Shown: piece by piece, positions 1-64,000 of the stretch
Position numbering within the stretch: position 1 is the first letter of the stretch
How the letters are laid out: each line of letters begins with the position of its first letter
IMG/VR virus record: IMGVR_UViG_3300036820_000007
Coordinates: 1-64,000 of that record
Source: a virus
DNA length: 64,000 bases
Direction: 5' to 3' (one strand)
Notes under the pieces: model-generated
The model's input: only the letters and a program-made list of their open reading frames with translations
What the model was told of the DNA's origin: nothing
Databases searched by the model: none
Program-made: the position numbers and the translations under genes

Positions 1-69
1 ACTGATCCGTTCCCCGCAGCGCACGGCCAAGGGTCGCGCGCCACAGCCAGCGGGCCGGTTCGGGCCGTC

Positions 70-453
70 TTACAGTTCCTGGGGCGTAAGCCCCGCGATG
101 CAGTCGGCGATGAGCGTCTGCGACAGGTAGAGCTTGTCGCCGACGTTACGGATTTCGGTCACTACGTCGCCGCCGGGCTCCACTAGCCCTCCTGCGTGGG
201 ATGGGCCGGGGTGGTCCGACTCTGACCACTGCGCCTCGTCGAACCTGCCGTAGACCAGGGTGCGGCCGTCCGCGTGCTGGCGCACCTCCATCTCGTAGGT
301 GTCCGCCTGGCCCTGCTCGACGGCCTGATCGTGGCGTGCGGGATCGCGGATCTCACAGCTGTCGCCGCTGACCCTCACGATCAGGGGCCACTCGTCCTCG
401 CTGATGCTGACCGGCCGCCGGTCCGTCAGCGGGATAGTGATGCGCTTGCTCAT
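70..453 (-). CDS. hypothetical protein (left-arm array)
   Basis: ATG at 453 preceded by GAGAGGAG. Confidence 0.7.
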   Translation of the reverse strand: MSKRITIPLTDRRPVSISEDEWPLIVRVSGDSCEIRDPARHDQAVEQGQADTYEMEVRQHADGRTLVYGRFDEAQWSESDHPGPSHAGGLVEPGGDVVTEIRNVGDKLYLSQTLIADCIAGLTPQEL

Positions 454-547
454 GGGTCTCCTCTCGGGCTGGCCTGGCATCTTCAGCATGCGGCTGGCCA
501 ATTCCGCGCGGACGGCCTTGCGGCCGTTTCGCCTTAGCGGGTCGAAC

Positions 548-802
548 TCAGCGGAAGTGCGCATAGACCCAATCTTCGCCCTGTTCGGCAGTTAGCCTGC
601 CGATCTCAGCGTGGTACTCAGCCTCTCCTTTATCGCTGATAGCTGTGACGTGGGGCCATGCGGGATCGTGCTCCAGCAGCCCGCGATCGTAGAGGTCGTT
701 CGCTATCGCCAGGGCATCTTCCGCCGGCTGGTAATTTTCCCGGTTGCGGTAGGCGGCGTGCAGGACGCTCATTTCGGCAGCCGTTAGGCGTCCGGTCGTC
801 AT
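548..802 (-). CDS. hypothetical protein
   Basis: ORF with AGAGGAG RBS. Confidence 0.65.
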   Translation of the reverse strand: MTTGRLTAAEMSVLHAAYRNRENYQPAEDALAIANDLYDRGLLEHDPAWPHVTAISDKGEAEYHAEIGRLTAEQGEDWVYAHFR

Positions 803-818
803 GCGGGTCTCCTCTTGA

Positions 819-1082
819 TTAGATCCACTGCAGGTCGTTGATTGCCCGCAGGTCCTTATCGGCGCAGAGCTTGTTCAGCTCCAGCGTGGTCATGCCGCGC
901 TTCTGGGCGCCCTCCCAGACCAGCCGCGGCGAGAACGCGCCAACCAGGATCGGCATGATGCTCTCGCAGAACCCTGCCATCGCCTGGGCGTCGGTGCAGT
1001 TCGCCGCGCCTGCCTTCTCGCCGTCGATCAGCGCCTGGGCGTAGGCGGTGCCCTCGTCGCACTTACGGATCTCGGTGGCCAT
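819..1082 (-). CDS. hypothetical protein
   Basis: ORF with GAGAGGAG RBS. Confidence 0.7.
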   Translation of the reverse strand: MATEIRKCDEGTAYAQALIDGEKAGAANCTDAQAMAGFCESIMPILVGAFSPRLVWEGAQKRGMTTLELNKLCADKDLRAINDLQWI

Positions 1083-1159
1083 TCGCAGTCTCCTCTCGAT
1101 TCCATCTTGGGCTGATTACCCAGGCGGACGCATCTGCGAGAGATGCGCCCTGGGGGTGG

Positions 1160-1405
1160 TCAGGCCTTCGAGCGCTCGGCATTCTTCAGCCACCGGTCGA
1201 ACACGCCTGCCGTGACGTCCATGTTCTTCAGCCTCGGCAGCTGCTCGACCCATTGCGGGAAGCCGATCGCCGTGTCCCACGGGATGAAATCCAGCAGGGT
1301 GCCGTCGGCCGCGTAAACGGCGTACGCCCAGCGTGGGCGGCCGCTCGGCCGTTGCATTGGGGCGCTCATGTACTGCGCGAGCGCGGGCTCCAGCTTGCCT
1401 GCCAT
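1160..1405 (-). CDS. hypothetical protein
   Basis: ATG 1405 after GAGAGGAG. Confidence 0.65.
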   Translation of the reverse strand: MAGKLEPALAQYMSAPMQRPSGRPRWAYAVYAADGTLLDFIPWDTAIGFPQWVEQLPRLKNMDVTAGVFDRWLKNAERSKA

Positions 1406-1583
1406 TGAGGGTCTCCTCTCGGTTAGTGGTGGTACCACAGGAACCACGCAATCAGGACCAGCGCGATAACTACGGACGACACATGCCTCCGTCTGTTCAT
1501 CTGCGCTGGCGTGGGCGGTGGCGCGGGGTGGTACTCGATGCCGCGCACGATCATGCGTCCCAGCATTTTTGCCTCCTCTTTTC

Positions 1584-2972
1584 CTAGTCGACTTCGCCGT
1601 CGGCGCCTGTCTCGGATGTCACGCCCGTCACACCCGTCTCGCCTGTCTCAAAGAAGTCGTCCAGGTCGTCCGCGTCCCCGTCGAACAGGGTCCGCGTGTC
1701 GTCCAGGTCGTCCTCGTCCTCATCTTCCGGCGTGTCGGGCTCCTTCGGCAGCCGCTGGGCAGCGATGCGGTCGATGTCCCTCAGCCAGTAGCCGCGCGCC
1801 TGGTCCGGGCAGATGTGCCGGGGGAGCCGCTCCGGCCGCACGGGCCGCATGGCGTCGGCGATGAAGTCCGCCAGCGCCTTCGGCGACATGCCCTCGTACA
1901 GCGGGCTGCGGAACTCCTGGACCGTCTCCACGATGAGACGCCCGGGTACCGGGTCCGTGCCGATCTTCCACGCGGCCAGCTGGATGTCGCGGATCGCGGT
2001 CTGCTTCGGCGTGAGCACCGGCTGATCTGCCTGGTCGATGGCAAGGTCCAGGAACGCCGAGAGGGCGCGCCGTGGCCAGTTTCCGCCAGCTATAGCGGCA
2101 CAGGCCAGGAGCGGCTCCCAGATCTCACGCCGCCGGCCGGTCAGCTTGGGGTGCAGCCCCTTGGCCCGGAACCGCTCCAGCTCGGCCAGGCGGCCTCGTA
2201 CCCAGCAGGACAGCGCGTCGCGCAGCAGGTCAGTCTGCGGGTCATGCTCGCGCACCGTGTAGTCGCAGCGAGGGTGCCCCACCTGCATCTTGATGACCAG
2301 GCAGCGAGAGCGGATGTCGTCCGGGACTGCCACCCCTCGGCCGGCCATGCCTGCTGCGGTGAAGATGTCGGCCTGCTCCGCTACGCGGTTAACCGAGAAG
2401 CTCTGCGTTGCCTTCTGCTTGTAGCCCTTGCGCAGGACCTTGCCGATCGGCGCGCCAGCCCCGGCGCGGCCCGACTTGCCGAACACATCTGAGATCTCGT
2501 CGATGATGATGGTCGGCTTCATGTCCGGCGGGCAGGCCAGCTTGGAGCGCAGCGCGTCCGGAGTCGCGTCCCCGTCCCACTGGTTGGCCGACAGGCCCCC
2601 GACCCGGGCGAGCGATTCCGACTTGCCCGAGCCCATCTCGCCGGCCAGCAGCAGCCGCGGCGTGGCGGGGAAGGCCTGCAGGCCGTGGGTGTGCGCTGCC
2701 CAAAGTGTCATGACGTCCAGCTGTGCCGCAGTGGCGTCGATGAATTTGGCCAGGAATTCCCGGCACTCATCCAGGACTGCCGCCGGGTCGGGCCCTATTC
2801 CGTCCCGCGTGTTGTCCGCGTCAATCTGGGCTACGGTCGCGTCTGCCAGCGCGGTTGCTGCGCCTGCCTCCGCGACGGCGGAGCGGATGTCGCCGTCGTC
2901 AGCCAGCACGGTCCCGCGCAATGTTCCCCCGAACATGGCGGGCGACGGCCGGTCAGTTGTCATTGTCGTCAT
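1584..2972 (-). CDS. DUF3631-like P-loop NTPase (replication/primase-helicase associated)
   Basis: Walker A GEMGSGKS, Walker B IIIDE, DDIRSRC and RRREIWEPLL motifs, acidic C-terminal tail. Confidence 0.75.
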   Translation of the reverse strand: MTTMTTDRPSPAMFGGTLRGTVLADDGDIRSAVAEAGAATALADATVAQIDADNTRDGIGPDPAAVLDECREFLAKFIDATAAQLDVMTLWAAHTHGLQAFPATPRLLLAGEMGSGKSESLARVGGLSANQWDGDATPDALRSKLACPPDMKPTIIIDEISDVFGKSGRAGAGAPIGKVLRKGYKQKATQSFSVNRVAEQADIFTAAGMAGRGVAVPDDIRSRCLVIKMQVGHPRCDYTVREHDPQTDLLRDALSCWVRGRLAELERFRAKGLHPKLTGRRREIWEPLLACAAIAGGNWPRRALSAFLDLAIDQADQPVLTPKQTAIRDIQLAAWKIGTDPVPGRLIVETVQEFRSPLYEGMSPKALADFIADAMRPVRPERLPRHICPDQARGYWLRDIDRIAAQRLPKEPDTPEDEDEDDLDDTRTLFDGDADDLDDFFETGETGVTGVTSETGADGEVD

Positions 2973-3009
2973 GATCTGTGCTCCCCTCCCTCTCTCACGT
3001 TCGTAAATG

Positions 3010-3044
3010 ACTATACCCCCCGTGGCAGCCTAGTCACTTGTGAC
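3010..3044 (-). promoter_or_regulatory. candidate promoter (GTGACT-16-TATAGT) overlapping palindrome GTCAC-TT-GTGAC
   Basis: Upstream of the DUF3631-like gene; near-identical 22-mer recurs at 23956-23977. Confidence 0.45.
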
Positions 3045-3126
3045 GCGCAAACACATGCCTGATCTCTGCACACCCCGGCAGGTACCAGGCATGAGCAGGT
3101 ACCTGCGGGGGTGAACCGGGACCGGG

Positions 3127-3423
3127 CTAGCTGGGCGTGGCGTCCTCTTCCGGTGCGCACTGCCCGGAGGCCAGGTACGTAGCCGCGCTGGCTACGGGCG
3201 CCGCGCGGAGCTGGCTCACTGCCGTGTCCAGCGACCGCAGCGCGTCCTGGTAGTAGGCCGCAACTAGATCGATCGCTTCCTTGCGTCCCTCCGGCGTCAG
3301 CCACACCGTGTCGATTGCGCGCTGCGCCATCCGCAGGCGGTTTACTGCCTGGCCTGCGTTCTCAACGGCCAGGACGGCCGCGTCCTCGATCGTGGACAGG
3401 GCCTCCTTCTCAGTGGGTGCCAT
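3127..3423 (-). CDS. hypothetical protein
   Basis: ATG 3423 after GAGAGGAG. Confidence 0.6.
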   Translation of the reverse strand: MAPTEKEALSTIEDAAVLAVENAGQAVNRLRMAQRAIDTVWLTPEGRKEAIDLVAAYYQDALRSLDTAVSQLRAAPVASAATYLASGQCAPEEDATPS

Positions 3424-3461
3424 GCTGGTCTCCTCTCGACTTGATGAAGCGCTGGTCAGCG

Positions 3462-3851
3462 TCAGTCCCGCGGCGGGGAACCTCGCCACGGCCCGTATTG
3501 CCTGCCGCCCGGATTCACGTCCACGCGCGGGAGCGTGCTCAGGTGAGCTGGCCGGAGTGCCATGCGCACGACGGCCTGGTGCTCGCTCGTAGTGCTGGAG
3601 TAGCGGACATCAGGCAGCCACCATGCATCCACATCGCCCGGCCCCGCCGCGGGAACGTGCCATGCGATTGGCGTCTCGTAGCTGAACACCACGTAATCGG
3701 CGTCCCGCAGGAACCGGTGATACTGCGCGGGCAGGTCACCGCATCCGGTGGCGCCGCCGTCCTCGGTTGGCCGGCCGCTTAGCCAGCGATCCCGGAACTC
3801 CGCACGCGCCGCGATGGCATCGTGCGGGCTAACCCGTTTTGCTGCCGTCAT
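3462..3851 (-). CDS. conserved phage hypothetical protein (YVVFSYETPIAW / YSSTTSEHQ)
   Basis: ORF, RBS, motif pattern familiar from actinophage early proteins. Confidence 0.7.
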   Translation of the reverse strand: MTAAKRVSPHDAIAARAEFRDRWLSGRPTEDGGATGCGDLPAQYHRFLRDADYVVFSYETPIAWHVPAAGPGDVDAWWLPDVRYSSTTSEHQAVVRMALRPAHLSTLPRVDVNPGGRQYGPWRGSPPRD

Positions 3852-3928
3852 GCTGATCTCCTCTCGGTTCTGCCTCTTAGCAGGCACGGCGCGGGCACGA
3901 GTCGCGCCCGGCCGAACCGGTTAAGCGG

Positions 3929-4180
3929 TCACTGAGCTGCGGGCTCCATGGAGATCGCGCCGCCCTGGAGAATCTCCCCGTTGTTGCCGTACCACATTGA
4001 GTCGACGCGGATAACCGCGCCCGTCTGCCGATGGGTAAAGACGGCTTCCGCCATTCCCTCGGCTGCCTCGACTTTGCAGGTGTACTGATCGAGCGGCAGG
4101 CCGAAGCCGGTAAGCCAGTCCGCTCTTAGCTGCTGTTCGATGCGCCGGTTAAGCACGGCGCCGCTGAGCGCGCGAGGCAT
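3929..4180 (-). CDS. hypothetical protein
   Basis: ORF abutting upstream gene. Confidence 0.55.
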   Translation of the reverse strand: MPRALSGAVLNRRIEQQLRADWLTGFGLPLDQYTCKVEAAEGMAEAVFTHRQTGAVIRVDSMWYGNNGEILQGGAISMEPAAQ

Positions 4181-4183
4181 GAC

Positions 4184-4588
4184 CTAGAGCCTCTCGGTGT
4201 GCCAGAGGTAGGCGTCGTACTTGTCACCGAGGAACTGCCGCAACTTGATCGTCTGCGCCTCGGTCTGGTCCCAGACCCTCTCCGGCTTCCGCGAGTCGGT
4301 GTCCCACCCGAATTCGCTGGCCCAGTCCTCGAAGCCGTCCGCGTTCTCGAAGCTGGCGGCCTCGCTGGCCAGGGAGTCCAGAACCTCGGCCGCCTCGGGC
4401 TCGCCCGTGAGTGCTGGCCCCATGCCGTAAGGCACCGTCATCTGCCGGCGTCCCATGCGCAGGGTCACCCGGTACCAGTTGGCCCGCTCGTGCTGGGGCC
4501 GGTCCTGATCCCAGGCGCTCGCTGGCGGGTCGGTCATCACTGACTCTGCCGTGATCTTGTCTCGCTGCACGCGCTCTAGCATGTCCAT
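4184..4588 (-). CDS. conserved phage hypothetical protein (FEDWASEFGWDTDSRK)
   Basis: ORF with GAGAGGG RBS. Confidence 0.7.
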   Translation of the reverse strand: MDMLERVQRDKITAESVMTDPPASAWDQDRPQHERANWYRVTLRMGRRQMTVPYGMGPALTGEPEAAEVLDSLASEAASFENADGFEDWASEFGWDTDSRKPERVWDQTEAQTIKLRQFLGDKYDAYLWHTERL

Positions 4589-4613
4589 TGCTTGCGTGTC
4601 CCCTCTCGGCGTC

Positions 4614-4681
4614 AAGTGCCAGGGCGGCACTTCCGCCGGTCAGGTACAGGATCGACCTGAGCGACGGGCTAGCAGCCCTGG
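4614..4681 (-). ncRNA. intergenic pseudoknot element, GCUAG-linker subtype
   Basis: 5' AGGGC pairs with loop GCCCU of the AAGUGCC/GGCACUU hairpin. Confidence 0.7.
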
Positions 4682-4687
4682 TTAGTG

Positions 4688-4969
4688 CTACTCGCCTTTG
4701 ACCTTGACCACGCGCACCGGTACAGCGTCGATCTGCCAGCCGCCCGGCGCGCTCGGGTCGCGGTGGTGGCCGTGCCAGAGGCCGCCGCGCCCGTCTCCGC
4801 CCCGGCGTTCGTCGTCGGGAATGACGTCAACCCGGGTCATTGGCCGGCCGCGCTCGTCGGTCAGTCCTACGTGGATCTCCACCACGCAGCCGTCTGTTTC
4901 GATGTGCATGACGTTCCCGGAGCGGTTGTGCCCCGCGTAGAACGTTTCCCGCCTCATTGGCGCAGGCAT
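4688..4969 (-). CDS. hypothetical protein
   Basis: ORF with GAGAGGAG RBS. Confidence 0.6.
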   Translation of the reverse strand: MPAPMRRETFYAGHNRSGNVMHIETDGCVVEIHVGLTDERGRPMTRVDVIPDDERRGGDGRGGLWHGHHRDPSAPGGWQIDAVPVRVVKVKGE

Positions 4970-5244
4970 TATGCGGTCTCCTCTCGTGTTGGGTTACTGT
5001 CCGTTGCTACGGGGATGACCACCCCGAGTTCCCGCAATTCCTCCAGGACCGCCGGGGAACTGACCGCGAGGGCAACCGTCCTCCCGGCCGCATCGGTCCC
5101 CAAAACCAGCACCGGGTCCGGGCCGAGATCACGGGTCATTTCTCTGGTGACCGCATCGATATTCATGAAACCTCTTTCCGGTTCTGTGCCTGGCGGCACA
5201 TCCCCGCCTACGGCTTGGTACCGCAGGCGGGAAATGCGCCAGGA

Positions 5245-5514
5245 TCAGGAATAGCGCGCGTTGCGCCGGTCTTCCTTGGCCGCGCTCTCGCTGTAGTCGT
5301 CGTCCTCGTCCTCTTCGGCATCGCTGAACATGGACACCGGGAGCGTTCCGCTGCCGCCGCAGATCGCGCACGGCCCCTCGTAATCCGGTTCGTCGTACGT
5401 ACGGTGCGACTCGCCCCGGTAGGTGCTCTGCCCGCTGCCGTCACAGGTTGTGCAGTAGGTCAGCGGGTTGCCGTCCTGGTCGGTGCCCACGATGGGCAGA
5501 TCGTCAAGCGCCAT
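5245..5514 (-). CDS. small Zn-finger protein (DnaJ-like CxxCxGxG x2)
   Basis: CTTCDGSG and CAICGGSG; RBS GAGAGGAGG. Confidence 0.65.
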   Translation of the reverse strand: MALDDLPIVGTDQDGNPLTYCTTCDGSGQSTYRGESHRTYDEPDYEGPCAICGGSGTLPVSMFSDAEEDEDDDYSESAAKEDRRNARYS

Positions 5515-5575
5515 GGCGGCGCCTCCTCTCGCTGATGCTCTTTGAGTCTCGCCCTGCCTGCCGACAGTCAGCGGT

Positions 5576-5920
5576 CTACGTGGTGCCGGTTATGTCGTAC
5601 TCGCCGATAAAGTTGCCATGGACGCCGCGGACCTTGCCCGTGCCGGTGCCTCCCTGCACGGTATTGGCGACCGTACGCAGAATGCCTCCCAGCGCATCTG
5701 GATGCGCGTCCACGCGATTGTCCAGCCTGATCTTGAGGTTGAACTCCGGCCCAGCGGGGGCCTTCGGGCCTGGGGCCTCGCCGCCGTTGAGGTAGTGGAC
5801 GCGCCCGGCGGCCTCTTCGGTACTGCCGTGGTCGCTCTCCGGCTCCCACCTGCCGTCTGGCCCGTAGAAGCCCACCGTCCAGAGCTGAGGCTCGCTGTGG
5901 ATGTAAACCCATGTCGTCAC
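5576..5920 (-). CDS. hypothetical protein
   Basis: GTG start after GAGAGGAG; SEPQLWTVGFY...VHYLNGG. Confidence 0.7.
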   Translation of the reverse strand: MTTWVYIHSEPQLWTVGFYGPDGRWEPESDHGSTEEAAGRVHYLNGGEAPGPKAPAGPEFNLKIRLDNRVDAHPDALGGILRTVANTVQGGTGTGKVRGVHGNFIGEYDITGTT

Positions 5921-5939
5921 TGCTGTCTCCTCTCATGTT

Positions 5940-6000
5940 GGGGTGAACACCCCGGCACGGTGCGGAGACTCGCGCCTCCGCGCCATGCCCGAACGTTCAC
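5940..6000 (-). ncRNA. intergenic pseudoknot element
   Basis: GUGAAC pairs with GUUCAC; GCGA tetraloop on long stem. Confidence 0.7.
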
Positions 6001-6393
6001 GCGCTCAGCGCCTCCGGCCGGGTGGCCTCCGCAAAGTGCTCCCGGTACTTCCGGTGTGCTGCCTGCTGGTTCATGCGCTCCCCGAACGGCTCCCCGCATT
6101 CGCAGATCCCTGCGTACCCCGGGTAGGTGGGGATGGAGAAATACCGGTGACCGGCATTGCGGGGGAGCGGTGGTGCGGCCTGCCCGGCCGCTGGCGCGTT
6201 CACGGCCTGAACGCGGCGAGGTGGCGAAGGTCGGCCCCGTCCCGCGTGGCTGCCGCTCGCTGTGACCGCTGGCCAGCAGCGAGCCGGATGGCCGCGCGCC
6301 GTACTCGTGGCGGACTTCCCAGAGCGCGCTCGGCTGCTCGGCGCTGTCTGCGCTCGGCTTCCCTCATTGACGGCATGGTGTCTCCTCTCGAAT

Positions 6394-6452
6394 CGCCCCG
6401 TGCGGGCGGGACGTGGCGACCCCCGGAGGGATCGCCCATCCTGTCGGCACGG
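6394..6452 (-). ncRNA. intergenic pseudoknot element
   Basis: CCGUGC pairs with GCACGG at the CGCCC/GGGCG hairpin. Confidence 0.7.
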
Positions 6453-6510
6453 TGACCGCTCAGTCACAAGTTACCATAGCGACCCCGCTCGGCTCGTCAG
6501 TTACGATGGG

Positions 6511-6843
6511 TCAAGGTTTCTCGTCCCACCCTTCGCATCCGGGACTGCCGCACGCGAGCACGCAGGCGCACTCCTCGCCCGGCGCTTTGCCCAGGCAGCG
6601 GGGACACGGCTTGCTGGCCTCTAGCCAGGCGTCGCGGTCGCTGGCCGGCTCCCAGTCGGCGCCGGTCCATTCCAGGCGTGCGCCGCTGTCGCCCTCGATT
6701 ACTGGCGCGTGGGCGTAGCGGGTGGCGTGAAACTGCGGGTCAACCGTGGCCAGCTGTCCGCACGTGAGGCACTTCTTAGCCTCCGCCCGGAGCGCGGCCA
6801 GCTGCTCGGCGGTGATCTCGCCGAAGGTGTCATTCCACGACAT
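6511..6843 (-). CDS. Cys-rich hypothetical protein
   Basis: CxxC pairs; ATG 6843. Confidence 0.55.
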   Translation of the reverse strand: MSWNDTFGEITAEQLAALRAEAKKCLTCGQLATVDPQFHATRYAHAPVIEGDSGARLEWTGADWEPASDRDAWLEASKPCPRCLGKAPGEECACVLACGSPGCEGWDEKP

Positions 6844-6850
6844 GGCGCAC

Positions 6851-7153
6851 CTACCTGACGTAGTGGTAAGCCGCCGGGCCGCCGCTCCACATGCGGGCGG
6901 TCCCGTGGTCCAGGTCGGTAAGGTGCGTCCGCTGCCTCCCGTTGCCGTGGCGCCAGGGGATAGCGGACGGGTCGGCCAGGATTTCGGCCAGCGACCACCG
7001 CCGCGTGACGTTGCCGAAGTTGTCGAGCGTGGCCGCGCCGGTGATCTTCCACTTGCCCGATGCCGTGTTGTACGGCGCTGGCAGTGACGGCCGGGCAATC
7101 GTGCCGTCGTCGTAGAGAGTCATGCTCTCCTCGTTATTAACGATCGTTCGCAC
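6851..7153 (-). CDS. hypothetical protein
   Basis: GTG 7153 after GAGAGGAG. Confidence 0.6.
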   Translation of the reverse strand: MRTIVNNEESMTLYDDGTIARPSLPAPYNTASGKWKITGAATLDNFGNVTRRWSLAEILADPSAIPWRHGNGRQRTHLTDLDHGTARMWSGGPAAYHYVR

Positions 7154-7227
7154 TGCTGTCTCCTCTCGCCTGCCCAAGCGGGCAACGGCCAGCACCCCGC
7201 CTCCATGGGGATGCTGCCCGCAACGCG

Positions 7228-7533
7228 CTAGGGTCGCCGCAACGCAGCCGCACGCTTCTCGTAAGCATCCGGGGGAGTGCGGAAGATCACCCGCAGCCGG
7301 TAGTGGTAGGGCGCGCTTTCCAGCTCGCGCCGCAGTGCCGCGTACTCGCCCGGGTTCGCCGGCCTGGTGGTGCCGATCACGTACGCCGGATCGGCCGCGC
7401 CGTGCTGGCCCATGTGCACAAACGACGTGCACTTGGCAGGCTCGCCCACCTCGGCGGGCAGGTACGGGAATAGCGCGATGATCTCGCCGTCCCGGAACTT
7501 GCGGAACATGACCGCCGTGATCTCTTCGGTCAT
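7228..7533 (-). CDS. conserved phage hypothetical protein (IIALFP / HMGQHGAA)
   Basis: ORF; recognisable small-protein motif. Confidence 0.7.
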   Translation of the reverse strand: MTEEITAVMFRKFRDGEIIALFPYLPAEVGEPAKCTSFVHMGQHGAADPAYVIGTTRPANPGEYAALRRELESAPYHYRLRVIFRTPPDAYEKRAAALRRP

Positions 7534-7536
7534 CGG

Positions 7537-7728
7537 TCAGCCCACGTCCCGGATGGTGACGTTATAGCGCGGCCCGTCGTCCGGGTCCGCACCGGCCGGT
7601 GTCACGATGAACTCCGCGACCCCGGCGCGCTCGTCTACCTCGAATGCTTCCCCCAGCTCGAAATCCGGGCTGGCATCGATCGCCTGCGCGATCTTCTCGG
7701 CGTCTGTTGATACGTTCGTCCATGCCAT
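7537..7728 (-). CDS. hypothetical protein
   Basis: ATG 7728 after GAGAGGAG. Confidence 0.6.
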   Translation of the reverse strand: MAWTNVSTDAEKIAQAIDASPDFELGEAFEVDERAGVAEFIVTPAGADPDDGPRYNVTIRDVG

Positions 7729-8059
7729 CGCTTGCTGTCTCCTCTCGCTGCCCGTACGGGCAGGACAGCCGGCCGGAACATGCCGGCCGGCATCCTGAAC
7801 GTGCGCGCTGGCATCGGTCAGGCCGCCGCGTAAGCGACCTGGCCGTTCCGTACGGTCGCCCGCGCTACTGGCGGGCGCCCATCCTGTACCGGGTGAACGT
7901 GCTGGCCGACGTTGCCCGACCCGCAGGCCGAGCCGTCGCAATCCACGATGCACGCACTAAGCGGCGGGTCGAAAATCATTGCCGTTGCCTTTCTCTCGAT
8001 TGCCCGTACGGGCATGACTCTCGGCCAGGGGAGCCCTAGCCGAGATCAAACGCGCGCGG

Positions 8060-8395
8060 TCAGCTTGGCGGTATCTCGGTAATGCGCAGGAACACAACGC
8101 GCCCGTGCCCGCGCTCCGCCTCTGCCTTGGTCCCGTACGGAAAGCACATTTCCAGCTGCCCGCGCGTATGCCAGATCATGCAAGGCTCGGTGTCCGCCTC
8201 GTGCCACTGGTAGGCGAACCCCATCCATCCCCAGTGCGTAACCGTGTCGCCCTCCGGCACCTCTTCCACGAGCACGCGGAGGATCGGTCCTTTCAGGCCA
8301 TGCATCCGCACGTAGCGCTCCGAGCCGATCGTGTGAAACCGGCCATCGTCGTACCGGTGGGCGTGCATCTCCCAGGACTGCCCTGGATCGGTCAC
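8060..8395 (-). CDS. hypothetical protein
   Basis: GTG 8395 overlapping upstream stop. Confidence 0.6.
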   Translation of the reverse strand: MTDPGQSWEMHAHRYDDGRFHTIGSERYVRMHGLKGPILRVLVEEVPEGDTVTHWGWMGFAYQWHEADTEPCMIWHTRGQLEMCFPYGTKAEAERGHGRVVFLRITEIPPS

Positions 8396-8853
8396 CGTTC
8401 CCCCTCTCGCGTTACCAGGGCCGGCGGATACCCGCCGTCTGGCCTTTGCTCGTCCTCGAAAAACGCGCACAGTCCCACCAGCCATGCCGGGGGATGGCTA
8501 ACCCCCTTGCGGGTGTACGCCCAGACCTGCCCGCCTGGCTTGCCGTCCGGCCGCACGCGAACCGTGGGGGACTCGTAAGGGTCCTCCTCGCGGAACTTGG
8601 TGTTAAGCGCGGCCATGAACAGGTCGTGATGCACGCCGGGCCCGATCTCCAGCACCCATCCCGTTACCGGCCGGATCTCGTAGCTGTACTTGCGGCTGAT
8701 GTGCTCCTCGCGCCATTTGACGCTGGCCTCGGCTTCGGGGCGGGTGAACGTGTCGCCCCACGGGTCGGTTGCCATGTTGTCCAGTCGCCTTGTCGCCCCG
8801 GTGTTGTTGTCGCGCTCGATGACTAGGCAGCGCTCCTCGCCGTGCTCGGTCAA
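8392..8853 (-). CDS. hypothetical protein
   Basis: TTG 8853 after GAGAGGAG. Confidence 0.6.
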   Translation of the reverse strand: MTEHGEERCLVIERDNNTGATRRLDNMATDPWGDTFTRPEAEASVKWREEHISRKYSYEIRPVTGWVLEIGPGVHHDLFMAALNTKFREEDPYESPTVRVRPDGKPGGQVWAYTRKGVSHPPAWLVGLCAFFEDEQRPDGGYPPALVTREGER

Positions 8854-8873
8854 AGCGTTCTCCTCTCGGTTGG

Positions 8874-8940
8874 GATGCCTAGGCGGCATCTCTCCGGCGC
8901 TCGTATCCGCAGACACGAGCGCCAGAGGCTAGCGGCCTGG
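8874..8940 (-). ncRNA. intergenic pseudoknot element, GCUAG-linker subtype
   Basis: AGGC pairs with loop GCCU of GAUGCC/GGCAUC. Confidence 0.7.
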
Positions 8941-9144
8941 GCGTACGGTCAGTAGCTCAGCGAGCCGTCGCCGATGCCTTTTGCGACCTGGTCATAGTCG
9001 GGAAGCTCGGCGCCGTCCCGGCTCTTCTTCAGGCGCATGAGTTCGGCAGCCTCCACCTTGCGCGCGCCGGCCGCCTCGAAGAAGTCCCGGAACTCCCCGA
9101 TCGAGCACTTGCCGTTGCTGTCCACCCTGTGTCTCCTCTCGTTA

Positions 9145-9214
9145 GATGCCGAGGTGGCATCCCCGCGAGGCTCGCACCACAGCGGGCGCGAGCATCACGG
9201 GCTAGCTACCTAGG
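9145..9214 (-). ncRNA. intergenic pseudoknot element, GCUAG-linker subtype
   Basis: AGGU pairs with loop ACCU; compensatory change relative to the 8874 copy. Confidence 0.7.
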
Positions 9215-9298
9215 TCTGCGCGCTAGCGCCCGTTCCGCGAATGCCACGACAAGCGCGGCGAGGATGTTGTCGGCATGCCAGATGATCCGGCGCACGGG

Positions 9299-9514
9299 CT
9301 AGCCTTCGGCCGTGATCTCGGCGATCTGCTCGTCCGTGGCACCCGTCGCCTTGGCCAGCCGGACGGCCAGATCGTGCGGCAGGTCACCGCGCCAGATAGC
9401 GTCCTCCGGCTGCGGGTAGGTTCCCGCCTCCAGCTCTTTGATCACGCTGTCGAGCTGCGGCCCCGAACAGACGATCGCCGGATGCGGCATTGCAAACTTG
9501 CGCTTCATGCTCAT
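9299..9514 (-). CDS. hypothetical protein
   Basis: ORF with GAGAGGAG RBS. Confidence 0.55.
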   Translation of the reverse strand: MSMKRKFAMPHPAIVCSGPQLDSVIKELEAGTYPQPEDAIWRGDLPHDLAVRLAKATGATDEQIAEITAEG

Positions 9515-9528
9515 GTCTCCTCTCGAAT

Positions 9529-9586
9529 TGCCCTAGCAGGGCATGGCGCCCCATCGTGCGAGACGATGGGGGCCAAACGCCGCTAG
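9529..9586 (-). ncRNA. intergenic pseudoknot element, CGUU-linker subtype
   Basis: CUAGCGG pairs with CUGCUAG (G-U only on minus strand). Confidence 0.7.
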
Positions 9587-9910
9587 CTACCTCCCGAGCC
9601 GCGCGTCGCGCTGCGCGTCGTTCTCCACCTGGAGGATGTAGCCGCTCTTGTCGTGCATGGGGACGCGGTAGACGCGCTTGCCCACGTCGCCCGGCAGAAC
9701 GCGGCCCATGAAGTTGGCCACGGGCCAGACTTGCCCGAAGGCGCCGATGGTGGCGCGCCCCACGTCGCGGGGTCCGATCTCGAAAAAACGGCCCGCAGGA
9801 ACCGGGCACAGCTCCACCTCGGTGCCATCGACCGACCGGCCGACGAGCGTGCGGCCCGCTTGAAGGCTGCGCAGCTCTTCCGTGGTTACTTCAATTACGA
9901 TCCTTGCCAT
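9587..9910 (-). CDS. hypothetical protein
   Basis: ORF with GAGAGGAG RBS. Confidence 0.65.
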   Translation of the reverse strand: MARIVIEVTTEELRSLQAGRTLVGRSVDGTEVELCPVPAGRFFEIGPRDVGRATIGAFGQVWPVANFMGRVLPGDVGKRVYRVPMHDKSGYILQVENDAQRDARLGR

Positions 9911-9926
9911 GATCGGCTCCTCTCGG

Positions 9927-9984
9927 TGCCCCTAGCGGGCAGTGAGCCGTACCGGTTGCCCGATACGGCCGGACAGCTCGCTAG
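9927..9984 (-). ncRNA. intergenic pseudoknot element
   Basis: CUAGCG/CGCUAG; 11-bp stem with 2 G-U pairs and a GCAA tetraloop. Confidence 0.7.
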
Positions 9985-10160
9985 CCGCCGTACTTGAGAT
10001 GATGCGCCGGCTTGTCGCCCTCGACTACCGGCAGAATCGCCGCGTCGATCTCGGCGCGGTTGGCGCGGATGAAAGCGCGCTTGGACTGGCGCGAGCGGCG
10101 CCACCAGTCGTAAAGGCCCTCGTCGTTGTCAATCCACTGCTCGCGCTCGGTGTCGTTCAT
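9981..10160 (-). CDS. hypothetical protein (WIDNDEGLY)
   Basis: ATG 10160. Confidence 0.6.
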   Translation of the reverse strand: MNDTEREQWIDNDEGLYDWWRRSRQSKRAFIRANRAEIDAAILPVVEGDKPAHHLKYGG

Positions 10161-10331
10161 ACCGCGATCACCTCGATATCCTTGTATCCCTGGCTGGCCA
10201 GGTGATCGGCCAGCGAATCGGCTTCCCGCTTCGGCCAGGTCTCTTTGCCATCGCCGTCTACCCACGCGATGCCATCCACGATGACCTGATACATGCTGTC
10301 TCCTCTCGCACGGCCGGACGTCTGGATTCCG

Positions 10332-10514
10332 CTAGTTGCGAGCCGGCGTGTTCTCGGCAGTCTCCAGCTCGCATGAAATGAACTTTGGCGCCTCCGCTGT
10401 GCCTTGCATCAGGTAGGCAAGGCGCCAGATAGCGCTATCCCGATCCGCGGCCCGTACCTGGTTAGCGCGCTTGCCGCCCGCCATGTCTTCCCAGGTCACG
10501 ACGTAGGACTCCAT
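10332..10514 (-). CDS. hypothetical protein
   Basis: ATG after GAGAGGAG. Confidence 0.55.
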   Translation of the reverse strand: MESYVVTWEDMAGGKRANQVRAADRDSAIWRLAYLMQGTAEAPKFISCELETAENTPARN

Positions 10515-10602
10515 AGCCTGTCTCCTCTCGCGTACCCCGTACGGGCACCCTCCGCAACCGCTGGCACCCTGGCCAGCGATCACGGGCAGCGTCCGGTCGT
10601 GC

Positions 10603-10779
10603 TCACACTGCCGCTAGAATGCGCTCCGCTGCGGCAGGTACAGTCTCGATCGCCGCAGCCTGCCTGCCGTGGCGGTAGCCGTAGCTGTAGCTTGATCCGG
10701 GCGCCCCGTCATTCGGCCATGGCCTGCCTGCCATGCCATCCGCGTAGCCGTCCCTCTTCCCTGCCTGGTAAGGGGTCAT
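10603..10779 (-). CDS. hypothetical protein (YxxGxxDG repeats)
   Basis: ATG after GAGAGGAG. Confidence 0.55.
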   Translation of the reverse strand: MTPYQAGKRDGYADGMAGRPWPNDGAPGSSYSYGYRHGRQAAAIETVPAAAERILAAV

Positions 10780-10869
10780 TGCTGTCTCCTCTCGCGCGTG
10801 CCTGCCATCGGGCACACTCCGCGCGGCCTGGTCCATTGCTGAGCCAGGCATCACGGGCAGCGTCCGCGG

Positions 10870-11265
10870 CTACTTGCCCTTGAGTGCCCCGCTGATCAGC
10901 TTGCCGAGCTTTTCCAGCTGGCCGCGTACCTCGCTGATCATGTCGGGCACTGGGTGAGTGTTCACGATCTCATCCATGCCGACGTGCCAGCCGGAATGCT
11001 GGCCTCCGCGGAACGGCTCCGTCTCCGCCGGCATGTCGCCGAACTCGACGGACCAGAGCGAATCCTCCGCACCGTCGATTTCCTGGCCATCGATCACCGG
11101 CCGCACAATGACTCCCACGTACTGCCAGTCGCCGCGCTTGAATGCCGCCTTGTCCGACGCGCTGTAGCAGTCCGCGTCATCGGGGGATGAGTCGCAGTCG
11201 GGCGAGATCATCACGCGGTAGCTGATGCCATCGCGCGTGATCGTGCGCTCCTCTATCAGGTCCAA
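10870..11265 (-). CDS. conserved phage hypothetical protein (WQYVGVIV / DSLWSVE)
   Basis: TTG 11265 after GAGAGGAG. Confidence 0.65.
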   Translation of the reverse strand: MDLIEERTITRDGISYRVMISPDCDSSPDDADCYSASDKAAFKRGDWQYVGVIVRPVIDGQEIDGAEDSLWSVEFGDMPAETEPFRGGQHSGWHVGMDEIVNTHPVPDMISEVRGQLEKLGKLISGALKGK

Positions 11266-11356
11266 TTGGTGCTCCTCTCGGTGCGCCTTCTGTCGGGCAC
11301 GCTCCGCAGCGTTCATCCCCCCAATCCGGGGGAGTGAGCGCCACGGGCAGTGTCCG

Positions 11357-11641
11357 CTAGCGCCGGTAGGTGCCGATCAGCTGGAAACGCCAGTTGATCG
11401 ATCCGCCGATGTCCGGCAGCGCGGCCGGCGGTTCGGCTGTCTCCAGCTGCGCGGCCGGGGAGCCGTAGGACACGATTCGCAGTTCGCCCGCATTGCGGCT
11501 TGACAGATCGTGGTTTTCGTACATCGCCGCGCCGTCCCCGCGTGCCAGCCATCGGCCAACTATGGCCATGACTTCGGGCGCCTGGTCCTCGTAACGCTCG
11601 CTCACCCATGCGCCGAACGTCTCATCTGTGAACGTGATCAC
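11357..11641 (-). CDS. hypothetical protein
   Basis: GTG after GAGAGGAGG. Confidence 0.65.
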   Translation of the reverse strand: MITFTDETFGAWVSERYEDQAPEVMAIVGRWLARGDGAAMYENHDLSSRNAGELRIVSYGSPAAQLETAEPPAALPDIGGSINWRFQLIGTYRR

Positions 11642-11663
11642 TTGCGTGCCTCCTCTCGGTTAG

Positions 11664-11728
11664 TCCCCGTACGCGGGAACATGGCAGCCTGCCGGACTAG
11701 CCCAGCAAGCGCCATGAACTAGCGTGCG
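11664..11728 (-). ncRNA. intergenic pseudoknot element
   Basis: ACGC pairs with loop GCGU; AGUU linker. Confidence 0.65.
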
Positions 11729-11733
11729 CCTGG

Positions 11734-12042
11734 TTACTCGGCCGTCGGGAAGCGTTCCGAACCCTCGTCAGCGCTCCCGTTGTGGTCGCCCCTGTAGATG
11801 CACTGCGTGTAGCCGGCTGTGCAGTTACAGCGTGACTCGCACGCAGGGCAGTCGTACAGCCTGCCTGGCTCGTGCGGGTAGTCGGCATGCGGCGGCCCGT
11901 CCAGCTCCCCACGGTCGGCAGCGTCAAGAATCGCGCCGATGGCCGGCGCGCTTGCCGTGAGTTCCGCCTGGAACTTGTCCAGGGCGCGTTCGGTAGCCGC
12001 GCGCCGCTCCTCTGGCGTCATGTCGCCTAGCGTCTTGCCCAT
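11734..12042 (-). CDS. Cys-rich hypothetical protein
   Basis: ATG after GGAGGAG; HADYPHEPGRLYDCPAC. Confidence 0.6.
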   Translation of the reverse strand: MGKTLGDMTPEERRAATERALDKFQAELTASAPAIGAILDAADRGELDGPPHADYPHEPGRLYDCPACESRCNCTAGYTQCIYRGDHNGSADEGSERFPTAE

Positions 12043-12130
12043 GGCCGCATCTCCTCCCGGTGCAGATTTTCTGCACACTCCTGCGTGCTCACACCCCAGA
12101 GCATGAGCACGCAGGGCAGTGCAGACTGCG

Positions 12131-12460
12131 CTACAGCGCGGCCAGGCAGTTGCCGCACTGGCCAGGCATCTCGCCGCCAACGGGCCAGTTGTACGTCTGG
12201 CATGCCGGGCATTCCCGGCCGCGCTCACGGTGCCAGGCGATCCAGGCCGGCCAGTTGGGTGATTCGCGGAAGTCCCGCGGCAGCGTTCCCCCAGCCGCGA
12301 ACCATGCGTCAAGCGCGTCGTGGTAGCTCGTGGCGCTCTCCAGCATCGCTGCCGCAGTGTCCGCGTATCCCAATTCCAGCATTGCGCGAATGTCGCAATG
12401 GCTGTCGTTGCACGGGTGATCCGTCTCGACTGCCGTTGCCAGGTCATCCATGGTTGGCAT
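12131..12460 (-). CDS. Zn-ribbon hypothetical protein
   Basis: CPAC...CGNC; RBS. Confidence 0.6.
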   Translation of the reverse strand: MPTMDDLATAVETDHPCNDSHCDIRAMLELGYADTAAAMLESATSYHDALDAWFAAGGTLPRDFRESPNWPAWIAWHRERGRECPACQTYNWPVGGEMPGQCGNCLAAL

Positions 12461-12671
12461 TGCTGTCTCCTCTCATGTGTGCATGTTCCGCACACTCCAC
12501 AGTGCCCGCACCTAGCGGGCACCATGGGCAGTGCGGACTGCGCGTTACCGGCGTCCTAGAACGTGGTAACGAAACCCGCGACCGCGGCACCGGCAGGCAG
12601 CCCGGTGCAGCTTCCGGTTGTGCAGGTAACTGCGGTAATGGCGCAAGTTCACCGTGCTATCTCCTCTCACC

Positions 12672-12743
12672 ATGCCTACCGAACGTAAGCACGTGGCCAG
12701 CAACGGGGGAGTGCTCCCCGCTCCTGGCCATGCGCCGGCGTCC
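12672..12743 (-). ncRNA. intergenic pseudoknot element, CCGG-linker subtype
   Basis: GGACG pairs with CGUUC. Confidence 0.65.
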
Positions 12744-13271
12744 CTACCGATCTTCCGCGAACAGTGCCAGCCGGTCGGCAGCCGTGGCGATGATCGCGGT
12801 TGCGTCTGTGTCACAGCCGCGCGTCGGCAGGAAACCCGCTAGCTCGCGTGCCATCTGAGCGTGCGTCCTGGGTGCGCCCGACGCGAGGTCATCGCCGTTG
12901 GTGATCTCGGTTCCGTCCGCGTACACCGCGTAGTCCCACCCGTTGTGAGCGTAGGACTGGCCAACCGTCCCCCCGCCATGCGCCGAGATTGCGATGATGA
13001 GTGTTGGCTCATCGCTCGGCGCGCGGTTCATTGCGGGAACCGTGACCTTGTATTCATGCTGTGCCAGCGTGTAGCCGTACAGCGTGTGATCATCCATGGC
13101 GCGTAACTCCCCGTCGTTTCCCTGCAGAGACTGAGGCCACGGGCACGGCGCTATCCCTTTTGCGATCAGCTCGGCATCATGATTACGCAGGTAGTCTGCG
13201 TAATCCTTGCCGAACATCTGCCCGGCCTTCCGGTAGCCCCTTTCGCACTCGGGGCGTTCCGTTACCGCCAT
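12744..13271 (-). CDS. hypothetical protein
   Basis: ATG after GAGAGGAG. Confidence 0.65.
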   Translation of the reverse strand: MAVTERPECERGYRKAGQMFGKDYADYLRNHDAELIAKGIAPCPWPQSLQGNDGELRAMDDHTLYGYTLAQHEYKVTVPAMNRAPSDEPTLIIAISAHGGGTVGQSYAHNGWDYAVYADGTEITNGDDLASGAPRTHAQMARELAGFLPTRGCDTDATAIIATAADRLALFAEDR

Positions 13272-13292
13272 TCCGCTGTCTCCTCTCATTGC

Positions 13293-13356
13293 CGGCCGGT
13301 CTAGGCCGAGTGAGCACGCAGGCTAGCTACAGGCTGCGTGCTCAACTGCCGACCGG
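13293..13356 (-). ncRNA. intergenic pseudoknot element, GGCAGU-linker subtype
   Basis: CCGGUC pairs with GACCGG; related copy near 14725-14790. Confidence 0.65.
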
Positions 13357-13910
13357 ATAGCCGCTCATCATCCCTCGTGCCCCTCCTCCTCGGTATGAGT
13401 GCAGCGATGCTCGCACGTTCTCTCGTGATGCTCGCAACCGCAGCACTCGCAATGGTCGGACCTGCCCTCGGTGGCGCCACAGTGACACCACCATTGACCC
13501 TCGCGCTGTTCCATACGCCCCGTCATCGCCGTCTCCTCTCGCTAGCGTGTCCGTTATGCATTAAGCCTGACCAGGTACACCGTGCTTTTGCTTCCGCAGA
13601 CGGTCCAGGCCGCCTGCCTCCCTGGTACAGATTCGGCGAATACTCCCATCACCGCTGGATTCTCGCCTTTGCCGGTTTCGCCCGGCACGGTCGGCGCATG
13701 CACTAACCGCCCACTTAGGCGGCACGATGGTCACGCGCCGGCGTTGTGCGCGCTTGCCCTGTTGCCAGGGGCGCGCGTTTCTCCCTCATCCCGCATTGGC
13801 CAGGTTCGAACCATCACGCCGATCGGCAGTTATCGCCTAGCGGTCTGCCAGGGCCGTAGCGCTGGCCTGCCTAACACTGCCTGGCTTGCGGGACCTGGCG
13901 GGCCCCCCTC

Positions 13911-14120
13911 TCAGAAAGATATGTCGCCCCACGCTGACCAGTCCTGTACCAGCGTGGCCATGTGATCCTGGAACGCCTGCCAGTCGGCCGCGGTCCAGTC
14001 CTTACGAGGCTTGGTCTGCCAGTCCATGGCGTCCCCCTCTCGCTCGCGCAGTTGCAGCTCGTTCGTGATTTCGTAAAGCGCTTCGTGCAACTCGTCCGTC
14101 GTCATCTTGCCGACGTTCAT
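13911..14120 (-). CDS. hypothetical protein
   Basis: ATG after GAGAGGAGG. Confidence 0.6.
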   Translation of the reverse strand: MNVGKMTTDELHEALYEITNELQLREREGDAMDWQTKPRKDWTAADWQAFQDHMATLVQDWSAWGDISF

Positions 14121-14138
14121 TGCAGCCGCCTCCTCTCG

Positions 14139-14210
14139 GTGCCCACAGAGCGTAAGCACGTGGCCCGGCCAGCGAACCTGAGCACGCTGGCCGGCCATGT
14201 ACCGGCGCTA
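14139..14210 (-). ncRNA. intergenic pseudoknot element, CCGG-linker subtype
   Basis: AGCG pairs with CGCU; compensatory relative to the 12672 copy. Confidence 0.65.
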
Positions 14211-14561
14211 CGGTCCTTCCGTTGCTACCAGCCCGGTACGCGTCCACAGGATCTGATCCCGCGTTCCGGTGTACCAGAAGCATCCCCGCACGCTGAATAC
14301 TTGCTCGCATGCGACTTCCGGTGCTCGCTGAACACACACGTAGGTGTGCCTGTCGATCCCCATGGACGCGCCGCGCTTGCACGCTGCCATGATCTGCCGG
14401 CGCGTGGCGTGGTGAACCGTCGCCGCGTGAGCGCCGCTCAGCCCGTAGCCAGCCAGGCCGCCGGCGATGGCAACCGCAACTGCGGCCGTCCTGACGATTC
14501 GCCGCGACCGGCTAGCCGGTGCAGCATGGCGCCTGGTGACCTTACGGTGATTCCCCCGCAT
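14208..14561 (-). CDS. putative secreted protein
   Basis: Basic N-terminus, hydrophobic stretch, AHA signal-peptidase-like site. Confidence 0.55.
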   Translation of the reverse strand: MRGNHRKVTRRHAAPASRSRRIVRTAAVAVAIAGGLAGYGLSGAHAATVHHATRRQIMAACKRGASMGIDRHTYVCVQRAPEVACEQVFSVRGCFWYTGTRDQILWTRTGLVATEGP

Positions 14562-14793
14562 TGCTGTCTCCTCTCGGTTAGCGCTGATCAGCGCTGCACG
14601 GCGCGCAATCTCGCCGGCCTGGTGGCCGGTGCCTAGGGTGCTTTACCTCCTCCCCGTAGCGGCCTGGAGTGCCTAGGATCGCTCTCCAGGGATTGCGTGC
14701 CATGCCGAACGTGACCAGTGTTCCGATCCGGCCCGGTCAAGGCCGAGTGGGCGCACGTACATGACGCGTGCGCTCAACTGCCGGCCGGACTTG

Positions 14794-15069
14794 CTACAGC
14801 GTCTCGCCCCGCCCGTGGAAAGCCAGGCTGTTCCACGGCATCGTTGCCGTTGTTCCGCCGTCAAACTCCACGGTGACGAAACCGGGCTGCTGCGCGTGCT
14901 GATCGATGACTGTTCCCTCGTCGCCGCTCTTGCGCAGCGTGACGCGCGTCCCGTTCGGGATGAGGGCCGGCCGTTCCCCGCGCGGCCCGCGTGGGCCGGC
15001 GTGAAAGAAATGGCACACCGCGCAGTTGCCCGGATCGGTGCCGTCATCGGTGAACTCGTGAAGCCCCAC
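14794..15069 (-). CDS. hypothetical protein
   Basis: GTG after GAGAGGAG. Confidence 0.55.
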   Translation of the reverse strand: MGLHEFTDDGTDPGNCAVCHFFHAGPRGPRGERPALIPNGTRVTLRKSGDEGTVIDQHAQQPGFVTVEFDGGTTATMPWNSLAFHGRGETL

Positions 15070-15086
15070 AGCTGTACTCCTCTCGC

Positions 15087-15153
15087 TTGCCCTAGCGGGC
15101 AAGGAAACGGCCAGCACCGGTCAGGGTGCTGGCCCTTCGGCCAACTCGCTAGG
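15087..15153 (-). ncRNA. intergenic pseudoknot element
   Basis: CCUAGCG pairs with CGCUAGG; AGUU linker; 10-bp stem. Confidence 0.7.
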
Positions 15154-15382
15154 TCAGGCCGTCGCCGTTGGCGTCCGCGAGCATGATCAGCAGCTCAGCG
15201 ACGGTTGTCACGTCTGTGTAGCGGGTCACGGCGATGCCCGTGCGGTCCGCCAGGACACGCCGCAAGCCGGCCACGGTGTGACCGCCGAGCGACTGATCGA
15301 TCGCGGCGAAAACTGCGCTGGTCACTGCAAAGTGACCGTGAGCATTGGTCAGGCGCAAGATGCCGCGCTGCCTGTCGTTCAT
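15149..15382 (-). CDS. hypothetical protein, first gene of left-arm operon
   Basis: ATG after GAGAGGAG. Confidence 0.6.
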   Translation of the reverse strand: MNDRQRGILRLTNAHGHFAVTSAVFAAIDQSLGGHTVAGLRRVLADRTGIAVTRYTDVTTVAELLIMLADANGDGLT

Positions 15383-15394
15383 CGTTCTCCTCTC

Positions 15395-16028
15395 GATACC
15401 GGGCATGATCGCCCGTGAGAGCACTGAGCGGCGGTATCCGGAAGGCGATCCCCGGCCGCGCGCCTGCGAGTTAGCCCCTAGGCGATTCGCCTAGGCTCGG
15501 TGCGCCTCATGCCGCATGCTCAGTGCTCACACGGGAGCACCGGAACCGCAGGCACGTGCAAGTAGCTGCTTTCGCGCTCGCGGTTCCGGTGTCCCAGTTA
15601 GAGGAGTGCCGGCCATGTCAGGGTGCTGAGCATCGGGCGCTTTCGCGCCGGGAACTGCTCAGGATGCCGATGTGCTGACTCGCGCTTACCTTCCGGGATC
15701 GGTGTGCTGATCCTCGCGGTTTCCCCTATGCGGAAGGTCTTGCCTGACATGGCCGGCTGATCTCACCCGTACCGCTTACCGAGGCGGTACACCCGTCTCA
15801 GCAGTGCGGGCGAGAAGTCTTGTCTTGCTATGTCCCCGGAACGCCGGGGGTTCGGATACTTGCGGCTAGCCGGGACCGGGACACCCGCCAGGCTCTTAAC
15901 CCCTGGCGTCTCACCTTGTCGGCCCTTGCGGGGCGAATCCAGCTGGCGCGTGCTTCAGTTCTCTTGCCCAACCGTGACCCCTTGCGGGGCGGGGCGCCGG
16001 TGCCTGTCACTGCGTGTCCGGCCGATCG
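15395..16028 (-). ncRNA. candidate large structured RNA / 5' leader (~640 nt)
   Basis: Nested long helices (15608-15622 with 15743-15757, 15 bp; 15538-15549 with 15580-15591; 15412-15429 with 15518-15535); several GAAA/GCAA tetraloops on the minus strand; no credible ORF. Confidence 0.65.
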
Positions 16029-16034
16029 ATAGCT

Positions 16035-16062
16035 ACTTTACCCGGGGGTGGCCGAAGTGCAA
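16035..16062 (-). promoter_or_regulatory. sigmaA/HrdB-like promoter TTGCAC-16-TAAAGT
   Basis: Consensus-like hexamers directly upstream of the structured leader. Confidence 0.55.
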
Positions 16063-16489
16063 CCCGTTTTCGCGAAGTTTCTCTGAATCCCTTACGGCAT
16101 AGGGGTTTCTTGGCGTGGCGCCGGGCGTGTCGCTGCGGAGGTGTCTGGCTTGAGGTCAGATCGGCGCGATTTCGCGCGGGTGTGGGTGGGTGCTGAGCTC
16201 GCGTCTGCGCACGGTGGAGCTCAGCACCGTACCCAGCCATCGTGACCGGCATGAATGACCACCCGCCCGTCGGCAGGGTAGTCACATCTGACGTCAAGCG
16301 TTAACTTATGAGAATGAACCTTATCCGTAGTGCACGCGGGTGTCGGTGGGCAGCTACGGGGGATTGTCCGTTAGTATCACCCTATAGCCACTTTAAATAC
16401 CGCATAACCCCCCAAATTTACCCTCCGCGACCCTCAAAAATTTCGCGCATGGTGTTTTCCGCGCGCATATAGCCCCCCGGGAGCAAGGT

Positions 16490-16738
16490 GTGGACTTGGG
16501 CGGCATGACCCTGGTCCTTCCATTCGATTCCGATGAGGCCGAATTCCGCCGTGGTGTCGAAGTTGGCATGCTCTGGACCATGGTGCGTGAGCGCGAGCCT
16601 GCGCCGGCGGCCATGATGATCCACTCCGATAACGCGGAGATGGTGATCCGGATCGCGGAGGCATGCGAGCTTCCGTTCACAGCGGCCCCGGCCAGCGAGG
16701 ACTGGCTTTACATCACGATCGGCCCGAAGGCACCCTGA
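16490..16738 (+). CDS. hypothetical protein
   Basis: ORF with phage-like codon usage. Confidence 0.55.
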   Translation: MDLGGMTLVLPFDSDEAEFRRGVEVGMLWTMVREREPAPAAMMIHSDNAEMVIRIAEACELPFTAAPASEDWLYITIGPKAP

Positions 16739-16821
16739 CCACTTCAGCAGGCCCGTGCGTGCATGTAGCGTTCTCAGGTCACGATGGCCCCAGCGGAGGC
16801 CTAATAGCCTCTGGGCTATCG

Positions 16822-17109
16822 CTAGATGCTGCCGTGCATGCCCGTGAACACGATCAGTGGCCAGGGCCCCGGCTCTCGCCATGATCCGTCGGCCATGAAG
16901 CCCCACGCCCAGTTCTGGATGTAGCCGCAGCCGCAGTGCCAGCCATCTTCGGCGGCCTGCAGTACCTCGCGCCCGGCGAGATGATCCGGCCCCCTGCAGT
17001 CTTCATTGCCGCAAGTGAACGGATGCCCAGCGCCGGAGTGCTGGTAGCCGTTCAGGCTCTCCACCTGGGCGGCTGTGAACGGGGCCAGCGCCCGGATGCC
17101 AGTGCTCAT
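16822..17109 (-). CDS. hypothetical Cys/His protein (HPFTC...WHCGCGYIQNWAW)
   Basis: Conserved-looking phage small protein. Confidence 0.6.
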   Translation of the reverse strand: MSTGIRALAPFTAAQVESLNGYQHSGAGHPFTCGNEDCRGPDHLAGREVLQAAEDGWHCGCGYIQNWAWGFMADGSWREPGPWPLIVFTGMHGSI

Positions 17110-17147
17110 GCTCCCCATCTTCCCTGATGACAGCCGGGGGTGCGCCC

Positions 17148-17774
17148 ATGCCCCGTCGCCGCACCATGTCCGGCCGCAAGGTGGAGCAGGCCCAGATCGA
17201 CGCGAAGGCCGCCGAGCTCGCGGTCCAGGGCCTGACGATGACGCAGATCTCCCAGCGGATGGGCTGGGCAAGCCCGTCTACGGCGAGCACGGCGATCAAC
17301 CGGCACCTGGCCCGGTCGGCTGAACCGGTCAACGAGGCTCTGAGACGCCTGTGGGGCCACCGGATCGAGGAGAGCGTGAAAGTGGTCTGGGAGGCCATGC
17401 ACGCGGAGAACCTGGTGGTCAGCCAGGGCAAGGTGGTCAGCGATCCGAGGACCGACGAACCGCTGATCGACCGGGACCCGAATGTGCGGGCCGCGGACAC
17501 GATGATGCGGCTGGGGGAGCGGGCGTCGAGGCTGTTCGGGCTGGACGCGCCGAAGAAGACGGTCACCCTGACGGTCGACATGATGCGCTCCGAGCTCATG
17601 GAGCTGGGCGGCAAGCTCGGGTTCGACGATCCCCTCAGCGTGGCGAACGCCCTCGCGGAAGCTTCGGCGCTGCAGATCGCGGAGGCGGGCGGGGGAGCGG
17701 TCCCAGAGCCTGCGGACGTCGTCGAGGGCGAGATCGTGGAAGACAGGCCACAGGGCGTGCAGGGAGACGGATGA
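17148..17774 (+). CDS. terS: terminase small subunit (N-terminal HTH)
   Basis: HTH (GLTMTQISQRMGW), RLFGLDAPKK motif, position upstream of terL. Confidence 0.7.
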   Translation: MPRRRTMSGRKVEQAQIDAKAAELAVQGLTMTQISQRMGWASPSTASTAINRHLARSAEPVNEALRRLWGHRIEESVKVVWEAMHAENLVVSQGKVVSDPRTDEPLIDRDPNVRAADTMMRLGERASRLFGLDAPKKTVTLTVDMMRSELMELGGKLGFDDPLSVANALAEASALQIAEAGGGAVPEPADVVEGEIVEDRPQGVQGDG

Positions 17775-18037
17775 CCGAACTGGTACATATCGCAGGCACT
17801 CAGGTCCAGGCTGGCTCGCGACTCCGCCAGCGATGCTCATGGTGCGGCACGATGCTCTGCGATTATGACCTTGAGCGCGTCGCGGTACCCGCCGGCCAGG
17901 ATCCGCGACCGGCGTTGTGGGAAACAGGCACGCTGGTTGCAGTGAACGGGAACGTCTCCTGGGTGGTCGAGCACGAGGACGGTGACGAGATCCCGGGCAG
18001 CGCCTGCGCGCGGCTCGACGATGCAGTGACGGCTTAG
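17771..18037 (+). CDS. hypothetical protein
   Basis: ATG overlaps terS stop; CSWC. Confidence 0.6.
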   Translation: MTELVHIAGTQVQAGSRLRQRCSWCGTMLCDYDLERVAVPAGQDPRPALWETGTLVAVNGNVSWVVEHEDGDEIPGSACARLDDAVTA

Positions 18038-18293
18038 GGTGGCCCGGGCGGTACCCACTCCTCCTGGTAGCCGGGCCGGCGCCGGTATCCCGAGGCGAGC
18101 AGGCGTACGGTCCGGCAATAGCCGTAGCCTTTGACGCCGCCCTGGCCGTAGCAGTGGCAGGTCACGCATCCATGATCCTAGTTTGCGCCGCCGATGGAGA
18201 CGACGGAATAGCCCCCGTACGCCTCGCTCGCGCCGTGGCGCCAGAGGATGTAGTGGATGTAGTGGATGTAGTGCTCATCCAGGATGGCCAGTT
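18034..18293 (-). pseudogene. DUF6221-like gene, C-terminal half
   Basis: LAILDEH...YCRTVRLLASGYRRRPGYQEEW; in-frame TAG at 18178-18180; 9-bp repeat x3 at 18247-18273. Confidence 0.75.
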
Positions 18294-18823
18294 TGATGAC
18301 AACTGGATGAACAGCCCGTCTTGAGGTCAGGGCGGTCTTCGACCCCAGGGTGATTCCCCAGGCGAAATCGCGTCGGGTCCGCGTCTTCAAGCGCCTGGCT
18401 TATATCGAACATGCTGTAGCCGTGAAGACCTTCGATCCTGCTCTTGACGTCGTCGCTCAGGTTGCCGTAAGCCCACACGCTGTCGACAAAGGCGGCAGGA
18501 GGGGAGGTCGGGGAGACTTCGAGGGCATACAGGCATGTCCCCGGGGCGACGCTCTTGCCGTACGCGCCGTCAGCGTGAAACAGCAGACGGCGGGTACCAG
18601 CAAAGCTCGGATTGTCGGGGATGGCGTTGGACATGTACTCCACCGTTCCGCCCCACGGGAAAGTATGCAGCTCACCCAGTGCTTGCGTGCCAGCGGACTG
18701 AGCCACCGCAGGCTGACAGCGGTGGCTCCCTGACCGAACCGCACACTTGCCTGGGCTGGGGTCTGGGCGATAACCACCGCCTGACAGCGCACCAGCGCTA
18801 TCTGCAAGCCCCCTGAGCAGCAC
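18294..18823 (-). pseudogene. TauD/TfdA-family Fe(II)/2-oxoglutarate dioxygenase remnant
   Basis: FHADGAY (HxD), FVDSVWAY, frameshifted AVHPVVIK truncated at the junction. Confidence 0.65.
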
Positions 18824-19073
18824 GAAACCCGTCCGCCACGCCAGGAAAGAGATCCAGGGCCCATGGAACCCCGTCCACCTGGCCCGCCAACGGGGCTGGT
18901 GTCATACCCTGGCCCTAAAGTCGGGCCCGGCCCGGGGTCCGCCCGCCATCTAGCGCCAGCCTTCAGCACCCGGGAAGTTCAGAGCTAGTATGGCTGCGCT
19001 CAGCTGGCCAGAAGGTCACCATGCACGGCGTATACTGCGTGGGCCCACGGGCTCGAACTAATCGGGAGTGCTT

Positions 19074-20954
19074 GTGCGATTGCTGATGATTCACGCCGAC
19101 CGCTTCTCCTTCGAGATTACCGGAAGAAGCAAGGCTACAGAATTAGCGAGCGCGCTTGCCCCTACTGAGGAGTCCGCGCAGGTCAAAGAGGTGCTCGTAA
19201 CTTTCGTCAGCGCTGAGAAAACGGATGAAGCCGCCCCCCGCGATGTCGCCGTCGAGGCCGCAAGCCGCATTCGTGAGACGGCTGGCAAGGTGGGAACGAA
19301 CCGCCTCATGGTCTACCCCTACGCGCACCTTTCGAGCAGTCTTGCCCGGCCAAGAATTGCCTCCGAGATCATTGATACACTCGTTGGCCAACTGCGGGCG
19401 GACCACAACTTTGAAACACACAGAGCACCGTTCGGCTTCTACAAGTCTTTCGATATAGCCGGTAAGGGGCATCCGCTCTCGGAACTGGCTATGACGATCG
19501 TTCCTCCTGAGACCGGGGAAGCGTCGGAGGACCCGTCCGTTACGGAGTCGCGCGCCCTCGCGGCTGAGAAGACTCTTGAATCTGAGTGGCGCATCTACCA
19601 GGCCGATGGCTCATTCGTTCTGGCCGACGAGTTCAACTTCCGCACGGACCAAGGGCTACGCGACCTCTACGCCTATGAGCGTGAGGGCACCCGCATCGCA
19701 GAGGACGCGCCACCTCACATCAGACTCATGCGCGAGCATGAACTCGTCGACTACGAGCCAGCCTCGGACGCAGGGAATCTCCGCTGGTATCCCAAAGGAT
19801 TGCTCGTCAAGCGCCTCCTAGAGCAACACATAACGCGGATGGTTCTCGACTACGGCGCCATGGAAGTCGAGACGCCGATCATGTATGACTACAATTACCC
19901 GGCGCTCCGCAAGTACCTGCAGCGCTTCCCGGCCCGGCAGTATGTCGTCAAGAGTGACGACAAGGACCTCTTCCTACGGTTCGCTGCCTGCTTCGGGCAA
20001 TACATGATCCAACATGACATGGTCACATCGCATCACGACCTCCCGGTTAGGCTATATGAGCTCACACATTTCTCCTTCAGGCGGGAGCAGGGGGGCGAAA
20101 TCGCGGGGTTGCGCCGTCTGCGGGCTTTCACCATGCCGGATATGCACAGTCTCGTGAGCGACATGGAGATGGCCAAGGAGGAATTTCTCAAGCAGGTCCA
20201 ACTGTGCTTGCGATGGCTGGATGATCTGGACCTGTCGTGTGTCCCCGCGATCCGCTTCGTGCGTTCCTTCCTAGGCGAGCACCCGGGGTTTGTAGAGGAT
20301 CTGATGCGGGCCCTTGGCCGTCCCGCCCTCATCGAGGTGTGGGACGACCGCTTCTTTTACTTCGTCGCCAAGTTTGAGATGAATTTCATCGACGCCGCGA
20401 AGAAGGCCGCCTGCCTGTCCACCGTGCAGATCGACGTCGAGAATACCGACCGGTTCGACATCAATTACGTGGCCGAGGATGGCCAGAAGCGGCACCCGCT
20501 CCTCATGCACACCTCGGTCTCCGGATCTCTCGACCGGAACGTCTATGCGATCCTGGAAACCCAGGCGATGCGCATGTCGCGCGGTGAGAAGGGCGCCTGG
20601 CCGGTGTGGATGGCACCGATCCAAGTCCGTCTGGTGCCCGTCACTGACAATCACATCCAAGGTGCCCTGCGCTTGGCGGAGGAAATTCCCTTCCGGGTTG
20701 ACGTTGACGACAGAGACGTCAAGCTGGGGAAGAAAATTCGTGACGCGGAGAAGGAGTGGATTCCGTACACGCTTGTGGTGGGCGAGAAAGAACTCTCTGG
20801 GGGCACCCTGACGGTCCGGCCACGCCTAGGCGCGCAGGAGGAGATGCCGGTCGCCTCCTTTATCGAGAGGCTAGCGACTGAGACGGTCGGGCGGCCGGAG
20901 CGGCCGGCCAACACGCCGCGCCTACTATCGCGGCGCCCCATCTTCGTCGGCTGA
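19074..20954 (+). CDS. thrS: threonyl-tRNA synthetase, archaeal type
   Basis: Archaeal editing domain (MRLLMIHAD, YPYAHLSS, APFGFYK, KGHPLSEL); class II core with RFAAC, FRREQ, FTMPDMH, HTSVSGS; anticodon-binding domain. Confidence 0.93.
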   Translation: MRLLMIHADRFSFEITGRSKATELASALAPTEESAQVKEVLVTFVSAEKTDEAAPRDVAVEAASRIRETAGKVGTNRLMVYPYAHLSSSLARPRIASEIIDTLVGQLRADHNFETHRAPFGFYKSFDIAGKGHPLSELAMTIVPPETGEASEDPSVTESRALAAEKTLESEWRIYQADGSFVLADEFNFRTDQGLRDLYAYEREGTRIAEDAPPHIRLMREHELVDYEPASDAGNLRWYPKGLLVKRLLEQHITRMVLDYGAMEVETPIMYDYNYPALRKYLQRFPARQYVVKSDDKDLFLRFAACFGQYMIQHDMVTSHHDLPVRLYELTHFSFRREQGGEIAGLRRLRAFTMPDMHSLVSDMEMAKEEFLKQVQLCLRWLDDLDLSCVPAIRFVRSFLGEHPGFVEDLMRALGRPALIEVWDDRFFYFVAKFEMNFIDAAKKAACLSTVQIDVENTDRFDINYVAEDGQKRHPLLMHTSVSGSLDRNVYAILETQAMRMSRGEKGAWPVWMAPIQVRLVPVTDNHIQGALRLAEEIPFRVDVDDRDVKLGKKIRDAEKEWIPYTLVVGEKELSGGTLTVRPRLGAQEEMPVASFIERLATETVGRPERPANTPRLLSRRPIFVG

Positions 20955-21173
20955 TCGACCCTTAACCATCTTTGGTCGCGAGAATTGTGGACGTTTGCGT
21001 CAAGTTTCATGCGGCGGAAGAGATTCGCGCGCTCTGAACCCTTGGGCTCTTGATTCTCTATTAGCGCAGGTTGCTGTCTGCCTGCGGCTAAGGGATCGCG
21101 ACTGCCGCCGCGTTCGGTCCCAGCGTTCGGTCCCAGCGGCAGTGACCAGCACCGAACCATCCAGTAGCCGACG

Positions 21174-21411
21174 GTTCCGCTTCGCACCGGGCCAGGGCTG
21201 AGAGCGGCTCATTCTGGGCTATGTGCGCTGCAGCGTAACCGCCGACGCACACGGCGACCGGCCTGCTGCCCCCGTCGCGGATGCCGGTGCCCCACGCCCA
21301 GTCCTCATCATCGACATGCCAGGCGCCGCCCTCGCGGAGGACCTTCGGGCCCGCGGCCCGCTTGCCGGTTTCGATCTGTTCCCGCAGCCACGTCGCCAGT
21401 GCGTCGCTCAC
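21174..21411 (-). pseudogene. DUF6221-like gene, N-terminal half
   Basis: LATWLREQIE...HIAQNEPLSALARCEAE, then sequence switches at the junction. Confidence 0.75.
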
Positions 21412-21437
21412 GCCCTCCATCCTGCCAGGAGGTGAGC

Positions 21438-23054
21438 GTGAGCGAGCCGCCTGCCGACCCGCTGGCTCTCGAACGGTTCCGGATCCTGGCGCAGCTGTAC
21501 GCGGCCCGCCAGCGCTCCGAGCAGGTGTCCAGCACCCTGGCGGGGTATCTGGACGACCCGCTCGCCTTCATCGACAACTGCGTGGTGTTCCGCCCGGGTG
21601 GCGGCCTGACGGCTTACCAGCGGGAGATCATCGAAAGCCTGGTGACGAAGAAACGGGTCGCCGTCCGGGGACCGCACGGCCTTGGGAAGACTACGACCAG
21701 CGCACTGATCATCTTGTGGTTCAGCCTGACCCGGGAAGCAGCTGGCAGGGACTGGAAGTGCGTGGCCACGGCGGGCGGCTGGCGGCAGCTCGAGCACTAC
21801 CTGTTCCCGGAGATCCGCAAGTGGGCTAAACGGCTGAACTGGGAGGCCCTGGAGCGCCCGCCGCTGGATGAGCGCAGCGAGATGATGCGGCTGAACCTGA
21901 AGCTCCGGCACGGGGAAGCCTTCGCCGCGGCCTCGGATAAGCCCGAACTGATCGAGGGCGCGCACGCCGACTCGATCCTGTACGTCTTCGACGAGTCAAA
22001 AGCGATCATCGCCGACACGTTCGACGCGGCAGAGGGCGCGTTCTCGGGCCAGGAGGCCGACGAAGGGCTCGAGGCCTATGCGCTGGCCATGTCGACCCCC
22101 GGCGAGCCGTCGGGGCGGTTTTACGAGATCCACCGGCATGCTCCGGGCCTGGAGGACTGGCACACCCGGCATGTGACGCTCGAGGAAGCGATCGCCGCCC
22201 GGCGGGTGTCCAGGAAGTGGGCTGAGCAGCGTGCAAGACAGTGGGGGACCACTACCGCCGTCTATAACAACCGCGTCCTCGGGGAATTCTGGAGCTCGGA
22301 TGAGGACGCGCTCGTACCGCTGTCGTGGATAGAGGCCGCGCAGGAGCGCTGGCAGGCCTGGGTGGACGACGGTCGGCCGGAGCAGCCCGCGCCGCACATG
22401 ATCGGCGTGGACGTAGCCAGACAAGGTGTAGACAAAACGGTCTTCGCCATCCGCGAGGGGTTCATCATCCGGGAACTGCGCACCAGCGTGCGCGAGGACA
22501 CGATGGCGACCACCGGGCGCGTCAAGGGGCTGCTCGAGGCCGACCAGGATGCTACGGCCATTGTCGACGTGATCGGGATTGGTGCTGGAGTAGTCGACCG
22601 CCTGCGCGAGATGAACATGCGGGTGGAGCCGTTCACTGCCTCGGCAGGGACCAAGCGCCGGGACGCATCGGGCGAACTGGGATTTTCCAACCTCCGAAGT
22701 GCGGCCGCGTGGAACGCCAGGGAACTGCTTGACCCGGCGCGTAATGCCAAACTGGCCCTTCCTCCCGATGATGAACTGCTTGGCGACCTGACGTCAATTC
22801 ACTGGAAGCCGATGTCGGGCGGCAAAATTCAGATCGAGAGCAAGGATGATATCCGCAAGCGCATCGGCCGTTCAACCGACCGGGCCGACGCGGTTATGTA
22901 TGCCCTGTGGGGAACAGGCGTTTCATGGCTGGATGCATATAACGTAATGGTGTGCGAACATTGCGACCGTGGCTTTGTGCGCAAGCCGGACCGCAATAAG
23001 TGCCCGCACTGCAAAAAGATTATTGACAATGACCTCGAAATCGAAAGCGCTTAG
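21438..23054 (+). CDS. terL: terminase large subunit
   Basis: Walker A GPHGLGKT, Walker B YVFDE, nuclease GVDVAR and DRADA, C-terminal Zn ribbon. Confidence 0.92.
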   Translation: MSEPPADPLALERFRILAQLYAARQRSEQVSSTLAGYLDDPLAFIDNCVVFRPGGGLTAYQREIIESLVTKKRVAVRGPHGLGKTTTSALIILWFSLTREAAGRDWKCVATAGGWRQLEHYLFPEIRKWAKRLNWEALERPPLDERSEMMRLNLKLRHGEAFAAASDKPELIEGAHADSILYVFDESKAIIADTFDAAEGAFSGQEADEGLEAYALAMSTPGEPSGRFYEIHRHAPGLEDWHTRHVTLEEAIAARRVSRKWAEQRARQWGTTTAVYNNRVLGEFWSSDEDALVPLSWIEAAQERWQAWVDDGRPEQPAPHMIGVDVARQGVDKTVFAIREGFIIRELRTSVREDTMATTGRVKGLLEADQDATAIVDVIGIGAGVVDRLREMNMRVEPFTASAGTKRRDASGELGFSNLRSAAAWNARELLDPARNAKLALPPDDELLGDLTSIHWKPMSGGKIQIESKDDIRKRIGRSTDRADAVMYALWGTGVSWLDAYNVMVCEHCDRGFVRKPDRNKCPHCKKIIDNDLEIESA

Positions 23055-23347
23055 CGGCGCGGCGGTGATGCTAGCGAATGCACCGGGCAGCCACCTCTGT
23101 AGCTGCCGCGGGCGACAAGATCAGGCGGGCAGATGCATACCGCTTCCCTGAAAAGATCAGCGAGGGAAGCCGCAAGCGACGCCGTCTCGTCCTCGGGCAG
23201 TTCGCCGGCCTCGGCACGCAGTGCATGCAGCGCGAGGTCAACGGTGGGAATGGCTTCGGAGTTGCTCTGCGCCTCGTCGAGCGCCTGCTGGAGCAGCTTC
23301 TCGATCCAGTCGCTCCACGGGCTGCCTGCATCGTCGGCGGCGCTCAT
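23051..23347 (-). CDS. hypothetical protein
   Basis: ORF; CIC...GCPVH. Confidence 0.5.
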   Translation of the reverse strand: MSAADDAGSPWSDWIEKLLQQALDEAQSNSEAIPTVDLALHALRAEAGELPEDETASLAASLADLFREAVCICPPDLVARGSYRGGCPVHSLASPPRR

Positions 23348-23943
23348 GCTGCAGCCCCCTTGCGTTCGGTGACGAGCAGGCTGCCCGCCCGCATCCTGGT
23401 GCCGTAGCCGAGCCCTTCCAGGACTTCGGCGCAGCGGGCTAGCGTCTCCCGCTCGCCGCGGACCGCAGTGCCGCCATCTGCTGCCTTCGCGGCGAAGCCG
23501 GGGCCATCCTTGCCGCGGGCGCGCTGCAGGCCTGCGCTAGCCAGCAAGTGGGAGATGGCATTGGGCTGCACCGCCGCGTCCCCACCGCGCTTCCGGGCGT
23601 AGTAGTCGCGCGATTTTTGCTGGCTGCCGCACCGGGCCGAGCAGAACCTGGCTGCTGAGGCGCCGCTGCCGGCTCCCCAGAACGTTTTGCGGCAGGTGGA
23701 GTTCGCGCACACCTTCTCCGTCGTCCCGGTCGGCCGCAACGCTATGTCGATCTCCACGCCGCCGGTCCTGACCCGCACGCAGCCGGGGGGCGCGTCGTTG
23801 CAGAACGAGACCGCCTTGCTGCGCCCGGCGAGCATCTTCCCGATGCGGGTGCGGATCTGCTCCATTGCGGTCCTGCATTCCGGGGTGCTGGCGGCGGCGG
23901 GATCAGGCTCGATCCACCACGGCCTGCCTGGGTTTGAGTTCAT
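23344..23943 (-). CDS. Zn-finger (CxxxxC...FCSARC) DNA-binding protein
   Basis: CANSTC and FCSARC; TACGCT 6 nt before ATG suggests a leaderless mRNA. Confidence 0.6.
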   Translation of the reverse strand: MNSNPGRPWWIEPDPAAASTPECRTAMEQIRTRIGKMLAGRSKAVSFCNDAPPGCVRVRTGGVEIDIALRPTGTTEKVCANSTCRKTFWGAGSGASAARFCSARCGSQQKSRDYYARKRGGDAAVQPNAISHLLASAGLQRARGKDGPGFAAKAADGGTAVRGERETLARCAEVLEGLGYGTRMRAGSLLVTERKGAAA

Positions 23944-24697
23944 GCGGCCAGCGTATCACAAGTGACCAGGCTGCCACTGGGCGGCTAGTAACATGTAAGG
24001 AGAGTCTGTTGGACGAGCGTCAGGCCGCGAGCCTTCGCGCCTACCTGGCCCAGCGCGGCATCAGCGTCCCCGGCACCGGGGGATTCACCCCTGACCAGAT
24101 GGCCGCGCTGATGCAGATGCTGACCCAGCCCGTACCGCCGTCCGAGGACGCCGCCACGGCCACGCCGATGTTCGCCGCCGCCGTCGGCGTGCACGAGCTG
24201 TTCAAGGTGCTCACTGCGGCAGGGTTCACCGAGGACCAGGCGCTGAAGTACCTGGCCTACGCCGCTACGTCCGGCTCCGGCGGATGATGCCGCCGGGCCG
24301 GGCGTCAACGCCGCCTGCCCGCAGGGGCACCAGCGCGCGCATGCAGCGAAGGCGGGGGGAGGCGCCTGCTTCCTCTCGGGTGCCGTCGACCGCCGCCTGC
24401 GCCCGGCCCGGCATCACCGGCAGCGGCAGCCAGGCCTGACGTGCACCATGTTCCCGCCGGGCAGCGAGTAGCAGGCCGAGTCTCGCGCTGGGGCGTAGCC
24501 ACGCGTCCTGCCCGGCCAGATGAACACCGGCCGCGGGTCGGCATCCGCGCACGTCTGGCAGCCGCCGACTGCGCTCAGGTGACGATGCGGCCCGGGGGTG
24601 CCGCATTCGGGACAAGTCTCAGCGAGAAAGCGCGCCAGCTCGCCGCTGCCCATGTCGTCATTGTTCCACGTCACCGCACCGGGCCGGGGTGAGTCCA

Positions 24698-24960
24698 TGA
24701 TCAGTCAGCACGAGCGTCCGGCCAGCCACGTCCGGATCGCCACGCGCGGCAACGCGGCAACAGTCGAGATCGACGGCCACGAGATCCGCGCCGTGAGCAA
24801 GGTGTCGCTTACCCTGGACGACGACGGCCCCCCGGTACTGAAGCTGGCGCTGCTTGCCGTCAGCGGGCTGGACGTGGACACCGAAGCCATGATCGTGCTC
24901 GACAAAGCCACCCGAAAAGCCCTGGAAGCCATGGGCTGGACGCCGCCGGGTGCCACATGA
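24698..24960 (+). CDS. hypothetical protein
   Basis: ORF with phage codon usage. Confidence 0.55.
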
Positions 24961-25453
24961 GCAAACTTGCCGAGTCGTTCTCGGTTGCAGCCACCGCGCT
25001 GCATGACTTCGCCGTCGCCATGCTTTGCTGCGGCGTGACCGGTGGCGCCCACCCCGAAGGCGCCCCTCCGGCTGAGTACATCTGGACTCACGACCTGCCA
25101 CGCTGGTTTCCCGACGGCCTCGAGACCCCACTTTGCGCGGCGTGCTGCGCCCAATGGCGCACCGATGCAGAAGCGCGCCCGGAACTGACGCCGTTGCGCA
25201 TCCGGTCCATCCCCAAGCCGGTTACAGACTGCGCTGATCCGGTCGCATGGCGTTACGGCAACCGTTAGCATGAGGAATCCGGGAAGAGCGGGATGAGGGC
25301 GGCGCCCCCGGGACCGCCCAGCCCCGCCTGCCGGAACTGGGGCGCGCCGGGAAGCGCGAGAGGCCGGATATGGCAGGGGGGGCTCTGTCTGGCCCGTGCT
25401 TCCCAGCGCACCCCTCCAGTTATGACCGGCAGTAACTAAGAGGAGTCTCCCCG

Positions 25454-25768
25454 ATGCCGAACGCAAGTATCACCGTCCTGCGCGAGCGTGCCGACGAACT
25501 GACCGATGCCGAAATCGCCGAACTCCTCACCGCAGGACTCGGGATCATCCATACCCTGCACCAGGACCACGGCGACATCCGCAAGATCTGGGATCCCGAA
25601 GAGGACGACGACGTGGCCGATGCCCGGCGCTCGTTCAAGGACCTCACCTCGAAGGGCTACCGGATCTACCGGGCTGAAGGCAAGAAGGGCGACCGTGGCG
25701 AGATCATGCGCGAGTTTGAGCCCGCAGCCGGCCGCCTGATCGCAGTGAAGCAGAACGTAGGCGGCTAA
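25454..25768 (+). CDS. small protein ending in Val-Gly-Gly
   Basis: AGAGGAG RBS; C-terminus KQNVGG. Confidence 0.7.
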   Translation: MPNASITVLRERADELTDAEIAELLTAGLGIIHTLHQDHGDIRKIWDPEEDDDVADARRSFKDLTSKGYRIYRAEGKKGDRGEIMREFEPAAGRLIAVKQNVGG

Positions 25769-25770
25769 CT

Positions 25771-26409
25771 GTGGCCGATGTCTGGCCGTACTGGGTGTCG
25801 ACCGCTACCACTGTCCCGCTGATGGTCACATCCAGCACTGCCACCACTACCTGGGTTTCGTGGAACACGACCGCTACCACGGGAACCGTCGGCGTCTGGG
25901 GCAACTGGAATCAGACGTACGTGGTCACGCAGCCCATCATCCTGCAGCCAGGCGAAGTCTGGGGCGCATGGAATATCCAGTGCCAGCCCGTCCAGGTCCA
26001 GCCTGAAACTGCCGAGCAGCGGGCGGCTCGCGAGGAGCATGCGCGCCGGCGGAACGCGGATCAGGCACACAGGCGCCAGGTCCGCGAGCGGGCCCGGGAC
26101 AAGGCGCTGGCCTTGCTGATGTCTTTCCTGGACGACGATCAGCAGCGCACCTACCGCGACCAGGGCTACTTCGACATCGCAGGCTCTCGCGGCCGACGCT
26201 GGCGGATCGAGGACCGCGGGCAGTCCGGGAACGTGCTGCTCCTGCCATCGGACGGGGAGGTGGCTGAGTCGTTCTGCTGCCATCCGCCGGGCGGACTGCC
26301 GGACGCTGATGCTCACCTGGCCCAGATGCTGCACCTGGTCACCGACGAGGACGATTTCGAGCGCACGGCCAACCGGTCCGGCAGGCGGCACCTGACGGCA
26401 GTGGCATAA
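25771..26409 (+). CDS. conserved hypothetical protein (FCCHP...DAHLAQMLHL...FERTAN)
   Basis: Starts 2 nt after upstream stop. Confidence 0.7.
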   Translation: MADVWPYWVSTATTVPLMVTSSTATTTWVSWNTTATTGTVGVWGNWNQTYVVTQPIILQPGEVWGAWNIQCQPVQVQPETAEQRAAREEHARRRNADQAHRRQVRERARDKALALLMSFLDDDQQRTYRDQGYFDIAGSRGRRWRIEDRGQSGNVLLLPSDGEVAESFCCHPPGGLPDADAHLAQMLHLVTDEDDFERTANRSGRRHLTAVA

Positions 26410-26411
26410 CG

Positions 26412-26792
26412 ATGCGCTCGCCGATCGTCCGCCGCCCCGTGTTCGACCAGGTGGTGGGTGCCGTGGTGCGCCTGGAGGCCCAGCTCGAGGGTGCGCGGCG
26501 CGAAGTCATCGTCGCCCGGGAAGAGCTCGCGAAAACGCAGCTGGCCGAGCCGCCGCTGTCGCCTGAAGAGGCCGCCGAGCTGTGGCGGCAATTCCGCGGG
26601 CGGCTCTGCCAGCACTGTCTGGGCGCGCACGCCCGGGCATGCCCGCGGGTGCGGGAGCTGTCGTTCCACCCGGACGCGAAGCTGAGCCGGGTCAGGTTCT
26701 GGCGCGATGGCGAATGGTCCGATGACGGAGTGCTGTGGCCCGAAGACCTGCCGCCGGAGCCGGGCACTGAGATATCGCAGGAGGCAGCATGA
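26412..26792 (+). CDS. hypothetical Zn-binding protein
   Basis: CQHC...HARAC. Confidence 0.6.
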   Translation: MRSPIVRRPVFDQVVGAVVRLEAQLEGARREVIVAREELAKTQLAEPPLSPEEAAELWRQFRGRLCQHCLGAHARACPRVRELSFHPDAKLSRVRFWRDGEWSDDGVLWPEDLPPEPGTEISQEAA

Positions 26793-27436
26793 CGGATGCG
26801 GGGTACCGGCACCTGGTCCTGGTCGTCGACCGGTCCGGATCGATGACGAGCGTCGCCGGCGACATGAACGGCGGCATCCGGAACTTCGTCAGCGAGCAGG
26901 CCGCCGTGCCGAAGCGCACCACGATGTCGCTGTACCAGTTCGACACCGAGCACGACGAGGTGCGCACGTTCGTGCCGCTGACGGCGAATGCCCTTGGGGA
27001 CTGGCAGCTGGTCCCCCGAGGTGCGACGGCCCTGCTCGATGCGGTCGGCACGGCCATCCAGCGCACCGGGGAGTCGCTGGCCGGAAAGCCTGAGGCTGAG
27101 CGCCCAGGCGAAGTGGTCGTCATGATCGTCACCGACGGTTTCGAGAACTCCAGCCGCGAGTACGGGCTGACGCAGGTCAAGGAGATGATCACACGCCAGC
27201 GCGAGCAGTACGGCTGGGTGTTCATGTTCCTCGGCGCTGATCAGGACGCATTCGACGCGGGCTCATCGATGGGGGTGCCCGCCATGAACACGGTCAGCTA
27301 CCGCTCGGCGAACACGGCGGCGGCGTGGACGACCCTGTCCGCCTCGGCGACACGAGGCGCGGCCGGCCAGGGCATGGGATACGGCTTCACTCCGGATGAG
27401 ACGGCTGTGCTGGATGCCGAGCCGTCCCAGCCATGA
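26789..27436 (+). CDS. von Willebrand factor A domain protein
   Basis: MIDAS DRSGSM, TALLDA, TDGFENSS. Confidence 0.88.
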   Translation: MTDAGYRHLVLVVDRSGSMTSVAGDMNGGIRNFVSEQAAVPKRTTMSLYQFDTEHDEVRTFVPLTANALGDWQLVPRGATALLDAVGTAIQRTGESLAGKPEAERPGEVVVMIVTDGFENSSREYGLTQVKEMITRQREQYGWVFMFLGADQDAFDAGSSMGVPAMNTVSYRSANTAAAWTTLSASATRGAAGQGMGYGFTPDETAVLDAEPSQP

Positions 27437-27641
27437 CCGCCACCGTTACCTCGACCCCGGCATCCGCACTGCCCGGCCAGGTGGTCGGCAAGCCGATCCG
27501 GCTTCCCCACGTCATGCTGTGCACCCAGGGCGAAAGCTTCTGCGGGTGGGTGCGCACCGCGAACACGCGTCTCGAGCTCGCCGAGCTCATGGCCGAGCGC
27601 CGCAAGCACGAAGAAAATTGCCTCGGCGGCCTGATAGTGCC

Positions 27642-27914
27642 GTGATCGCCGAAGACGACGTTCGCCGCAAGATTGCCGCCGACCTGCTGACCGCCAACGC
27701 AGACATGCAGCGCGCGCTCGCAGACGACCTGCGCGACTGCGTTGACTACGCCCGGCGTTCGGGCCTGAGCTGGCGGGCCATCGGCAAGGTCCTCGGCATG
27801 CCCTGGACCACCCTGTTCGGCTACATGAAGGCCGGGTCGCCGGTCCCCGTCGTGCGCGGATATCACACACCGAATAGCCGTAACGCTGAGTTATCCAGCG
27901 ACAACAGGGTGTGA
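27642..27914 (+). CDS. HTH DNA-binding protein
   Basis: ARRSGLSWRAIGKVLG. Confidence 0.65.
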   Translation: MIAEDDVRRKIAADLLTANADMQRALADDLRDCVDYARRSGLSWRAIGKVLGMPWTTLFGYMKAGSPVPVVRGYHTPNSRNAELSSDNRV

Positions 27915-27930
27915 CCAATACACTCCCGGC

Positions 27931-28329
27931 ATGGCAGCTATTGTCGCCGCGCTGATCACGGTGGCCGGGACGGTCCTCTCGGCCCTGATCGCCGCCCGCC
28001 ACCGCGATATCCAGCCCGTTCCCCGCAACGGCGGCTCCTGGGAACCGCCCGTACGCGGCCCGTACTCGGTGGTGAGCACCGAGCCGGGCACCAGGCGCCT
28101 GAGCCGCAGCGTGTGGTTCGGTACGGCCAGCCTGATCGCCTGGTTCCTCCCGCTCATCGGGATACCGCTGGCACTGGCCGGGATCGGCATCGGCGTGTCG
28201 GACATCTCCGCCGCGGCCCGGCGGGCATATGCGCGGACCGGGGTCTACCTGGCCGTGATCGGGCTGATGGCCGCGGTGGCCAACTCGGCGATCGGGGCGT
28301 ACCTGGGGGCGCAGGCGGGGCTGCGGTGA
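27931..28329 (+). CDS. membrane protein (DUF4190-like)
   Basis: Three hydrophobic segments. Confidence 0.55.
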   Translation: MAAIVAALITVAGTVLSALIAARHRDIQPVPRNGGSWEPPVRGPYSVVSTEPGTRRLSRSVWFGTASLIAWFLPLIGIPLALAGIGIGVSDISAAARRAYARTGVYLAVIGLMAAVANSAIGAYLGAQAGLR

Positions 28330-28850
28330 TGGCGCTCGCGCTGCTCGGCGGTTATGCGGCGGCATGGGCCGTCACCGCGAGGACGCTGTTCACGCGCTGG
28401 CGGCCAGGACGCGTTCCGGTCAGATGCGATGACGCATGCTGTGCCGACAGTGGCCAGCGCCACGTCGTCCCGTGCTACCGCCAGATGCGCAAAGACCTGA
28501 CCCGGGTGGTCATCGACTACGACCGCGATGCCATTACGTGGGCAATGCTGGCCGCTGTGGTGTGGCCGGTGCTCGCACTGGCCGTCGCCGTCGCATTCCG
28601 CCCGCGGGAACTTGACGCGGAGCGCAAGGCCCGGGAGAAGCGCGAGTGCGAAGAGGCCGAGTCGCGCAAGGCGCGGCTGCAGGCGGAAATCAGCGTCCTC
28701 GAGAAGGAGGCGGATGAGCAGCGGGATCCCGTCCGGATCACAATCGCCCGGCGAGACGGTGGAGTCCCGGATCAGCCAGGACGTGGCGCTGCGCCTGCGG
28801 GCGCTGCAGGCCCTGCTGGCAGACCCGGAGGGGGAGGAGCCGGGGGATGA
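28329..28850 (+). CDS. membrane protein with coiled coil
   Basis: Hydrophobic segments then a charged helix. Confidence 0.5.
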   Translation: MALALLGGYAAAWAVTARTLFTRWRPGRVPVRCDDACCADSGQRHVVPCYRQMRKDLTRVVIDYDRDAITWAMLAAVVWPVLALAVAVAFRPRELDAERKAREKRECEEAESRKARLQAEISVLEKEADEQRDPVRITIARRDGGVPDQPGRGAAPAGAAGPAGRPGGGGAGG

Positions 28851-29240
28851 TCAAATGCGAGATGGCACGAGGCCGGCCACGCGCAGGCCAGAGGGTACAG
28901 CGGGCACCAGAGCCGGCACAGGTCCGTGACTACGTCCATGAATTCACGGTAAGCACCGGTACCGACAATGCCGACGACCTCTAACCAGATCCGCTCGCGC
29001 TGGCGTGAGCGAAGCCCGGAGGCCGTGGCGACGGCGCTCGAAGTCAAATGCCCCCCGCCCGAGGGGTGTGGCTCCCCGCCTGGATCCGAATGCGTCTCGT
29101 CGTCAGGCAAGCCCACCAGGGCGCACATCGCCCGCTTCGAGGCGCGAGCCGCCCAGTTGCGTAACTGGACGGCCATCCGCTGGGCCTGATCGCCTGACTC
29201 TTTTCTGATATCTGAATAGATGCACCTGTGGGGGTGAGCT

Positions 29241-32200
29241 ATGCCGGCCAGCCCCCGCACAATCATGCGCGCGCTCAAGGCGACCGCGCCGACGCCAGCG
29301 CAAGGCGGCTACAGCAGCAGTGCCGGGCCTTTTCTGAGCGGGGGGCCGTCGCCACTGGTCGCCTCGTATTCGGAGTGGGCCTCAGGGCATGCCTACGGGC
29401 AGTCCAACGCCTTGCCGCGGGACTGGCAGTCGTTCCTGTCGGGCATGTTCGGGCCCGGCGTGCCGGTGCGGCCAGTCCCGATCGATGTCCCGAAGCCCGG
29501 GGATGAGCGCCCGGAACCGCGTCGCTGGCAGTATCCCATCTCCTGGGACCTCAATCTAGGACAACCCGGTACAGAAGGTATCGGCAAACTAGCTGATTTC
29601 AATACACTTCGGACGCTGGCGGACATGTATTCGGTCGCCCGCAGCTGCATCCAGCTGCGGAAGTCCGAACTCCGCGGCGTGGGCTGGGACATCGCGCCGA
29701 CCAAGGACGCCAGCAAGGCGATGCGGGGCGACCACAAGGGCATGACCGAGTTCGCCAAGCGCCGGGCAGAGGCCGTGCGCTTTTTCAGGAGGCCGGACGA
29801 GAACTTTGCGGACTTCACCTCATGGTTTGACGCCATGCTTGAGGAGATCTTCGTCACTGACGCGCTCGCGCTTTATGTCCACCCATCGCGCCTGCCGGGC
29901 AAAGGGCTCTTTGGCTCGAACGTGGGGGCTCTCGACCTGATCGATGGGTCCCTTATTAAGCCTTTGGTCGATGTGCGCGGTTCGCGTCCTTCGCCACCGC
30001 AAGTGGCGTATCAGCAGTATTCATACGGCGTGCCCCGTGTGGACCTTATGTCCCTGATTCTGGACCGCGAAGACATGGGCGCCCCCGAAGCCGAATACCG
30101 CGGCGACCAGCTGATGTACCTGCCGCTATGCCAGCGTACGTGGTCGCCTTATGGGGAGTCGCCCGTCGAGAGGGCGATTATCCCGATCATGGCAGGGCTG
30201 CGTAAGCAGCAGTTTGTCCTAAATTACTTCGATGAGCGAAGTATTCCCGGGTGCTTCGTGTCCCCTGGTGACCCGAATATGACACCAAGTCAGATTCGTG
30301 AGCTTCAAGATGCTTTGAACAGCATTGCGGGCGACCAGACCTGGCAGCAGAAGATCATCGTCCTGCCGGGCGGCTCGAAAGTGGACCCGCAGAAGCCGAT
30401 CACGTTGGCGGACGCTTTCGACAACGTTGTCATGATTCAGGTATGTATGGCCTTCGACGTGATGCCGTTCGAGCTCGGCATCATGCCCGAGGTCTCCACG
30501 ACCGTGGCCTCCGGCGCGGCCCGGCAGATGGCGACCGCTGCCCAGGACATCCAGGAGCGCAAAGGCACCGTCCCGTTGCTGCTCTTCCTGAAGATGGCGA
30601 TCTTCGACCGCATCATCCAAGATGTATGTGGTATGTCCGACATGGAGTGGCAATGGGAGGGTTTGGAAGAGGACGAAGACGAACAAATCCTGACAGAACT
30701 CCTAGTCGCCCAGGTTGGCTCCGGCATGTGCTCGATCGACGAGGCCCGCCAGGAGCTCAACCGCGAGCCCTGGGGCCTGCCGATCACCTCCGACCCGGGC
30801 TGGGCCACCCAGTGGGGCGGCTTCGTCCCGCTCACCGGACTGGCGGGCGCGACCGCCCAGCAGCAGGGCGGCTCGCCAGCTCCGGGCAACCCGCAAGGCA
30901 AGCCGAACGCCCAGCCAGGCACTGTGCAGGGAAAGCCCGCCGACCTGACGCTGCCATCCGAAGTCGAGCACCGCGGCGCGCCCTCACCGGTGTCGGCAAC
31001 CGTCCCTGCCACGCGGCCACGTAACCAGCAGTCACGTGGCCAGCGCCGCCAGGTTGCGGCAACCGTCAGCGATCGCCAGCGGCGCACCGGGGCCACCACC
31101 CCCGCTCACGCAGCGGCAATGGCCACCGGTGGCCGCGGACCGAAATCCGGAGCGTCATCCAAGGGAGATGCTACCCGCGAGCTCGGCCTGCTGAAGGCAC
31201 ATCTGCGCCGCGGTGGCAGGGTCACCGACTGGGAGCCGCGTGACATCCCCGGCCACGCCATGGCCACTATCAGCGAGGACCTGGCCAAGGGCCTGACCGC
31301 TGATCAGGCATGCGACATAGTCCGCGACTTGATCACCAAGGACGGCAAGTCGATCACCTTGTCCTCGCCACTCGGCACCGGGTTCGTCCCGTACGACCTG
31401 GTCGGCCAGCGCCGCCCGTCGGCCGAAAGCCCGGCAGCGGCGGGCCTGGCCGTCCTCGCCGCGGACACGGGCCGCGTGCTCATGCTGCAGCGCGCTGCGA
31501 GCGATGACGATCCGGCTTCGGGGTGCTGGGAGTTCCCCGGCGGCTGCCTCGAGGATGGCGAGGACCCGGCGATGGGCGCAATGCGCGAATGGGCTGAGGA
31601 GGTCGGAGCATACTGCCCTGCTGGCGAGCCCGCAGGCGGCTGGACCTCGGCGGACGGTGTGTACGCAGGCCACATCCTGGTCGTCCCGTCCGAGGCGGCA
31701 GTACCCGTGCATGGCGATCGCGACGAGGTGTCCAATCCGGACGACCCGGACGGGGATGCAATCGAGGCAATCGCCTGGTTCGACCCTGCGCAGATCCCCG
31801 GCAACCCCGCGGTCCGCGACGAGCTCCGCGCCGATGCTCTCGCGGTGCTGCGCGCCCTGGCCGCCGCCCTGCCTGGTGGCGTAATCAAGAACGCGGCCGA
31901 TCTCTCGGACCCGAATCCCGTCGAGTCCGAGCACGTGAAGAATCAAATGCGCCGAAATTATCCAGAAAAGGCGCTCGGGTGGATCGACGGTGCCCGGTGG
32001 CTCGGCCCGGTCCGGATCCCGCAGGACCGCATCGACTACGACGACATGGACAAGTGGGCCGCTTCCCACCAGAAGGCCCGCGTTAAGCATTTCGCCCGCC
32101 AGATCGAGGACGACGAGTCTCACCTGCACCCCGTTGTCGCCGTCCAGGAGCCAGGCGAAAACAAGATCAAGGTGATCGATGGCCACCACCGCACCCTTGC

Positions 32201-32390
32201 CTACCGCAAGCTCGGCCAGCCTGTGAAGGCCTACGTCGGCTTCGTCGACCACGACGGCGGCGAGTGGGATGAGACCCACGCCTTCCAGTTCCACCAGGGC
32301 GAGGACCCGGCCAACAAGGGCGGTGGTGCCGGCCCAAAAGTTCGAGCAAGCGGGCCATCTGGCCCGGGCAGTGGCGGGACGAGCAGCTAG
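29241..32390 (+). CDS. portal protein fused to Nudix hydrolase and ParB/Srx-like domains
   Basis: Portal core (YGESPVE, YFDERSIPG, SIDEARQEL); Nudix box GGCLEDGEDPAMGAMREWAEEVG; VIDGHHR. Confidence 0.85.
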   Translation: MPASPRTIMRALKATAPTPAQGGYSSSAGPFLSGGPSPLVASYSEWASGHAYGQSNALPRDWQSFLSGMFGPGVPVRPVPIDVPKPGDERPEPRRWQYPISWDLNLGQPGTEGIGKLADFNTLRTLADMYSVARSCIQLRKSELRGVGWDIAPTKDASKAMRGDHKGMTEFAKRRAEAVRFFRRPDENFADFTSWFDAMLEEIFVTDALALYVHPSRLPGKGLFGSNVGALDLIDGSLIKPLVDVRGSRPSPPQVAYQQYSYGVPRVDLMSLILDREDMGAPEAEYRGDQLMYLPLCQRTWSPYGESPVERAIIPIMAGLRKQQFVLNYFDERSIPGCFVSPGDPNMTPSQIRELQDALNSIAGDQTWQQKIIVLPGGSKVDPQKPITLADAFDNVVMIQVCMAFDVMPFELGIMPEVSTTVASGAARQMATAAQDIQERKGTVPLLLFLKMAIFDRIIQDVCGMSDMEWQWEGLEEDEDEQILTELLVAQVGSGMCSIDEARQELNREPWGLPITSDPGWATQWGGFVPLTGLAGATAQQQGGSPAPGNPQGKPNAQPGTVQGKPADLTLPSEVEHRGAPSPVSATVPATRPRNQQSRGQRRQVAATVSDRQRRTGATTPAHAAAMATGGRGPKSGASSKGDATRELGLLKAHLRRGGRVTDWEPRDIPGHAMATISEDLAKGLTADQACDIVRDLITKDGKSITLSSPLGTGFVPYDLVGQRRPSAESPAAAGLAVLAADTGRVLMLQRAASDDDPASGCWEFPGGCLEDGEDPAMGAMREWAEEVGAYCPAGEPAGGWTSADGVYAGHILVVPSEAAVPVHGDRDEVSNPDDPDGDAIEAIAWFDPAQIPGNPAVRDELRADALAVLRALAAALPGGVIKNAADLSDPNPVESEHVKNQMRRNYPEKALGWIDGARWLGPVRIPQDRIDYDDMDKWAASHQKARVKHFARQIEDDESHLHPVVAVQEPGENKIKVIDGHHRTLAYRKLGQPVKAYVGFVDHDGGEWDETHAFQFHQGEDPANKGGGAGPKVRASGPSGPGSGGTSS
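32333..32339 (+). other. putative -1 frameshift site C CCA AAA (portal to MuF)
   Basis: -1 frame is open from 32273 to 34294 with no start codon before 32606; same GGCCCAAAAG as the tail chaperone site. Confidence 0.75.
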
Positions 32391-34294
32391 CTGACGAGTA
32401 CGCCCAGGACTTCTCCCGCCAGCTGGCCGCCGCGGTCAACGCGGAACTGATCGCTCAGGGCTGGCTGGACGAATGCCAGGCCGCCGAAAAGGCCAGCAGG
32501 CCGCAGCAGAGCCAGAGTCAGCAGCAACGGCAGCAGCAGCAAGCCCGCCAGCAGCAGGCCCGGAGGTACCTGGCGGCGGCCGGGGTCACCGGCGCGATCG
32601 CCTCGGTGATCGGTGGCATCCTCGCCCTTCTCTGGCGCGCTGCGTTCGCGCTCGGCTGGGCCGCGGCCATCCAGATCCTCGGCGTGGGCGGCCTGGTCGG
32701 CGACGAGGCCGCGCTGGGAGACCTGCTCTCGCAGTCCGGGCCGCGGCTGGACGGCATCGTCGAGACACGCATCAAGCGTCTCGAGCAGGCCCTGGCCGCC
32801 GCAGCGGACTCGGGCGTCTCGGCCGGTGAGCTTGCCCAGCAGATCACGGCGATCCTTGGCGGCCGAGCTCCGGCCCGGCTGGTGACCCAGACGGAAACGT
32901 CGTGGGGTGCCGGTCACGCGCAGGTGGCCGCTTACCGAGCAGCCGGAGTGGCGCAAGTTATCTGGCAGACGATGAACGACTCCGAAGTGTGTTTCCCTGC
33001 CGGAACGCCGGTGGCGACGCCCTCAGGCGATGTCCTGATCGAATCCCTGAGGCCCGGTGATCTCGTCCTCACCCCACAGGGGCAGCGTGCCGTCCGTGAT
33101 ACCGGTAGTCGGCTTTACGCGGGCTGCGTCACGGTGCTTGAGGCGGAAGGGGCGACGGTCGCTGCGACGGACGATCATCCGTTCTGGACCGCCGCTGGCT
33201 GGCGGAAGGCGGGACAGCTCGAGCCCGGGGACCTCCTGCAGACGTCCGAGAACCAGTTCGCAGAGGTCGGCCGCGTTGTTCACGTCCGATTCGGCAAGCC
33301 GGACGACGTGCCAGCCCATCTGCCGGAGCGCCCTGTCCTTGATGGCGTCGCTCTCGGGACGCAATTGGTGCCAGTACTCCCCATCGGCCTCAAGGGCGAT
33401 CCATGCTTCCGTGAGAGCGAAGTCGATCGTCCAGTTTTTGACTTGCAGTTCCTGAACGAAGCTGATCCCGAGAGCCGCGAGCGCTTGCCTGACGCGAAAC
33501 TCGAGCATGGTTTCACCCGTGAACTTGCGATAACAGCTGCGGGAGCAAAATCGTCGACCGTTAGCCGGAGCGGAGGGGACGATCCGGAAGCAGTTGCCGC
33601 AGTTGGCGCAGTCCATGTAGACGGGCGGCCGACGGCACTCTTCGGAGCAGTGGTGCCGAGGGTATCGCTTGTCGGCCAGGAACCGGTTGCCGCACCGTTC
33701 GCAGTTGAGGTACTCGGTGTCGGCTGTGGTGCACGCCCTGGAGCAGGTGTTGTACCTGTCAGCGGTGGACTGGCTGACGCTGAATTCCTTCCCGCAGACG
33801 GTGCAGTGCTTAGTGACGCGCCGACTGGAACCCATGCATTCGCGCGAGCAGTAGGCCCGGTCCTGGCGCCCGGTCGTGCAGCCGGGCGCAGGCTGGCGGG
33901 GGTCGAATTGCTTACCGCAGCCGAGGCACTCCCGGGTGGGATAGACGATAGTGTCGGCATGGTAGCAGTCCCTGGAGCAATAGACATGCTCCTTCTTGGT
34001 TCGGCTGCGACGCTGGAAACCTTTGCCACAATGGTCGCAGATGTATGGGAAAGGCATCCTAATGCTCGCGTCCTCGATCTAGGGGAAATCAATGCGCCAT
34101 TGACAGTTTACAATATTGAAGTAGAAGTTGAGCACGTATTTTATGCGTGTCGCTTCCTTGTGCACAATTGCGGTCGATGCCATGGCAATCAAGCAGCAGG
34201 CCCGTGGCCACTGGGCAGCCCATTCCCGAGTGGGGCGCTCAGTCCGCCACAACATCCCAGATGTCGTTGCTTTTTGCGACCTTCCGGACATTAG
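32333..34294 (+). CDS. MuF/gp7-like head morphogenesis protein with intein
   Basis: TETSW; spliced VCGRC; HPRCRC. Confidence 0.82.
   Translation, partial: PKSSSKRAIWPGQWRDEQLADEYAQDFSRQLAAAVNAELIAQGWLDECQAAEKASRPQQSQSQQQRQQQQARQQQARRYLAAAGVTGAIASVIGGILALLWRAAFALGWAAAIQILGVGGLVGDEAALGDLLSQSGPRLDGIVETRIKRLEQALAAAADSGVSAGELAQQITAILGGRAPARLVTQTETSWGAGHAQVAAYRAAGVAQVIWQTMNDSEVCFPAGTPVATPSGDVLIESLRPGDLVLTPQGQRAVRDTGSRLYAGCVTVLEAEGATVAATDDHPFWTAAGWRKAGQLEPGDLLQTSENQFAEVGRVVHVRFGKPDDVPAHLPERPVLDGVALGTQLVPVLPIGLKGDPCFRESEVDRPVFDLQFLNEADPESRERLPDAKLEHGFTRELAITAAGAKSSTVSRSGGDDPEAVAAVGAVHVDGRPTALFGAVVPRVSLVGQEPVAAPFAVEVLGVGCGARPGAGVVPVSGGLADAEFLPADGAVLSDAPTGTHAFARAVGPVLAPGRAAGRRLAGVELLTAAEALPGGIDDSVGMVAVPGAIDMLLLGSAATLETFATMVADVWERHPNARVLDLGEINAPLTVYNIEVEVEHVFYACRFLVHNCGRCHGNQAAGPWPLGSPFPSGALSPPQHPRCRCFLRPSGH
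32990..34168 (+). mobile_element. intein (393 aa) in MuF
   Basis: Block A CFPAGTPV, block B TDDHPFW, block F VYNIEVE, block G VHN followed by Cys. Confidence 0.9.
33023..34057 (-). CDS. Zn-finger-repeat plus DUF559/Vsr-like endonuclease, antisense inside the intein
   Basis: Five CxxC...CSxxC repeats; IDFA, LEADGEYWH, KDRAL, GWHVVRL. Confidence 0.85.
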   Translation of the reverse strand: MPFPYICDHCGKGFQRRSRTKKEHVYCSRDCYHADTIVYPTRECLGCGKQFDPRQPAPGCTTGRQDRAYCSRECMGSSRRVTKHCTVCGKEFSVSQSTADRYNTCSRACTTADTEYLNCERCGNRFLADKRYPRHHCSEECRRPPVYMDCANCGNCFRIVPSAPANGRRFCSRSCYRKFTGETMLEFRVRQALAALGISFVQELQVKNWTIDFALTEAWIALEADGEYWHQLRPESDAIKDRALRQMGWHVVRLAESDVNNAADLCELVLGRLQEVPGLELSRLPPASGGPERMIVRRSDRRPFRLKHRDAARVKPTTGITDGTLPLWGEDEITGPQGFDQDIA

Positions 34295-34376
34295 TTGCGC
34301 AGGCTTGCCTGCACCGGCTTGCTGTTTCGCCGATTCGCCGACCGCAGGCGCAAGCGGCGTCTGCCATGATGGGTAC

Positions 34377-34766
34377 ATGAGCGATGCACTGCGCCTGCGC
34401 GGTACTGCGGCTCGCGCGGGGGAGCCGGACCAGTCGATCGGCCTGGGCGTAACGGTGCCCGAGGAAGTATCGGTGACGATCGAGTTCAGCCGGGATCATA
34501 CTGTCGGTACGGCTGCGCTCTGGAGAGATGAAGCTGGCGACATTCAGGCCGACGTCATGGTGTTCCTGGACAGCGATCCGCTCTTGCGTAAAGGGATGCA
34601 AGGCCGGAGGTTGTGGCCCTACTTCGCGCTAAGCATCGGCCAGACGGTTGTCAGCAAGGACGACGCGCACCCGATGGGCGTCATCAGCTCCGGCGTGGTA
34701 CGTGAACTGGCGCTCGTCACCCGCAACTCTGACCCTGACCTGCCGCCGTACGAGATCGTCCAGTAG
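34377..34766 (+). CDS. hypothetical protein
   Basis: ATG 34377, phage codon usage. Confidence 0.5.
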   Translation: MSDALRLRGTAARAGEPDQSIGLGVTVPEEVSVTIEFSRDHTVGTAALWRDEAGDIQADVMVFLDSDPLLRKGMQGRRLWPYFALSIGQTVVSKDDAHPMGVISSGVVRELALVTRNSDPDLPPYEIVQ

Positions 34767-35110
34767 GGCCCGAGTTACCCTGCTCCGGCGTGTCATCCCA
34801 GGTTGGGGTGACAACGCCCGTATGTGACGTGTACCCTAGGCGTCAGTCGAAGGAGTATGCCCCGAGTTCGGCGTCACGCCAAGTCAGGGGCCTTTTTCAT
34901 GCCCGGGGCCAGCGGCAGGGACTCCCGATTCTCCACCCTGCATACCGGGGCCGCCGGTGTTGCCCCCGGCGCGGGTTCTCGCGAACGCCCGGCGTCCTGA
35001 ATTTGTGGATCGTATCTATTAGACGACGCTGGCCAGCCTGGAGCCTAGCGCAGCCCGTTCCCCCGCGGGCAGGCTAACCCGTTCGCACACTCGCACACTC
35101 GCACATTCGC

Positions 35111-35144
35111 ACGCCCGCCTCCCGGCCGGGCGTTTTTTCTTTGC
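35111..35144 (+). terminator. intrinsic terminator-like hairpin
   Basis: ACGCCCG/CGGGCGT stem followed by a T-tract. Confidence 0.5.
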
Positions 35145-35158
35145 CGGGGGGAGCAATC

Positions 35159-38134
35159 GTGGCGCACACCACTGCCGATGCCCTGACGTACGTCTCGTTT
35201 CCTATCGAGAAATTCGAGGAGGACGACGAGGGCAACCTGATCGTCGTCGGCAAGGCGACGGACGGCAGCGTCGACAGCGACCGCCAGATCGTCGACCCGG
35301 GCTGGAGCGCGAAGGCTCTGGGGGACTGGCACGACACGGGTGGCAACGTGCGTGTGATGCACAATCCGGGCCTCTACCCGGCCGGCCGCAGCCTGAAGGT
35401 GGAGACCTCGGCGGACGGCCACACGGTGAAGGCCCTCGTCGTCGAGGACACGGCGAAGAAGCTGGTCAAGAACCGCGTCCTGCGCGCCTACTCGGTCGGC
35501 ATCGCCGAGCCCGTGATCGAGCGCGACATGACCGGCAAGGCGGTCGGTGGCCGCATCACAGGTGGCCGCATCGTCGAATTGTCCCTAGTTGACCGACCTG
35601 CCAACAAAAATTGCGGTTTGACCCTCGCCAAGGCAGAAGGCCATGACGCGGCCTGGTCATACGGCGACCTGGACGCCCTGCTCGAGAAGGCTGAGAAGGC
35701 CGAGGAGCAGCCCGGCGAGGCAGCCCACGACCCGGCCGATCCGAACGCGCCCAGCGACGGCGAGGAAGTCGACCAGTCGGACGTGGTCAAGGCCGACGGC
35801 GGCGGCGACTCGGGTGGCGAGGGCGGCGGCAGCGAAGGTGCACAGGGAGACTCCGCGTCAGCCGACCAGGCCGACGGCGACGGCGACGATGATGGCGGCG
35901 AGGCCGTGAAGATGGCCGGCGACGCTTACCGGGCCGCGCGCAAGGAGTGGCTTGGCCGCGAGCCGGGCACCAAGGGGATCACCGGCGGCACGGAGTACTT
36001 GGCCAAGCGCGCTGACTGGCACCGGTGGAACGCCGAAGGCGAAGCGGAAGGCCTGGACGGCACCCGCGAAGGCGCTGAGCGCTGGCTGGCGAAGCAGGCG
36101 GCAGAAGCTCCCGCCGCAGACGCAGACAAGCGCGACTTCTCGGCCTCCGAGCGCCGGTCCGCTGCCAGCAGCGGGGCCGCTATGAGCGACGGCAGCTTCC
36201 CGATCAAGACGAAGGAAGACCTCAAAAACGCGATCCATCTGGCCGGCCACGCCAAGGACCCGGGCAAGGCCCGCGCACACATCAAGGCCCGCGCGGCCGC
36301 GATCGGCGCCTCGGACATGATCCCGGACTCGTGGAAGATCGACACCGCTGAGATCCCGGCTGACGTCACGCTGGCCAAGCTCGAGAGCGACGGCGAGGTG
36401 AGCACGGAGATCGCCAAGGCCATGCTCGGTGACGAGCAGTACGGCGTGCTCACCAAGGCGGACTCCACCGCAGCGGCGCCAGGGAAGACGAAGTGCGGCA
36501 CCTGCAGCGGCAGCGGCTCGATCAAAGACGGCAACGTGACCTGCCCGGACTGCAAGGGCAAGGGCAAGATGAAGCCGAAGAAGGCAGCCAAGGCCGCGGC
36601 CCTCGCGGCCGTTGCTGAGATGGTGGCCAAGTCGGTCACCGCCGGGCTGATCTCCGAGAAGGCCGCCCAGGACATCCTGCACCAGGTGCAGCCCGAAGGC
36701 GGATTCCTGCACCAGTCCGGCAAGCGCCCCCTTCCCGCCGACGTGGCTGCGGTAGCGCACCACCGCGAGCCGGACGGCTCCAGCGGCGTCGAGCAGTTCG
36801 AGCACGACTCGGGCCTGCCCACCCAGGCCGACGCGGTCGCCGACAAGGTCCCGTCCTCGGTAGATGCCCTGCAGATGAAGTCTGACGCCCCTTACGCGGT
36901 GGCGCGGATGCACGACGCGTTCTGTGCCGCCTGGAGCGGTGACGCCGTGCTCGGCGAGTACCCGTCCCTGAAGAGCGCCGCCGATGCCGCGGACCCGGCG
37001 TGGTTCACCGCGCAGGCCCAGAAGGCAGTCGATGCTGGCTATGCCAGTGATGCGATAGAGCTGCTCACGCTGGCCAAGGAAGCCGCCGCGGTGAAGTCGG
37101 CGGATGCTGCAGTCATCGCTGACGGGCGCGCGGAACTGCACAAGGCGTTCTCCGACATGTACCCGTCGGAGCGGATCCGGCCGGGCGACCCTCGCAAGCC
37201 AGGCTCGTTCCAGCGGCCCTACCTGTCCGCCGGTCACGCCACTGAGCACGCAGGCGGCAGCACGAACGTCCCGCCGTCCACGGACACGCCCGCGCCGGAC
37301 CAGTTCCACCGCGGCTACCTCAGCGAAGGCCACGCGGACCCATCCCCGGCCGACAACGGGCCGAACAACCGGGCCGCGCCGACGACCGGGTCCGCCAGGA
37401 CCTACTACACGACCTCGGCCAAGGAGCAGGCGCGCGTCGCGATGCAGGCCATGCACGACCACATCGCGGCCAGCCACCCCGAACTCTGCCCGATGGCCCC
37501 GTCCAAGAGCGTCATGCCGCCGGACCTGGGCGCGCGCAACGTGCCGCAGCCGAAGGCCCCGATGGCCATGGGCGGCGTCGCCGGAGTGGGCAAGGCCGCG
37601 GATGCCTCGGCGAACGGCGCGCTGGAGACCCAGAACGAGCAGGCCTTCGGCCAGGCTAAGCCGCCGAAGAACCGCAAGAAGAAGAAGCTCTCCAAGGGCG
37701 AGTTCTTCAGCTACGCACAGCGGCACGGCCTCACCGTCGTGCCCGCCAGCGAAGGCCCGGTTCCGGTGCCGCAGCCAGCTCCCGACCCGGTGGCCGTCAA
37801 GGCCCTGGTCGCCGAGCAGCTGACCCCGCTCACCGAGCACTACGAGAAGCAGATTTCCGAGCTCCGCCTCCAGGTGGACAAGCTCGGGGCACAGCCCGAT
37901 CCGGCCATGGCCCCCGTGCGCGGCCCGATGGCACGGCCCGGTGCGACCGGCGCAGCTCCCGTGGAGAAGCGCAGCCTGGTCGATGAAGCACGCGAGCGCG
38001 CCGACCACATGGCGGCCGCAGAGCGGCGCGACTTCATGGCGTATGTGGAAATGCAGAGCCGCTCACCTGACCCGAAAGTCCGCGAGAAGGCAATGGCCAT
38101 CATCGAGAAGATGGACGCCACCGTTCCCGCCTGA
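35159..38134 (+). CDS. prohead protease / scaffold fusion with DnaJ-type Zn finger
   Basis: HK97-type protease (VRVMH, AYSVGI, ELSLVDRPAN); CGTCSGSG...CPDCKGKG; C-terminal coiled coil. Confidence 0.82.
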   Translation: MAHTTADALTYVSFPIEKFEEDDEGNLIVVGKATDGSVDSDRQIVDPGWSAKALGDWHDTGGNVRVMHNPGLYPAGRSLKVETSADGHTVKALVVEDTAKKLVKNRVLRAYSVGIAEPVIERDMTGKAVGGRITGGRIVELSLVDRPANKNCGLTLAKAEGHDAAWSYGDLDALLEKAEKAEEQPGEAAHDPADPNAPSDGEEVDQSDVVKADGGGDSGGEGGGSEGAQGDSASADQADGDGDDDGGEAVKMAGDAYRAARKEWLGREPGTKGITGGTEYLAKRADWHRWNAEGEAEGLDGTREGAERWLAKQAAEAPAADADKRDFSASERRSAASSGAAMSDGSFPIKTKEDLKNAIHLAGHAKDPGKARAHIKARAAAIGASDMIPDSWKIDTAEIPADVTLAKLESDGEVSTEIAKAMLGDEQYGVLTKADSTAAAPGKTKCGTCSGSGSIKDGNVTCPDCKGKGKMKPKKAAKAAALAAVAEMVAKSVTAGLISEKAAQDILHQVQPEGGFLHQSGKRPLPADVAAVAHHREPDGSSGVEQFEHDSGLPTQADAVADKVPSSVDALQMKSDAPYAVARMHDAFCAAWSGDAVLGEYPSLKSAADAADPAWFTAQAQKAVDAGYASDAIELLTLAKEAAAVKSADAAVIADGRAELHKAFSDMYPSERIRPGDPRKPGSFQRPYLSAGHATEHAGGSTNVPPSTDTPAPDQFHRGYLSEGHADPSPADNGPNNRAAPTTGSARTYYTTSAKEQARVAMQAMHDHIAASHPELCPMAPSKSVMPPDLGARNVPQPKAPMAMGGVAGVGKAADASANGALETQNEQAFGQAKPPKNRKKKKLSKGEFFSYAQRHGLTVVPASEGPVPVPQPAPDPVAVKALVAEQLTPLTEHYEKQISELRLQVDKLGAQPDPAMAPVRGPMARPGATGAAPVEKRSLVDEARERADHMAAAERRDFMAYVEMQSRSPDPKVREKAMAIIEKMDATVPA

Positions 38135-38195
38135 TTCCAAGCGCACGTATTCGAGGCCCCGCGCAGGGGCCTTTTGCATGCCAGGGAGCATGTTT

Positions 38196-40091
38196 ATGAA
38201 CGACGCAAGTAACGCGGCCGGCACTGCGGTGCTGCCGTACGGGTCTGCCGCCTCGGCAGCCCTTGAGCGCGCGGGCTCCGACGACCGCTGGTATGCGGAC
38301 GCCGACTCGAACGCGTACCGCTCTCCGGACCTGATGCTGAGCGACAAGATGCCGACGCTCGTCAAGGGCGCAGGCTATGCGCGGGTCGGCGGCAACATGC
38401 CGCTGTCCGACGACGAGCAGATCTTCCGCCGGTCGATGAAAGCCGAGCACGCTTTCCGCAAGGCAATTAAGCGGGGCATCGAGGAGCCAGCCGAGGTCGT
38501 CAAGGGCATGAGTCCTGACTTCGCCGGCCAGTTCGGCGCTTTCATGAACGCCTCGCCGCAGAATCAGGCTCTCCAGAACCTGGTTGGCCAGCTGAACAAC
38601 CAGCTGTCCGATGCTCTCGGCAAGTCGATCACGCTGACGTCGCCGCTCAACACGGGCTTCGTCCCGTTTGACCTGGTTGCGCCCAGTTCCCTTATCTATC
38701 CGGTATATAGCCCGATTCGCAACAAATTGCCCCGTGTGCCTGGGCAGGGCGTGAACCGGCAGCGCAAGGTGATCACCGGCGTCAGCGGTTCACAGACCGG
38801 CCCGTCGGGCGGCAAGTTCGTCCGCCTGGCGATCCCTGAGCTCGTGCAGTCCGGCGGTTCGGTCAGCGGCGCCAGCGGTTCAGTCAACTGGCCGCTGAAC
38901 CTGCCGGGGACCGGCGCACAGGACAGCGTCGACCTGACGATTCCTTACAGGTTCTGGGGACTTTCCGAAAACCTGTCCTGGCTTGCGCAGTTCGCCGGCC
39001 AAGGGTTCGAAGACATTTCCGCACTGGCGAATCTCTTGCTGCTCCAGGAGTTCATGCTCAACGAGGAAGCGGCCCACCTGGGCGCCACCTCGCTGGCCCT
39101 GTCGGCTCCCGGCGCGCCGACGCTGACCGCCCGTGCGGCCAACTCGGGCGAAGCGGCCATTACGGGTCCAACCAGCGGAAATAATGTATATGTGGAGGTA
39201 GTGGCCAATACCTTCTTCGGGGGTACGGCTGCCGGCTCTTCGCAGAGCACCGTCTGGACCACCGGCCAGGTCGTCGACGTACAGATCGCTCCCGTCGCGG
39301 GCGCTCTGTACTACTCGCTCTACATCACCTACGGTGCCTCCGCGGGCACCTACTACCTGCAGGCCACCAACATCGGCGGCCTGTACTTCACGCTCCAGGG
39401 CGCCCTGGTGTCCACGGGCACGGCCGCTCCGTCCTCGGACACCGGCTCGTACTCGGCGAATGACCAGGAAGGCCTGATCGCCGTCCTGTCCGGCCACTCG
39501 GCCACCGGCGGATCCAAGGTGTACCCGGCGAACTGGCAGGCTGGCTACTTCAACCAGTCAGTGGGAGACACGCTCCGTACTTCGGTGCTGAACAACGCGC
39601 TCCAGAACCTCTGGGACGGGACGGGCAACACCTACGGGGCTTACCGCGCGGACCCCGCGGAGATCATCGCCGAAGGTGGCGATGTCATGCGCCTGAGCAA
39701 CGACATCGTCCAGCAGGGCACCGCGACCAACTACCAGCTGTTCGTCCAGCAGTCCGAGGTTCCGGGCGTCAGGCTCGGTGCTGCGGTCTCCGAGTTCCAG
39801 AACCCGATCACACGCAGCGTCGTGAGGGTCGTGGTTCACCCCTGGCTGCCGCAGGGCAACGTCCTGCTGATGTCCTACACGATGCCGTTCGCATGGTCCA
39901 ACGTGTCGAACGTGGTCGAGTTTGTGGCGGTTCAGGACTATTTGTCCATTTCGTGGCCGGTGATAGATGCCTCGTTTAGGTACTCTATGTTCCTTTTCGG
40001 GGCACTTGTTGTAAACGCACCTTTCTACTGCGGACTCCTACAAGGTATCCAAAAGTCGGACAGGTCGGGCACAACGGGCACCTGGTCCTAG
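38196..40091 (+). CDS. major capsid protein
   Basis: Follows protease; 631 aa; VHPWLPQG; strong terminator downstream. Confidence 0.8.
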   Translation: MNDASNAAGTAVLPYGSAASAALERAGSDDRWYADADSNAYRSPDLMLSDKMPTLVKGAGYARVGGNMPLSDDEQIFRRSMKAEHAFRKAIKRGIEEPAEVVKGMSPDFAGQFGAFMNASPQNQALQNLVGQLNNQLSDALGKSITLTSPLNTGFVPFDLVAPSSLIYPVYSPIRNKLPRVPGQGVNRQRKVITGVSGSQTGPSGGKFVRLAIPELVQSGGSVSGASGSVNWPLNLPGTGAQDSVDLTIPYRFWGLSENLSWLAQFAGQGFEDISALANLLLLQEFMLNEEAAHLGATSLALSAPGAPTLTARAANSGEAAITGPTSGNNVYVEVVANTFFGGTAAGSSQSTVWTTGQVVDVQIAPVAGALYYSLYITYGASAGTYYLQATNIGGLYFTLQGALVSTGTAAPSSDTGSYSANDQEGLIAVLSGHSATGGSKVYPANWQAGYFNQSVGDTLRTSVLNNALQNLWDGTGNTYGAYRADPAEIIAEGGDVMRLSNDIVQQGTATNYQLFVQQSEVPGVRLGAAVSEFQNPITRSVVRVVVHPWLPQGNVLLMSYTMPFAWSNVSNVVEFVAVQDYLSISWPVIDASFRYSMFLFGALVVNAPFYCGLLQGIQKSDRSGTTGTWS

Positions 40092-40099
40092 TCAGTCAG

Positions 40100-40140
40100 A
40101 AAACCCCAGGGCCCGGGAAGCGTGTTCCCGGGCCCTGGGG
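40100..40140. terminator. bidirectional terminator
   Basis: 16-bp perfect stem 40104-40119 / 40125-40140 between convergent genes. Confidence 0.8.
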
Positions 40141-40164
40141 CCTGACTCTGGCCGGCTAGGACTA

Positions 40165-40401
40165 TCAGCCGGATTCGGGCTTGCGGTAGAAGCCGTAGTC
40201 GTCAGCTACCGGGCCATCCAGGACGTAGCCCTGGTCATGCAAGCTCTGCAGGAAGTCCGCGAAGTCGCGGGCCTTCTGCGCCGCCTCAGCGAGCGTCGCG
40301 GCCCCGTCGATGGTCCACTTCGCCCGGACGGTCTCAGTGCCGTCCCCGGCCTCGTCCGCGTCATCCTCAAGATCCGCAACCTCTGGCCTGATACCGCTCA
40401 C
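40165..40401 (-). CDS. small acidic hypothetical protein (moron)
   Basis: GTG after GAGAGGAG, the left-arm type RBS. Confidence 0.7.
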   Translation of the reverse strand: MSGIRPEVADLEDDADEAGDGTETVRAKWTIDGAATLAEAAQKARDFADFLQSLHDQGYVLDGPVADDYGFYRKPESG

Positions 40402-40505
40402 TGCCGATCTCCTCTCGGTTGGGTCGTGCTTCCCAAGCCTGCCAGAAGCCACTGACAACGCGCCGGGGCGACACCGCGCGGCCTTGAAATAAAGGAGCAC
40501 CGAAC

Positions 40506-40847
40506 ATGACGTTCCCGACGCCGCCGGGTGACCAGATCCTGGCATCGCCGACGATCTTCGCCTACCCGCCGCAGATGCCCGGCGTGAACACTTCGACGTT
40601 CCCTGCGGTCACTGCGCCGACTTTCCCGGCCACGACTGTCGCCGTGTCCAACACGACAGGCGTGGACGTGGTGGCCTATGTCACCAACGGCGCTGGCGCG
40701 ATGACCGCCATCAAGGTCAGCGGTACGAACACGGGGCTGGGAGCCGCTGCCTCCACCGGTTTCGCCACGGTGTACATCCCGGCCGGCGCGACGTTCTCCT
40801 GCACCTACGGGTCAGGGACGCCGACCTGGGTGTGGGTCGCGGTCTGA
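40506..40847 (+). CDS. putative virion/decoration protein
   Basis: AAGGAG RBS; Thr/Gly-rich. Confidence 0.6.
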   Translation: MTFPTPPGDQILASPTIFAYPPQMPGVNTSTFPAVTAPTFPATTVAVSNTTGVDVVAYVTNGAGAMTAIKVSGTNTGLGAAASTGFATVYIPAGATFSCTYGSGTPTWVWVAV

Positions 40848-40850
40848 CCC

Positions 40851-41141
40851 GTGGCCGGGTCCCAGCAGTTCAGCGTCACCTCCGCCACGGCTGTTCCGGT
40901 TGCGTCAGCGCCGGGCAGCGGCGTGCCGCAGGCAACCATCCCCGGTCCCGTTGGCTGGTTTTACCTGGCCAACAGCAGTTCCGGTGCCATCTACATCGGC
41001 GGGGCGAACGTGAGCAGCAGCAACGGCGCCCTGGTCGCGGCCAGCGGCACGTTCAGCGGATTCCTGTTCTCCGGCGACACCATCTACGCGATCGCCTCGT
41101 CGACGACCAGCACAGTGTCTGTGCTCCAGACGGGAGCGTGA
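40851..41141 (+). CDS. putative virion protein
   Basis: Ser/Gly-rich ORF in the structural operon. Confidence 0.6.
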   Translation: MAGSQQFSVTSATAVPVASAPGSGVPQATIPGPVGWFYLANSSSGAIYIGGANVSSSNGALVAASGTFSGFLFSGDTIYAIASSTTSTVSVLQTGA

Positions 41142-41144
41142 CCG

Positions 41145-41420
41145 ATGACCCAAGTGCGCCTTCCCGACGGCTGCGGCGGCCTGAAGCTCGAGGACGGCAC
41201 GAAGTACAAGGCCCCGAAGCGCGGCGGCGTCGTCGATGTCGAGCCTGCACACGCCCGTGCGATCACGAAGCAGTACGGGTCGCTGGGGATCATGACCGGC
41301 GGCATGACCTTCCGCATCGGCACCAAGCGCGGCCGCGTTTGCGCGCCGTGCGGCCGGACGTGGAACGCCTGGAACGACTTTTGCCCGCGCTGTAGTGCGG
41401 AAACCGAAGAGGAGCAGTAG
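41145..41420 (+). CDS. Zn-ribbon hypothetical protein
   Basis: CAPC...CPRC. Confidence 0.6.
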   Translation: MTQVRLPDGCGGLKLEDGTKYKAPKRGGVVDVEPAHARAITKQYGSLGIMTGGMTFRIGTKRGRVCAPCGRTWNAWNDFCPRCSAETEEEQ

Positions 41421-41921
41421 ATGACCGGAGCCATCGCGTATGCGATGAGTGATTACGCCCCGTCGCATGACGGCCAGGTAGGCCCGGGCTCGGTGTCCCT
41501 GCCGGCGCATGCTGGCGGGTGCGGCAAGATGCACACCGCGCAGCTGGACGAGGACGGCCACCCCTACGTCGAGTGCGAGCAGTGCGCGCCAGTGTTCATC
41601 GCCAAGCACGCCTCGTTCGCTGGTACCCCAGGTGGTGTGCCGCTGACGCCGGACGAGCTGGGGGAGCGCGAGCTCGCCGAGCGGGACGCCAAGGCCACCG
41701 AGCGCGTGATCCTGCGGTCGGTCACCGATCACCTGGTCGGGGAGATCACCGCGGGCAAGCAGGCAAAGAAGGCGCCGACGCTGATGGAGCAGATCGGCGC
41801 GCTGTCCGCGGCCGACCGGGCCGAGCTGGCGAAGATGCTGGCCGGGGAGCCCGCGGAAGAGTCCGAAGAGCCGAAGGCCGAGGCAAAGCGCGGTCCCGGC
41901 CGGCCCCGTACCGCCCGCTGA
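41421..41921 (+). CDS. hypothetical protein
   Basis: Coupled ORF; C-terminal KRGPGRPR. Confidence 0.6.
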   Translation: MTGAIAYAMSDYAPSHDGQVGPGSVSLPAHAGGCGKMHTAQLDEDGHPYVECEQCAPVFIAKHASFAGTPGGVPLTPDELGERELAERDAKATERVILRSVTDHLVGEITAGKQAKKAPTLMEQIGALSAADRAELAKMLAGEPAEESEEPKAEAKRGPGRPRTAR

Positions 41922-41952
41922 CCGCATCGCAGTACCGGCGCGGGGGTGAGCG

Positions 41953-42903
41953 GTGCCTGAGCTTAACCCTGCCGGTATTCCGGCGAAGTCCGGTACGCCC
42001 TATGTGACCCCAGAAGTGCTGAAGTCGGCCCCTACGGGGATTTTGTGGGACTCCCTGGCGACGCTGGAGCGGCCGGACCCGCAGAAGCTGTTCGCCGAGA
42101 TGCTGAACCTGTGCGCGCGGGCGACAGCGCAGGTCGACGGCTACTGCAACCAGCCACTGCGGGCGACGATCGACACCGAGACCCTTTACGGGCCCGGCGA
42201 TTTCCGCTTCCAGATGCGCCCCAACGGCGTGGCCCGGCTGCTGCTGTCCCGCAGCCCGGTCACCTCGGTCATCTCCGGCCAGGTGTCCCCGGCCTACGCC
42301 TTCCCCGAGCAGTGGGTGTCCATCCCCGGCACCGGGTTCAAGGTGGAACGCCCGCTGATCGGGGTGTACGGCACCACCTCGCCGGGCGGTTCCGGCGACG
42401 GCGGCCAGTCGGTGCTGCTCGGACCCGGGTACGTCTCCTGGTGGGGCGGCCAGTCCGAGGTCCAGGTGACCTACATCAACGGCTGGCCACATGCATCCCT
42501 GCAAGCCGCTGTGGCAGCCGGTGCTACGACGGTCAGTGTGGACGACTGCACTGGCTGGGGACCTCCCACCGGGATGACGTCAGGTGCCGCGGCCACGCTG
42601 TATGACCTGGGACGCCAGGAATCGTTTACGGTGACCGCCGCGAGTGCCGCGTCCGGTCCCGGGACCCTGACCCTGGCCTCGCCGCTGGCGTACCCGCATG
42701 AGGTGGGCGTGATTGCCACCACGCTGCCAGGCACGGTAATGCAGGCGTCCATTCTGTTCGCCACCGCGCTGGCTCTTGTCGGCGGAGCGACGGCGGTCAC
42801 GCAGGAAGCGATTCCCGGCGTGGAGGCGACCGGCGGCAAGGCAGCCGAGAACTACGCCGCGGAAGCCGAGCTGCTGATCCACCCGTATAAGAGAGTTATA
42901 TAG
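41953..42903 (+). CDS. head-to-tail adaptor
   Basis: RATAQVDGYCNQPL, VTYINGW, LLIHPYKR; synteny. Confidence 0.7.
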   Translation: MPELNPAGIPAKSGTPYVTPEVLKSAPTGILWDSLATLERPDPQKLFAEMLNLCARATAQVDGYCNQPLRATIDTETLYGPGDFRFQMRPNGVARLLLSRSPVTSVISGQVSPAYAFPEQWVSIPGTGFKVERPLIGVYGTTSPGGSGDGGQSVLLGPGYVSWWGGQSEVQVTYINGWPHASLQAAVAAGATTVSVDDCTGWGPPTGMTSGAAATLYDLGRQESFTVTAASAASGPGTLTLASPLAYPHEVGVIATTLPGTVMQASILFATALALVGGATAVTQEAIPGVEATGGKAAENYAAEAELLIHPYKRVI

Positions 42904-42916
42904 CCGGGGGTGCCCG

Positions 42917-43837
42917 GTGAAGAAGCGGGGCATCGTCAATCCCGGTGGCACTGTAAAGGTTGCCACCAGCCACCACGTCGCTCACAAGAAGCCACGCAAG
43001 AAGATGATGCCGGCGAAGCAGTACGCCGAGTACATCAAGTACCTGAACAAGCACCACTGGACCAAGCATCAGCGCGCCGAGTTCGACAAGAAGAAGCGCG
43101 AGCGCCAGAAGAAAAAGCGCGCCGAGGAGCGGAAGCGGCGCGCGGTCCAGCTGGCCGGAGGCGATCTGGTGGCGAAAAGGCGCGGCATCAGCACGGTCCG
43201 GATCGGGCCGCCGACCCCTCCGTATACCATGTCGCCCACGCAGTACGGCGGGTACCTGAAGCACCTGAATTCGGTCCAGTACACCCACGCGCAGCGCGCT
43301 GCCTACAACAGGAAAAAGGACGCAGGCCAGCGCCCGCAGCCGACAAGGCGCACCGTGGCCCTGGCCGCACCGCCCCTCCCCGGCGACTGGATTCTCGGCG
43401 GCAACGACCGCTACTCCGACTGCGCTGCCGCAGCGGTGGCCAACAGCCTGCTTGCCTGCACAGGCTTGCGGGCCAGCGACGCGGACATCCTGCGGCTGCA
43501 CCTGGCCGCCGCCGGTGACCCGGATGCGGGCGCCAGCATCGCCGGGATCCTGCGCGCTATCGCGGACCTGGGGCTGGCCGATGCCGGGCCCGCGTCATGC
43601 GAGCTGCTGGACGAAGACGAGCCGCTGGCCGACGCCGGGCTGATTCTGGACCTGGACCTCTCCGAGGCGCAAATGCTCGAGGGTGCCTGGGACTGGGAGC
43701 CAGACCCGGACTGGGGAATGCACGCCGCCGTCCTCGCCGACGGCTGCGTCATCACCTGGGGTGGCGTGATCCCGGTTACCGCCGAGTTCCTGGAGTACCA
43801 GGTGGCCGCAGCGTGGCGGGTGACCTGGGAGGCCTGA
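42917..43837 (+). CDS. basic N-terminal domain plus papain-like cysteine peptidase
   Basis: GNDRYSDCAAAA, GMHAAV, ITWG. Confidence 0.55.
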   Translation: MKKRGIVNPGGTVKVATSHHVAHKKPRKKMMPAKQYAEYIKYLNKHHWTKHQRAEFDKKKRERQKKKRAEERKRRAVQLAGGDLVAKRRGISTVRIGPPTPPYTMSPTQYGGYLKHLNSVQYTHAQRAAYNRKKDAGQRPQPTRRTVALAAPPLPGDWILGGNDRYSDCAAAAVANSLLACTGLRASDADILRLHLAAAGDPDAGASIAGILRAIADLGLADAGPASCELLDEDEPLADAGLILDLDLSEAQMLEGAWDWEPDPDWGMHAAVLADGCVITWGGVIPVTAEFLEYQVAAAWRVTWEA

Positions 43838-44184
43838 TGCTCCCTCTCGCCAACACCAAGGTCAGCATCCTGCGCGGCACCGGCAACGATGCCTACGGCG
43901 ACGAGATCGACACGATGACGCCGTTCGAGACGGACGTGCCCGCCTTGCTGACCGAAGAGGCGCAGACGGTTTTCGATCCCGCGACGCAGGAACCGCGGAC
44001 CGTGCGCACGGCCATGTGCTATGTGCCCCCCTGGCTGGATGTTTTGAACACCGACCAGGTGTATGACCAGCTGACCGGTGACACCTTCATGGTCATCGAT
44101 ATTGTCGCCCAGCCGTGGCTTGCGCCCGGCGGGTCACGGCTCACCACGCTCAAACTCCGCCGCGTATCTGCGGCCGCCCCGTAG
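43837..44184 (+). CDS. head-to-tail stopper/closure protein
   Basis: DAYGDE motif; synteny. Confidence 0.65.
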   Translation: MLPLANTKVSILRGTGNDAYGDEIDTMTPFETDVPALLTEEAQTVFDPATQEPRTVRTAMCYVPPWLDVLNTDQVYDQLTGDTFMVIDIVAQPWLAPGGSRLTTLKLRRVSAAAP

Positions 44185-44564
44185 CCGCAGAGGCCGGGTT
44201 CTCTTCCGCACCCACAGCGATTCCGCCCGCGCAGCCGTAGAGGCCGCGGGCTTTCTTCGCATGCCCGGGGTCAGGCTTTCGTCAGTCGATCGCGTCACAG
44301 CAATTCATCCACGAACAGGCTTCGCCACCGTCGAGCACGAGGCCGTCGCCGCCGGGCCGGACCTCGACGACGATACGGGCTTCGCCGTGGGCGAGGACCC
44401 GGTCGCCGGCCTTCGGGCGCTTGCGCCACTTCCGCGCGTCGTAGTACCAAGTGCGCGGGTACCGGATGACCCACACCAGGCGCCAGAAGCGGCGCTCCCA
44501 AGCCAGTGGGACGATCTTGTTCCTGTCCATCTCCGCCCTGAGCTTAGCCGCGTGGAGGTGCCCG

Positions 44565-44969
44565 GTGGCAGACGTCGTCATGGACCCGGACTTCCTCGCC
44601 AAGGTGGAGGCGGCCGGGCTGACGTTCATGGACGAGCGGCTGGGCCCGTCGATCGCCACCGATGCCCGTACCTACGCCCCGATCGGGGTCAGCACGCCGC
44701 CAACGCGCCGCGTTCCCCCGCACGAAGCCGGCGAGCTGAAGGCGAGCATCGAGCACCACATGAGCGGCACCGAACTGATCGTTGAGGCGCATGCCCCTTA
44801 TGCCGCTTATGTCGAGCTTGGAACCTTCCCGCACGGAATCAGCGCCCAGGGTGACTGGAACCTGCACAACGCGGTGACCAACCAGTACTTCGGGCGGCAT
44901 GTGCACCACCCCGGTAACACCCCACGCCCGTACCTCCGGCCGGCGCTTTACCGGTACCGGACCGAATAG
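44565..44969 (+). CDS. HK97 gp10-like neck protein
   Basis: GELKASI, YAAYVELGT, PRPYLRPAL. Confidence 0.75.
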   Translation: MADVVMDPDFLAKVEAAGLTFMDERLGPSIATDARTYAPIGVSTPPTRRVPPHEAGELKASIEHHMSGTELIVEAHAPYAAYVELGTFPHGISAQGDWNLHNAVTNQYFGRHVHHPGNTPRPYLRPALYRYRTE

Positions 44970-44981
44970 AGGGATGCGCTC

Positions 44982-45344
44982 GTGATCAAGACTGCTGTAG
45001 CCGCTGACGACGGTGACGAAGAGGCTCGCCGCAAGGAGGTCCTCGGCCAGATCCGGGACCTGTTCGGTCAGCTTGGCGAAGCATCCCCGGAAGACGAGCT
45101 CCGCGGCGAAGTCGCCGCTCTTCGTGCCGAGATCAGGGCGCTGCGTGAGTCGCCAGGCGTCCACACTCATCACAACTGCTGCGGCTACCACTGCTGCGGT
45201 TATGTGCACTACTACCCGTATAGCTACGCGCTGGGCACCACCACGTACAACCTGACCGGCGTGCCCACCGGGACTGGCAACTACTCGGTCAGCAACGCCG
45301 CCGCCGGCGGCTCGACAACCATGACCTACCAGATCGACGTCTGA
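44982..45344 (+). CDS. hypothetical His/Cys-rich protein
   Basis: HTHHNCCGYHCCGY. Confidence 0.5.
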   Translation: MIKTAVAADDGDEEARRKEVLGQIRDLFGQLGEASPEDELRGEVAALRAEIRALRESPGVHTHHNCCGYHCCGYVHYYPYSYALGTTTYNLTGVPTGTGNYSVSNAAAGGSTTMTYQIDV

Positions 45345-45374
45345 GCTGGGCGACGCTCGCGGGGAGGGGTCCTC

Positions 45375-45848
45375 GTGACCGTCGTCCTGCTGCCGACCAA
45401 CGAACTCGTTGGCGTTTCCTGGTTGTCCTCGATCGTCGGCCTGGAAGTGGACGGGATCGCCACCCAGCTGCCCTCAGTGGAAGCCGGCTGGAAGAAGTAC
45501 GGCTTCGTTACCGTCGCCGTGGTCGGCGGCAGCCCGGAGAACAACACCTCCATCCGGCGGCCGGTCTACCAGATCGACTGCTGGGCCAATAACAAGAGCA
45601 GCGACAAGCCGCCGTGGTGGCGGGCCAACGTGCTCGCCGAGCAGATCCGGGCCGCGACATTCGACCGGCAGCATTCCCACCGGGGCTGCGCGATCGCCGC
45701 TGGCGGAGCGTCCTACCCCAACGTGATTGTCCTCGCGGCCACGATGATGACCGAGCCGCGGCGTGGTTACGGCGATCCAGCGGACTACGCGCGCTATCAA
45801 TTTGATCTTCAAATGTGGTGGACCCAGGTCCCCGAATATGACCCCTGA
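45375..45848 (+). CDS. tail terminator
   Basis: YQIDCWA, ARYQFDL; synteny. Confidence 0.7.
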   Translation: MTVVLLPTNELVGVSWLSSIVGLEVDGIATQLPSVEAGWKKYGFVTVAVVGGSPENNTSIRRPVYQIDCWANNKSSDKPPWWRANVLAEQIRAATFDRQHSHRGCAIAAGGASYPNVIVLAATMMTEPRRGYGDPADYARYQFDLQMWWTQVPEYDP

Positions 45849-45960
45849 CGGGCCGACCCGCCGGTAAGGGCGCGTGCCGGTTGCAACCCGGCTTAAAGGG
45901 TTTGACCAGCAGACAGGCCGGGTGGTCCCGCGCGCCGCCCGTTCACCGGGGAGGTGCTTC

Positions 45961-47118
45961 ATGGCACTTCCCGGTGACCTGAACACGGTCACGGTGACCG
46001 GGTCGTTCCTGGACGCCTCGGGTACGGCCCTGACCGGTAGCGTCACGTTCACGCCGGTCGCGGTCCTGGCGGCAGGGTCGCCTGCGGTGCCGGTGACGGT
46101 GACCGACTCGACCGGGCATGTGGTCATCGCCGCCGTGGGCGTGACCCGGCTGGTCGGGCCCATTCCGCCCGCTGTCGGCAGGGTGCCGCAGACGCCGCCG
46201 CTGACCTACCCGCCGTCGTGGCCGGCGCAGCCGCTGTCAGTGATCCTGGCGGCCACAGACAACGCTGACCTGTCCCCGCAGAACTGGGCCTACCAGGCGT
46301 CGGTGGTTATCGGCGATGCGCCCGTGGAAACCTTCACCACGCTGCTGCCGCACTCGCCGCCGACGATCGATTTCAGCGACCTGGTCCCGGCTACGCTGGC
46401 CGTGTCGCTGTCGGCGGCGCTGCCGATCACCGGCGGCGTCCTGTCCGGCACGCTCGAGCTCGGCGGCTCGCCACCGCTGCAGATCCCGGCCGGAGCCGCG
46501 GCGGGCGACGTCCTGGTCTCGGATGCTGACGGCAACGCGGCCTGGGACACGCTGAGCGCGGCTGGTCTTGCAACAACGACCGCGCTTGCGGCAGAGACAT
46601 CGCGGGCCGAAGCGGCAGAGGCTCTTAAGGCCCCGCTGGCGTCTCCCGCGCTGACCGGGGTGCCGACCGCTCCGACCGCATCGGCGCTAACCGACAGCAC
46701 GCAACTCGCCACAACCGCCTATGCGGACAGCGCGGTTGCCGTAGAAACCTCTCGGGCTGAGACCGCGGAAGCGCTCAAGGCCCCGCTGGCCAGCCCGGCG
46801 CTAACCGGGACTCCCACCGCGCCGACGAAGACCGCGCTGACGAATAACACCGACATCGCCACGACCGCGTACACCGACTCCGCCGTGGCCGTAGAGACCT
46901 CCCGGGCCGAGACTGCCGAGGCGCTGAAACTGCCCCTCGCGGGCGGCACGATGTCCGGCGCGATCGCCATGGGGTCCAGCAAGATCACGGGGCTGGCGGA
47001 TGGCAGCAACCCTCAGGACGCCGTGGCGTTCAGCCAGCTTCCCTCATCCGCCTCGCCGCTCCTGGTGAGCGAGGGCGGTACCGGGAGCAGCACCGGAATC
47101 GACGGCGGCAATGCCTAA
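45961..47118 (+). CDS. fibre protein with internal repeats
   Basis: Repeated ETSRAETAEALKAPLASPALTGxPTAPT. Confidence 0.7.
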   Translation: MALPGDLNTVTVTGSFLDASGTALTGSVTFTPVAVLAAGSPAVPVTVTDSTGHVVIAAVGVTRLVGPIPPAVGRVPQTPPLTYPPSWPAQPLSVILAATDNADLSPQNWAYQASVVIGDAPVETFTTLLPHSPPTIDFSDLVPATLAVSLSAALPITGGVLSGTLELGGSPPLQIPAGAAAGDVLVSDADGNAAWDTLSAAGLATTTALAAETSRAEAAEALKAPLASPALTGVPTAPTASALTDSTQLATTAYADSAVAVETSRAETAEALKAPLASPALTGTPTAPTKTALTNNTDIATTAYTDSAVAVETSRAETAEALKLPLAGGTMSGAIAMGSSKITGLADGSNPQDAVAFSQLPSSASPLLVSEGGTGSSTGIDGGNA

Positions 47119-47127
47119 GGCGGCGGC

Positions 47128-47493
47128 GTGACCTACAACTACGTGACTGTCACCGGGTCGTTCCCCGGCCAGACGGGCACCATCACGTTCACCCCGTCGT
47201 CGGCGGTCACTGACCTGACCGGCACGATCCCCGTTCTCGGCCCGGGCTCGTTCGCCTGCCCTCTCCCCGGTGGCTCGCTCACGTCCCCGCCTCTGCTGGC
47301 CACCGACAATCCGAGCCTGCTGCCCGCTGGGTGGACCTGGGAAGTCCGGGTTCAGCTGCAGGGCAGCACCCCCTACGGCTACCCGATCCTCGTCCCGTCC
47401 TCGCCCTCCTCGGCGAGCCTGATCACGCTGCCGGTTTCCCCGGGCACGGCGGTCACGGCGGAGACCGGCTCGATCGACGGGGGGAACGCCTGA
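47128..47493 (+). CDS. fibre-associated protein, paralogue of the upstream N-terminal domain
   Basis: Shared VTVTGSF, LATDN and C-terminal IDGGNA. Confidence 0.65.
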   Translation: MTYNYVTVTGSFPGQTGTITFTPSSAVTDLTGTIPVLGPGSFACPLPGGSLTSPPLLATDNPSLLPAGWTWEVRVQLQGSTPYGYPILVPSSPSSASLITLPVSPGTAVTAETGSIDGGNA

Positions 47494-49596
47494 ATGGCTG
47501 TCACGATTCAGGTCCGCCGGGATACGTCAGCCAACTGGGTGTCGGTCAACCCCGTCCTGCACCAGGGCGAGCCAGGCGTCGAAACCGACACCGGCAGATT
47601 CAAGTACGGCGACGGATCGACTACCTGGACATCGCTCGGGTACGCGGCACAGCAGCTCACTCCCACCACGCAGGCCGCGACCTACACCGCCAGCCCAGGT
47701 GACTACGTCAAGGCGAACATCTCGTCAGCCTCCTGGACGATGAAGCTGCCGCAGGCCCCGCCGCCGAACACCATCGTCGGCGCCAAGGTCATCGCCAACG
47801 CTACCGGGAACGCGAATACCCTCACCGTCGCCTGCCAGGGCAGCGACGTCTTCGAGCAGTCCGGCGGCGGCACCTCGGTCACGATGTCGATTCCGCTGCA
47901 GGCTGCGGGCTGGCAGTACAACGGCGGGTACTGGACGCGCCTGTCCGATGACCTGCCGCTCGGCCAGCTGGACGGGCGCTACACCCGCGTCTATTCGCCC
48001 ATGGCGTTCGGCGCGGCCGGGAACGGGACGACGGACGACACGAACGCGGCCAAGGCGGCGTTCACCGCCGCCACCAGCTCGGGCGGCGGCGGCACTGTCG
48101 ATCTCGGCAATTACAACTTTCTGACCTCCTCGCCCATTGACCTCCAGTCGAACGTGATGGTCCGCGGGTCGGTGCCGCTCGCTGCGCCTGGCGTCAGCGC
48201 AGGGCAGCTCGGGGCGATCATCAACAACACCGGCGACATCTTCCAGATGCCGTCTGGCGCCGTGAGCCACGTCGTCTTCGGGAACTGCGCCCTGGTCGCC
48301 TCGGCCGGGCACGTCTTCAACGCCCAGGGTGTGGCATGTTCCAGCTGGAACATCACCAACGTCTACATCAGCCAGACCAGCAACTCCCATGCGATCTGGT
48401 ATCAGCCGAACTCGACAAACGTGGACAGCCAGGCGTACTCGAACATGCTGGTCGGCGACGGCTGCTACTTCCTGGCCATGGGCGGCACTGCCACCATCCC
48501 GGCCTGGCAGGTAGTCACGCTGGACAACATCAACTCCAACACCTGGCGCCGCATGGTCGTCTCCATGGGGAACTCGGAAGCCGAGCCGTTCTTCTACCTG
48601 GAAAACATCGGCACCAACGGCAGCCAGCTGGCCTCCGACGACGTCTTCGAGGACATCACGGCCGAGGAGTGCCAGGGCGGCATCCTGCAGGCCCTGTCGG
48701 TTGACGCGATGACGCTGCGCAACGTCCAGGGCTGGGACGCCGCTTATTACAAGAGCCTCTTCATCATCGGCACGAGCACGACCGGCCTGCAGTCTTCCAA
48801 CGGCATCGTGGCCATCAACTGCGGGCGCCGCGGCGGCACCCTGGAGGGCGCTTATGACTTCCAGGCGTCCTCGGACACGCTGAACCTGGTGCTGATCAAC
48901 TGCATCCCGCAACTGGGCCAGGACGAGACCCCGAGCCTGTCGGTGCCGCAGTCCACGACCATCATTCCCGCGCAGGCATACACCCCGGCGGCCTACGAGA
49001 ACTCGGCCGCCGGGGGCACCAGCGGCACGACGGTGACGACGAGCAACTCGGGGAGCGCTTCCGGCAAGGCATGGAGCGCCGTCGGCGGGACGGTCACGTT
49101 CGACAACAGCGAGATCCTGGCCGCTGGCTCGTCCACCCTGGCCTACAAGCTCGTCGGCTCGGCATCGACGGCCTACCTTGAGTGGTCGGTGCCCAACACC
49201 GTCTTCCCTGCGCCAGTCCAGTACTCGCGGGTGTACTTCTACCTGTCCGGCACCGGCTTCAGCTGCGACCTCCTGACTGGCCCTGGCCTTAACTACCGCG
49301 TGACGTACAGCTCGGGCGCCACCCTTTACGCGGACGCCGGAGGCTCCGCGTCCCTTGGCATCACCACCCTCGCGGCCACTACGTGGTATCGGCTCGAGAC
49401 CGCGGTCAACCAGGCAGCCGGGACGATCACGGCCCGGCTTTTCAACGTCAACGGTGTGCGGCTGGAGACCATGACCGCCACGGGCGGCACGTACCTGTCC
49501 AACGCCACCGCGTACTACGGCTCACAGGACAATTTCACCGGCACCGTATGGCTGGCCTACCCGGCATGGTCCAACGCGGGCTGGATCGGGCCCTAG
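47494..49596 (+). CDS. tail spike / depolymerase-like protein
   Basis: IQVRRDTSANW...GEPG...FKYGDG N-terminus; pectate-lyase-like FGAAGNGTTDDT beta-helix entry. Confidence 0.75.
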   Translation: MAVTIQVRRDTSANWVSVNPVLHQGEPGVETDTGRFKYGDGSTTWTSLGYAAQQLTPTTQAATYTASPGDYVKANISSASWTMKLPQAPPPNTIVGAKVIANATGNANTLTVACQGSDVFEQSGGGTSVTMSIPLQAAGWQYNGGYWTRLSDDLPLGQLDGRYTRVYSPMAFGAAGNGTTDDTNAAKAAFTAATSSGGGGTVDLGNYNFLTSSPIDLQSNVMVRGSVPLAAPGVSAGQLGAIINNTGDIFQMPSGAVSHVVFGNCALVASAGHVFNAQGVACSSWNITNVYISQTSNSHAIWYQPNSTNVDSQAYSNMLVGDGCYFLAMGGTATIPAWQVVTLDNINSNTWRRMVVSMGNSEAEPFFYLENIGTNGSQLASDDVFEDITAEECQGGILQALSVDAMTLRNVQGWDAAYYKSLFIIGTSTTGLQSSNGIVAINCGRRGGTLEGAYDFQASSDTLNLVLINCIPQLGQDETPSLSVPQSTTIIPAQAYTPAAYENSAAGGTSGTTVTTSNSGSASGKAWSAVGGTVTFDNSEILAAGSSTLAYKLVGSASTAYLEWSVPNTVFPAPVQYSRVYFYLSGTGFSCDLLTGPGLNYRVTYSSGATLYADAGGSASLGITTLAATTWYRLETAVNQAAGTITARLFNVNGVRLETMTATGGTYLSNATAYYGSQDNFTGTVWLAYPAWSNAGWIGP

Positions 49597-49605
49597 CGCC
49601 TGGCT

Positions 49606-50094
49606 GTGAGCAACCTCACGTCCGCGGGCGCAGCGGCCACCGGAACGCCGCACGCGGTGAACCAGGGCGGCACCATCCAGAACGCCACCTCGGACCTGCG
49701 GGCTCCGGGCTGTCGAACGCCTACCTGGGGCTGTACAGCGTCGGGTCCACCTGCAGCCTGCTGGCGCAGTGCACCACCGACCAGAGCACGAACATGACCA
49801 CCGGGAGCGGCGGCGTCTACTCGGCCACCCTGAGTTCCTCCTGCGGGCTGGCTGCGAACACCCTGTACCGCGTCGGGCTGGTCCTCGGCACGGTGTCCAC
49901 GACGTTCCCCACCTTCCAGTCGTTCGGCACCGCCTCGGGCGGCCTGTACACCCAACTGGTCCTCGGTTGCCGGGATCACCCAGGAGTATTACGCCGGCGG
50001 GTACATCTCCGGGACGAACACGTCACTGCCGTCGTCGTTCTCGTCCAGCAGCATGTCGGCTTACCCCGGCTCCCCGGTGTTCGTGATCTCCTGA
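49606..50094 (+). pseudogene. frameshifted remnant of a fibre/spike gene
   Basis: Ser/Thr/Gly-rich coding signal changes frame near 49700 and 49970. Confidence 0.5.
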
Positions 50095-50144
50095 CCAGCG
50101 TGAATCACCTGCCGTCATCAAAGAGCGCCCGTAGTATCCACGGC

Positions 50145-51683
50145 ATGACGCGCCAACCCGCTCTGCCCGTGCGCCCAGTTGCTGCCGCGGTACTCGCCGC
50201 TGCCGCTGCCGTCCTGCTCGCAGTTGCGCTGTCAGCCCCTCTGCCCGCTCAGGCTGCGGACTGGGGGGCGGTGGCGCTCGCGGCATGGTGCGGGGCGCTC
50301 CTGGCGGCATGCGCGGCGCTCAGCCACCGCAGCGGCGCCGGCCTGGCGCAGTGGAAACTTGGCTGCTGGTTCCTGCTGTGGTGCGCCCTGACGAGCGGCA
50401 TTACGACCCTCACGCCGCTGACCGGGCTGGCGGCGCAGATCGGGCCGTCCAGCATCACCCGCGCCGAGTGGCTGACCGCCGTGGCAGCAGCAGCGATGGC
50501 GGCAGGCTACTGCGCCGTGCCCCGCCGGGGCGCCGTCGCGAAGGGTGGCCAGTTCATGCGGCGCATGGGTACCCGGCGCCCCGGCGTCATCGCCGGCCCG
50601 CTGGCCCCGTGGCTGCTGTACGGTGCCGGGACCACGGCGAGGCTGGCTGCCGCCGTGCTGACCGGGCGCCTCGGTGACGCCGGCGACCCCGCCACGGCTG
50701 TCGTGTCCGCGGCCTGGTACCAGCAGGCCCTCGCCGACGCCGCTTACGCCTGCCCGCTCGCCGTCGCCGTCGCCGGGTTACGCGCGTTCCGCCAGCAGGC
50801 ACCCGGCGCGAAGGCCGCACTCGCCGTCCTGCTCGCCGCCGAATGCGCGTTCTCCGCCGTGTCCGGCTCCAAGGGCGGCATCGTCACCGCCGCGGTGGCC
50901 GTAGCTATCTCCTATGCTTCAGCGGGCCGCAGGATGCCAGCGAGGCTCGTCCTTGGCGCAGTGGCGTTCTTCCTGGTCATCGTGATTCCGTTCACCGCCG
51001 CCTACCGTTCCGGGATCCATGGCGGCACGGCAGCCGCGGACGGGCAGCCTGCCGTGTCCCTCAGCCCGGCGCAGGCGGCCGCGCAGGCGCCCGCCATCGC
51101 CGGGAACGCACTCGCGGCAGCATCGCTGTCCACCCTCGGCGCGTCGGCAGGCTACCTCGGGCAGCGGCTCCAGGAGATCGACGCCCCCGCGATCGTCGTT
51201 CAGGAAACCCCGTCCCAGATCCCTTACACCAGCGCCGCCCAGCTGCCCGAAGCCCTCGCCGCCGACGTCATCCCCCGCGCCCTGTGGCCCGGCAAGCCCA
51301 TCATCGACCCGGGGTACCAGTTCACCGTCGCCTACTACGGCGACGACCACCTCACCTACTCGGCGATCACGCCGCAGGCCGACCTGTGGCGCTACGGCGG
51401 CTGGGTTCCCGTCATCGCCGGCATGGCGCTGCTCGGATGGCTGATGCGCGTCCTGGACGACGTGCTCGACATCCGGCGTTATCCGCAGGCCGCACTGCTG
51501 GTGCTCCTGCTGTGGCCCATGCTGGCCGCACCGGAGGGGCCGTTCACTACCACACTGGCCGTACTGCCTGGCCTGGTGCTGACATGGCTCGTGGCCTGCG
51601 CCGCAGTGTTCCGCCGGGCACCCGTCTTCACGGCCCGCCTCGCAGGAGCAGCAGCCACAGAGAACCTGCAGCCCACGCCGTAA
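50145..51683 (+). CDS. polytopic membrane protein, O-antigen polymerase (Wzy)-like
   Basis: About 10 hydrophobic segments; SGSKG, IPRALWPGKP, DLWRYGG; TAGTAT 7 nt before ATG. Confidence 0.6.
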   Translation: MTRQPALPVRPVAAAVLAAAAAVLLAVALSAPLPAQAADWGAVALAAWCGALLAACAALSHRSGAGLAQWKLGCWFLLWCALTSGITTLTPLTGLAAQIGPSSITRAEWLTAVAAAAMAAGYCAVPRRGAVAKGGQFMRRMGTRRPGVIAGPLAPWLLYGAGTTARLAAAVLTGRLGDAGDPATAVVSAAWYQQALADAAYACPLAVAVAGLRAFRQQAPGAKAALAVLLAAECAFSAVSGSKGGIVTAAVAVAISYASAGRRMPARLVLGAVAFFLVIVIPFTAAYRSGIHGGTAAADGQPAVSLSPAQAAAQAPAIAGNALAAASLSTLGASAGYLGQRLQEIDAPAIVVQETPSQIPYTSAAQLPEALAADVIPRALWPGKPIIDPGYQFTVAYYGDDHLTYSAITPQADLWRYGGWVPVIAGMALLGWLMRVLDDVLDIRRYPQAALLVLLLWPMLAAPEGPFTTTLAVLPGLVLTWLVACAAVFRRAPVFTARLAGAAATENLQPTP

Positions 51684-51926
51684 GGGCGCCCCAGAACAGC
51701 ATCACCCACACGCATAAGCGGCTGCGGCCCTGACCCTCTAACCGCTCAGCCCACGCCACTGGCAGGCCTCCCTGTAAGCGCATGCCCGCTGACGCTACCG
51801 GTCACCACTCCGTCACGTCCGGTGACCACTGCAACACGGCCCCTCTGGAGAAAGACGCGAACCCTGGCGGGGCCCCTGGCTTCGTGGTCAGGTTCCCTGA
51901 GCGCGCCCTGTAGCAGCGTCCTTCCG

Positions 51927-51956
51927 GCCCGCCTCGCGCGGGCTTTTTTCTTGCCC
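51927..51956 (+). terminator. intrinsic terminator
   Basis: GCCCGC/GCGGGC stem plus T6. Confidence 0.65.
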
Positions 51957-51973
51957 CAGCCACAGGAGGTCGC

Positions 51974-52237
51974 ATGCCCACGGTGCACACCGTCTTCGGT
52001 GACCAGGAAGTCCCCGAGGGCGAGGCGGCCGCGCTGAAAGCGCAGGGCCTGGCCCTTGATGCCGCACCCGCGTCCGAGCCACCGCCGGAGGACGTCGAGG
52101 TGCTCACCGTCTTCAGCGAGCTCCCCATGAAGATGCCAGCCGCTGAGGCGAAGGCCCTCGACGCCCAGGGACTCCTCGTGCACGACGACCCGCCAGCCAA
52201 GTCACGCCGGGACGCCGGCAAGAAGGAGCAGGAGTAA
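51974..52237 (+). CDS. small protein with duplicated TVF...AQGL motif
   Basis: AGGAGG RBS. Confidence 0.65.
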   Translation: MPTVHTVFGDQEVPEGEAAALKAQGLALDAAPASEPPPEDVEVLTVFSELPMKMPAAEAKALDAQGLLVHDDPPAKSRRDAGKKEQE

Positions 52238-52855
52238 ATGGCCGCCCAGACGCTGACCTCGACGACGCTGGCCACCGACGGGACGGGTACCAACCTGACG
52301 GCCCTGCTGGCCGCTCCCACCGCCACGGCGGTGAGCTTCCAGAACACCCTGAACACCATCCTGGTCGTTTCCGCAGGTGCGGCGATCACCACCACCGTCG
52401 CCTCTGGCTCCACCACCGGGGAGATCAGCACCATCGCGTCCTGGTCGTTCCCGTCGGCGGGCGTCCTGGACGTGGCCAGCAGTGCCAGCTTCCCGGCCTC
52501 AGGCACTGTGATCGTCACGACGTCCACCACTCCGGCCACGGTCACCTATACCGGGACGGGCTCGGGGACGCTGACCGGCTGCGCATACGTCAGCGGCTCG
52601 GCCGCCGGGACCGTGACCACGACGACATCCACGGTCACCCTGGTGTCGGAAACGGTGACCGTGAACATCGAGGCCTTGATCGAGGGGCAGAGCGTGACGG
52701 CTTTCCCAGCGGTCACGCTCACCGCGTCAGATGTCTACACCTTCGGTCCGTTCCACTCCGTCCTGGATGCCCCCGGCGGGAACACCATGCAGGTCTCCTT
52801 GTCGTCGATCTCGAACGTCACGCTCGGGCTGATCACCATCCCCGGTGTCTATTAA
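52238..52855 (+). CDS. putative tail decoration protein (long paralogue)
   Basis: Paralogue of the next gene with an internal insert. Confidence 0.6.
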   Translation: MAAQTLTSTTLATDGTGTNLTALLAAPTATAVSFQNTLNTILVVSAGAAITTTVASGSTTGEISTIASWSFPSAGVLDVASSASFPASGTVIVTTSTTPATVTYTGTGSGTLTGCAYVSGSAAGTVTTTTSTVTLVSETVTVNIEALIEGQSVTAFPAVTLTASDVYTFGPFHSVLDAPGGNTMQVSLSSISNVTLGLITIPGVY

Positions 52856-52874
52856 CCCGGCTCATTTCGCACTG

Positions 52875-52902
52875 GCCCGTAAAGCGGGCTTTTTTCTTGC
52901 CC
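52875..52902 (+). terminator. intrinsic terminator
   Basis: GCCCGT/GCGGGC stem plus T6. Confidence 0.6.
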
Positions 52903-52924
52903 GGACCACGAAGGAGCTGGCCCC

Positions 52925-53284
52925 ATGACCGCTGCCCAGACGCTGACCGCTACGGCGCTCGCGACCGATGGCACTGGCACCAACCTCACCGCCCTGCTCT
53001 CGGCCCCGACGAGCACGACGCTGAGCTTCCAGAACACTTTGAACACGGTGCTGCTGGTCCAGCCGGCCGCCTCGGCGGAGACGGTAACGGTGAACATCGA
53101 GGCCCTGATCGAGGGTCAGTCGGTGTCGAGCTTTCCGGCCGAGACGCTGACCAGCACGGACCTGTACAGCTTCGGCCCGTTCCACTCGGTGCTCGACGCC
53201 CCCGGCGGCAACACGATGCAGGTCACGCTGTCGACGACCACGAACATCACCGTCGGCCTGGTCACGATTCCCGGCGTCTACTAA
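52925..53284 (+). CDS. putative tail decoration protein (short paralogue)
   Basis: Shares LATDGTGTNLTALL, FGPFHSVLDAPGGNTMQV, IPGVY. Confidence 0.6.
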   Translation: MTAAQTLTATALATDGTGTNLTALLSAPTSTTLSFQNTLNTVLLVQPAASAETVTVNIEALIEGQSVSSFPAETLTSTDLYSFGPFHSVLDAPGGNTMQVTLSTTTNITVGLVTIPGVY

Positions 53285-53299
53285 ACCCCTTTGGCCTTG

Positions 53300-53327
53300 G
53301 CCCGCGCTGCGGGCTTTTTTCATGCCC
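53300..53327 (+). terminator. intrinsic terminator
   Basis: GCCCGC/GCGGGC stem plus T6. Confidence 0.6.
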
Positions 53328-53349
53328 GTAAACGGACATTAGATAGGAG

Positions 53350-53940
53350 ATGGTTAAAATCGCCATCACTCCCTTCAATATATGCCAAGGCCCCGCAACC
53401 CTCTATTGGGGCGCATTTGGGACAACTGAGCCACTGGACTCGGCTGTCACCTCAACGCCCGGCGCGGGATGGACTGACGTCGGCGGCACCGCGGACGACA
53501 CGCCCGTGGTGCTCGAGGTGGACCTGACCTACACGGACCAGGCTGTGGACCAGCTGGTCGACCCGGTGGGCGGCCGCCTCACCAAGCGCATGGTTCAGAT
53601 CACTGCGTCCATGGAAGAGGCGACGCTCAACAACCTGACGGTGGCCACCAACCAGCTGACGTCGCAGACCACTCAGGCGACCTATTCGACGCTGGATCCG
53701 CTGACCACGTCGTCCGCCACGCAGCCGTCGTATACGGCCTTCATCATCGACGGCTGGGCGCCCACGCTGAACACGGGCGCGGCGGCCAAGCGGCGCATCA
53801 TCGTGCGCAAGTGCCTGACCTCCAGCAAGATCGCGCTGTCGTACGAAAAGAGCAAGCCTGTCCTTTTTGCGACAACTTGGACCGCCTATTATGTTTCGGC
53901 CAGTATACCACTGTATCACATAATTGACGCCACTGCGTAG
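53350..53940 (+). CDS. major tail protein
   Basis: GPATLYWGAFG, WTDVGGT, EATLNNL; directly upstream of the chaperones. Confidence 0.8.
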   Translation: MVKIAITPFNICQGPATLYWGAFGTTEPLDSAVTSTPGAGWTDVGGTADDTPVVLEVDLTYTDQAVDQLVDPVGGRLTKRMVQITASMEEATLNNLTVATNQLTSQTTQATYSTLDPLTTSSATQPSYTAFIIDGWAPTLNTGAAAKRRIIVRKCLTSSKIALSYEKSKPVLFATTWTAYYVSASIPLYHIIDATA

Positions 53941-54081
53941 GTATGTCCGTTTTTGACATCCACGCTTCTCTTCCTGCTCTATCCACCGCCTGCCGCAGCC
54001 TACGCCGCTGCGGCAGGCGTTCTGCTTACCGCCGTTCTCGCCGAGCTGCTTTCCGGGGCCTGGCGATCTGAGAGGAACCCC

Positions 54082-54495
54082 ATGACCGCCGAAGTGCGCG
54101 CTATGCCGCGCCCCGGTCCAGAGGAAGAGCCGGCCGACGCGCCGCAGATCCTGCGGCTGAAGACCGCCCCGAAAGGGGCCAAGCGCAAGCGCGAGACCCT
54201 CTTCTACATCGACGACGTTGAGTACAGCGTCGAAGTCCACCCCTCGCCGGCGCGATCGCTGAAGTACCTGAAGCTGATGCGCGACGAAGGCGCTGACATC
54301 GCCACCCAGTACATGCTCGAGAACTTGCTCGGCACCGAGGGCTACCAGGCGCTCATGGAGTACGAGGACCTGACCGACGAGCAGTTCGAGCAGGTGGTCA
54401 CCGCCGCCAGCAAGATCATGCTGGGATCGTTCGAAGGCCCAAAAGAGCAGCAGAAGAGGCCGCAGCGCCGGTCGCGTGGGTCCTCTCGTACCTAG
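54082..54495 (+). CDS. tail assembly chaperone (G)
   Basis: Position before tape measure; slippery GGC CCA AAA near the end. Confidence 0.8.
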   Translation: MTAEVRAMPRPGPEEEPADAPQILRLKTAPKGAKRKRETLFYIDDVEYSVEVHPSPARSLKYLKLMRDEGADIATQYMLENLLGTEGYQALMEYEDLTDEQFEQVVTAASKIMLGSFEGPKEQQKRPQRRSRGSSRT

Positions 54496-54860
54496 ACGAC
54501 GTCTGCTCAGACCTGAGCGTCTTCCACGGCATCCGTGACGCAGGCGAAGAACTCGACGGGCCCACCTTTTTTGCCCTGGCCATCCGGCTGCCCGCCTATC
54601 AGGGGGCCATGGCCGCCCGGCTGGCGAACGAAATCGCCGAAGAAGAGCAGGCAAGCCCATCCGTGCGCGCGGCCGTGCCGAGGTCTTCGCCGGGCGCGCC
54701 CAGCGGCAGCGGGGGAGACGCGGCCGCCCGGTTCCGGGCCCAGGCGAGCGCGCCCATCGCCACTGCGGCAGAACTCGCGTCCATGTCCGCGCCGGTGGGC
54801 AGTATGCCGGCCCTCGGGGACGTAGTTCAGGTGAAGGCGCCCGGGGCCGGCTCCCCGTAA
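54438..54860 (+). CDS. tail assembly chaperone -1 frameshift extension (GT)
   Basis: -1 frame from CCCAAAA (54438-54444) reads ...WVLSYLDDVCSDLSVFHGI...LPAYQGAMAARL to the stop at 54860. Confidence 0.8.
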   Translation, partial: PKRAAEEAAAPVAWVLSYLDDVCSDLSVFHGIRDAGEELDGPTFFALAIRLPAYQGAMAARLANEIAEEEQASPSVRAAVPRSSPGAPSGSGGDAAARFRAQASAPIATAAELASMSAPVGSMPALGDVVQVKAPGAGSP

Positions 54861-54866
54861 GAGGGG

Positions 54867-57800
54867 GTGCTTGCGATCCCGGACGGATTTCGCATCGCTA
54901 GCGCGTACGTAGATGTCAGCCTTAATCAGGACGAACTGCTGCGCCAGCTCGGCGAAGTCGAAGCCGAACTCGACGACCTGACGGCAACGGTCAAGTTCGA
55001 CATCGACCAGAGCAGCCTGGCGGACGCGATCGAGAAAGCCAAGCAGGAGTTTGCGTCCCAGGCTGCCGGGATGCCTGTCGGGTTCGACATCTCCGCGGCG
55101 AGTGTCGCCAAGGCCATCGAGGACGCGAAGGAACTCTTCAGGGCCGCGGGCGTGGCCATGCCGGTCACATTCAATGTGATGCAGCGCAGCATGGGCGCTG
55201 CAGTTTCTGCGGCAAAGGCGTACTTCAGGGCGAACCCGGCGATTATGCCGGTCACATTCAGCGTGACGCAGCGCAGCATGCAAGCTGCCCGCTCTGCCGC
55301 GAATGCGTACTTCAGGGCGAACCCAGTGTCGGTTCCGCTGACGTTCGATGTCAGCCTCGCCAGCCTGGCGAGGGCCACCTTCGGGATATCCCGGTTCGTC
55401 AACGGGCTCTCGGTTCTCACCGGAAGGGCCTACGACGCCACCGGCGCCCTGGTGGTGCTGGACGCAGAACTGGATCGCAAGCAGGCCGCGCTTGCGGGGA
55501 CCGCTTTCGACGCGGGCGCCCTCGGTGCCGTTATCGCCGCCCTGAAGGTCAGAACGGACGGCGCTACCGCAGCAGCCGCGCGCGGCGCGCGCGGCTGGAC
55601 CATCTGGGGCCAGAACGCGGCCACTGTCATCCACTGGATCATCAGCGGATCGGCCGAACTGCTGGCGGTTCTGGTCCCGGCCACGGTCGCCGCTGGGGCG
55701 TGGGCATTCGCCTGGGTTCAGGGTGCGACCAACGTTTACCAGCACCTGAATGCCCTGTTTACCGCTACCGAAGCGCTTGGCCAGGCGTCTGGGCAGACGT
55801 ATGGCGAAATGCTGGGCCTCAAAGGCGTCTGGCAGCAGATTCAGAACGAGGCTAACCCGGACGTCTACCAGGCGCTCGGGGGTGCCCTGAACGTCATTAA
55901 AGAGCAGTTTGGCGGTCTTGCTGAGACGGGCCTGCAGGTCGGCCAGGTATTCGACACGTTCATGGCCAAGCTGGTCTACGACTTCTCGGCCGCAGGGGGC
56001 GCTGGCCAGACCACGGACAAGATCCTGCAGAACATGATTCCTGACCTTACCCGGGTCGGGCAAGTGTTCGGGAACCTAGGGCATTTCATTGCCTCCGCCG
56101 CCTCCCAGATGCCCGGGCTGGCCGAACTCCTCTTGCGCATCCTGGCGGATGGCATCGGTCTCGCATCGGCCCTTGCGCAACTGGCGGCCAGGTTCCAGGT
56201 CGCCGGCATTTCGATCCTCACCTTGGTCATGGGCCTGGAGGAATTCAACCGCTGGGGCTCCCTTATCGTGACCGTGCTGGGCAAGATGGGCCTCGCCACT
56301 GCCGAGCTCAGCGGCGGAACGGGCAGCTACTTCCTTGTCGGCGACCGGTTCCTCGGCATTCTCAAAAACATTTACGGCATCGTGCCAAACCTGGCATTCG
56401 GGATCGCCAGCTTGGCCAGCAGAATCCCCTTGTTTGGTGCCGCAGTCGTGGGTGCCACGGATGACGTTGAGGCCGCAAGGGCCGCATTCATTGGCTGGAT
56501 CGACGACCTGAGCGCTCTGCAGACGCTCGGGATTCTCGTGGTCGCCGTCGGCCTGGGCATCCTGATCGACAAGTGGGTTACGGCCACTTCGGCCGCTCAG
56601 AACTTCACGGCCGCGATCAACAAGCAGGTCGAGGCAGCCCGGGGGCTGAACACCCTCCCCGCCCTCGGTAATGCCCTGGACGATCTTACCCAGAGGCTGA
56701 ATCAGTCGCAGCATTCTGTCGCGGCGCTCCAGGCGTCGATGCCAGCGCTGGCGTCATCGACCACCAGGGCCGGGGTGGCTGCATACGGTTACCGGGCCGG
56801 GCTGGCAGCACAGGCCAGTGGCCTGGACACGGCCAGGGCGGCAAGCCAAACCTACCTGAAGTCGCTGGACCAGCAGGCCCAGAACGTGGGGCTCGCCACG
56901 CACAACGCCCAGATGCTGGCGAACACCTATCACATCTCGGTGCCAGCGGCGATGGCCCTGGCGGGTGCGGCGAACGTGTCGCTGGTCGGCCAGCTGAAGA
57001 CCCAGAGCGGTGCATGGACTGCTGCGGGAGAGCAGATCCGCGACTACGTCACCGGCCTGGGTGCGATGGGCACCGCGTCCGGGATGGTCGGTAACGACAT
57101 GCTGGCCCTGGCGATCCAGGAGGGCGAGCAGGGGACAAAGGTTGAGCAGCTCAACCAGGCCTGGGACTCGTTCATGCAGAACCTGACCGGCGGCACCTCG
57201 GACCTTGGCTCCTTTATCCAGGCCATGGGCAATCTGACCAATATCACCAACACCACGAAGTTCACCCTTTCGCAGTCGACCGAGGGAATGTCGCTGTCGG
57301 TATCACAGTTCGCCAAGGCGCTGACCGGCACCAGCCAGACGTCCGCCCAGGCATGGCAGAACTTCGACCAAGTCCTCGGGTCGACGATGCCGCAGCTTAC
57401 GGACTGGTTCCGCATTGCCCAGGCGGAAGGGGCCGCTACCGGACCCCAGGTTTCCAAGTCCGTCCTGGACATGGCCGCGTCCCTGGTGAAGTACGCGGCC
57501 GACAGTAAGCCCGCGCAGGCTGAACTTCTCGGATTCGTCAATGCCGCTGGCATGAACATCCAGACCTTCCCTCAGCTGGAGAAGGCCATCAAAGCCACGG
57601 GTGCCAGTACCGGGAATCTGTCGAAGAATGTCGATCAGGCCACGATCAAGATGGGCGACATGGCGCAGATCGCCCAGAATCTTGGCGACGTTATGAACTC
57701 GCAGGTTACCAGTTCGATTTCCAATGCCTCGCTGAAAGCTTCTGGGTACTACAACGATGTAAAGAATCTGACCGAAGCCCTGCACGACAACGGCACGGTC

Positions 57801-59108
57801 GGCGGCCACGATGCTGCGTACTGGGCGAACCAGACTGCCATTGCTTATCAGAATGCGCAGACTATCGCAGATGAGGCGACCGGCTCGATCGGCAGGAACT
57901 CGGCCGCGATGCAGCACAATGCTGCCGTCACCGCCGCCAGCCAGTCGATTCGCGAAAAGCTCGCTGACGACCTGGAGAAAGTCAAGACCAATTCGCAGGG
58001 CGCAGAAAGCCTTCTGGAGGCCTACACCCGCGCCGTGCTGCTGAACGGCTCCAACACTGACGCCACGAAGAGCCAGCGGGCGCAGCTGATCAAGGACCTT
58101 GAGCAGACAGGGCTGACCGCCAAGCAGGCCACGGCGCTGGTCAACAACCTGACCAGCTCCATCAAGCACCTCCCGCCATCCGGCGCCTGGGAACTGCTGA
58201 TGACCGGCAAGGGTACCTACACGATCGCCCAGGCGGCTCAGGCCTACACCCATCCCTCGGGCTATCAGGGCACCGGGCCGCCCGTGCCAAACGCCAAGGG
58301 CGGCATGATCGCCGGGCCGGGTGGCCCGACCGACGACAAGGTGCCCGCATGGCTGTCCGCGGGGGAGTACGTCGTCCGGGCGGCCAGCGTCGACAAGTAC
58401 GGCAAGGAGCTCTTCGACGCGCTGAACACCGGCCACTATGCCGCCGGCGGCCTGGTCGAGCAGGGCACCAACGTGCTGACCGGCCAGTACATCAGCACGA
58501 TGCAGGGCGCGATGAAGACGACGGTCCAGAACGCGCTGGTAGGCGCCATGCTGGCGGCTCTGCACTCATCCGAGAAAGCCGCGGCATCGAGCGGCGGCGG
58601 GGGGTACGCCGGGCCGGGTGGCGGCAGCGCGTCCGCCAACGAGGCCCTGGCGCGATCGCTGTTCCCGTTCGGGTCCTCCCAGTGGCAGGACTTCGTCAAC
58701 ATTGCGATGCGCGAGTCCGGTTTCAGCAATACGGCCATGAACCCTTCGGGTGCCTACGGGATCGCGCAGGCGCTGCCGTCGAGCAAGTACCCGCTGGCCG
58801 GCCGCCCGCCGAGCGAGGGAGGCTCGTCCAACCCGACCGCTCAGATCACCTGGATGTTCGATTATATCCGTGGTCGGTATGGTACGCCCGCAAATGCGTG
58901 GGCTCACGAGCAAAGTGCCGGATGGTACGATAAGGGCGGTTTGCTCATGCCCGGCGTCACCACGGCGGTGAACACGACGGGGCGGCCGGAGACGGTGCTG
59001 CCGAACAGCGGCGGCATCAACGTCAACTTTTACGGCACGCAATTCCCCGGGCCCGAGCAGATCCAGGCTTTCACCATGGCCCTCACAAGCGCTATTGCTC
59101 ACGCCTGA
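54867..59108 (+). CDS. tape measure protein with C-terminal lytic transglycosylase-like domain
   Basis: 1413 aa, Ala-rich; RESG...GAYGIAQALP...YIRGRYG. Confidence 0.9.
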   Translation: MLAIPDGFRIASAYVDVSLNQDELLRQLGEVEAELDDLTATVKFDIDQSSLADAIEKAKQEFASQAAGMPVGFDISAASVAKAIEDAKELFRAAGVAMPVTFNVMQRSMGAAVSAAKAYFRANPAIMPVTFSVTQRSMQAARSAANAYFRANPVSVPLTFDVSLASLARATFGISRFVNGLSVLTGRAYDATGALVVLDAELDRKQAALAGTAFDAGALGAVIAALKVRTDGATAAAARGARGWTIWGQNAATVIHWIISGSAELLAVLVPATVAAGAWAFAWVQGATNVYQHLNALFTATEALGQASGQTYGEMLGLKGVWQQIQNEANPDVYQALGGALNVIKEQFGGLAETGLQVGQVFDTFMAKLVYDFSAAGGAGQTTDKILQNMIPDLTRVGQVFGNLGHFIASAASQMPGLAELLLRILADGIGLASALAQLAARFQVAGISILTLVMGLEEFNRWGSLIVTVLGKMGLATAELSGGTGSYFLVGDRFLGILKNIYGIVPNLAFGIASLASRIPLFGAAVVGATDDVEAARAAFIGWIDDLSALQTLGILVVAVGLGILIDKWVTATSAAQNFTAAINKQVEAARGLNTLPALGNALDDLTQRLNQSQHSVAALQASMPALASSTTRAGVAAYGYRAGLAAQASGLDTARAASQTYLKSLDQQAQNVGLATHNAQMLANTYHISVPAAMALAGAANVSLVGQLKTQSGAWTAAGEQIRDYVTGLGAMGTASGMVGNDMLALAIQEGEQGTKVEQLNQAWDSFMQNLTGGTSDLGSFIQAMGNLTNITNTTKFTLSQSTEGMSLSVSQFAKALTGTSQTSAQAWQNFDQVLGSTMPQLTDWFRIAQAEGAATGPQVSKSVLDMAASLVKYAADSKPAQAELLGFVNAAGMNIQTFPQLEKAIKATGASTGNLSKNVDQATIKMGDMAQIAQNLGDVMNSQVTSSISNASLKASGYYNDVKNLTEALHDNGTVGGHDAAYWANQTAIAYQNAQTIADEATGSIGRNSAAMQHNAAVTAASQSIREKLADDLEKVKTNSQGAESLLEAYTRAVLLNGSNTDATKSQRAQLIKDLEQTGLTAKQATALVNNLTSSIKHLPPSGAWELLMTGKGTYTIAQAAQAYTHPSGYQGTGPPVPNAKGGMIAGPGGPTDDKVPAWLSAGEYVVRAASVDKYGKELFDALNTGHYAAGGLVEQGTNVLTGQYISTMQGAMKTTVQNALVGAMLAALHSSEKAAASSGGGGYAGPGGGSASANEALARSLFPFGSSQWQDFVNIAMRESGFSNTAMNPSGAYGIAQALPSSKYPLAGRPPSEGGSSNPTAQITWMFDYIRGRYGTPANAWAHEQSAGWYDKGGLLMPGVTTAVNTTGRPETVLPNSGGINVNFYGTQFPGPEQIQAFTMALTSAIAHA

Positions 59109-59128
59109 GCGGTCCCAGGAGGCGCTGA

Positions 59129-60397
59129 GTGTCGACGCCGCTGCCACCTTCGCCGCCGACCCCGGCAACACCCGGCGAGGACTACGTCCTGGATTTCAGC
59201 TTCGCTGATTACCAGACGGGCAGCGCGGTCGACCCGAGTCAGGTCGAGCTCGACATCACTTACGGCGAGGCGGTCGGCCTCACCACGGACGTGACCGGGC
59301 CGTTCACCTGGACGGGCGCTACCGCGGCGGCACCAGGGACGCTGTGGCGTACCGGGGTGGGCCAGTACTCGTTCTGGTGGGCCATCCCGGCCAGCGCGCT
59401 GCCAGGCGTCTACGTCGCCAACTGGACCAGCACCTACGGCCCGGCCGGCGACACATTCCTGGCCTTCGAGAACTTCCCGGTCATCGGCGGCGCCCCGTTC
59501 GTCACCCCACCGCCGGGCGACGTCGGGTTCTGGACCGGAAGCCTCACCTACTCGCCAAGCTGGGCCACCTCGCCGATCGTCATCCCGTTCGGGTCGGTCG
59601 ACGCCAACGGCATCTGCTGGCAGTGGCAGTCCATCCAGGGCTGGGACTCGCCGCCGACCGCTGGGCAGGGCGTCATTCAGCGCTCGGCCGACCAGGGCGG
59701 CTGGGCGGCCCCGCAATTTTACGGCCCCAGGATCATCACGCTGACGATCATGGCCAGCGCGCCCACCCAGGCAATGCGCGACTACGCGCGGGCTCTGCTG
59801 CAGCAGGCAGTCCCGGTCAATGATCTGGCCGTCCTGCTGTTCAATGAGCCCATACCAAAGGTGGCATACGTCCGCCGCAACGCCACGGCGTCGGTGACCG
59901 AGTCCTGCCCGACCCTGACCGACGTGATCTTCACCATCCCCATGGTCGCGCCGGATCCGCGCAAATACGCCGTGCCTGCGCAGTCGGCGGGCCTGGTCAT
60001 CGGGCCGCCGCCGGCGGGCAACCTGGCGCTGCCGTTCTCGCTGCCGGTGTCGTTCCCCGGCAACATCCCGCCGTCGGCGACGTCGATCACCGCCTACAAC
60101 ACCGGGACGTTTGAGACCCGGCCGAATCTGGCGATCGGCGGCCCGATTACCAGTCCGGCCGTCGTCAACGCGAACACCGCGGAGACGGTCAGCTTCACCG
60201 GCCTGACGCTCGGCCCCACCGACCAGCTCGTCCTGGACATGGACAACCGGCAGCCTCTATTGAACGGCACGTTCTACCCGGCGGACGTTTCGTCCGCTTG
60301 GTGGGTATTGGAGCCGGGTGCAACCCAGATATACCTAAATGGGATCACCACCGGGGGAGCTAGCTTGACCGTTTCGTACAATCCCGCCTACATCTAG
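59129..60397 (+). CDS. distal tail (Dit)-like minor tail protein
   Basis: Follows tape measure; GPRIITL, APDPRKY, NTGTFETRP. Confidence 0.7.
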   Translation: MSTPLPPSPPTPATPGEDYVLDFSFADYQTGSAVDPSQVELDITYGEAVGLTTDVTGPFTWTGATAAAPGTLWRTGVGQYSFWWAIPASALPGVYVANWTSTYGPAGDTFLAFENFPVIGGAPFVTPPPGDVGFWTGSLTYSPSWATSPIVIPFGSVDANGICWQWQSIQGWDSPPTAGQGVIQRSADQGGWAAPQFYGPRIITLTIMASAPTQAMRDYARALLQQAVPVNDLAVLLFNEPIPKVAYVRRNATASVTESCPTLTDVIFTIPMVAPDPRKYAVPAQSAGLVIGPPPAGNLALPFSLPVSFPGNIPPSATSITAYNTGTFETRPNLAIGGPITSPAVVNANTAETVSFTGLTLGPTDQLVLDMDNRQPLLNGTFYPADVSSAWWVLEPGATQIYLNGITTGGASLTVSYNPAYI

Positions 60398-60405
60398 GAG
60401 GGATT

Positions 60406-61479
60406 GTGGCGACAAGCGCGAATTGTGGTATTCCGCTATGGGTTGATGACCCCACGATGGACGCCTCGGCGCCATTTCGCAACTACGAAATCGGGACAAA
60501 GGTATATAACGGCGGCACGACGTCGGCCAACCAGATTCCCGGCGGAGTTTTCCCCGGCATGGGCGCCATGGCCGTCAACGCCGCTGGCGGCATGAATGTC
60601 TCTGTTAATGCGGGTTATTGCTGCTGCCCGAACTCAAGCTCGGCCCTCCAGGGCGCCTATGTGTTCGGCTTGATGAATGCCCAGACATTCGCCCTGAACA
60701 CCGCCAGCGCCACGTTCCCGCGGATCGACACCATCGTCGCCAACGTGGCTGACCTGGGCACCGACGCCTCTGCGGCCTACGTCCAGGTAGTCACCGGCGC
60801 CCCGGCTGCCGCGCCCACGCCTCCCGCGTCCCCTGCCAACTCGATCACGCTGGCGCAGATCCTCGTCGGCGCCGGGGTCACCAGCGTCACGGCCGCGAAC
60901 GTGACCGACGCGCGCAGCTATGTGGTCGCTCCCGGCGGCATTCTGCCCATCCCCAATGAGGCTGCCGCCCCCGCAGTGCCGGCCACGCAATTTCTTTACA
61001 ACATCGCCACCAATCAGCTGGTCACCGGCAGCGGGACCGCGGGCTCAGTGGTCCTGCCGTCGATCCTGCCCTGGGCACCGCAGGTCGCCGTCGGCACCGC
61101 CAACGTCTTCGCCGCATCGGCGGGTGCCTCAACCGGCGTCTTGTCAGCGTCGGTGACCACCGCCGGCGAAGACATCGAGATGTACATCAAGTGGACTGGT
61201 ATCGAGGGGTCCGCCCAGTACATCGCAATGAACGTGACGGTCGACAGCGCGCTGGCCGGAAGCCTGGACGTGGTCTCACTGGGGACCACCTCGTACGCGA
61301 CCGCGGGCGGGTCGGCCCACTTCTACACCTCATCGGCGCAGGGCAACACGCCTGTCGCGGGCACCCACACGATCGCCTGGAAGTTCCAGGCCGGGGGCAC
61401 GGGCACCTCCGTGCACGACGGGATCATCGCCACGTCCACGTCGCCGTCGATCCTGCGGATCGCACCAGTCACCACCTGA
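60406..61479 (+). CDS. minor tail protein
   Basis: PRIDTIV, LAQILV, TDARSY. Confidence 0.7.
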   Translation: MATSANCGIPLWVDDPTMDASAPFRNYEIGTKVYNGGTTSANQIPGGVFPGMGAMAVNAAGGMNVSVNAGYCCCPNSSSALQGAYVFGLMNAQTFALNTASATFPRIDTIVANVADLGTDASAAYVQVVTGAPAAAPTPPASPANSITLAQILVGAGVTSVTAANVTDARSYVVAPGGILPIPNEAAAPAVPATQFLYNIATNQLVTGSGTAGSVVLPSILPWAPQVAVGTANVFAASAGASTGVLSASVTTAGEDIEMYIKWTGIEGSAQYIAMNVTVDSALAGSLDVVSLGTTSYATAGGSAHFYTSSAQGNTPVAGTHTIAWKFQAGGTGTSVHDGIIATSTSPSILRIAPVTT

Positions 61480-61515
61480 CATCTTCCTGAACTCGCGAGG
61501 GGCGGTGCGCCCTTC

Positions 61516-63867
61516 GTGTCCTACCCCGTGCCGGGCTATCCGCTTTACGTCGACGGCGCCTACTACACCGCCGCGCAGTGGCGCGAGCTCGACGGCGGCA
61601 CTTCGGTGCAGGACGCGGGCTCCCCGTCCTCGGTGTTCCCGGCCAGCGGCGTCTACCCGGACTCCGGCACCGCCATGCAGGTGCTGCCCGGCGGCGGCAT
61701 GACCGCAACCGTCAACGCGGGCTACTGCTCGATCGCCTCCTCGGCCGGGGTGGGCGCGTACCGGTTTGGCCTGATGCAGCAGGCCACGCTGACCGTGGCA
61801 GCCAACTCGACCGGGTCGACCCGGCTGGATTATGTGATCGCCGGGGTCAGCGACGACGGGTCCGGGTCCACGTCTGCCGTCGAGTACCTGGCCGGCACCA
61901 CCTCACCCCCCGCTCAGCCCGCCAACTCGCTGCTGCTCGCCGAGATCTCGGTCCCCAACGGCGCCTCCTCGGTCACCTCCGGGGACATCACCGACCTGCG
62001 GACGTTCGTGGCCGCGCCCGGGTGCATCGTGCCGGTCATCTCCGCGGCGGACGCGCCGTCGGGCCCGACGGGCCAGCTGTACTACAACGTCGCCAACGGG
62101 CAGCTTCTGTACTCGCCGGTGACTGACGTCGTGGAAGAGCTCACCGGAACCGGCAACTGGACCTGCCCCTCGTACGTGTCCGCAGTGGCCGCCCGGGCAA
62201 TCGGCGGCGGCGGCGGGGGTACAGGGGTCGTCTCAGGCGCCGGCGGATCAGCCACGTTCACCGCCTCGTCCAGCTGGACCGCCCCTACCGGGGTGAGCGC
62301 TGTCACGGTGGAATGCTGGGGCGCGGGCGGCTCGGGCGGAGGCAGCGAGCAATACTACTACGGCTCTGGCGCCGGTGGCGGCGGCGGCGGCGGCGGCTTC
62401 TCGGCCGGGACCGTGCCGGTCACCGCCGGGAGTTCTTACCAGGTCACCGTTGGTGTGGGCGGCAACTCAGCCAGCGGAACCGCTTCCGGTAACAACGGGG
62501 GCCCGTCTTCGTTTACCGGGGATGCGGGATCAGGCGGGGCACCCGCAACGATCACCGCAGGCGGCGGCCAGCGGGGGTTCTCGTCTTCGGCCGGCAACTC
62601 CGGAGAAGGCGGAGCTGGTGGCAGCGGGGACTGGACGGGCGGCACCGGCGGCCAGGGCGGAAGTTACGACGGCGGCGGCGGCGGGGGCGGCGCCGGGGAC
62701 GGGTCGGATGGCGGCTCGGGCGGCCATCCAGCCGCAGGCGCCGGCGGCGCCGGCGGCGGCAGCGGCGGTGCTGGCGGCAATACCGGCGGCGAGTACGGCG
62801 GCAGCGAGGCAGGCGGCGCCAACGGCGGCTCGCCCGGGGGTGGCGGTGGCGGTGGCGGCACGCCGCAAATTCCCGACTCCGGTCCTTCCGCATCCGGCGA
62901 CGGCGCCAGGGGCATGGTCATCTTGTCCTGGACCCCGTTCGGGTCCGGCGGGGGGGGCGGGGGCGGGGGCGAGGAAGCCTACGAGCCCGCGATGGCCGTC
63001 AGTTCCGGCCAGTCATATTCCTACTCGGTAGGAACAGGCGGCGGCGACAGCGCCGACGGGACGGCCACAACATTCACTGCCAGGACAGTGACCCTGGCTG
63101 CCAGCGGCGGCCAGGCCACCGATGAGCTGGCCACCGGAGGAGCCGGCGGTACCGGCAGTTCCAACACTCAGCATTTCGACGGCGGCGCCGCGGGCACTGG
63201 CTCCACGGGATCGGGCCAGGAAGGCTTCGGCGGCGGCGGCGGTGCTTCCGGGTCGACGACCGGCACCGGCGGTGCTGGAGGTAACGCAACCGCTACTGCG
63301 GCGGGGGCCGGGGGAACGGCAGGACCTTACGGGGGCGCCGGGGGCACCGGTGGCGGCGGCAACGGCGCCAACGGGGCCGCGCCTGGCGGCGGCGGGGGAG
63401 GAAGCAGCGGGGAAAGCCTCGGCTACTCCGGCGGCACCGGCGGCGGCGGGTCGCTGACCCTCACTTACACGATCGCGCCGGGGGCCATCCCGTACCAGCT
63501 GGCCAGCACCCGGTCCTGGTACCAGTACGAGCCCGCGGGCTCCCTGTCGTCGGTGAGCCTGTCCATGACCGCCGACGGGATCAGCGACTACGAGATCAGC
63601 GTGTGGGCGGCCAACACTGGCCCCAAGGTGAGCGCCACCCACGGCCAGCTGCAGATCCTCGCCGACGGCAAGCAGCTCGACGCGATCAGCGCCCAGTCCT
63701 CGACGGGCGTAACCAAATCCGGGTACTGGAACGCAGGCTGGACGTTCTATACCTCCGGCGCGCAGGGCACCACCCTGTCCCAGGGTGCCCACACGATCGA
63801 ATTCACTTCGTCGTTCGGCACCCTGGAAGGCCCGGCATACGTCCGCGTCACGCAGGTGCTCGCGTAG
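61516..63867 (+). CDS. glycine-rich minor tail protein
   Basis: N-terminal domain paralogous to 60406; long GGxG-rich region. Confidence 0.75.
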   Translation: MSYPVPGYPLYVDGAYYTAAQWRELDGGTSVQDAGSPSSVFPASGVYPDSGTAMQVLPGGGMTATVNAGYCSIASSAGVGAYRFGLMQQATLTVAANSTGSTRLDYVIAGVSDDGSGSTSAVEYLAGTTSPPAQPANSLLLAEISVPNGASSVTSGDITDLRTFVAAPGCIVPVISAADAPSGPTGQLYYNVANGQLLYSPVTDVVEELTGTGNWTCPSYVSAVAARAIGGGGGGTGVVSGAGGSATFTASSSWTAPTGVSAVTVECWGAGGSGGGSEQYYYGSGAGGGGGGGGFSAGTVPVTAGSSYQVTVGVGGNSASGTASGNNGGPSSFTGDAGSGGAPATITAGGGQRGFSSSAGNSGEGGAGGSGDWTGGTGGQGGSYDGGGGGGGAGDGSDGGSGGHPAAGAGGAGGGSGGAGGNTGGEYGGSEAGGANGGSPGGGGGGGGTPQIPDSGPSASGDGARGMVILSWTPFGSGGGGGGGGEEAYEPAMAVSSGQSYSYSVGTGGGDSADGTATTFTARTVTLAASGGQATDELATGGAGGTGSSNTQHFDGGAAGTGSTGSGQEGFGGGGGASGSTTGTGGAGGNATATAAGAGGTAGPYGGAGGTGGGGNGANGAAPGGGGGGSSGESLGYSGGTGGGGSLTLTYTIAPGAIPYQLASTRSWYQYEPAGSLSSVSLSMTADGISDYEISVWAANTGPKVSATHGQLQILADGKQLDAISAQSSTGVTKSGYWNAGWTFYTSGAQGTTLSQGAHTIEFTSSFGTLEGPAYVRVTQVLA

Positions 63868-64000
63868 ATGCCTCTCACTGCGGCCCAGCTGGCCGCGATC
63901 GGCGCCCCTCCGGCAAACCCCACGTCCGAATACAGATACATTGCAACTGATCTTTTGTCGGGCGCCATTCTCGGCGACTGGATCCCGATGGACGGCACCT
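63868..64000 (+). CDS. minor tail protein, 5' part (truncated by window)
   Basis: ATG directly after stop; YRYIATDLLSGAILGDWIP. Confidence 0.55.
   Translation, partial: MPLTAAQLAAIGAPPANPTSEYRYIATDLLSGAILGDWIPMDGT

Follow-up and report, generated by a model that had tools for sequence, protein, structure and literature searches.

How does this soil phage make the N-terminal part of its MuF protein? In the window, by which we mean the whole 64-kb stretch of DNA that was analysed (64,000 nucleotides), the gene for a portal protein with attached enzyme domains overlaps a MuF gene that lies in the -1 frame and in which the first canonical start codon follows the conserved N-terminus. An earlier reading of the locus, made from the letters of the DNA (hereafter the sequence-only reading), had proposed that a programmed -1 ribosomal frameshift joins the two genes. 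Tests of start codons, of conservation and of indel errors all support this proposal, and we consider it highly probable that such a frameshift joins portal-Nudix-ParB to MuF.

Two overlapping frames and the proposed signal between them

The features of the junction are collected in Table 1. The zero-frame ORF encodes, in this order, the portal core, a Nudix domain, a ParB/Srx-like DGHHR domain, a G-rich linker and a tail of 16 residues after the heptamer. Pfam assigns Phage_portal and NUDIX to it, PHROGs assigns MutT/NUDIX and ParB-like, and homologues are annotated as portal, ParB or Sulfiredoxin. The window does not contain a single continuous portal and MuF ORF: the portal frame ends at 32390, and MuF occupies the -1 frame. 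A portal-MuF fusion exists in the window only if the shift occurs.

Table 1. Coordinates of the features at the portal-MuF junction and at the presumed tail chaperone site.
Feature	Position	Strand	Remark
Portal-Nudix-ParB zero-frame ORF, 1049 aa	29241..32390	+	Product made without frameshift
Purine-rich AAGGGCGGTGGTG, complementary to 16S rRNA 3' end	32316..32328	+	Putative dnaX-type upstream stimulator
Slippery heptamer C_CCA_AAA	32333..32339	+	X_XXY_YYZ phase of portal frame, codons GGC CCA AAA G
-1 frame read after slip, 651 codons	32339..34294	+	
Downstream hairpin CGGGCC-ATCT-GGCCCG	32351..32366	+	3' arm is the W-P-G codons of MuF
Zero-frame stop TAG	32388..32390	+	Formed across rare Leu codon CTA of MuF Q-L-A motif
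GTG, first ATG/GTG/TTG of MuF frame	32606..32608	+	89 codons past slip (90th of -1 read)
Intein, 393 aa	32990..34168	+	Inserted just before first Cys of MuF CxxC motif
Same heptamer, same phase, near end of presumed chaperone G ORF	54438..54444	+	ORF 53953..54495

The MuF frame is open from 32273 to 34294 and, as had been claimed, contains no ATG, GTG or TTG until 32606. Read after the slip, it passes through an SSSKRAI linker, the MuF N-terminus WPGQWRDEQLADEYAQ, a Q-rich linker and a hydrophobic segment into a MuF core of the SPP1 gp7 type that is split by the intein. The conserved N-terminal pattern (WPGxW..D..LA..A..L....WL) starts at 32360, upstream of the first canonical start codon, and its WPGxW..D..LA segment can be aligned to the beginning of free-standing MuF proteins, whose genes have an SD and a start codon of their own. 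The window MuF matches PHROG 19480 (head morphogenesis, 1.8e-9). Its match to Pfam PF04233 remains below the cut-off (E = 0.0058) because the intein splits the domain; intein-free homologues (P0003-P0005, 64-89% identity) carry PF04233, and they also define the insertion point of the intein. The intein itself matches Hint_2 in Pfam (1.7e-11), has the features of the Hint superfamily and retains intact splice motifs (an initial CFPAG, an internal TDDH and a final VHN with C after it), from which it would be predicted to splice.

Within 32273-32360, C_CCA_AAA is the sole X_XXY_YYZ heptamer, and it is present in the slippery phase that the sequence-only reading had assigned to it. The purine-rich element ends 4 nt 5' of the heptamer, and its duplex with the anti-SD, at -14.1 kcal/mol, falls in the 0.7th percentile of random positions at the locus. 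On the other side, the CGGGCC/GGCCCG hairpin that had been noted was found again; its arms, at 32351-32356 and 32361-32366, form 6 bp, and it begins 11 nt past the heptamer. The window hairpin is modest (-14.2 kcal/mol, 35th percentile of random local windows).

Two other roles for these elements were considered and rejected. Internal initiation at the SD-like element would find as the sole nearby GTG/ATG a codon in the +1 frame, and that frame is closed at 32394. Transcriptional slippage at the heptamer was rejected because four consecutive A do not suffice for it.

CCCAAAA occurs three times in the 64-kb window, which is not above chance (2.4 expected). The excess over chance lies in the conservation of the heptamer in relatives, and not in the window count. 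The third copy, at 5099, is out of slippery phase for both long ORFs there. The second belongs to the 10-mer GGCCCAAAAG of the portal-MuF junction, which recurs at 54436-54445 in the same phase. At this site the -1 frame extends to 54860, shortly before the start of the tape measure gene at 54867, so that the layout is that of G/GT genes, with overlapping frames ahead of the tape measure gene that are joined at a slippery site. The sequence-only reading had used this tail chaperone site as an internal control. The identity of the 10-mer, its phase, the gene order and the frames are consistent with this, but neither of the presumed chaperone parts matches a PHROG family, and the chaperone identity therefore rests on gene order.

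Together, these features suggest a model for the translation of the junction. Ribosomes on the portal-Nudix-ParB ORF would reach C_CCA_AAA, where a fraction of them would slip back by one base, with the P-site tRNA-Pro moving from CCA to CCC and the A-site tRNA-Lys from AAA to AAA. The slip would probably be aided by rRNA pairing to the purine-rich element and by the downstream hairpin. Non-shifting ribosomes would stop 16 codons later and make the 1049-aa portal-Nudix-ParB protein; shifting ribosomes would make a portal-Nudix-ParB-MuF chain of 1684 aa, of which intein splicing would leave 1291 aa. The portal ring would then mix subunits with and without MuF. Two details of the earlier proposal change in this model. 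A long portal-MuF chain is still predicted, but its size is to be corrected from ~1690 aa to the values just given, and the junction peptide does consist of GGGAGPK followed by the linker, but with three S (GGGAGPK-SSSKR) instead of the GGGAGPKSSKR given before. It may also be, as had been proposed, that the fusion is the less abundant of the two products and that the site sets the stoichiometry of MuF.

Conservation and polarity of the junction in relatives

Relatives were compared in two sets, a first set of 20 junctions, 17 of which are in-frame, and a wider set obtained by a pattern scan of viral contigs. The loci are related lineages, so that the locus counts given below do not represent independent events. 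The exact heptamer lies a few codons ahead of WPGW in 20 of the 20 junctions first examined, and it is invariant also in the ~62 loci of the pattern scan. Among the 20 are the cultured Arthrobacter phages Sonali and Mufasa8, which have it at the same portal-MuF junction and whose portals are ~26% identical to the window portal. The check on heptamer conservation that had been put forward with the sequence-only reading thus shows nucleotide-level invariance in diverged relatives. L045 is the sole fused or overlapping relative examined that does not have the exact heptamer at the junction. It is an in-frame fusion, which indicates that the heptamer site is not obligatory for fusion.

The two flanking elements, putative stimulators of the shift, are conserved as well. 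Upstream of the heptamer, anti-SD complementarity has a median percentile of 0.02 over 20 related junctions. Folding 3' of the heptamer beats the local median stability in 19 of 20 junctions, and hairpins at the equivalent position are stronger than that of the window in most relatives. The motif GCCCGG of the 5' arm is in different reading frames in L054 and L074 versus L055 and L058, which suggests selection on the RNA.

The frame of MuF relative to the portal gene varies in a restricted manner. In the pattern scan, MuF is in frame 0 in ~45 loci and in the -1 frame, as in the window, in 17, with at most one locus in the +1 frame. Most relatives thus reverse the polarity of the window, in that translation without a shift would yield the fusion, and a shift would yield a form that lacks MuF. 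In the first set, the -1 frame of each of the 17 in-frame junctions ends 1-12 codons after the heptamer; background -1-frame runs have a median of 51 codons, and 18% of them are at or below 12 codons. A few of the ~45 in-frame loci of the pattern scan have a -1 frame of 35-47 codons. In the loci of the pattern scan that share the polarity of the window, it is the zero frame that ends soon after the heptamer, within 7-23 codons.

The enzyme domains found near MuF in relatives are Nudix, ParB-like, 2H phosphoesterase and ADP-ribosyltransferase domains. Megablast and tblastn searches of cultured phages with the junction and with MuF gave no match; Sonali and Mufasa8 were found with the portal core only. 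A scan of genome contigs found one locus, on a Mycobacterium sp. MAG contig; its domains are in a shuffled order, and the junction is not visible there.

Other explanations for the frame offset

The alternative that survives best, though we regard it as improbable, is that MuF is made independently of the portal gene and that the overlap has no meaning. MuF would then start either at GTG 32606, without its first ~90 residues, or at a non-canonical ATC at 32357, one codon ahead of WPG. For the close homologues P0003-P0005, gene callers do place the start at the codon that corresponds to 32606, which is an ATG in P0005. However, a start at 32606 would lose WPGxW..D..LA, which is conserved in every relative, and anti-SD complementarity is at background level before both codons (-6.3 kcal/mol before GTG 32606 and -4.4 kcal/mol before ATC 32357). 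Moreover, 13 of 19 loci with the window polarity lack a canonical start from the preceding stop of the -1 frame up to WPGW, the -1 frame opens only 1-2 codons before the heptamer in 9 of them, and a near-cognate MuF start is not conserved among the relatives with this polarity. Independent initiation would also leave the invariant heptamer and the lack of +1 arrangements unexplained. The check for an independent MuF start, which the sequence-only reading had named as a way to refute it, therefore found no usable start for the conserved N-terminus.

Recent decay appears less probable still. According to this explanation, a frameshift mutation in the linker has disrupted an in-frame fusion and MuF is no longer made, in keeping with the variable length of the linker after the heptamer among relatives. 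Against it speak the 651 open codons of the -1 frame, in which the motifs of MuF and those for intein splicing are intact, and the occurrence of the same polarity in relatives at 91%, ~93% and ~35% identity. The zero-frame stop is made by a rare CTA codon, and it arises in the same way, across the Leu CTA of Q-L-A, in a relative (L016). MuF is, moreover, a conserved head gene.

It is very improbable that C_CCA_AAA is conserved for a role other than frameshifting, as a P-K cleavage site of a maturation protease or as a recognition site on DNA or RNA. P-K followed by a small residue is kept at the domain boundary in all fusions, and cleavage there would likewise free MuF. Yet selection on the peptide would not fix two rare codons or the last base of a variable preceding codon. 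In the ORFs of the junction set, CCA makes up 7.8% of Pro codons and AAA 26% of Lys codons, C occupies 49% of third codon positions, and none of the 23 other P-K dipeptides uses CCA AAA; if only the x-P-K peptide were selected, the heptamer would be expected in ~1% per lineage. The codon before CCA AAA nevertheless always ends in C, whatever its amino acid, in 20 of the 20 junctions first examined. Such a role would also not explain the early stop of the alternative frame, the absent +1 frame or the expression of MuF in loci of the -1 polarity. As a separate matter, P-K cleavage and frameshifting can coexist.

Finally, an indel from sequencing or assembly, with a true gene that fuses portal and MuF in frame as in Sonali, might be suspected from the metagenome source with its modest depth (~10.7) and from the commoner occurrence of in-frame fusions, but it is extremely improbable. 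Compared at contig level, Logan's separate assembly of the probable source run shows the same sequence over 31900-33000 without a gap, and in a relative from the X4 run of another study the offset is preserved, with deletions relative to the window that add up to 12 nt, a multiple of three. P0006 (91% identical, on another contig, compared at its protein end) ends ...LPKAPSGPGSGGMSS*, 12 residues past its P-K and thus like the window, and each of 17 further loci with this polarity has a short zero-frame tail that a stop codon closes. The indel error against which the sequence-only reading had cautioned is thus not the cause of the offset.

Known systems and biological meaning

A close parallel to a programmed frameshift at this junction is found outside of phages. 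In E. coli, a -1 frameshift in dnaX yields full-length tau and truncated gamma from one gene for one assembly, and its signal consists of an internal SD-like element ~10 nt upstream, the heptamer A_AAA_AAG and a downstream hairpin. The portal-MuF junction resembles it in a putative three-part signal and in an X_XXY_YYZ heptamer that ends in Lys codons. In the polarity that is commoner among relatives, the likeness extends to the products, since a shifted ribosome would stop almost immediately, giving a full-length and a truncated protein. The differences are that the heptamer is C_CCA_AAA, that a phage head gene is concerned, and that in the window the polarity is reversed and the shift would extend the protein.

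Within phages, the site can be compared with the -1 frameshift of tail chaperones of the lambda G/GT type (Xu, Hendrix and Duda 2004, as cited in PMC7302621 and PMC7911831). There, a conserved shift close to the 3' end of a structural gene appends a second domain and determines the proportions in which the two products are made. The portal-MuF junction is likewise a conserved candidate -1 site in the last part of a structural gene of a phage, and the window apparently reuses its 10-mer at its own chaperone site. It differs in that portal and MuF genes are involved, that MuF is free-standing in many relatives and that both polarities occur in the portal-MuF family.

In-frame portal-MuF fusions have been described in Microbacterium phage clusters EA3, EA5, EA8 and EB (PMC7302621), and gene 3 of Arthrobacter phage Sonali is annotated as "portal and MuF-like fusion protein". 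These actinophage fusions share with the proposed shifted product of the window a portal and MuF on one polypeptide, and in Sonali and Mufasa8 also Nudix, but they are annotated as single ORFs without recoding, whereas the parts of the window lie in different frames. MuF proteins with variable C-terminal effector domains (Jamet et al. 2017, PMC5576092, as cited in PMC7911831) and MuF-VIP2 fusions (PMC7302621) also combine a head-internal MuF with enzyme domains. As those proteins are presented in the citing source, the window differs in that its enzyme domains are on the portal, upstream of MuF, and not at the MuF C-terminus. In the literature on portal/MuF frameshifting, on the PRFect tool and on Sonali, we found no published report of a portal-MuF frameshift site.

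A more far-reaching interpretation, which we offer tentatively and would put somewhat below even chances, is that the junction is a tuned and fairly efficient toggle (tens of percent) that fixes how many of the twelve subunits of the portal bear MuF with its enzyme cargo, together with repeated flips of polarity (~45 versus 17 loci) and a widespread, unrecognised class of recoding in phage head assembly. If the two products were needed in comparable amounts, this would account for repeated flips in which of them is made unshifted. Among recoding sites, such natural exchanges of polarity are uncommon.

If the frameshift takes place as proposed, current annotation would need to be revised. At present, portal-MuF genes are entered either as simple fusions or as a pair of genes in which MuF is truncated, and both would miss a product; MuF starts such as 32606 would be miscalled across a group of soil actinophage-like viruses. 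Because the site is present in two cultured phages, Sonali and Mufasa8, it is open to testing at the bench. For the viruses themselves, the junction would provide a simple genetic route to a mixed portal ring that doses MuF and the attached enzymes (Nudix, ParB-like and others), and it would represent a second conserved class of frameshifts in structural genes, beside that of the tail chaperones.

The MuF frame at the portal junction

The portal-Nudix-ParB ORF encodes a portal core (Pfam Phage_portal), a Nudix domain and a ParB/Srx-like DGHHR domain, and its 3' end overlaps a -1 frame that carries MuF. As the sequence-only reading had described, this frame is long open before its first ATG, GTG or TTG, and we find the same bounds (see table). 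The portal-frame codons GGC CCA AAA G place C_CCA_AAA in the slippery phase that had been claimed for it, and the overlap contains only one such heptamer. Translated from the slip point, the -1 frame reads SSSKRAI-WPGQWRDEQLADEYAQ..., followed by a Q-rich linker, a hydrophobic segment and then the MuF (SPP1 gp7) core; in total, the MuF frame is intact over 651 codons. The middle of the MuF intein is overlapped on the opposite strand by a 344-aa ORF with ATG start (33023-34057, minus strand), and the plus-strand translation of this region looks non-globular.

Features of the portal-MuF junction and of the second copy of its slip site (window coordinates)
Feature	Position	Strand	Remarks
Zero-frame ORF, portal-Nudix-ParB	29241..32390	+	1049 aa
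-1 frame, MuF	32273 to 34294	+	open; first ATG/GTG/TTG is GTG at 32606
Slippery heptamer C_CCA_AAA	32333-32339	+	X_XXY_YYZ phase, near 3' end of portal ORF
Hairpin CGGGCC, loop ATCT, GGCCCG	32351-32366	+
Intein, 393 aa	32990-34168	+	interrupts MuF core; splice motifs intact
Second GGCCCAAAAG	54436-54445	+	same phase, near end of ORF preceding tape measure gene

MuF might instead be initiated independently, and its only near homologues from the database search, three proteins, are all called from the codon equivalent to 32606. Ribosome-binding complementarity is above background neither there nor at ATC 32357. In the relative locus L001, MuF is a free-standing gene behind GGAGG and GTG, and its N-terminus aligns with the -1 frame of the window well upstream of 32606; 10 further free-standing metagenome MuF genes have their own start a few residues before the conserved WPGW..D..LA motif. 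Since free-standing N-termini align upstream of 32606, the 89 codons between slip site and 32606 are, judged by these alignments, conserved coding sequence, and the upstream part of the -1 frame is genuine MuF sequence. These codons are out of reach of any canonical start in this phage. In L001, two opposite-strand genes (4821-5755, minus strand), one for a 113-aa protein resembling a small winged-helix regulator, separate the portal-Nudix gene from MuF, marking the junction as a rearrangement hotspot.

A sequencing or assembly artefact, or gene decay, is an unlikely cause of the frame offset. Over 31900-33000 the window is identical to Logan's own assembly of the probable source run, which speaks against the indel error that the sequence-only reading had considered. 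The offset is shared by the closest portal homologue (P0006, 91% identical), which ends in ...LPKAPSGPGSGGMSS 12 residues past its P-K with the WPG region read off-frame as in the window's tail, and by a ~93%-identical contig from another soil study, which covers the junction and whose deletions add up to 12 nt and thus keep the offset.

Conservation of the heptamer and its flanking signals

The junction reads NNC CCA AAA in the window and in 19 further loci where MuF is fused to or overlaps an upstream head gene, so that the conservation in relatives on which the frameshift reading had been made to depend was found. Two cultured Arthrobacter phages are among these loci, Sonali (whose gene 3 carries the annotation portal and MuF-like fusion protein) and Mufasa8, with portals only ~26% identical to that of the window. 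The codon before CCA AAA specifies G, S, R, D, H, L, N or F, and its third base is always C. In the junction ORFs, CCA accounts for 7.8% of Pro codons, AAA for 26% of Lys codons and C for 49% of third positions, so a conserved x-P-K peptide alone would predict the heptamer in ~1% of lineages; the 23 P-K dipeptides found elsewhere in these ORFs never use CCA AAA. This codon choice argues that the heptamer is conserved at the nucleotide level. Free-standing MuF genes lack it, and so does L045 (1755-6149), an in-frame portal-MuF fusion with neither P-K nor CCCAAAA before WPGW (...DDGTGGQAWPGWFSD), the one exception found.

Across all junction loci the base 3' of the heptamer is nearly always G (CCCAAAAG; C in L018 and L048), making the first -1-frame codon AGC or AGT (Ser). 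Modules are shuffled among relatives, as in L037 (1-1437; Mycobacterium sp. MAG contig DATJBA010000227.1) and L020 (1370-5287), which runs from an unknown N-terminal part through heptamer, MuF with intein, ParB-like domain and Nudix to a Zn-ribbon-like tail. The heptamer moves together with the MuF N-terminus, not with the ParB domain. A 2H phosphoesterase is an extra module in L001 and L019, and an ADP-ribosyltransferase (PF03496) in P0025, P0028 and P0079.

The 18 nt 5' of the heptamer pair with the 16S rRNA 3' end far better than random positions do (median percentile 0.02 over 20 junctions; -14.1 kcal/mol and 0.7th percentile in the window), as exemplified by GGAGGTGATGA in the relative L058. 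On the 3' side, folding is more stable than the local median at 19 of 20 junctions (median percentile 0.12). A hairpin there typically begins 5-12 nt after the heptamer, with its 3' arm formed by the WPGW codons (GCCGGGCTGG) and its 5' arm by the variable linker. GCCCGG, a motif in this arm, is split into codons as GCC CGG in L054 and L074, but L055 and L058 read it as (A)GC CCG G, suggesting selection on RNA rather than peptide. The hairpin proposed for the window is present, but its mere 6 bp, 11-nt spacer and 35th-percentile stability are unexceptional and make it a weak candidate stimulator.

The 10-mer GGCCCAAAAG indeed recurs at the presumed tail chaperones, as had been pointed out. Neither the presumed chaperone G nor its -1 extension (54082-54860) matched a PHROG family; position and frames fit a G/GT pair. 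ORF 4685..5254 reads a third CCCAAAA (5099-5105) as CCC AAA, and this copy is out of slippery phase for both long plus-strand ORFs there.

Frame polarity across loci

Most relatives carry MuF in the zero frame. In the first set, the -1 frame at every one of the 17 in-frame junctions closes after 1-12 codons, against a background median run of 51 codons and a stop within 12 at only 18% of positions; a wider scan added a few in-frame loci with -1 frames of 35-47 codons. The window, L016 (a locus also assembled as L014) and L053 have the opposite arrangement, with MuF in the -1 frame and a zero frame that meets a stop after 11-16 codons. Searching viral contigs for the pattern of heptamer and then WPGW codons gave at least 120 stretches. 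Where such a stretch lay between a long head-gene ORF and MuF, in that order, MuF was in frame 0 at ~45 loci, in frame -1 at 17 and in frame +1 at one at most, among the matches listed. Among 19 loci that share the window's polarity, 13 offer no canonical start from the preceding -1-frame stop up to WPGW, and in 9 the -1 frame opens just 1 or 2 codons ahead of the heptamer, confining the shift to that site. A -1 slip in either polarity would yield the identical product pair, a head protein with and without MuF.

At 32385-32390 the window's zero-frame TAG is formed across the very rare Leu codon CTA of the MuF Q-L-A motif (CAG CTA GC); L016 (about 6040-6046) and L079 have CTA there too, as do the free-standing L002 and L003. 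The -1-frame stop of many in-frame relatives is a TGA that arises from CGT GAC or CAT GAC in the W-E-R/H-D motif, rarer codons again.

A probable dnaX-like shift in a new setting

MuF binds the portal and is present in a few copies per head (SPP1 gp7). The frame arrangement is best read as a dnaX-like -1 programmed frameshift, the likeness lying in a three-part signal of SD-like element, heptamer and hairpin. The feature is real, and the comparative data support the shift from portal-Nudix-ParB to MuF that the sequence-only reading had proposed. With a -1 slip, some of the portal-Nudix-ParB chains would gain MuF and reach 1684 aa, or 1291 aa once the intein is spliced; the slip, how efficient it is, the splicing of the intein and a portal ring of mixed composition are all inferred. 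The earlier suggestion that the fusion is a minority product lacks support: polarity is reversed in most relatives, which suggests that products with and without MuF may be needed in comparable amounts.

Our literature search found no published report of a portal-MuF frameshift. In-frame portal-MuF fusions have been described for Microbacterium phages with no recoding, and of structural-gene shifts that literature discusses only the one at the tail chaperones (PMC7302621); the in-frame fusion of Sonali is likewise annotated without recoding. The PRFect paper has MuF-like/VIP2 gene pairs among its unconfirmed predictions and does not mention the portal. The site would be a known mechanism in a new setting. 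The window contributes a case of the rarer polarity in which the portal carries Nudix and ParB domains and MuF an intein.

Follow-up and report, generated by a model that had tools for sequence, protein, structure and literature searches.

How does a phage head-morphogenesis gene stay open through more than a kilobase of DNA whose opposite strand appears to encode a nuclease, and what kind of element would such an arrangement represent? The window analysed here, a 64,000-nucleotide stretch with a GC content of approximately 67%, is part of a 98,488-base viral record of IMG/VR (positions 1 to 64,000 of IMGVR_UViG_3300036820_000007). Its source is an uncultured high-GC soil phage, and a soil-metagenome DNA run, which gave the only whole-length match among public sequencing runs, may be the run from which it came. 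On the basis of its sequence and of structural models, we consider the locus to be probably a mobile intein in a MuF gene, belonging to the type with an 'anti-sense VSR-like homing endonuclease'.

An intein interrupts a MuF-type head-morphogenesis gene

On the plus strand, positions 32606-34294 form a single open frame of 562 aa, which is a MuF-type head-morphogenesis gene. Its parts are given below, where L082 denotes a related viral contig with an uninterrupted MuF gene, that is, an intein-less allele.

Positions 32606..32989, plus strand: MuF N-extein (head morphogenesis, SPP1 gp7/Mu F type), 128 aa, with a Phage_Mu_F match and 50% identity to L082 up to the junction Cys
Positions 32990..34168, plus strand: class-1 intein, 393 aa (Cys1...His-Asn, then +1 Cys), assigned from the splice residues read from the DNA, a Hint_2 match and an AF2 model
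Positions 32990..33292, plus strand: N-terminal splicing (HINT) domain, intein residues 1-101, with pLDDT 94-98 and an intein frame about twice as conserved as the antisense
Positions 33293..34057, plus strand: central read-through, intein residues ~102-356, the opposite-strand reading of the nuclease gene, stop-free and not conserved or foldable
Positions 34058..34168, plus strand: C-terminal splicing blocks, intein residues 357-393, with pLDDT 95-96 (residues 371-393) and ~71 (residues 357-370) and the VYN.xVE...LVHN motif
Positions 34169..34294, plus strand: MuF C-extein, 41 aa and stop, with CxxC at its start and HPxCRC at its end, aligning with L082 residues 260-298 immediately downstream of the junction Cys

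The initial annotation had placed a Cys...His-Asn/Cys intein at the CxxC motif of this gene (32990-34168), and this placement was confirmed by the splice residues, the Hint_2 match and the colinearity with L082. Cys1 is encoded by TGT at 32990 and the terminal His-Asn by 34163-34168, with the TGC of the +1 Cys following at 34169. The residues C1, T60, H63, H392 and N393 were invariant among 38 aligned inteins, with block B corresponding to T60-x-x-H63, and the VYN.xVE...LVHN motif was conserved across approximately 43 loci. The Pfam Hint_2 profile scored 45.7 bits on the 562-aa ORF (cut-off 28.4), and positions 3-78 of the Phage_Mu_F profile matched ORF residues 59-129, running straight into the Hint domain. 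The unspliced precursor reached only 23.1 bits with Phage_Mu_F (PF04233; cut-off 29.6) because the intein splits the MuF domain; the intein-less homologue in L082 gave an uninterrupted match to profile positions 2-111 with 28.4 bits, against the same cut-off, and another relative (L025) scored 41.3 bits. Residues 5-129 of the window's ORF aligned with L082 residues 136-260, and residues 522-560 with L082 residues 260-298. As both exteins align to L082 around a single Cys, the 393 residues between them constitute a clean insertion, located at the CxxC motif near Phage_Mu_F profile position 78.

The AF2 model of the intein was confident at both ends (pLDDT 94-98 for residues 1-100 and 95-96 for residues 371-393) and had pLDDT values of 25-47 over residues 110-340. 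Its confident parts matched the gp41-1, DnaB and RecA mini-inteins in Foldseek searches, with E values down to 5.6e-8. The central part of the plus frame had been described initially as open and devoid of an endonuclease motif, and we found the same: the plus frame gave no match to a Pfam endonuclease family, and the intein frame is stop-free. When the intein was compared with cultured phages by tblastn, its first ~90-120 residues matched other inteins and its middle was never matched; a blastn search of the gene against cultured phages returned no match. These observations and the model strongly support a predicted HINT splicing domain that is assembled from intein residues 1-~100 and ~357-393, with the approximately 255 residues between them forming no domain.

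The minus strand encodes a predicted nuclease with five zinc modules

Within the intein, the opposite strand carries a long ORF with the following parts.

Positions 33023..34057, minus strand: nuclease ORF, 344 aa, ATG start, with a DUF559 match, homologues and an AF2 mean pLDDT of 85
Positions 33533..34039, minus strand: five tandem Cys4 zinc modules, CxxC...(Y/F)CSxxC, residues 7-175, with (nearly) invariant cysteines and pLDDT 86-98
Positions 33248..33520, minus strand: EDxHD / Vsr-like (DUF559) catalytic domain, residues 180-270, with an I-Bth0305I profile match, a Foldseek match and the residues D212, E223, D225, H230 and D237
Positions 33023..33217, minus strand: nuclease C-terminal tail, residues 281-344 and stop, a passenger reading antisense to the intein N-splicing domain, with pLDDT 40-64

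A minus-strand ORF of 344 aa with its own ATG, five zinc modules and a DUF559/Vsr-like domain had been proposed in the initial annotation, and Pfam bore this out with a DUF559 score of 33.6 bits (cut-off 20.6). The MTES_1575 score of the same ORF was 38.0 against a cut-off of 38.2, and its Vsr score was also below the cut-off (19.6 vs 27). The five zinc modules are formed by C7/10/27/31, C44/47/70/74, C85/88/105/109, C119/122/137/141 and C150/153/171/175; these cysteines were invariant or nearly so in 42 sequences, and all 20 are present in the window copy. Matches of the modules to FCS/MYM, YacG and treble-clef zinc fingers were weak and stayed below threshold, and no HTH or NUMOD match was found in the N-terminal 175 residues of the nuclease. 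As these 175 residues consist of Cys4 modules with no match to HTH or NUMOD, the protein joins the catalytic domain of the family to a variant architecture, in which the five-module zinc array is presumed to be a DNA-recognition array.

In the catalytic domain, D212, E223, D225 and H230 were invariant, and D237 nearly invariant, in the family alignment. The nuclease family profile matched I-Bth0305I (3r3p) over the whole catalytic domain (E 1.7e-16), with D212, E223, H230 and D237 aligning to I-Bth0305I residue 196, the Glu of 'IEVNG', residue 213 and residue 222, respectively, and a Foldseek search with the nuclease model returned 3r3p as the top match (TM 0.77, by target length), followed by Vsr. 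The AF2 model of the nuclease had a pLDDT of at least 86 in each 10-residue block over residues 1-280, and of 40-64 for residues 281-344. Homologues comprised 35 proteins at E<=1e-3 with 32-58% identity, the closest relative being ~57% identical, and 342 related stretches were present in viral contigs, some of the relatives having a GC content of 32-40%. Plus codon position 1 faces minus codon position 3, and the GC content of the central region by plus codon position (0.79/0.51/0.56) is therefore a GC3 signature on the minus strand.

A chance ORF, in a GC-rich stretch whose minus strand contains no gene, might be suspected here, as DNA of 67% GC often has long antisense ORFs and there are many in the window. 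We rejected this explanation on the DUF559 score above the Pfam cut-off, the confident fold, the hundreds of homologues (including those at 32-40% GC) and the I-Bth0305I profile match, and consider it exceedingly improbable. Both the sequence comparisons and the model strongly support a minus strand that encodes a complete predicted nuclease, with five zinc modules and an intact EDxHD domain.

One master frame for each stretch of DNA

The nuclease ORF lies wholly inside the intein and is read codon for codon against it, so that intein residue i stands opposite nuclease residue 357-i. The nuclease ATG is 111 nt inside the C-terminal end of the intein, and the stop is 33 nt inside the N-terminal end; this latter distance is approximately 200 nt in most relatives, giving the window copy an unusually long tail. 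Across the intein, the intein frame contains no stops, the other two plus frames contain 12 and 20, and the minus frames contain 2, 5 and 10. The minus frame with 2 stops is the codon-for-codon antisense frame, and it is open across the nuclease ORF. In the central part across relatives, the intein frame and the codon-for-codon antisense frame alone were open, with the other four frames averaging 4-16 stops.

Conservation, measured as pairwise identity among 41 distinct inteins, was divided between these two frames. In intein residues 1-90 and 361-390, the intein frame was ahead approximately 1.5- to 2-fold (the mean pairwise identity of residues 1-30 was 0.42 in the intein frame vs 0.19 in the antisense), whereas in residues 91-360 the nuclease frame was the more conserved, about 2-fold over most of the stretch (e.g. 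0.56 vs 0.28). Identities in the central region were 0.18-0.28 for the intein frame and 0.27-0.56 for the nuclease frame. This split in conservation, together with the mirrored pLDDT values of the two models, indicates that the middle of the intein is read-through of the nuclease antisense, and likewise that the last ~64 nuclease residues are read-through of the antisense of the intein N-domain.

The initial annotation had also stated that about 1 kb is coding on both strands. This was correct in that both frames are open; however, only one of them is conserved and foldable nearly throughout, and within the 1035-nt overlap both frames look structured over approximately 25 codons only (roughly 33218-33292). 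Judged by conservation and by predicted structure, each stretch of DNA has one master frame, with the other frame as its passenger, over nearly the whole overlap.

Selection keeps the intein frame open

The codons TTA, CTA and TCA are read as stops backwards, and thus only these codons in the nuclease gene could stop the intein frame. The window nuclease contains none of them, vs 3.3 expected from the window codon usage (P of zero ~0.03). Taken alone, the stop-free intein frame of the window is mildly beyond chance, a marginal result that is suggestive only. In 42 distinct antisense MuF-intein loci (32-73% GC), there were likewise none of these codons, vs ~183 expected (joint P ~1e-93), and the 23 remaining relatives, which were not scored as full antisense intein loci, contained 123 such codons vs ~83 expected; these expected counts are approximate, their background having been taken from crude longest-ORF sets of neighbouring genes, and the contrast is independent of that background. 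For loci at 32-48% GC, 6-17 TTA, CTA or TCA codons were expected per gene.

These counts strongly support selection for an open intein frame, exerted as a ban on TTA, CTA and TCA in the nuclease gene. The anatomy proposed initially, an endonuclease of the free-standing type nested in reverse in a mini-sized intein whose frame stays open so that the insert could be spliced out, holds for this locus and recurs under selection in dozens of divergent loci.

Predicted mode of action and expression signals

If the locus is a mobile intein, its precursor would be translated through the unstructured linker and the intein would then excise itself, restoring the MuF motif by joining ...V to CGRC.... As splicing would restore this motif, the insert would cost the phage little. 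The nuclease would be produced from an antisense transcript of its own, starting in or beyond the AT-rich C-terminal region of the intein. This C-terminal splicing region, which precedes the nuclease ATG on the minus strand, has ~44% GC vs 67% for the window. Once produced, the nuclease would cut MuF alleles that lack the intein, in co-infecting relatives, close to the insertion site, and recombinational repair would copy the intein and the nuclease gene into the cut alleles (homing). With a promoter of its own, the nuclease could be produced independently of the late structural genes, and it is plausible that the antisense placement separates its timing from late MuF expression in this way.

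A sigma-70 promoter/terminator scan of both strands over 32300-34900 detected no promoter-like site, and the ribosome-binding context in the window was poor, with AGGA located 13 nt before the nuclease ATG. Among relatives, SD-like motifs of at least 5 nt before the nuclease start were present in 13 of 38, vs 6.5% of control positions. In several low-GC relatives, a TATAAT box was present, with its end 4-7 nt upstream of the ATG. As this box is so near to the ATG, it hints that the nuclease transcripts of the low-GC relatives may be short-leader or leaderless. No RNA runs containing the window sequence were present among public sequencing runs.

The result of the promoter scan, the poor ribosome-binding context and the P of ~0.03 for the window alone weigh against the mobile-intein explanation. 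The first two of these also favour a relic, in which the intein still splices and the antisense gene is silent or inactive, so that the locus would be a vertically inherited mini-intein with a long linker. An overlong nuclease ORF, with its stop 33 nt from the N-terminal end of the intein vs ~200 nt in most relatives, points in the same direction, as do several VSR-like cases that, according to a preprint on actinobacteriophages (bioRxiv 10.1101/2025.01.02.630785), look vertically inherited. However, the 20 zinc cysteines and all catalytic positions of the window copy are intact, its pLDDT is at least 86 per 10-residue block across 280 residues, and the minus strand has a coding-type GC3 signature, and we regard a relic as unlikely. 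The mobile intein, with an antisense nuclease that homes, is the explanation that we prefer.

Relatives, insertion site and origin

In ~43 distinct loci, the intein was found at the identical MuF point, with ...D(D/E)R(V/T) immediately before it, C...HN as its own ends and CxxC immediately after it. The host genes in these loci were in some cases stand-alone MuF genes and in others portal-MuF(-protease) fusions. Among the contigs of three soil runs, no contig bridged an empty MuF site, and fragments of relatives were found on the flanks only, a result that carries no weight either way.

These loci bear on whether the nuclease, if functional, homes at all. It might instead attack, for example, competing phage or host DNA, with the intein serving as a safe harbour, and relatives of the nuclease do exist outside inteins, one of them reversed between two DNA-methylase CDS in the Mycobacterium phages Camster and Malithi. 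On the other hand, the nuclease family is tied to one exact MuF point in ~43 divergent loci, intein-less alleles exist, and the nearest characterised relative, I-Bth0305I, cuts beside its own insertion site (PMC3239194). We judge a nuclease that does not home here to be very unlikely, and retain the mobile intein as the preferred explanation.

The Mycobacterium phage matches were also considered as free-standing nuclease genes and rejected as such: the ORF is antisense to an annotated gene between the two methylase CDS. Microcystis phage MaeS provided the only plainly annotated free-standing nuclease relative. A tree was made from 37 of ~65 distinct nuclease rows, after dropping tblastn ranges that ran past a stop codon, and on it the relatives with no intein seen, meaning that splicing blocks of this intein family were not found beside the gene, interleaved with the embedded ones. 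Provisionally, then, free-standing and embedded nucleases would interleave, with at least four changes forced by supported branches. Such interleaving would be consistent with the invasion of an intein by a free-standing gene.

Other layouts were observed among the relatives. In two of them (L069 and L081), a member of the nuclease family shares the strand of the intein but is read in a shifted frame, and the intein frame has remained open; in another (L076), the nuclease is fused in frame behind the N-splicing domain and is followed by a separate C-part gene. In L042, the intein is broken and the nuclease is encoded antisense between its two halves; this locus looks like the fractured form of this very element. 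It is possible, though we hold it to be doubtful, that the MuF-site element is a momentary state of one evolving system, in which all possible layouts are represented. If the layouts do interconvert, they would record the routes by which a free-standing endonuclease gene gave rise to bifunctional and to split inteins. On this view, the antisense form could also provide an inherent sense/antisense RNA switch between the nuclease and late-gene expression.

Comparison with known systems

Anti-sense VSR-like endonucleases in full inteins are described in the above preprint ('Actinobacteriophage Inteins'; Gosselin, Arsenault, Gogarten; bioRxiv 10.1101/2025.01.02.630785). There, MuF minor capsid proteins (IPR006528, MuF/gp7) are among the intein hosts, the VSR-like nuclease is matched to 1CW0 and 3R3P, the in-frame middle of the intein has no recognisable structure, and the model of origin is that a free-standing endonuclease gene invaded an intein. 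For anti-sense LAGLIDADG cases that had been reported before, the preprint refers to Gorbalenya 1998 and Gogarten et al. 2002, and for Vsr-like genes located between the halves of split inteins to Dassa 2009 (PMC2677866). As in the inteins presented there, the intein in the window is contiguous, has an antisense VSR-like/EDxHD ORF between its splicing blocks, resides in a MuF host and has an unstructured middle; it differs in coming from an uncultured soil phage contig, whereas those of the preprint come from PhagesDB. Because the same layout and the same origin hypothesis appear in the preprint, both are already published, and the novelty implied by the initial annotation does not stand.

The available portion of the preprint text does not contain the word 'zinc', a codon-for-codon register, a ban on TTA/CTA/TCA or a spread over 32-50% GC. 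What is new here is the statistic on banned codons, the assignment of conservation and foldability to one frame or the other along the overlap, the recognition of the N-terminal region as five Cys4 zinc modules, and the spread to low-GC phages and portal-MuF fusions. With the concept already in the literature, the value of the present analysis lies in confirmation, quantification and breadth beyond actinobacteriophages.

I-Bth0305I (PMC3239194; PDB 3R3P), the EDxHD prototype, shares with the nuclease described here a homologous catalytic domain with the same catalytic positions, and is also phage-borne and associated with a self-splicing element. I-Bth0305I resides in a group I intron of recA and has N-terminal NUMOD/HTH modules, whereas the present protein has five Cys4 zinc modules and is encoded antisense inside an intein. 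In the 'fractured genes' of Dassa et al. 2009 (PMC2677866), a Vsr-like endonuclease is likewise present as its own ORF between the N- and C-parts of an intein, but here the host frame is unbroken through the nuclease gene. Canonical bifunctional inteins such as PI-SceI and the anti-sense LAGLIDADG inteins also combine a HINT domain with a homing nuclease between the splicing blocks. In canonical inteins (PI-SceI), the nuclease is translated in frame within the intein, unlike the situation here, and in the older antisense cases (Gorbalenya 1998, Gogarten 2002), as cited in the preprint, the nuclease is of the LAGLIDADG type, whereas here it is of the EDxHD type.

The locus is an instance of two proteins from opposite strands of the same codons, and the complete avoidance of three codons reveals selection on the passenger frame. 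For intein biology, it supports the idea of an entry of homing endonucleases, as free-standing genes, into pre-existing splicing domains. For tool-building, the nuclease is of interest as a modular EDxHD enzyme with a zinc array and a target that is presumably long. For annotation, gene callers mis-call such loci: the call in the viral record is 197 aa for the 344-aa nuclease, and in phages Camster and Malithi GenBank lists the shadow ORF.

Arrangement of the intein and nuclease in related loci

The arrangement in L069 and L081, two of the viral loci matched to the window element, is a sense-strand overlapping variant of the window's MuF intein-nuclease element. In both loci the nuclease family member and the MuF intein share a strand, with their frames shifted relative to each other, and the intein/MuF frame is open over 870-912 codons, at a GC content of 0.46 in L069 and 0.66 in L081.

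L069, 2860-4305 (+): zinc-array/DUF559 nuclease, inside ORF 1950-4685
L081, 2908-3876 (+): zinc-array/DUF559 nuclease, inside ORF 1683-4292

Two further relatives, L076 and L042, carry the intein in two ORFs.

L076, 1978-3741 (+): N-splicing domain and nuclease
L076, 3708-4793 (+): C-splicing block and C-extein
L042, 1495-3063 and 3604-4833 (-): separate ORFs with the N and C parts of the intein
L042, 3001-3909 (+): nuclease, antisense, between the two intein-part ORFs

The N-splicing domain of L076 runs into the nuclease as one in-frame fusion, and the C-splicing block stands at the start of the separate second ORF, followed by the C-extein; this arrangement is a split intein, or else the result of a frameshift. 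The L042 nuclease contains 15 TTA/CTA/TCA codons, which read as stops in the codon-for-codon antisense frame, and this locus is either a 'fractured gene' form or a product of decay.

Candidate signals precede the nuclease start by 4-22 nt in related loci (for example L005, L007, L017, L031, L033; L035, L039, L053). One subgroup has TCAGGAG 6 nt 5' of the nuclease ATG, within the conserved 'LLT' codons of the intein, and several low-GC loci have a TATAAT box ending 4-7 nt before this ATG. These motifs may act in translation and transcription from within the coding sequence of the intein.

Annotation of the nuclease genes

Automatic annotation has shortened the antisense nuclease gene in the window record: the contig's recorded gene call, P0001, covers 197 of the 344 residues (57%, 100% identity) encoded at 33023-34057 (-). 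The nuclease ORF of Mycobacterium phage Camster is not annotated in GenBank, where gene 55 ('hypothetical protein') is its antisense shadow; it is flanked by genes 54 and 57, each CDS named DNA methylase. The situation in Malithi is identical.

Camster (L083, MW055902.1), 1459-2286 (+): nuclease ORF, 275 aa, zinc-module and DUF559

Genes flanking MuF in the window

29241-32390 (+): portal protein-NUDIX hydrolase fusion (Phage_portal, 39.2 bits)
35141-38134 (+): 997-aa ORF, downstream of MuF

The NUDIX hydrolase domain of the portal fusion occupies residues 733-855 (E 2.4e-15), and the C-terminal stretch, which carries the motif DGHHR, weakly matches a ParB-like nuclease (E 0.07). A Pfam search with the 997-aa ORF gave no significant family, the sole match being a weak one to the DnaJ-type CxxCxGxG zinc finger (residues 452-480). 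Long stretches of this ORF are acidic and rich in Ala and Pro, and, judged by its position, it may encode a scaffold/capsid-related fusion.
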